Of a stretch of 23,204 nt of DNA, positions 1-23,204 are shown piece after piece (within the stretch, counting starts at the first letter, position 1; each line of letters starts with the position of its first letter). Where the stretch lies: positions 1-23,204 of the forward strand of contig CAJWCD010000046.1 of the NCBI GenBank assembly GCA_913020725.1. Reading direction: 5' to 3'. The position numbers were made by a program, and so were the translations under genes. The notes beneath the pieces were generated by a model that ran no database searches, was not told the origin of the DNA, and was given only the letters and a program-made list of their open reading frames with translations. This DNA is from an uncultured Pseudomonadota bacterium. GTDB taxonomy: Bacteria > SAR324 > NAC60-12.

Positions 1-327
1 GACACGCATCATGGATTGACCAATGCGGTGCTGCTGCCGTTGGTCCTAAAATACAACGAAAAGGGTCTGGGTGCTAAAACAAGCTTAATCTGTCAGTCCA
101 TGGGCCTTAAGACACATGACTTCGATCATCTCTATGACGCAGTCGTATCGCTATTAAATGAACTTGCTATCCCGAGCGACCTCACTGCGCTCAATGTTCG
201 CGAGGGTCAGATTGGCGAGATTGCACAGAAGGCCCATACCGATGCAGCAGCGACCACCAATCCTGTCCCTGCTACAGTCAGTGACATCGAAACTCTCCTC
301 GGCCAAGCCTTGTCACTCGCCCGGTAA
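1..327 (+). CDS. Iron-containing alcohol dehydrogenase family protein, C-terminal part (5' end outside window)
   Basis: Frame 1 is open from base 1: DTHHGLTNAVLLP..LKYN...LAIPSDLTALNV...DAAATTNPVP. Matches the H-G-x-x-N-A-x-x-L-P and NP motifs of Fe-ADH C-termini. Confidence 0.88.
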   Translation, partial: DTHHGLTNAVLLPLVLKYNEKGLGAKTSLICQSMGLKTHDFDHLYDAVVSLLNELAIPSDLTALNVREGQIGEIAQKAHTDAAATTNPVPATVSDIETLLGQALSLAR

Positions 328-455
328 TACTGTCTGTGATTTAGCGATCGGTGGACTCATAATCCCTACCTGGCCTGCCAAACTATCTTCAAATAGATTA
401 GTTATTTATAGCTGATTTCCAAGTACAAATCCCTACAAATACTTGTTACACACCG

Positions 456-602
456 AGGGAGTTGAAGGCAAGTACGGTGAACACGCATAATTCCGCACTC
501 AATCGTATATTTGACGAAACTGTTGCACGGGGATACCTGCAGAAGTCGCATCTGCCTGTGCTGTCAAACAAGGGCAGTGCGCCAATGAGACGTGCCGACT
601 TT
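456..602 (+). pseudogene. Fragment of a tyrosine recombinase/phage integrase (core-binding region)
   Basis: RELKASTVNTHNSALNRIFDETVARGYLQKSHLPVLSNKGSAPMRRADF resembles the STxNxHxSALNRxFDxA..RG...P.L...G....R..F segment of proteobacterial island integrases. No start context and no catalytic domain follows. Confidence 0.6.
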
Positions 603-714
603 GGCAGGTTTGCAGTGACTTGCTGGTTCTTGCCTACCGCACCCACTTTGCAAACGCCCTCAGCATCTGTGCGTACTCCTGGTCTATGAAAAGTGTTTGG
701 CAGGAACTCGGTGT

Positions 715-1623
715 TCAAGACTCACTTGGCTTGTTTTCTCGCAACTCCTTCCAGACGATCAGCAAGCCCCCGCCAATGATCAGGAACACTCCGGGGAACA
801 AACGTCCAAAAGGAGCTTCGGAAAAGAAGATCCAGCCAAGGATGAAGGAAAAGGGAATACCGAAGTATTCAAACGGAGAAAGGGTGCTGGGGGTGGTCAT
901 CCGGTAGGCCGAAATCAGGCAGAACACCGCTGTTCCTCCTGCGGTGCCCATTCCAAAAAGCCACAGCCAATCTTCCAGAGACTCCACGCTGACATAGCCG
1001 CCGATTGCCAGCACCAGTGTGATGGAACCCGCCAAGGCACCAACAATCGCGAACAGGTTGATGAGGGCGGTGGGCACCGAGTCATCGAACAATTTGGCGG
1101 TCACGCTGGTGCTGGCGTACCCCAAGGCCGCACAAAGGGGGAGCAACGCCGACCAACTGAACAGCTCATTTCCGGGACGGATCACCAGCACCACACCTGC
1201 AAACCCAATCAGCACCGCCAGCCAGTGTGAGAGTACCACCTTTTGCCCATGCACCGGAATGGAAAGCAGGGTGATCAACAGAGGTCCGGAAAAGGTCAGC
1301 GTGGTCGCTGTGGCAAATTCCAAGCGAGCCAACGACAAGTAGAAGCAAAATTGGGCAGCGGCGATGAACAACCCCCGCACCAGCGCAAGTTTCCACTGCC
1401 GGATAAGGATGGGCCTTCCGGATTCATGCCAGCTTTGGGAGAAGAACAGGGCCACCAGACTTGGAACTGTTCCAAAAATATTGCGGAACATGGACAACTG
1501 CTGGGCCGGATAATGCTGTCCCAAATGCTTGATGATCGCCCCCATGAGGTCGAAAAGGAGAATCGCCAGCATCAGCAGGGCAATCGCTTTGGCAAACGAT
1601 GACACCAGTATCCGGTTGAGCAT
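715..1623 (-). CDS. DMT/EamA family transporter
   Basis: 302 aa, ~10 hydrophobic segments in two repeats; motifs TLTFSGPLLITLLS, AVLIGFAGVVLVIRPG, LSPFEYFGIPFSFILGWIFFSEAP. Confidence 0.92.
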   Translation of the reverse strand: MLNRILVSSFAKAIALLMLAILLFDLMGAIIKHLGQHYPAQQLSMFRNIFGTVPSLVALFFSQSWHESGRPILIRQWKLALVRGLFIAAAQFCFYLSLARLEFATATTLTFSGPLLITLLSIPVHGQKVVLSHWLAVLIGFAGVVLVIRPGNELFSWSALLPLCAALGYASTSVTAKLFDDSVPTALINLFAIVGALAGSITLVLAIGGYVSVESLEDWLWLFGMGTAGGTAVFCLISAYRMTTPSTLSPFEYFGIPFSFILGWIFFSEAPFGRLFPGVFLIIGGGLLIVWKELRENKPSES

Positions 1624-1813
1624 TCGTCTGAAGCTTTATGTTGTGTTGGTATTGACCGTGACGGTCTTGGCGAGCTGTAAACCTGTCCTCCCAAGCGTGA
1701 AACACTCAGGCAGGCACAGGGGTGGTTTCGAGAGGTTTAGCAGCGCCGGGGGCTGCGTAAAGCAGGCGGAGTTTTCCCAACTCTACACGAATCCTGTCTC
1801 GCAAAGAGTTGCT

Positions 1814-2110
1814 TCAATCAACGCCTTCAACCGCCCTCAGTTCGCGGACAACTGCGCCTTCGCCAAGCGCCGCGAGGGCTTTCTGATAGGACGGTCCCTC
1901 AAAATACTCGAGTGCAGCATCAAAACTTGGAAACTCAAGAACGACAGTGCGTTCCTCAACCGCTGATTCAAGAGCCTTCACCCTGCCACCACGCACAAGG
2001 ATTTTTGCACCGGCTTCCTTAATGGCCTTGCCTGCCAGTTCAGCATAGGCGGCAAGGCGTTTCGGGTCTTTCACCTCGCGATACATGGCAACGATATAAC
2101 CTTTGGGCAT
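1814..2110 (-). CDS. DUF1330 domain-containing protein
   Basis: MPKGYIVA...YAELA...GAKILVRGG...LE...RTVVLEFPSFDAALEYFEGPSYQKA...R...VEG. GGAGA RBS upstream of the ATG at 2110, so the start is trimmed relative to the ORF track. Confidence 0.9.
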   Translation of the reverse strand: MPKGYIVAMYREVKDPKRLAAYAELAGKAIKEAGAKILVRGGRVKALESAVEERTVVLEFPSFDAALEYFEGPSYQKALAALGEGAVVRELRAVEGVD

Positions 2111-2329
2111 GTTGTTCTCCGTCTTTTGCCAATCTGAAAAATAGTGCGACCCAACAACGGGTCCGCTGATGGGGTCTTGGTGGTCGCTCACTCCAAATGA
2201 TCAGGATATGGCTAAAGTGAGGACTGTTCCAGTGTTTTTTAACACACCTCTGCTGTCTGTGCAAGTGTTGAGAGCGTCTTCGCGTGTCATGCTTGCTTGT
2301 TTAAGCGGCCATTCTGAAGCCCCCCAGCG

Positions 2330-2407
2330 CATGTTCACGACCACTCCCATTATTCCTCGGCGGGGGTCATGGGCAAAGAATTGGCGCGGGTGATACTCTC
2401 AACTTGA
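2330..2407 (+). pseudogene. Possible C-terminal remnant of an SGNH/GDSL hydrolase
   Basis: HVHDHSHYSSAGVMGKELARVILST* resembles the DxxH...G...(A)..I terminal block of SGNH hydrolases; only 25 aa. Confidence 0.3.
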
Positions 2408-2535
2408 CCCAAAGTCACCCGCTCCCCTCTCTGAATCCCTCTCTGTCCGTTGTGACTTGAAGAGTTGCTTTGATTGTGGGATGTTCACGCCGAAACCCAC
2501 CCTGCGTCACGGGAAAGGTGATCCCAAAAGGCAGA

Positions 2536-3354
2536 ATGAAATATCCTTCCATTAAGCTCTCCATGCTCCAACGTCAGCTCATCTCACTGACGTTTTCCGC
2601 CCTTCTCTTCACAGTTCCGATCTTTGCCGCAGAGCAGTGGACAGAACCAGTGACCAGGATGAAATTTGTGAGTGTCCCGGGCGGCAGTTTCCGGATTGGT
2701 GATCAGTTCGATGAGGGATCTGATGACGAGCAGAACAATCGAAAGATCACGATCCAACCCTTCCATCTGGGAGCGACGGAGGTGACGCAGGGTCAGTGGA
2801 AAGCCGTCATGAGCAGCAACCCCTCAAGGTTCAGGGGTGATGATCGCCCTGTGGAGGAGGTGAGCCGGTACAATGTGCAGGAATTCATCAGGAAGCTCAA
2901 CTCCCGCCACGGTGGCAAGTACCGGTTCCGTCTGCCGACGGAGGCGGAGTGGGAGTACGCCTGTCGCGAGGGGGGCAGGAAGGTGCGCTTTTGCAACAGC
3001 AGCGACCTCGCCAACCCTTCGGAGATGAACTTTAACGGTTCTGCGGAGAAAAAAGAGCCCTACTCGGTTGCAGGCGAGTATCTGGAAGAGACGACGCCTG
3101 CAGAGAGCTTTCCGCCAAACTCTCTGGGGCTTTATGACATGAGCGGCAACGTCTGGGAGTGGACGTGTTCGGAGTACCAGGATCGCTACGACGGCAGCGA
3201 GGAGCGGTGCGCGGATCAGGCCGACCGGTATTCCCTTCGCGGGGGTTCGTGGGGCAGCTTTCCGTGGGGGGTGCGTGCGGCGTACCGCAACCACCACCTC
3301 CTTCCGGCTTCCCGCAACGACCACATCGGATTTCGCCTTGCCCGGGACAACTGA
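2536..3354 (+). CDS. Secreted formylglycine-generating enzyme (FGE-sulfatase/SUMF1, CLec-fold) domain protein; probable DGR target
   Basis: N-terminal signal-like segment; motifs VPGGSFRIG, TEVTQGQW, PVEEVS, RLPTEAEWEYACR, PNSLGLYDMSGNVWEW, RGGSW...GFRLAR. Start at ATG 2536 or 2563. Confidence 0.92.
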   Translation: MKYPSIKLSMLQRQLISLTFSALLFTVPIFAAEQWTEPVTRMKFVSVPGGSFRIGDQFDEGSDDEQNNRKITIQPFHLGATEVTQGQWKAVMSSNPSRFRGDDRPVEEVSRYNVQEFIRKLNSRHGGKYRFRLPTEAEWEYACREGGRKVRFCNSSDLANPSEMNFNGSAEKKEPYSVAGEYLEETTPAESFPPNSLGLYDMSGNVWEWTCSEYQDRYDGSEERCADQADRYSLRGGSWGSFPWGVRAAYRNHHLLPASRNDHIGFRLARDN

Positions 3355-3389
3355 CCCTTTACCCTCTTTCCTTTTTCCCTTTTCAAAAG
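3340..3389 (+). repeat. Copy 1 of a 50-bp repeat: last codons (ARDN*) of the FGE gene plus pyrimidine tract (IMH-like)
   Basis: gcccgggacaactgaccctttaccctctttcctttttcccttttcaaaag; 46/50 identical to the reverse complement of 23048-23097. Confidence 0.9.
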
Positions 3390-3400
3390 TTGCCCTTTGA

Positions 3401-3485
3401 AGCGGGGAATTCAATAACGACAAACGTTGGAATGGAACCCTATACGACAAAGACGGGGATGTGTCAGGCACCCTTCAGATTGGCC
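3401..3485 (+). pseudogene. Remnant of a MORN-like repeat protein C-terminus
   Basis: SGEFNNDKRWNGTLYDKDGDVSGT resembles GE(F/W)KxGxxWNGTxYDKxGN tails of marine MORN-repeat proteins; in-frame TGA immediately upstream (3398-3400). Confidence 0.5.
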
Positions 3486-3636
3486 CCCCCGTTGTCCGAA
3501 TATGTGCCAACAAATATCAGCTATTGGACAGCGGCTTTCTTTGGGCTTCTCCGGACAAGATAGATCAAATTGAGATGCAATTGCCTTAGGCAACTACCAC
3601 CAGCTTGTGGAACGAGATCAAGAGGTGATAGTAGGA

Positions 3637-3732
3637 TCAGGCGATAATTCCGTGCAAGATGATCGCAATTGAGACGTAGAAGGCGGCTTCAATGGTACCG
3701 ACTCCGACATTGCGGTTAATTTGAATTTCCGG
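3637..3732 (-). pseudogene. C-terminal remnant of a DUF350-like membrane protein
   Basis: PEIQINRNVGVGTIEAAFYVSIAIILHGIIA* fits EI...N.(A/G).G...A...I...II of DUF350; it begins exactly at the left MITE end. Confidence 0.55.
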
Positions 3733-3887
3733 TAGTCACCCTCTTGAGTGTTGTTCCTCTGAAAATCGGGAAAAATAACTGTAAACCGGGGGAAACGTAC
3801 CGGAAAACGCCGTCTATTTGCAAAATCCCAACACTTTACAGGGCAAATTTTGCTGAGGACAGGCACCAACACTCAAGAGGGGGACTA
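3733..3887. mobile_element. MITE-like element, ~155 bp, with terminal inverted repeats and TA ends
   Basis: tagtcaccctcttgagtgttg (3733-3753) and caacactcaagagggggacta (3867-3887) are 20/21 inverted; both ends are TA; no credible internal gene. Confidence 0.7.
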
Positions 3888-3891
3888 TCAA

Positions 3892-4020
3892 AAAATCGCC
3901 ACACTCAAAACTCTGGACTACCTCAAGCAACGGGCTGAGCGAGGAGACGAATCCCATGCTCTAAAGGTGCTGAAACAGTCATCCAGCGAACCTCCGCTTG
4001 CTTCAGATCGTGTCCACTAG
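3892..4020 (+). pseudogene. C-terminal remnant of a HicB-family/ribbon-helix-helix antitoxin-like protein
   Basis: KIATLKTLDYLKQRAERGDESHALKVLKQSSSEPPLASDRVH* resembles EKISAL.T..YL..RA.RG....FL.VL..VP..EP...D; the N-terminal RHH part is missing and the fragment begins at the right MITE end. Confidence 0.6.
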
Positions 4021-4080
4021 AAAGCTTCGTGAGGCCATAGTGAGGCGTCTTTCTTCTTGAACTGGCATTGATGAAACCGT

Positions 4081-5964
4081 ATGTGTCGTGTTCTCAAACC
4101 ACTGCTGGCCCTGGGGCTGCTGGCCTTCGCCGCCGGATGCTCCACGCCTTCCCCTCCTACCTCCACAGAAAAAAACTCCGCCGCGCTCCGAGGCGTGCGC
4201 CGCACAGAGTTGAACGCCCCCCCAAAGGCAACTCGACACGCCTTCGTGATCGGCAATTCCGTATATCAGCACCTGCCGAACCTCCGGAACCCTCGTGCTG
4301 ACGCGCAGGCAATCGCCGCACTGCTGAGCGAGGCGGAATTCGAAGTTTCCCTGCACCTCGACACCACCCGCAAACGCCTGCTCAACGCGCTGGATGAATT
4401 TCAGCAACGACTTGCCCCAGACAGCGTGGTGCTGGTCTACTACGCCGGACACGCCGTGCAAGTCGCGGGACGCAACCACTTGATTCCGGTGGATGCCAAC
4501 CTAGGCAGTGAGTTGGATGTCGAGGCCGATTCACTGGCCGTGGATCGCCTGCTCGGCAAGCTGAAAGACCGCCACACTCGTCTCAAACTTTTCCTGCTTG
4601 ATGGCTGCCGCAACAATCCATTTCCGAGCCAATCCCGGGGCATCCGTCAAGGGTTGGCGGAAATCCGTGCACCTGCCGGAACCCTGATCGCCTACGCCAC
4701 CAGTCCAGGAACGGTCGCACTCGACGGTGACGGCCCGCACAGCCCCTACACCACCGCTTTGCTGCACCACCTCCGCAGTCCGGGATTGAAGATCGAGGAC
4801 GCCCTCAAGCGGGTGCGCACCGATCTCGTGCTGCAAACTGACTTGCGCCAAGTTCCGTGGGAGTCCTCCTCACTCTACGGGGACGATTTCATGCTCTTTC
4901 CTGCGGTAGCAGCAGCGTTGGCTCCCGCTGACTCTCCCGAAGCCTCCACGCCCGCCTCCAACCTTTCCCTCTCGCAAATGGAGGAAGCCTTCGCTGAGTT
5001 GATGGCACAGGAATCGGCGAGTTTCGATCCTGCACCGCAAGCCACGCAGTGGGGCCGTTTTCTGCACGATTATCCGGACGACTTCCCGCACACCAACACC
5101 GATGATGATTTGCGTCGCATCGCCACACAGCACCTCGTTTTTTGGCAGGCACGGGTCGCGGAAGCCCAGAATCCAGCACGTCGGCGAGCCTGGGCGGCAG
5201 GAACGTGGACCGAACCCCACGCCGATCTCAAATTCGTGGCGGTGACCGGCAACGCGCACTTCCGGATGGGCAATGTCTTGGGAGACGAGGACGGCGAGGT
5301 CACGATTCGCATGGTGCCTCGGTTCTGGATGAGCCGCACGGAGCTCACCAAGGCGCAGTGGCAGGCGATCATGCAGAGCGGCACTGCTGCAAAAACCCCT
5401 GCGGCGGGTCTCAAGCACAAGCTCCAGCAGGGCTGGCAAACGCTCAAGCAAAAGGGACGGGCCGTCCTCCGCAAGGGGCAGGAATTATGGAAAGGGGCGG
5501 CAGTCCAATCCGGAGTAAGCCGCAAAGCAGCGGCAGAATTCCTGGAACGTCTGAACGCCTTGCACCAAGACCGCTATCGCTTCCGACTGCCCAGCGCAGC
5601 CGAGTGGGAATACGCCTGCCGGGGCGGTGGACTGCCCGTGCGTTTCGGCACCGGGCGGAACACGATCAGCCTTGCCGATGCCAATTTTGCCCCGCAAGCG
5701 CTGGGCCTGCGTCCAGTCTATGTTTCCGGACCCCAGCGTTCTGCCGCACAAGCTCAACCCGCTCTTGCCGGAAGTTTTGCGCCCAATCCGCTCGGCCTCC
5801 ACGATTTGAGTGGCAACCTTGCGGAGTGGGTGACGAGCACTGAAGACTTACGGGGCGGTCACTTCCGCAGTCCGGGCCACGCCCTGCGTTGTGCCTCCCA
5901 GAGTCAGAGCGGCTGGTTCTCCAATTTGGAAACCGTCGGACTGCGGATTGTGCGGGATTACTGA
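4081..5964 (+). CDS. Lipoprotein with peptidase C14 (caspase-like) domain and C-terminal FGE-sulfatase/CLec domain
   Basis: Lipobox LAFAAGC; AFVIGNSVY...LRNPRADA, YYAGH and LDGCRNNP (His/Cys dyad), IAYATSPG, SPYT, QVPWESSSL; then RLPSAAEWEYACR, PNPLGLHDLSGNLAEW, RGG...GLRIVR. Confidence 0.9.
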   Translation: MCRVLKPLLALGLLAFAAGCSTPSPPTSTEKNSAALRGVRRTELNAPPKATRHAFVIGNSVYQHLPNLRNPRADAQAIAALLSEAEFEVSLHLDTTRKRLLNALDEFQQRLAPDSVVLVYYAGHAVQVAGRNHLIPVDANLGSELDVEADSLAVDRLLGKLKDRHTRLKLFLLDGCRNNPFPSQSRGIRQGLAEIRAPAGTLIAYATSPGTVALDGDGPHSPYTTALLHHLRSPGLKIEDALKRVRTDLVLQTDLRQVPWESSSLYGDDFMLFPAVAAALAPADSPEASTPASNLSLSQMEEAFAELMAQESASFDPAPQATQWGRFLHDYPDDFPHTNTDDDLRRIATQHLVFWQARVAEAQNPARRRAWAAGTWTEPHADLKFVAVTGNAHFRMGNVLGDEDGEVTIRMVPRFWMSRTELTKAQWQAIMQSGTAAKTPAAGLKHKLQQGWQTLKQKGRAVLRKGQELWKGAAVQSGVSRKAAAEFLERLNALHQDRYRFRLPSAAEWEYACRGGGLPVRFGTGRNTISLADANFAPQALGLRPVYVSGPQRSAAQAQPALAGSFAPNPLGLHDLSGNLAEWVTSTEDLRGGHFRSPGHALRCASQSQSGWFSNLETVGLRIVRDY

Positions 5965-5977
5965 TTCTAGCCTCGAG

Positions 5978-6021
5978 TTCAACTCGTAAGTGCAACTCAC
6001 CGTCTGGTGAAGAGAGGCGAG
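5978..6021 (+). repeat. Copy 1 of a 44-bp intergenic repeat containing a TCACC-GTCT-GGTGA hairpin
   Basis: ttcaactcgtaagtgcaactcaccgtctggtgaagagaggcgag; 40/44 identical to the reverse complement of 9364-9407. Confidence 0.9.
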
Positions 6022-6191
6022 ACACGCACTCAAAAAATCGACCAGATTCCTCCGGAGAGCACAGCAGCATTTCCGGATGGACTTGTTGCTCCCGCGCTTT
6101 GTGCGTATGATTGCACCATTGCAGGAGCGGCTGCGATCCGGCAACCGCGTCCTGTCCCGTTTCCGGACACCCTCATTTGTGGAGTATCCCC

Positions 6192-6737
6192 ATGGGCGCA
6201 GAACGACGACAACACCTCCGAGCCCTCTTTGAGGAGAAGCTTGCAATCCGCACCGAGGATGCCACTGACTCCGCCGCCACCGGCTTGGACATTTCCCTCA
6301 GCGGCATCCGCTTTCACTGCGAAACCCAGCTTATGGACAACAGCGAAGTCTCGGTGGAGTTCCTTCCGGATTTCCAAATCTCCGGACGGGTGTGCTGGTG
6401 TTGGCCCATCGAGTGGTACTACCAGTCCGCCATCCAGTTCGTCGAGATCACTCCGGAGGAACAAGCTCGGCTACGGGAGTACATCATCGCCGTGACTGGA
6501 GAGGACTACCCGGATGACTCCAAAGAGGAGGCCGGGGCGAAGGTTGCCGCCGCCGCTGTGCCGACCCCTGCTAACCTTGACCTTGATGACGATGAGGAGG
6601 ACTGGATGGACGATCTTTCTGAGGAGGACATTGCCGCTGCCGAAGAAAATTTCGACTCGTTTGACGACGAGGGGTTTGAGGATGGGTCCTTGGATGATCC
6701 CAAACCTGATCTCAAATCTGCCGACCGCTTGCCCTGA
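6192..6737 (+). CDS. PilZ domain protein with long acidic C-terminal tail
   Basis: MGAERRQHLR (RxxxR) and DISLSG (DxSxxG), GRVCWC...AIQF; GGAG RBS at 6181; D/E-rich tail. Confidence 0.85.
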   Translation: MGAERRQHLRALFEEKLAIRTEDATDSAATGLDISLSGIRFHCETQLMDNSEVSVEFLPDFQISGRVCWCWPIEWYYQSAIQFVEITPEEQARLREYIIAVTGEDYPDDSKEEAGAKVAAAAVPTPANLDLDDDEEDWMDDLSEEDIAAAEENFDSFDDEGFEDGSLDDPKPDLKSADRLP

Positions 6738-6809
6738 GTAAGCTGATTTCTCGTGGCATTCCGGGTGCATCAAAGTAGCGAGAAGACGCCTTGATCGAGA
6801 GTCAAACTG

Positions 6810-7166
6810 ATGACCCCACTCGGTGCCGTTGGCACCCTCCTGCTGCTGATCTTCCTGCACCTTGCCGCTCTGCTGTTGTGGTGGCGCACCCGCAATGGTG
6901 CGTGGCTCTACCGTGTGGGCAGTGTTGACCTCGTGGGCGTGGTGATGGTAGGGGCCTTCTATCACGCCTCCCCCTCTGCCGGATTTCAGGATTGGCTCGG
7001 CATGATGCTGTTGTTGATCATGAACCTCGGCATCTTCACGAGCTTCGCGTTTCAGCGCAACACCGTGGTGTTCGGACGCCTCTGGGGAGTGCTGTTCTGG
7101 GTGGGGTTCACCGACTCCATCCTCGTTTTGGACGCCCTCGGCGTGTTTGCCCTCGCAGTCCGCTGA
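6810..7166 (+). CDS. Small hypothetical membrane protein (about 4 TM)
   Basis: 118 aa with four hydrophobic segments; co-oriented with, and 11 bp upstream of, the ATP-grasp gene. Confidence 0.7.
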   Translation: MTPLGAVGTLLLLIFLHLAALLLWWRTRNGAWLYRVGSVDLVGVVMVGAFYHASPSAGFQDWLGMMLLLIMNLGIFTSFAFQRNTVVFGRLWGVLFWVGFTDSILVLDALGVFALAVR

Positions 7167-7177
7167 AGGGCGTTGCC

Positions 7178-8191
7178 ATGAACATCGGTTTCCTGATGTA
7201 TGCGTGGGAGCGGATCGATCCCCGCTTCGACTCCACCCTGCGGCTGCTCCACGAATGCGCTCGGCGTGGGCATCGGGTGGCGGTCACGCATCCGGGCAGC
7301 TTGCAGGTTCACCACCATGTTCCCTCTGCGAATTGCCGAGTCGTCGTATCCAGTTCCACGCCAGACGCCGCGCCGGAAGCCTTCCATGCCAACCTCCGCT
7401 TTTCTGAGCAGCAACTTCCGCTCTCCGAATTTGACGCCCTCCTCATCCGTCTGCCCCCGCCGTTGGATTCCGAGGTGTTGGGTTTTCTCGACGCAGTGCA
7501 GCACAAAGTGTTTCTGCTCAACTCAATTGAGGGCTTGCGCCGTGCCGAAAGCAAACTCTACCCGCTCACGCTGTCTGCCGCCTCCCAAGCCTTCTTGCCC
7601 GCCACCCACGTCTTGAACGACCGCAGCGAACTCAAGCGCATCATTGAGGGCATGAACGGGCGGGTGGTGCTAAAACCTCTGCGCGGACTGGCGGGAAACG
7701 GGGTGTCGGTGGTGGACGCTGAGGATCCGGAAAACTTGGACACCGTGCTGCGCCGCTACACAGACGGACGCTTTGGCTCGGAATCGGACTATGTGATGGT
7801 GCAGGAGTATGTCGAAAGTCCGGAGCCGGGAGACGTGCGCATCCTCTTGTTGGACGGCGAACCGCTTGGGGCCATGCGGCGGCGGCCTCCGGAAGGTGGG
7901 TTTCGTAGCAACCTTCACGCAGGCGGAGAGGCAAGGCCCCACACCCTGACCTCAACCGAACAACGCCTCTGCCAACAGCTTGGTCCGGAACTCGTCGCTG
8001 ACGGGTTGGATTTCGTCGGACTGGATGTGATTGCAGACAAATTGCTGGAGGTCAACGTGTGCAGCCCGGGTGGACTCACACGCATCAACCGCTTCAATAA
8101 TGTGCGGCTACAAGCGTCGGTGATTGACTTTGTAGAAACGCGAATGCAAGCCCGGACTCCGCAAATCCATGCGGAGGAAGCCAATGCCTGA
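7178..8191 (+). CDS. gshB: Glutathione synthetase-like ATP-grasp ligase (GshB-like)
   Basis: MNIGFLMYAWERIDP..DSTLRL, VVLKPLRGLAGNGV, VMVQEY, GDVRILLLDGEPLGAMRR.P..GFRSNLHAGG, FVGLDVI...LEVNVCSPGG. Start set at ATG 7178. True substrate uncertain. Confidence 0.82.
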   Translation: MNIGFLMYAWERIDPRFDSTLRLLHECARRGHRVAVTHPGSLQVHHHVPSANCRVVVSSSTPDAAPEAFHANLRFSEQQLPLSEFDALLIRLPPPLDSEVLGFLDAVQHKVFLLNSIEGLRRAESKLYPLTLSAASQAFLPATHVLNDRSELKRIIEGMNGRVVLKPLRGLAGNGVSVVDAEDPENLDTVLRRYTDGRFGSESDYVMVQEYVESPEPGDVRILLLDGEPLGAMRRRPPEGGFRSNLHAGGEARPHTLTSTEQRLCQQLGPELVADGLDFVGLDVIADKLLEVNVCSPGGLTRINRFNNVRLQASVIDFVETRMQARTPQIHAEEANA

Positions 8192-8196
8192 ACCCA

Positions 8197-9336
8197 ATGC
8201 CTGAGCGTTACCCTGATCCCACTTTGCGGCGCATCGACCGCGCCGTGACCCGTGCGGCGAAGGCTCCGGATTTGCTGCACTACCTCACTCCAGTCAATCT
8301 CGAATCGGAACGCCGCCGCTTTCTGAAAAAACAAGGCACCCGCAATCCGGCCTTTTCGTATCGGCTTCCGGAACTTGATCCGATTGTCCAGAAACGCACC
8401 CTGCATCGCATCCCGCTGGAGGAAATCGCCGATTCCGAAATCCAGCAGCTTTATGTGGATGTAGTGCAGGACTGCTCGAATCGGCTGGACCTCTTGCAGT
8501 CGCTTGGCACGGAACGCTTCCTCTACGACAGTTTGCGCTACTTCGGACGTCCGGGACGGCAGGAACTCAAGGATGCGGAATTTCTGCTCCACGGAGCGCC
8601 ATTGGCAGCGGACGAGCAGGAGGAGACTCTGCCCCTAGTGGACACCGCCCGCATTTTTGAGGACACCGCCCGCGACCACGGCTTCAGTTGCAGCATCGAA
8701 TACACCGACCGACTCATCTCCAAGGCCCTCGCCGGACCCCGCGGCCTGCGCATTCGCAAAAATGTGCGGTTCTCCGCACAGGAAACCCGTGCGTTGGCAC
8801 ATCACGAGATCGGAGTCCACTACCTCACCACCCTCAACGCTCGCAGACAGCCACTCTGCGTCCTGCAAATTGGGCTTCCGGTCAACACGATCACACAAGA
8901 GGGCTTGGGGGTGTTGAGCGAGTACCTTTCCGGAAACCTCACGCTGCAACGCCTCCGGGAAATCGCGTTGCGCGTGATTGCAGTCCACGAGGTGGTGGAA
9001 GGCACCGAGTTCCGGCACACCTTTCAGCGGCTGGTCGAACAGTACGAGATTGACCCGGAACGCGCCTTTGACGTGACCGTGCGGGCGTATCGTGGTCGGG
9101 GTTTCACCAAGGACTATGTTTACCTGCGGGGTTTCCGGACGATGCTGCTGCGCTTCCAATCCGGACAAACACTGGACGCTCTGCTCATCGGCAAGACGCA
9201 TCACGACTACCAGCCCGTGCTGGAGCGCATGATCGCAAAGCGCCTGCTGCACCCTCCGGCGTTCCAGACAGTCGCGTTTGCCAAACCCGCTGCGCCCGAT
9301 CCGATTCTCGCCTACCTCGTGCGCTCCTTGCGCTGA
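8197..9336 (+). CDS. QEGLA-motif / DUF1704 metallopeptidase (Tyr/Phe carboxypeptidase-domain family)
   Basis: HHEIGVHYLTTLN (HExxxH), TQEGLG, LREIALRV, RAYRGRGFTKDYVYLRG, LLIGK. Confidence 0.88.
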   Translation: MPERYPDPTLRRIDRAVTRAAKAPDLLHYLTPVNLESERRRFLKKQGTRNPAFSYRLPELDPIVQKRTLHRIPLEEIADSEIQQLYVDVVQDCSNRLDLLQSLGTERFLYDSLRYFGRPGRQELKDAEFLLHGAPLAADEQEETLPLVDTARIFEDTARDHGFSCSIEYTDRLISKALAGPRGLRIRKNVRFSAQETRALAHHEIGVHYLTTLNARRQPLCVLQIGLPVNTITQEGLGVLSEYLSGNLTLQRLREIALRVIAVHEVVEGTEFRHTFQRLVEQYEIDPERAFDVTVRAYRGRGFTKDYVYLRGFRTMLLRFQSGQTLDALLIGKTHHDYQPVLERMIAKRLLHPPAFQTVAFAKPAAPDPILAYLVRSLR

Positions 9337-9463
9337 GTCCGCAAGGCTCTGATGCTAACGCAGCTTGCCTCTCTTCGCCAGACGGTGAGTTGCACTTATG
9401 TGTTGAATCCGCGCCGAGAGAATGCTGGGATTCCCTCCTCGTGCGCTCCTTGCGCTGAGTCCG
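9315..9463 (+). repeat. 27-bp exact direct repeat (9315-9341, 9437-9463) spanning the peptidase stop codon
   Basis: cctcgtgcgctccttgcgctgagtccg occurs twice with 95 bp between the copies. Confidence 0.92.
9364..9407 (-). repeat. Copy 2 of the 44-bp repeat (inverted relative to 5978-6021)
   Basis: Reverse complement ttcaacacataagtgcaactcaccgtctggcgaagagaggcaag. Confidence 0.9.
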
Positions 9464-9547
9464 TATCCCGCTCCAGCTTGAGGTTGTGCCAAGCCTTCGG
9501 TACAGTCCAGACAGTTTTCTTGCAACCCTTAACTTTCCTGAAGAGCA

Positions 9548-10120
9548 ATGACACGAATGCTTGGTTTTGCCCTGCTGCTGATGCTGGGTGTCGGCTTGGT
9601 TTCGGATGCGGAAGCCCTGATCGAACACCGTCAATCTTGGAACACAAACGGCGAAGAGGCTGTGCTTGCGGGTTACGACGTGGTGGCCTATCACAGGTTG
9701 GGCAAGGCGACGATGGGGTCTCCGGAGTTCATGGCGGAGTGGATGGGCGGGGTGTTTCTGTTTGCCAACAAAGCGCACCTCAAGGCGTTCTTGAAGGATT
9801 CCCGGAAGTACGCCCCACAGTTTGGGGGCTATTGCAGTTGCGCGGTCGCGCACGGCTACACCGCCCCGGTTGATGCCAAAGATGCCTGGGAGGTTTATCG
9901 GGGAAAGCTTTATCTCAACTTCAGCGCCAACATCCACAAGCAGTGGATCGAACAGCAGGATTACAACATCCAGCGTGGCGTGGAGAACTGGCCGCAACTC
10001 GCAGGTGAACGTGGCTGGGTGATCTCCAGCAAGGTGCAGCAACTCGCCAAGCCCCTCGTGGAAAACGAAACCGTGGACCGCGTGCGCCGCTGGTTTGAAA
10101 GCAAAATTTTCAAGGATTGA
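9548..10120 (+). CDS. Secreted YHS domain-containing protein
   Basis: Signal peptide; GYDVVAY...GSPEF...W.G..FLFA....LKAF...KYAPQFGGYC...GKLYLN...NWP. Confidence 0.88.
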   Translation: MTRMLGFALLLMLGVGLVSDAEALIEHRQSWNTNGEEAVLAGYDVVAYHRLGKATMGSPEFMAEWMGGVFLFANKAHLKAFLKDSRKYAPQFGGYCSCAVAHGYTAPVDAKDAWEVYRGKLYLNFSANIHKQWIEQQDYNIQRGVENWPQLAGERGWVISSKVQQLAKPLVENETVDRVRRWFESKIFKD

Positions 10121-10122
10121 CC

Positions 10123-10446
10123 ATGACCCTCAAGGATTTGCTCTACGAACTCGTCTGCCTCGGCTTTGTGCCGAACCTCATGAGCGAGAACGGAGAGCCG
10201 CCCCTCGTATTCCACGCCACGCGGCAAGGCGTGGGGATTCACCTCTACCTCAACCTGCAAGCCCCGCACAAGGGGTCTGTGATCACCGGAGATCAGAAGT
10301 ACACCCGGTTGGATTTCGGCACCGAGGAGGAGCTTTGCGAGTGGGCGGTGGCCACGCTCAACCAGTTGAGTGGCGAAGAACCAGCACCGGAGCCAGAGTT
10401 TCCCCCCACCCCAGAACCAGTCATCGAGCCAAGTTCAGAGGCTTAG
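10123..10446 (+). CDS. Hypothetical protein
   Basis: ATG 2 bp after the YHS stop; protein-like composition with a P/E-rich tail; stop overlaps the convergent helicase stop. Confidence 0.65.
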   Translation: MTLKDLLYELVCLGFVPNLMSENGEPPLVFHATRQGVGIHLYLNLQAPHKGSVITGDQKYTRLDFGTEEELCEWAVATLNQLSGEEPAPEPEFPPTPEPVIEPSSEA

Positions 10447-12482
10447 CCGCGACGGCGCTTGCGCCCCGTTGATTGCGACCAGTCACGCGGTTTCCACGCG
10501 CCCTGCTCCCGGGAATCGTCCGAACGCCGCTCCCGATCATCCCCGTTGCGCTCGAAACGTTGACCACGCGGCTTGAAGTCACTGCTCTGCTCAAAGCGTC
10601 GGTCGGAGGGCTTGCGGTCGGAAGGTTTGCGTTCAAAGCGTTTGAAATCTCCCCGGCCTTCCCCGTTTTGTGGCGCAGGCTTGCGGTCAAACTTCTGGGA
10701 ATCCTGTGAATTGCCACGCTGATTGTCATCCCGTTTCCCGTTTCGGAAGGAGCCACGATCCGCATCGAAGGAGCGCGCTTTCTGGAAACCTCCAGAACGT
10801 TCGCCAAAGCGATCCGAGTTGCGGCGGAATCCGGAATCCTGCTCACGAGAGGGTTGCCGTCCTTGGCGTTCACCGTTCGATTCCTTGGATTGTCCGCGTT
10901 CCTCGCGCTGGGGTGCTGATTTCTTATCGAAGGAGCGCGCTTTCTGGAAACCTCCAGAACGTTCGCCAAAGCGATCCGAGTTGCGGCGGAATCCGGAATC
11001 CTGCTCACGAGAGGGTTGCCGTCCTTGGCGTTCACCGTTCGATTCCTTGGATTGTCCGCGTTCCTCGCGCTGGGGTGCTGATTTCTTCCGGCCCTGCTGC
11101 CGCAGATCCACTGCAGATCCGGAATCCTCCCGGAAATTCCTGCTACGCGGGCGTTCGTCTCGCGACTCGTCGAAGCGCTTACGCTCCGGACGCTGCGACT
11201 CAAACTGCCGATTCACACTCCCAGAACGTTTTCCATCTGCGGAATTCTTCCACCGTGCAGGTTTTTCAAACCCTTCCGTGTTTGCAGAATAATCCTCACG
11301 TCGGTTCTCCCCGGACTCTTCCGTTCGAGCGGAGGCGGGTCGGTCAAGCTCCTTGGCAATCGTCCATTTGTGAACCGGAATGGACTGCTTCAACACACGC
11401 TCGATGGATTTGAGCTTCTTGCGCTCGTCCGGAGCGCAGAGCGAAACGGCGATGCCATCTGCGCCCGCACGCGCCGTGCGGCCAATCCGATGAACGTAGC
11501 TTTCCGGCTCGTCCGGGAGTTCGTAGTTGAAGACGTGCGAGATGCCCGTGACGTCGATGCCGCGAGAGGCGACATCGGTGGCGACCAGCACCTTGAGCTG
11601 ACCCGTCCGGAAACCCCGCAACGCCCGCTCACGCTGGCTCTGGCTACGGTTGCCGTGGATTGAATCAACACGGACACCTTTTTCGCTGAGCGTTTTCGCC
11701 AGCTTGTCCGCCCCGAACTTGGTGCGGGTGAAAACAAGTCCTCGGGACATCTGCGACTCGTGCAGCAGGGTGCGGAGCAGGTCGCGCTTGAGCTTCTTGT
11801 CCACCATCAACACGCGCTGTTCGACGCGCTCGACCGTTTTGGATTCCGGAGCAATCTCCACTCGTACAGGATTGTTGAGCAGAGTATTCACCAAGTCCGA
11901 CACCCCCTTGGGCATCGTTGCAGAAAAGAGCATGTTCTGCCGCGATTTGGGGAGCAGTGCAGCAATCCGCTTGATCTCCGGGAGAAAACCGACGTCCAAC
12001 ATACGGTCGGCCTCGTCGAGTACCAACACTTCCACGTCCCCCAAGAAAACGTTGCCCTGTTCCATGTGATCACGCAGGCGTCCGGGTGTGGCAACCAAGA
12101 CCTCAACTCCGTTCTGAAGCATGCGACGCTGCGGCGGCAGACGCACTCCGCCATAGACCACCCCACAGGGCAGCCGAAGGTGCCGACCCAATTGGTGGAC
12201 CACGGTGTCCACTTGCACGGCAAGCTCGCGGGTCGGGACAAGGATCAGCGCTCGCGGACGCTTGCGCTCGGCAACACGGCCTTCTGCCGCCAAGCGGTGC
12301 AACAGCGGCAGCACGAATGCGGCGGTCTTGCCGGTGCCGGTTTGCGCGATGCCCAGCAGGTCATGCCCGTCGAGTAGTTTTGGGATGGATTCGTGCTGAA
12401 TCGGGGTGGGGGTGTGAAAGTCCAGTTCGCCCAATGCTTGATGCAATGGGGTCGCCAGCGGGAACTCTTGAAAGGTGTGCAT
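10443..12482 (-). CDS. DEAD-box RNA helicase (RhlE-like) with long disordered R/S/E/G-rich C-terminus
   Basis: Q motif TPTPIQ, AQTGTGKT, PTRELA, TPGR, DEAD, SAT, RGID, HRIGRTARAG. GGAG RBS before ATG 12482, so the start is trimmed from the ORF track. Confidence 0.95.
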   Translation of the reverse strand: MHTFQEFPLATPLHQALGELDFHTPTPIQHESIPKLLDGHDLLGIAQTGTGKTAAFVLPLLHRLAAEGRVAERKRPRALILVPTRELAVQVDTVVHQLGRHLRLPCGVVYGGVRLPPQRRMLQNGVEVLVATPGRLRDHMEQGNVFLGDVEVLVLDEADRMLDVGFLPEIKRIAALLPKSRQNMLFSATMPKGVSDLVNTLLNNPVRVEIAPESKTVERVEQRVLMVDKKLKRDLLRTLLHESQMSRGLVFTRTKFGADKLAKTLSEKGVRVDSIHGNRSQSQRERALRGFRTGQLKVLVATDVASRGIDVTGISHVFNYELPDEPESYVHRIGRTARAGADGIAVSLCAPDERKKLKSIERVLKQSIPVHKWTIAKELDRPASARTEESGENRREDYSANTEGFEKPARWKNSADGKRSGSVNRQFESQRPERKRFDESRDERPRSRNFREDSGSAVDLRQQGRKKSAPQREERGQSKESNGERQGRQPSREQDSGFRRNSDRFGERSGGFQKARSFDKKSAPQREERGQSKESNGERQGRQPSREQDSGFRRNSDRFGERSGGFQKARSFDADRGSFRNGKRDDNQRGNSQDSQKFDRKPAPQNGEGRGDFKRFERKPSDRKPSDRRFEQSSDFKPRGQRFERNGDDRERRSDDSREQGAWKPRDWSQSTGRKRRRG
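10764..11087. repeat. Perfect 162-bp in-frame tandem duplication in the helicase tail
   Basis: 10764-10925 and 10926-11087 are identical and encode a 54-aa unit KKSAPQREE...KARSFD twice. Confidence 0.95.
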
Positions 12483-12705
12483 AACACTCCAAATGGGTGG
12501 TGAAAAGACAGGAATCGCCACGCCAGCGTCACACACAAAGGGACACATGGCTCCGGGAGCAGTGCTCAACCGAAACAAACGGCACGGACAATCCAGATCG
12601 CCCTCGTTCAACGGCACTTCCGTTGCGGGGGCAGGGCTCTCAGGGTGTGCCGTGGGAAAACAAAATGATGATTTCTTCAGGCAGGATCATGAAAGCAATC
12701 TAGCT

Positions 12706-12734
12706 AGCATATCGTGGATTTTCTGAGTTGTCAA
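12706..12734 (-). promoter_or_regulatory. Sigma70-type promoter of the helicase gene
   Basis: Minus strand TTGACA (12734-12729), 17 bp, TATGCT (12711-12706). Confidence 0.75.
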
Positions 12735-12769
12735 CAAAAATTTTAACTTTGGTAACAAATCACGCAAAT

Positions 12770-12925
12770 CCCTTCTTTTCGGTTGGAGTGGGCAGCCAAG
12801 TCAACTTGGGAACGGGTAGTACTTTTACCACCTTCCACACCTTTAATGGCAATGCGACTGAAGCCATCATTGCCTGCAATCCCCATATTTGGAATCGGTG
12901 GTAATCGTTTCAACCGAAAAGAGGG
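12770..12925. other. Highly self-complementary ~155-nt element (candidate structured ncRNA or MITE)
   Basis: Nested inverted repeats tcttttcggttg/caaccgaaaaga, ttaccacc-ttcca/tggaatcggtggtaa, ggcaatg/cattgcc, plus side hairpin ccaag-tcaa-cttgg. Confidence 0.6.
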
Positions 12926-12933
12926 TCTGATCA

Positions 12934-13026
12934 GTGTCCCCCTCCGAATGCGGATGAACCGCTGATTGCCAGCCCAAGCCCGGCTAGGTTTTCGTGTTCC
13001 TCCCCCACAGGTGTGGGGAGGAACCG
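12934..13026 (+). CRISPR. Degenerate orphan type I-E-like mini-array (repeat / 32-nt spacer / repeat)
   Basis: R1 gtgtccccctccgaatgcggatgaaccg (12934-12961); spacer 12962-12993 (32 nt); R2 gtgttc[ctcc]cccacaggtgtggggaggaaccg (12994-13026). Compare the I-E pattern GTGTTCCCC...GGGGAT(G/A)AACCG. No cas genes in window. Confidence 0.55.
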
Positions 13027-13752
13027 CTAAGCACATGCCGTCCGTTCAGACTGGGTATTGAGGAACTGCATCATCCAACTCGCCACCAACTCGGCTTGAA
13101 TGGGATGCTGGAGCGATGCAACTCCGGAGGCGTAGAGTTCCTCGCCATAGTGTTCGCGTCGCAAGTCGAGGATGCCTTGGGAGAATTCCTTGGTGAACTC
13201 CGGGTGTCCCTGAAAAGACAACACATGATCTCCAAGGGTAAAGGCGGCGTTTTTACAGAAACCGCTGGAGGCAAGGCGAGTGGCCCCATCCGGGAGTTCC
13301 GTGACTTGATCCTGATGGCTGGCGAGGATGGAGAATTCCGGAGGGCTGGAATCGAGCCATGCCGGAGTTTCCAGCACTTGGTAAGTTTGCCGACCCACAC
13401 CCCAACCCTGCGCAGCCTTTTCCGTCCGCCCCCCCAGTGCCTGCGCGATCATCTGGTGCCCAAAGCAGATGCCGATCAACGGCTTGCGAAGTTGGTGCAG
13501 GGTGCGGACGTAGGCCTCCAGACGCTCAATCCATGGCTCCGACTCATAAACACTCCGGGCACTCCCTGTGATGAGATAGCCTCCGCAGCCATCGGGGTGC
13601 TCAGGAAACTCCCCGGTGAACACACGGTAGCTCACACAGGTCAGCTTTTGGGCATGAGGCTGCAAAAGCCGTTCAAACACGAGCTTGTAGGAAATGAACC
13701 GAGGCCGCAGGTTCTCCGGAATGTGGTCACATTCAAGAATGCCGAGTTTCAT
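13027..13752 (-). CDS. Class I glutamine amidotransferase-like protein
   Basis: YLITGS, GICFGHQ (catalytic Cys), SHQDQV, FQGHPEF (His-x-Glu). Confidence 0.92.
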   Translation of the reverse strand: MKLGILECDHIPENLRPRFISYKLVFERLLQPHAQKLTCVSYRVFTGEFPEHPDGCGGYLITGSARSVYESEPWIERLEAYVRTLHQLRKPLIGICFGHQMIAQALGGRTEKAAQGWGVGRQTYQVLETPAWLDSSPPEFSILASHQDQVTELPDGATRLASSGFCKNAAFTLGDHVLSFQGHPEFTKEFSQGILDLRREHYGEELYASGVASLQHPIQAELVASWMMQFLNTQSERTACA

Positions 13753-13857
13753 CGTAGAGCTTTCGAGGATTGAGGTTGAACGAACTGGTTCTCCCCATGC
13801 TAACTTTTTCCAGGATGACCTGCAACGCAGACGATGCCCACACAGGCTGAGGGCGGG

Positions 13858-14634
13858 TCACATCGAGAACGATTCGCCGAGATAGACACGGCGAGCTTGA
13901 GGATCGGCAGCAAGGATTTGCGGGGAGCCTTCGACGAGCAGCGCTCCTTCGTTCATGATGTAGCCGTAATCAATGATACCGAAGGTTTCCCGGACGTTGT
14001 GATCGGTGATGAGGATGCCGATGTTGCGCTCGGCGAGTTGGCGGATGATGGACTGGATGTCCGCTACGGCGATCGGATCCACTCCGGCAAAGGGTTCGTC
14101 GAGCAGAATGATTGCAGGATCAAGCACAAGGGCACGGGCAATTTCGGCGCGACGGCTCTCCCCTCCGGAGAGCGCGTAGCCCATGCTTTTGCGGACGTGC
14201 TGGATGCCGAGTTCCTGAAGCAACCGCTCCAAGCGCTCGTGCCGCTCCTGCTTCGACAACGGCATCAGTTCCATAACGGCGAGCAGGTTCTCCTCCACGG
14301 TCATCTTCCGGAAGATCGAACGCTCTTGGGCGAGGTAGCCCAGTCCCGCCTGCGCCCGGCGGTGCATCGGCAGTCGGGTGATGTCGCGGCCGTCGAGGAT
14401 GATCTGTCCGCGATCCGGACGCAGCACTCCAGCGATCATGTAGAAGGTGGTCGTCTTGCCTGCACCATTGGGGCCGAGCAACCCCACCACCTGCCCTTGC
14501 GTGATTTCGATGGAAACCTGCTGGACCGCATGTCGGCCTCGATACGATTTTTCCAGACTGCGGGCTTGGAGCCTCCGGGAGGCGGTCTGCCCTTCAGACT
14601 GCTCCACACGCTCTGGCTGAACCATCATGTCCAT
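13858..14634 (-). CDS. lptB: LPS export ABC transporter ATP-binding protein
   Basis: GLLGPNGAGKTTTFYM, LPMHRRA..GLGYLAQE.SIFRKMTV, LSGGE.RR.EIARAL, LLDEPFAGVDP, ITDHNVRET, VYLGE.F. Exact start uncertain (14625-14640). Confidence 0.95.
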   Translation of the reverse strand: MDMMVQPERVEQSEGQTASRRLQARSLEKSYRGRHAVQQVSIEITQGQVVGLLGPNGAGKTTTFYMIAGVLRPDRGQIILDGRDITRLPMHRRAQAGLGYLAQERSIFRKMTVEENLLAVMELMPLSKQERHERLERLLQELGIQHVRKSMGYALSGGESRRAEIARALVLDPAIILLDEPFAGVDPIAVADIQSIIRQLAERNIGILITDHNVRETFGIIDYGYIMNEGALLVEGSPQILAADPQARRVYLGESFSM

Positions 14635-14662
14635 TGACAATTCTGCAAGTTTCTCATAAATT
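14634..14662 (+). promoter_or_regulatory. Sigma70-type promoter for the zinc-ribbon/ccmB unit
   Basis: TTGACA (14634-14639), 17 bp, TAAATT (14657-14662). Confidence 0.6.
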
Positions 14663-14718
14663 AGATAGGTTCATCGGTCAGCTTCCAAAAATAATCACTT
14701 TAGCAAAAACTTCCAGAC

Positions 14719-15123
14719 ATGCCAATTTACGAGTACGGATGCGCCGAATGCGGCTACGAGTTTGAGGAGATGCAGAAGTTCCGTGATCCTCCGTTACAAG
14801 ACTGCCCCCAGTGCGAACAACCCGCCGCCCAACGCAAGATTTCCATCAGTGCCTTCCACCTCAAAGGAGGAGGTTGGTACAAAGACGGTTATGGCAACAA
14901 CAAACCGGAGTCTTCCGGAAGTGACGAAAAATCCGAAAAATCAGGCGGAAGCGAGGCGAAACCCGAGACTCCAAAATCAGAAGAAGCCGGAAGTGGAAAA
15001 TCCGAAGGCAAGTCCGAAAAATCCGAAGGCAAGTCCGAAAAATCCGGAAGCACCTCCAGCAAATCGGAAGGTTCGGCCAGCAAGCCTGCCGCCTCCAAGC
15101 CCCCTGCCAAAAGCGCGGCCTGA
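14719..15123 (+). CDS. FmdB-family zinc-ribbon regulatory protein with low-complexity S/E/K tail
   Basis: MPIYEY.C..CG..FE.MQK..DPPL..CP.C......RKIS...F.LKGGGWYKDGY; 21-bp tandem unit at 14997-15046. Confidence 0.92.
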   Translation: MPIYEYGCAECGYEFEEMQKFRDPPLQDCPQCEQPAAQRKISISAFHLKGGGWYKDGYGNNKPESSGSDEKSEKSGGSEAKPETPKSEEAGSGKSEGKSEKSEGKSEKSGSTSSKSEGSASKPAASKPPAKSAA

Positions 15124-15148
15124 GCCGCTAGCTCCGGCCCCCCGCCGG

Positions 15149-15835
15149 ATGATCCCCATGCCCGTCGTCTTCCAGCAATTCCTCGTTCTCGTCTGGAAAG
15201 ACCTCCTCATTGACCTGCGGCGCAAGGAGCATCTACTCTCGATGCTGCTCTTCGCCGTCCTCACCCTGCTCGTGTTCCAGTTTGCGATGGGAGACGACCC
15301 CCAGCAGTTCCGTACGGCGTTGCCCGGACTCATCTGGGTGGTGTTCCTGATGACCGGAGTGCTGAGCCTCGGCAAATCACTCACCCAAGAAATGGAAACG
15401 GGGTGCATGGGAGCACTGCTGATGAGTCCGGTGGATCGCAGTGTACTGTTCCTCGGCAAAGTCGTCGCCAACGCCTGCTTTCTGCTCACCGCACAACTCC
15501 TCTTTCTGCCGCTCTGTGCGGTTTTCTTTCAGGTCACACCCGACAATCTGCTGGGCCTCACTCTTGTCCTCGTGGGCGGCACCCTTGGGTTCAGCAGCCT
15601 CGGCACCCTGCTCACCGCCATGACCGCCTCCCTGCGCGGACGCGAGGTGTTACTGCCCATCCTGCTCTTTCCTCTCATGATTCCCAGTCTGCTCAGCGTG
15701 GTCCGGCTCACGGCCTTCCTGCTCTTCGGAGTGCATGAGGACGAAGTATTTTTGTGGAGCCAGATGTTGCTTGCCTCCGATATCCTGCTCGGAGTCGTTT
15801 CCTTGCTAGCCTTTGAGTTTGTCACGGAAGAATAG
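15149..15835 (+). CDS. ccmB: Heme exporter protein B
   Basis: WKDLLIDLR.KE....MLLFA, PGLIWV, E.E.G....L...PVDR..LFLGK, REVLLPILLFPLMIP. Start at ATG 15149 or 15158. Confidence 0.9.
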   Translation: MIPMPVVFQQFLVLVWKDLLIDLRRKEHLLSMLLFAVLTLLVFQFAMGDDPQQFRTALPGLIWVVFLMTGVLSLGKSLTQEMETGCMGALLMSPVDRSVLFLGKVVANACFLLTAQLLFLPLCAVFFQVTPDNLLGLTLVLVGGTLGFSSLGTLLTAMTASLRGREVLLPILLFPLMIPSLLSVVRLTAFLLFGVHEDEVFLWSQMLLASDILLGVVSLLAFEFVTEE

Positions 15836-15906
15836 TGATTTTGAAAAAAATAAATCCAATTAATTCAGTTGTTTTTATTATTTTTTGTGCGAATGCAAAA
15901 ATAATG

Positions 15907-15935
15907 TTGACTTATCCGCAAATTCAAGGCAGAAT
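15907..15935 (+). promoter_or_regulatory. Putative sigma70 promoter with AT-rich upstream tract
   Basis: TTGACT, 17 bp, CAGAAT; preceded by A/T tracts at 15840-15905; AAGGAG RBS before ATG 15973. Confidence 0.5.
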
Positions 15936-15972
15936 AGCTTCAACATGAACTCACAAACAAGGAGTCTGAACA

Positions 15973-16551
15973 ATGAAATATGGAATGGAAGTGATCACCC
16001 AAGGTCTGAATCAGGCACTGACAGTGCAGAAGGGCCTGTGGGCCCAAAGCTTTGGCCTCTATGAGCAATCCCTCAACCTGCGTGAGCAGAACTGTCAGCA
16101 ATTGCAAAGCCAGTGGCAGCAGTGGCAACAGCAGGCCGCGGAGCAAACCCAGCAACAGCAAAAACGGGTACACGAATCCACGGAAGGTGCCACAGAGGTG
16201 CTATGGTCCGGGCTTGGCACACAAGCCATCGAAGTCCGGAAGCTCGTGGAGCAGCAGTGGGAGCAGGCACAAGCGCAGGTGCCGATCTTGCAAGAGCAGG
16301 CGGTAGCCCAGATCAATCAGCAGATCGTGCGCACCTTTCACTACGAACGTCAAATGTTGGACGCCGTCCGCAACCAAGTGGTCGAACAGTTGGACCGTGT
16401 TCAGACAGAACTGGAGCCGACCCAGCAAGCAGCACCGCAACCGGTGGCTCCGGAAAGCGACGATGTTGCGCCTGCACCAAAAGCTTCACCTCTTCAGGCC
16501 ACAGGCCGGGCAGGGCTACAGAACCGCAAACCCAAAAACACAACGAAATAA
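15973..16551 (+). CDS. Gln-rich helical hypothetical protein (phasin-like composition)
   Basis: Strong RBS; 192 aa, Q/E-rich amphipathic helices with a P/A/K tail. Function not established. Confidence 0.7.
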   Translation: MKYGMEVITQGLNQALTVQKGLWAQSFGLYEQSLNLREQNCQQLQSQWQQWQQQAAEQTQQQQKRVHESTEGATEVLWSGLGTQAIEVRKLVEQQWEQAQAQVPILQEQAVAQINQQIVRTFHYERQMLDAVRNQVVEQLDRVQTELEPTQQAAPQPVAPESDDVAPAPKASPLQATGRAGLQNRKPKNTTK

Positions 16552-16564
16552 CCCAAGGGGTACC

Positions 16565-16786
16565 ATGAAAACATCCGTACAAATCACAAGAGCAGAACTC
16601 AACACTGCGATGGAACATTTCTTTGCCAGAGGCGGTTTCATTGAACGCATTGAAACCGAGGTCAACGGCCTGCGGGCGGAGAACTACGAGGAATGGCTGG
16701 GCGAGGACACAAGCAACAGTGCGCCGGAAGGCGCGGATCTAAACCGCTTCAGCATCATCCCTGACTTCAGCACCCCAGACTGCTGA
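16565..16786 (+). CDS. Small hypothetical protein
   Basis: AAGGGG RBS then ATG 16565; MKTSVQITRAELNTAMEHFFARGGFIERI..., 73 aa, followed by a terminator. Confidence 0.65.
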   Translation: MKTSVQITRAELNTAMEHFFARGGFIERIETEVNGLRAENYEEWLGEDTSNSAPEGADLNRFSIIPDFSTPDC

Positions 16787-16803
16787 GTTGCAACTGCCCA
16801 AGA

Positions 16804-16842
16804 AAGCGGCCGAAATCTTTGCGGGTTGCGGTCGTTTTTTTT
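16804..16842 (+). terminator. Probable intrinsic terminator
   Basis: aagcggccg...cggtcgttt stem followed by a T tract, between convergent genes. Confidence 0.55.
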
Positions 16843-16880
16843 CCCGTCCGGCACCCCCGTCCGGGCGGGTTCCTGTCCGC

Positions 16881-17153
16881 TCATCCTCCCAAGTACCTTG
16901 GGAAATTGGCGAACACTCCGCCCATGTAGGTGGTGGCCTGTGCAAGCATCCAAGGGAACAAAGCCGCCATCACTCCCATGATCGCTCCCATCTTGGGGAT
17001 AATTGCCAGCGTCTGCTCCTGAATCTGGGTCACAGCCTGAAAAATGGAGATCGCCAGACCAACAACCAACGCCGCCACCAGCATTGGCGCGGCCAACAGG
17101 GTTGTGACCCGCATCGCTTCCAGCATGATCGTCACCACCAACGCTTCAGTCAT
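16881..17153 (-). CDS. fliQ: Flagellar export protein FliQ
   Basis: APMLVAALVVGLAISIFQAVTQIQEQTL..IPK. Confidence 0.96.
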   Translation of the reverse strand: MTEALVVTIMLEAMRVTTLLAAPMLVAALVVGLAISIFQAVTQIQEQTLAIIPKMGAIMGVMAALFPWMLAQATTYMGGVFANFPRYLGG

Positions 17154-17296
17154 TGCACCCTCTTCAGATTAGAAATCCAGTTTGTCCGGCATTTGCAAAA
17201 TACCTTTGATCCCTGCCCACAATCCTTGCGCTCGATCAACTTTTGAATTCTGACACCTGAATTCTCCTTCTGCAAGCACCATTCTGTGACGTTCGG

Positions 17297-18088
17297 CTAA
17301 AAATTCACAAAACTTTTGACCATCGAACCGATGATCAGGTGCCACCCATCCACCAGCACAAAGAGCATGAGCTTGAAGGGCAGTGAGATCATGATCGGCG
17401 GCATCATCATCATGCCCATCGCCATCAGGATCGAGGCGACCACCATGTCAATCACCAGAAACGGCACATAGAGCAGAAAGCCGATCTGAAACGCCGTCTT
17501 GAGTTCACTGAGGACAAACGCAGGGATGATCACATGGATCGGGACATCCTCAAGGGTTCGGGGGCGCTTCAGCTTGGCGATCTGGATGAAGAGTGCAAGG
17601 TCTTTTTCACGGGTGTAGCGTTGCATAAAACGCTTGATCGGCAAGCTGGCGCGGTCCAGAAACTCCTTCTGCGGGATCTGTTCCTCAAGATATGGCTGAA
17701 GCGCATCGCGATTGACCTCCTCATAAACCGGCATCATCACGAAAAGCGTGAGGAAAAGTGCCATGCCGATGACGATCTGATTCGATGGCGTTTGCGGCGT
17801 TCCAATCGCCTGACGGAGCAGGGAGAGGACGATGACGAAGCGCGTGAACGAAGTGGTCATGATCACCAGCGCCGGAGCCAGTGTGAGAATGGTGAGCAGG
17901 AAAATGATCTGGAGCGTTGCCGCCACCTGCTCCGGAGTGTCCGCCTGATCGATGGCGATGCTGATTCCCGGAATCGGGGATTGGGCAAACAACAGGCTGG
18001 GCAGCAACAGTCCGAACAGGGCCAGTCCTCCCAAAAACCAATGGCGTTGGCTGGAAATACGGGAGCGGCGGGCAGTGATTCCGGACAT
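17297..18088 (-). CDS. fliP: Flagellar export protein FliP
   Basis: LTILTLAP...MTTSFTRFVIVLSLLRQAIGT.Q.P, IPAFVLSELKTAFQIGF, MGMMMMPP..ISLPFKLMLFVLVDGW. Confidence 0.97.
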   Translation of the reverse strand: MSGITARRSRISSQRHWFLGGLALFGLLLPSLLFAQSPIPGISIAIDQADTPEQVAATLQIIFLLTILTLAPALVIMTTSFTRFVIVLSLLRQAIGTPQTPSNQIVIGMALFLTLFVMMPVYEEVNRDALQPYLEEQIPQKEFLDRASLPIKRFMQRYTREKDLALFIQIAKLKRPRTLEDVPIHVIIPAFVLSELKTAFQIGFLLYVPFLVIDMVVASILMAMGMMMMPPIMISLPFKLMLFVLVDGWHLIIGSMVKSFVNF

Positions 18089-18112
18089 GAGGTGGCTCGA
18101 AAAGCTGGGGGC

Positions 18113-19333
18113 CTACTTGATCGGTTTGAGGGACTTAAGCCGCCGGGAGAGCTTTGAGGCAAACTCCTCCATCGCAGGGTTGTCCCGCAAATCCTGCTGC
18201 CACCCCTTGGCCCCTGCGTCCGCAGCCGGACGCAGCGTCGGCTTGTAGCCTTTTCGCCGTGCCGTGCGTTTTGAAGATTCCACAGGTTTTTCCACAACTG
18301 CGGCCGAGTCAGCTTCAGTTTCAGGAGCAAGAGCGACTTCCGAGCTGAGAGTGGCTTGCGGCTTAGGGGGAGACTGCTTCAGCATCTCCTGAGACTGAAG
18401 CCGTGCGGTGTCCAACGCCTTGAGGAAGTCCAGCCGGGAGCGATCGGTCTTGCTGGCATCGGCCCCAAGTTTCCCGGTCTCGGCAGTTTTGGCGGCCTGT
18501 CCGCTAGGAATCGCGGAGATGAGCGAGATCGCCGTGGGGGTGACACCACAGGCAAACTGCTGCCCGTTGATTTCGAGAACCACCACTTTTTGCCGGGGTG
18601 CAACATGAAAGGTGGACACGAGGCGGATCTGTACCTTGCCGCGAGAGGCTGGGAAACGCCCGGCGAGAAAACGGTTGTAGAACCACGCCAAGAGAAAAAT
18701 CAGCAGCAGGATGAACAACAACGCCAGCACCAACGAGAGCAGAGTGCGCACCCAGTCGTCATCGGCATAGACCGGGGTGGGGAACCCGTCGGTCAACGGC
18801 TCGGCTCCGGCAGCTTCCGTGCGGCTGAAAGTGCTAGTGAAGCGGTCGCCCTCCTGAAGCTTCTGCTCCGCCTGCTCCAGCAGTCGGCTCGATTCCACGA
18901 GCGGCAATTCGGTAGCGGCGGGGCGGTGGTTGAGGGAGAGAGAAATTTGGTCGGTGCTGTAAGTGATTTCCGGATTGCCACGCAAGCGGCGGTCTTGACG
19001 GAAGTGCAAGTCGACCCGCACATAATCTCCGGAATCCGCATGGGTGGCCCGGATGGTGCGAATCAACGGACTGCTCGCAGGGCTGATCAACGGGGGTACG
19101 GAGGGATCCAGCCGGGTGTGGGGGAGCCGTAAACTCATAGACCCGGAGTCGAAGTTGATGAGTGGATCCTCCCGGAAGGCCTTGGAGAACTTCAGCGCGA
19201 CCTGCTCCACTGAGCCGGAAGTGTGAACCTCAATACGCTGGAGCAGCAGGGGTTGTTCGGCATGGATGGAGGTCTGGCTCCAGAGCAAAAGGCTAGCCAG
19301 CAAAAGCAGAAGGGAAAGGGGCCGGCTGCTCAT
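18113..19333 (-). CDS. fliO: FliO/FliZ-family protein with N-terminal exported domain and C-terminal extension
   Basis: Lies between fliN and fliP; TM segment followed by IRLVSTFHVAPRQKVVVLEINGQQFACGVTPTAISLI. Confidence 0.8.
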   Translation of the reverse strand: MSSRPLSLLLLLASLLLWSQTSIHAEQPLLLQRIEVHTSGSVEQVALKFSKAFREDPLINFDSGSMSLRLPHTRLDPSVPPLISPASSPLIRTIRATHADSGDYVRVDLHFRQDRRLRGNPEITYSTDQISLSLNHRPAATELPLVESSRLLEQAEQKLQEGDRFTSTFSRTEAAGAEPLTDGFPTPVYADDDWVRTLLSLVLALLFILLLIFLLAWFYNRFLAGRFPASRGKVQIRLVSTFHVAPRQKVVVLEINGQQFACGVTPTAISLISAIPSGQAAKTAETGKLGADASKTDRSRLDFLKALDTARLQSQEMLKQSPPKPQATLSSEVALAPETEADSAAVVEKPVESSKRTARRKGYKPTLRPAADAGAKGWQQDLRDNPAMEEFASKLSRRLKSLKPIK

Positions 19334-19342
19334 CGGAGAGCC

Positions 19343-19816
19343 TCAAAGGGCTGCGAAGCGGTCGTCGGGACTGACGATGTCGGTGATGCGAACCGCAAAC
19401 TTGTCGTTGATCACCACGACTTCTCCCCGGGCGACAAGCTGGTTGTTGCCCCGGATGTCTAAGGGCTGGCCCACTATGCTTTCCAATTCGAGGACCGAAC
19501 CCTGATCGAGTTTCAGCAGGTCTTCGATGCGCATCTGCGAGCGTCCCACCTCGACGGCGATGTTGAGCTGGACATCCAGCAGGAAGTCCATTTCCAGAGC
19601 GCTCGGTGCCACCTTGGCGCCACCTTGGCTTCCGGAGTCGGAACCGCTTTCGGCATCCTCGTCCTCTCCAGCTTTGGCCAGCACTTCCTCGCGGTTCTCC
19701 TTCAGGTCGCTTTCAACATCGGACCAGTCGAGGTCGTCCAGATTCTCAACGGAATCGTCATCGGTCGCCGCGTCGTCTTCAACAGCGTCCTCAAGATTCT
19801 CCTCTTCCTCTGCCAT
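19343..19816 (-). CDS. fliN: Flagellar motor switch protein FliN
   Basis: LLDVQLNIAVEVGR..M.I.DLLKL.QGSVLELE...GQPLDI..NN.LVARGEVVVINDKFAVRITDI. Confidence 0.95.
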   Translation of the reverse strand: MAEEEENLEDAVEDDAATDDDSVENLDDLDWSDVESDLKENREEVLAKAGEDEDAESGSDSGSQGGAKVAPSALEMDFLLDVQLNIAVEVGRSQMRIEDLLKLDQGSVLELESIVGQPLDIRGNNQLVARGEVVVINDKFAVRITDIVSPDDRFAAL

Positions 19817-19860
19817 GTCGGTCTAGGGCTACAGGGTTGTCGACGGTCGGTCGTCTGGGT

Positions 19861-20325
19861 TCACTGCCGGTAAAACTCGGAGAACAGCACCTTGCGCACC
19901 GGCTTCGGCTCCTCCCAAGGCGATTCGTTAGGGAAGAGTGAATTGAGGCGCACCTGAAGATCCCGCTTGAACAACTTCCGGTTCTTGAGGTCATCAAACT
20001 GCTCTACCGTAACCGTCTTCAACTGCGCGATCACAAGATCCTTGACGATGGGTAGCCGCGCTTCCATCCATACCTTTGGAGCAGCATCCCCAAATGCAAG
20101 CTGGAGGGAACCCTTGAGGTAATACTTGTCTCCAGGCATGTTGACGATGAACGTGCCCAAGTCAATGTAGCTCGGCTTCTCCAGAGGCGGAGGTCCCTGC
20201 CTCACGACTTCCGGCTCCTCCTCTTCCTCCTCACACCCAGCGATCAGCACCGTCAGCGAGAGCAGCACAAGCAGCATCCGCCAAGTCAGCGTCCGTCTCC
20301 TAGGTTTTGGTGTCCTCCAAGGCAT
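19861..20325 (-). CDS. fliL: FliL-family paralog with predicted lipoprotein signal
   Basis: LGTFIVNM....YYLK..LQL...P.VKD...L...VRKVLFSEF; N-terminus ends in LIAGC. Confidence 0.8.
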   Translation of the reverse strand: MPWRTPKPRRRTLTWRMLLVLLSLTVLIAGCEEEEEEPEVVRQGPPPLEKPSYIDLGTFIVNMPGDKYYLKGSLQLAFGDAAPKVWMEARLPIVKDLVIAQLKTVTVEQFDDLKNRKLFKRDLQVRLNSLFPNESPWEEPKPVRKVLFSEFYRQ

Positions 20326-20365
20326 AACTCGCTCGTCCTTCCGCCTCTGGCCTCCAGTGCTCCGG

Positions 20366-20881
20366 TCACTGAATCACGAACTCTTCGAAGAGAACCTTCT
20401 TGATTGGCTCAGCATCCTCCCATTCCGGAGCTGAGGGGAAGAGCTGGCTGATGGCGCTGATGAGCCGTTGCTTCAGCACCTCACGCGCGTCCGCCTGTCC
20501 CACATCCTCTGCCGAAAGCGTCTGCAACTCGCTCAGGACGATGTCCTTGACCTCGACCAGCCTCAGGGTGAGGTAGGCGCTGGCCATAGGCTCGCTGAGC
20601 ATGAGTTGGATCTTCACCTTCAGGTAGCGGCGTCCGTCCTTGAGGTTCACCACATAACTCTCCAGTGGGAGAAAGATCGGGACAGCAAGAGGTTCGGCGG
20701 ATTCGGTGATCGGTTTCTCTTCCTCCACCACTTCCTCTTCCTCGCCTCCAGAGAGCAGCAGGAATGCCACCACTGCGATGACGAGGAGGAGTACGACCGC
20801 GACAATGATGATGATCAGCTTCTTCTTGCCTCCTCCACTATCTCCTCCTCCACTATCTCCGCCGCCTTCTTCCTCTGCCAT
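20366..20881 (-). CDS. fliL: Flagellar basal body-associated protein FliL
   Basis: GGKKKLIIII TM anchor; LESYVVNL..GRRYLKV.IQL...KD...IKKVLFEEFVIQ; AAGGAG RBS. Confidence 0.9.
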   Translation of the reverse strand: MAEEEGGGDSGGGDSGGGKKKLIIIIVAVVLLLVIAVVAFLLLSGGEEEEVVEEEKPITESAEPLAVPIFLPLESYVVNLKDGRRYLKVKIQLMLSEPMASAYLTLRLVEVKDIVLSELQTLSAEDVGQADAREVLKQRLISAISQLFPSAPEWEDAEPIKKVLFEEFVIQ

Positions 20882-21004
20882 CGTGTCTCCTTCGAGATTT
20901 GCACTTCCTTGCTCCGGTCCTTTGGGTTACCGACCAAGGAGATTTTAAAAGCAAAAGCTAACAGCAGCGTCTGCCAGAATCAAGTCCTGTTTCTCACAAC
21001 AAGG

Positions 21005-21736
21005 TCAACGAGCCGCAATCCAGAAGCGCGGCCCTCCTTCGTAGTAGAGATCCGGGTAGCGTTGCCGGGCCACTTCGAGCATGGCGAGAAACTTGGGAAC
21101 GTACTTGTAAGTTTCCTCACGCAGGTTAAGTTCCCAGTAGTTCCAAGTGCCCTGCTGCTTCATTTGGCGGGCAAGGTAAGTCGGCCCACCGTTGTAGCCC
21201 GCCAACGCCAGTTCCCAGTTGTAGTTGAACCGTTCGCCGAGCCACTTGAGGTAGCGTGCGGCGGAATGGGTCGATTTGCGCCAGTTGAGCCGATCGTCAA
21301 AGGATTTGCCCACACGTAGCCCGTACTCCCGCGCCGTGCCCTGCACAAACTGCCACATGCCTCGTGCGTGTCCGGAATCGGCCTTGGTGTCAAAGCACGA
21401 CTCCAGCAAGGGCAGGTACACCAATTCCGGGGGCAGCCGATGCTTGTAGAACACCCGGTGGATGTAGGGCACATAGCCGTTATCCTGTGCACGTTCCAAG
21501 CAAATCCGGACGTGGTGGTTCTGCGAGTAAACCCGGACGAACTTACGGATACGGGCATTCGATTGTGTCCAGACCTGCGGGCGGTTGTCATGGATACCGG
21601 TGGCCTTCGGTGTGGTCGGGCGCGATCGGCTACGGCAACCGGCCAGCACCAGCACCAGCACGACGAGCAGAATCACTCCCCGGAAGGTCCGGAATCGAAC
21701 AAATGCTGAGCGTCTGGACCTGTGAGCATCCTGCAT
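21005..21736 (-). CDS. Lytic transglycosylase (MltD-like SLT domain), lipoprotein
   Basis: Lipobox VLAGC; LP.ELVYLPLLES, ARGMWQF..GTA..YGL, DDR....KST..AARYL, LALAGYNGG, ETYKYVPK. No LysM domains. Start uncertain. Confidence 0.9.
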   Translation of the reverse strand: MQDAHRSRRSAFVRFRTFRGVILLVVLVLVLAGCRSRSRPTTPKATGIHDNRPQVWTQSNARIRKFVRVYSQNHHVRICLERAQDNGYVPYIHRVFYKHRLPPELVYLPLLESCFDTKADSGHARGMWQFVQGTAREYGLRVGKSFDDRLNWRKSTHSAARYLKWLGERFNYNWELALAGYNGGPTYLARQMKQQGTWNYWELNLREETYKYVPKFLAMLEVARQRYPDLYYEGGPRFWIAAR

Positions 21737-22602
21737 GAAAAGACTTCTGCATCAACTGTCTGGTGGAGTTGCGTCGCCGCGTCATCCCGTGTATCGACGT
21801 CCTCGAAAACCCCGAAAACCGCCGAGCCGCTTCCACTCACGGATGCACCAATTGCGCCAACCGAACGGAGTTTTGACTTCAGCACTTCCAGTTCTGGAAA
21901 CCGATTCCGCAAGGTTAGCTCAAAGCGGTTGCAGAGCATCGCCTCCAATGCTTGCGGGGAGTCCGGTGGATGCGGCGGGGACTCCTCCAGCGGCTGGCAG
22001 TTGTCGTAAGCCTCGGCGGTGGAACTGGAAAACGGAGGTTTGAGCACCACAAGCGGCAGACACGGGTAGTCCGGCAGAGGACACAACGCTTCCCCGCGTC
22101 CCGTGGCCTCGCAGGGCTGAGGATCGAGAAAAAACGGCACGTCCGCGCCCAACCCAACAGCAAGCATGTGGAGCATCGAAGCACTGAGTCGATTTCCGTG
22201 CAGATGGTTCAGCACCCGCAAAACCGCAGCGGCATCACTGCTCCCCCCGCCCAGCCCAGCCCCGTCCGGAATATGCTTCTCCAAGTGAAGCTTCAGATGC
22301 ACGGTTTGCTGAGTGGCCTGCTCAAACGCCCGCACCGCTCGTACCGCGAGGTTGTACTCCGGCTCCACCATGACCGGACGCCCTGTGCTTTGAAACCTCA
22401 CCCCTCCGGAAGTTTGCGGTGTAAAGCTCAACCGGTCATAAAGACTGATCGGAACCAGATGCAGAAATAGATCGTGAAAGCCGTCCGGACGCTTGCGCAG
22501 AATCTGGAGAACCGGGTTGATCTTTGCAGGAGACCAAATGTCCACTTGGCTTTCTGGAGAAAGAGGTTCCCGTTTGTCCCTGTAGCCAATCTCAGCCATC
22601 AT
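21673..22602 (-). CDS. ispE: 4-diphosphocytidyl-2-C-methyl-D-erythritol kinase
   Basis: SPAKIN..L.I..KRPDGFH, KHIP.GAGLGGGSSDAA, LGADVPFF, SGSGSAVFG. True start may be the GTG at 22545. Confidence 0.95.
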   Translation of the reverse strand: MMAEIGYRDKREPLSPESQVDIWSPAKINPVLQILRKRPDGFHDLFLHLVPISLYDRLSFTPQTSGGVRFQSTGRPVMVEPEYNLAVRAVRAFEQATQQTVHLKLHLEKHIPDGAGLGGGSSDAAAVLRVLNHLHGNRLSASMLHMLAVGLGADVPFFLDPQPCEATGRGEALCPLPDYPCLPLVVLKPPFSSSTAEAYDNCQPLEESPPHPPDSPQALEAMLCNRFELTLRNRFPELEVLKSKLRSVGAIGASVSGSGSAVFGVFEDVDTRDDAATQLHQTVDAEVFSCRMLTGPDAQHLFDSGPSGE

Positions 22603-22974
22603 AAGGGACTGCTAGTTTCTTCGCTAGAAGTAGATCACTCAGGTTTTGACCATCCACAATCACAGATGCAACAATCCTGAAGTACTTCTCCCGTTCAATA
22701 TCGTGGAGGGTGATTTCGTTTGCGCGGTTCAGTATCCCCTCGATCAAAGTTTTGGTCTCTTTTGCCTTCTGTTTTTCAAACGGATATTTTCCCGTATTTC
22801 CAGTGTGTCGATGCCCCGCACCCTGATTCCGATTTCATTTCCAAAAAGCGGATGCACTCCGGGAATGTTTACGGTCATGGTGTCCCCGTCATAGTTCCGG
22901 ACATATTCGACACCGGAGAAATTGGAGGTTGAAACAGGTGCTCTGATCAGTTTCTCTATCAACGGGATCTGCAC
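22592..22974 (-). pseudogene. Frameshifted thermonuclease (SNase-like) gene
   Basis: YVRNYDGDT..V...GIRVRGIDTLEIR, then a one-base shift near 22790 (cgggaaaatatccg) continues KYPFEKQKAKETK...EKYFRIVASVIVDGQNLSDLLLAKKLAVPYDG*. Confidence 0.8.
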
Positions 22975-23047
22975 CCACTGAATTCGACCTTTCCTCCTTT
23001 CATCGGGGGGTGCCGGGGACTGACGCCTCCTTAGCCCATGCAGGGGT

Positions 23048-23097
23048 CTTTTGAAAAGGAGAAAAGGAAAGAGGGTAAAGGGTTAGTTGTCCCGAGC
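23048..23097 (-). repeat. Copy 2 of the 50-bp FGE-end/IMH-like repeat, without its gene
   Basis: Reverse complement gctcgggacaactaaccctttaccctctttccttttctccttttcaaaag, which still reads ARDN*. Confidence 0.88.
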
Positions 23098-23156
23098 TGG
23101 ACAATAACCTCCCGGCCTATTTATTGTCGTTGATAGGGTTCGCCTAAAAAAATAAA

Positions 23157-23188
23157 AAAATCCCCGCTGCAAGCAGACGGGGTATTTT
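23157..23188. repeat. GC-rich palindrome (minus-strand terminator or IS200/IS605-like end hairpin)
   Basis: aaaat-ccccg-ctgc-aa-gcag-a-cgggg-tatttt, with an A tract on the left (a U tract on the minus strand). Confidence 0.5.
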
Positions 23189-23204
23189 GGACGCTTTTGA
23201 GAAA

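Follow-up and report, generated by a model that had tools for sequence, protein, structure and literature searches.

The question raised by this locus is whether a lectin-like gene of an uncultured SAR324 bacterium ends in a variable region (VR) written by a diversity-generating retroelement (DGR), a hypermutation system, and, if so, whether that region is still being rewritten. The window, by which we mean the whole 23,204-nucleotide stretch analyzed, is the entire contig C46 of a 3.45-Mb assembly that is 93% complete, and the runs that cover it best are marine, seawater and vent metagenomes. We consider it highly probable that the VR was written by a chromosomal DGR and is now frozen, because what remains of the genome's cassette, on contig C24, is a relic that has no template and keeps only a scrap of the reverse transcriptase (RT). 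An earlier note on this DNA had proposed a remote DGR target served in trans by an RT/template cassette elsewhere. The first half of that proposal stands, since the codon-position and adenine signature indicates a DGR-written VR on a remote FGE/C-type-lectin (CLec) target, but present-day service by such a cassette is not supported, in view of the doubly deleted relic, the near-invariant VR and the missing hairpin.

The target gene and its variable region

The target gene (2536 to 3354, plus strand) encodes 272 amino acids, with a signal-peptide-like N-terminus followed by one FGE-sulfatase/C-type-lectin domain; an alternative ATG at 2563 gives 263 amino acids, and both starts are present in the protein collection. 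The protein matches PF03781 (E 5e-48) and, in a phmmer search, the DGR target TvpA (2y3c; E 8.5e-15), and its structure model reaches a pLDDT of 85.5 and a pTM of 0.87. The sequence searches, together with the confidence of the model, assign it a C-terminal C-type-lectin/FGE fold. The segment from 2536 to 2628 (plus strand), read by eye from the translation, has a basic start, a hydrophobic core and small residues before the mature domain, and on the basis of this signal-peptide-like N-terminus the protein is putatively secreted. The catalytic cysteines of the formylglycine-generating enzyme presumably sit in the loop after RGGSW; when aligned to the solved enzyme, the window protein lacks any cysteine in the stretch from RGGSW to GFRL. 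The predicted product is an exported lectin-fold binder with one fixed specificity. RNA runs contain 0.11 to 0.29 of the words of the stretch, a fraction that does not by itself show expression.

The VR, a frozen allele recognized by its codon signature and its near-invariance across samples, extends from 3238 to 3345 (plus strand), from RGGSW to GFRLAR. The codons that the earlier note had read between the scaffold residues (GGC AGC TTT / TAC / AAC CAC CAC CTC CTT / GCT TCC / AAC GAC CAC) are confirmed, as is the C or T third base in all 14 of them, with TGG GGG as the exceptions. Both exceptional codons do end in G, but they are consistent with adenine-only change from AGG codons in the inferred template, the sister VRs having AGG, CGG, GGG or TGG in the first place and, for the most part, NGG in the second. 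As 53% of the 234 upstream codons of the gene end in C or T, the probability of at least 14 in 16 is 0.004, which is modest support because the codons were picked after the fact.

A stronger test is provided by an 11-sequence block of related VR 3' ends, a 3' block that was not selected by the VR pattern; the frameshifted VR of genome G002 was kept in the 3' block only, and locus L051, which has one extra codon, was dropped from the 11 for its length. Since the cognate template was not recovered, the template of the related genome G006 serves as a proxy for the adenines. All nine template-A columns are variable in this block, and the four AAC-derived codons invariably end in C (44 of 44 cases). 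With the anchor columns removed, the template-A columns are variable in 9/9 cases versus 5/11 for the others (p=0.014). Compared in pairs, the 11 VR ends differ at rates of 0.49, 0.62 and 0.06 at codon positions 1, 2 and 3, and the six of them that the pattern did not fetch at rates of 0.49, 0.57 and 0.11. In four sets of non-DGR FGE orthologues from the genus, 14, 13 and 83 of 277 sites differ at the same positions, so that the VR follows the reverse of the ordinary FGE pattern. Taken at the sequence level, the end of the target gene carries a DGR signature beyond chance.

The five residues between R and P, suspected previously of being an unusual length, represent a real length variant. Among the related template motifs, 43 of 47 align with one 3-nt gap and are one codon shorter than the window VR at this place, and the sister VRs hold 4, 5 or 8 codons there. 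A one-codon slip is a plausible origin of the fifth codon, and in-frame indels have been reported for DGRs with remote targets (PMC5758913).

The gene's 3' end and the pyrimidine tract behind it (3346 to 3389, plus strand) are common to other VR ends and to intact related cassettes. As had been noticed from the letters, the tract after the stop is rich in pyrimidines (24 of 25 bases are C or T); the median is 22 of 25 after 38 VRs of this lineage, which makes the tract a conserved post-VR feature and a candidate IMH, and the same 3' end and tract precede avd both on C24 and in G006. A GC hairpin follows 30 of 38 cognate VRs versus 65 of 500 random pieces, a difference that rests on a count of perfect stems; when the 3' regions were folded as whole pieces of 100 to 136 bases, the z-scores were not significant. 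The hairpin is present on C190, C191, C24 and in G006 and is absent after 3345 in the window copy. In BPP-1, a downstream hairpin is required for efficient homing (PMC3240598).

The relic cassette and its relatives

The cassette of this genome survives at C24:1-456 as a VR end followed by a hairpin and by an avd that runs into a 25-residue scrap of RT; there is no template. A tblastn search with the G006 Avd matched C24:116-382 at 75% identity (Avd residues 9 to 97), and one with the G006 RT matched C24:374-457, corresponding to RT residues 313 to 340 and in frame with avd. The avd therefore ends at about residue 97, where it joins the scrap, itself the last conserved 25 residues of the RT. 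An unrelated gene starts about 60 bp farther on, with no template in between. By its sequence, this cassette is a doubly deleted relic.

The absence of an RT or template near the gene, pointed out before, holds for the window and extends to the whole assembly, apart from the scrap on C24. The template repeat expected elsewhere in the genome was not found in the assembly by blastn, by an adenine-tolerant scan or by a pattern search. The expectation of a DGR RT and an Avd was borne out as far as the relic avd and RT scrap on C24; there is no intact copy of either in the assembly. A profile of 120 DGR RTs run against all six frames of the assembly found only the C24 scrap, and a PF00078 search of the assembly had no match. 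A four-helix protein on C67 was tried as an Avd; it has a weak PF22296 match but an E of 0.71 with the DGR Avd profile and was rejected. RT frames of about 950 to 990 amino acids in G002, G003, G014 and G020 were also considered as DGR RTs; the two that were examined (G002 and G003) are not DGR-like, and a DGR RT query had no match in these four genomes. In the G002 frame (C121, L036), what seems to be a deletion has joined the RT domain to a vWA-like domain; the G003 frame lies on C59 (L030). An attempt to find a full-length RT through words shared with the C24 scrap gave no candidate, but it also missed the G006 RT, which does share such words, and so carries no weight. Neither the VR pattern nor the C24 Avd found a counterpart in the viral collection, which therefore gives no sign of a phage-borne cassette.

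A whole cassette does exist in the same family, on contig C32 of G006 (L033), in the order VR, pyrimidine tract, GC hairpin, avd, RT and template. Its VR differs from its template at 16 of 27 adenines, with no other mismatches and one 3-nt gap, whereas the same template departs from the window VR at 14 non-adenine positions and is therefore not the cognate one. It resembles the C24 relic in the order of its elements, in a hairpin with the same 6-bp stem and 4-base loop, and in an Avd that is 75% identical; unlike C24, it has full-length avd, RT and template. The target gene of this cassette, the only intact one found, is frameshifted and internally deleted.

Among 45 genomes of the family, the VR pattern occurs only in the window genome and in G006. 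The other two genomes of the genus hold VR-end remnants (three in G001, and a single frameshifted VR in G002), and neither is matched by the DGR RT query. In intact relatives, 27 to 71% of template adenines are changed per VR, a range taken from 38 VRs after 32 of 79 related loci, with no template motif in the fetched stretch, had been left out. The closest relatives of the Avd belong to Methylococcales, Competibacteraceae, Chromatiaceae, Thiohalocapsa and Thiomargarita.

The same decay is seen in other sequences of the population. Among the 120 best of 256 matches in the Avd search, only two clusters exceed 75% identity (70 and 15 members, at 93 to 96%), followed by G006 at 75%. Of the members of these clusters that were listed (15 of 70 and 15 of 15), 29 of 30 are deleted forms and one is too short to tell. 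The 3' junction that removes the template is common to all listed relic copies that reach it. The avd-RT junctions among those listed fall into three kinds: in 10 the frame is maintained and the avd residues are retained, in 4 it is maintained and those of the RT are retained, and in 15 the frame is shifted. Of the 8000 RT hits scored, the 120 best all match the C24 scrap at 21 of 25 residues or fewer. The loss of the cassette looks shared across the sampled population.

We infer the following course, in which the order of loss is drawn from protein sequences. While the cassette was whole, RT and Avd would have copied the template RNA with errors at adenines, as in established DGR biology, and the cDNA would have replaced the 3' ends of several FGE/lectin genes, including the remote window gene, altering the ligand-binding surface. 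The template would have been lost first, because all relic copies share the same 3' junction. The avd-RT interval would then have been deleted at least twice across a short similar stretch, because there are two types of junction, each matching one parent. What is left would be a limited set of fixed binding tips, which ordinary recombination likely still carries from one protein body to another.

The frozen region in the population

One 236-nt contig spanning 3148 to 3383 occurs with zero differences in all four runs, from four studies, at depths of 12, 33, 21 and 22 versus 9 to 25 for the flanking contigs. It is important to consider that the runs were selected for holding this stretch, that one of them may be the source sample, and that Logan contigs drop rare variants, so this invariance is one of contigs and not of raw reads. 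In the listed part of the difference table (271 further rows fall outside it), other letters do occur at 3254, 3261 and 3308 within the VR; we attribute these to paralogues, since the divergent contigs listed for this region depart from the window by 20 to 52 letters along the gene body. Scanning the metagenomes for the pattern gave 11 matches on 10 loci, four of which carry the window VR with its downstream DNA. The VR is identical in three of these four contigs, and the fourth has 2 changes in 108 bases versus 22 in 1626 outside. It is also identical in 12 of the 14 listed proteins that cover it, two of which are the window's own; one of the remaining two has a single change and the other has that change plus another. 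The C191-type VR is likewise identical in 11 listed proteins. Hypervariation at codon positions 1 and 2, for which the earlier note had proposed a test in mapped reads, was not seen at the contig level, where the VR is near-invariant across samples. The few variants look like point mutations, because a single rewrite changes 27 to 71% of adenines in the intact relatives.

A reading compatible with this freezing is that selection fixed one useful specificity and that the machine was lost afterwards as useless. The same tip is found across four studies and on two gene bodies, and the protein cluster of the target has 69 members (15 of them listed), as might be expected of a domesticated allele. 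Against it, a nonsense change at 2662 occurs in two of the metagenome contigs, one of which also has a 4-nt deletion, and another contig has a 434-nt deletion in the target gene, so that three of the four carry inactivating changes and the fourth is a mosaic. In addition, several members of the target-protein cluster are truncated, and no orthologue of the gene was found in G001 or G002. Part of the population thus has a broken gene, and we regard selection for this allele as rather unlikely.

Less likely still, indeed quite improbable, is that the gene remains a live remote target, rewritten at a low rate by an intact cassette that is unassembled or confined to a rare subpopulation. Breaks in the assembly fall at VRs (the start of C24, the ends of C190 and C191, and the start of C47), and a second cassette could have gone unassembled because the assembly is 93% complete and broken at these places. 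The family does hold a whole cassette, in G006, many distinct VRs exist in the species or genus, and the two variant sites seen, 3299 and 3317, both lie at inferred template adenines, as weak activity would give. Yet no intact Avd or RT of the lineage is present among the listed matches, and none of the 11 metagenome matches to the pattern that a template should fit is a template, in a collection from which records of very close genomes may be missing. The variants differ by one or two bases rather than by about half of the adenines, at a density close to that outside the VR, and the window copy has no hairpin.

Hardly credible, and largely refuted at the sequence level, is an ordinary FGE paralogue with C/T codon bias and a terminator-like 3' repeat, for although the loop of a conserved FGE without a VR, in G001 and G022, starts in a similar way and the 14 of 16 codons give only the post hoc p=0.004, the codon-position pattern is reversed, the variable columns sit on template adenines (G006 proxy), and the same 3' end runs straight into avd on C24 and in G006.

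The preferred reading, a DGR-written VR that is now frozen, agrees with both sets of features of the locus. It has those of a DGR target gene, namely, an FGE/CLec domain, differences confined to adenines (G006 proxy) and the shared 3' end, and it lacks those of a functional DGR, namely, a cognate template, an intact RT, an intact Avd, the hairpin and, at the contig level, ongoing hypervariation.

The tips themselves are found on more than one body. In L054, the window tip is joined to another FGE body, and the sequence abruptly becomes identical near 3115. The C191 tip occurs on bodies of 896 and about 605 amino acids, the second of these represented by several sequences, and on a single body two discrete tips occur, each of them twice. 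Reassortment of tips by recombination after the element died is the likely source of these combinations, with assembly chimera a possibility for the mosaics known from single contigs. As a tentative extension, the finite tip library of the dead DGR might still be in use, with recombination in the conserved FGE body and 3' tract swapping tips between short lectins and caspase-lectin sensors. If so, and we offer it as speculation, an ocean-wide SAR324 species might maintain population-level combinatorial diversity without a reverse transcriptase.

Comparison with known systems and neighbouring features

Orphan DGR targets are already known, and the SAR324 case adds a frozen example with a visible relic cassette. 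Isolates of Treponema denticola that lack RT and template repeat keep leftover DGR targets (Nimkulrat et al. 2016, PMC4891356). Those leftovers resemble ours in being FGE/CLec targets, several per genome, whose VRs differ from related templates at adenines and whose core cassette has been lost. In contrast, the host here is free-living and marine, the relic is visible as an avd-RT fusion, and the loss looks shared across the sampled population, whereas it is described as patchy among T. denticola strains.

The locus also resembles the CLec1/FGE-sulfatase DGRs of category 'b'/Lineage 4 (Wu et al. 2018, PMC5758913), as presented there, in its C-terminal FGE domain with a VR, in its remote and multiple targets, in the in-frame changes of VR length and in the extra N-terminal domains on some targets; unlike them, it has no functional RT or template. 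In that survey, over half of the candidate DGRs are given as broken (PMC5758913). Clade 5 DGRs of multicellular bacteria, such as that of Thiohalocapsa PB-PSB1 (Dore et al. 2024, PMC10907252), similarly combine short CLec-only and caspase-bearing targets, and the closest Avd relatives named above, Thiohalocapsa and Thiomargarita among them, are a further likeness. The likeness to Clade 5/Lineage 4 is one of the taxa in which Avd and RT relatives occur, and not of placement in a tree. The Clade 5 loci are described as diversifying in nature (PMC10907252), which the SAR324 locus apparently does not. The SAR324 targets have signal-peptide-like starts, and SAR324 bacteria are described as planktonic.

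We found no report of a DGR in SAR324 in the literature (mostly outside subscription journals) or in the supplements of two surveys, two files excepted. DGRs have been suggested to be rare in the open ocean since random binding may not pay there (PMC8144416), and the SAR324 case fits this suggestion as it is published. The gain and death of a hypermutation system would here be recorded in an abundant ocean lineage. For genome scans, the locus advises caution, since a clean VR signature speaks of past and not of present activity. If it is true that frozen tips are still reassorted and selected, the species would offer a natural test of what becomes of a DGR repertoire after the machine is lost.

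Two other VR ends of the genome lie on open frames (C190 and C191). There are also remnants, two of them on C190 and others on C191, C24, C180 and close to the window's other end. The last is an orphan inverted VR 3' end with pyrimidine tract (23015 to 23097, minus strand), in which the remnant itself (23048 to 23097, minus strand) matches 3340 to 3389 at 46 of 50 bases and is followed by a degenerate hairpin, with no VR upstream. Directly behind it, at 22600 to 22900 on the minus strand, a frameshifted nuclease-like gene, its family guessed from the translation, runs into an ispE-like gene. The VRs of C190 and of P0390/P0391 have a different scaffold, which would imply a second template, whose cassette was not found in our searches. 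The gene at C190:1992-2987 has a partial VR at its start and a complete one at its end and probably represents what is left of a target with tandem lectin domains. On C190:1-1990 and C191:3599-3858, VR remnants follow the 3' end of a molybdopterin-oxidoreductase-like gene, and the first 580 or so bases of C190 look foreign, being GC-rich and anthranilate-synthase-like (both genes named by eye), possibly through assembly chimera.

Downstream of the target gene, a MITE-like repeat of about 160 bp (3731 to 3893, no strand) with terminal inverted repeats of about 22 bp is not part of the DGR; it has 26 matches in the window genome, many of them where contigs end, compared with about 45 in G002 and 3 in G006. 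The caspase (Peptidase_C14) and FGE gene that follows (4081 to 5964, plus strand) has no VR signature, is conserved in G001 and served as a negative control. A longer-loop FGE conserved across two genera (L002 on G001 C16 and L006 on G022 C75), NNC-rich in G001, is possibly a much older, domesticated DGR target. A leader and signal-peptide module occurs in eight copies in the window genome (C180:4241-4420, C81, C90, C190, C75, C186, C80 and C201), often before no more than a gene stump, and in L051 it starts a caspase-FGE gene. Elsewhere in the window, a glutathione-synthetase-like ATP-grasp gene is followed by a MATCAP (PF08014) peptidase gene at 6992 to 9336, and a direct repeat of about 50 codons lies in the C-terminal tail of a DEAD-box-helicase-like gene at 10723 to 11292 on the minus strand.
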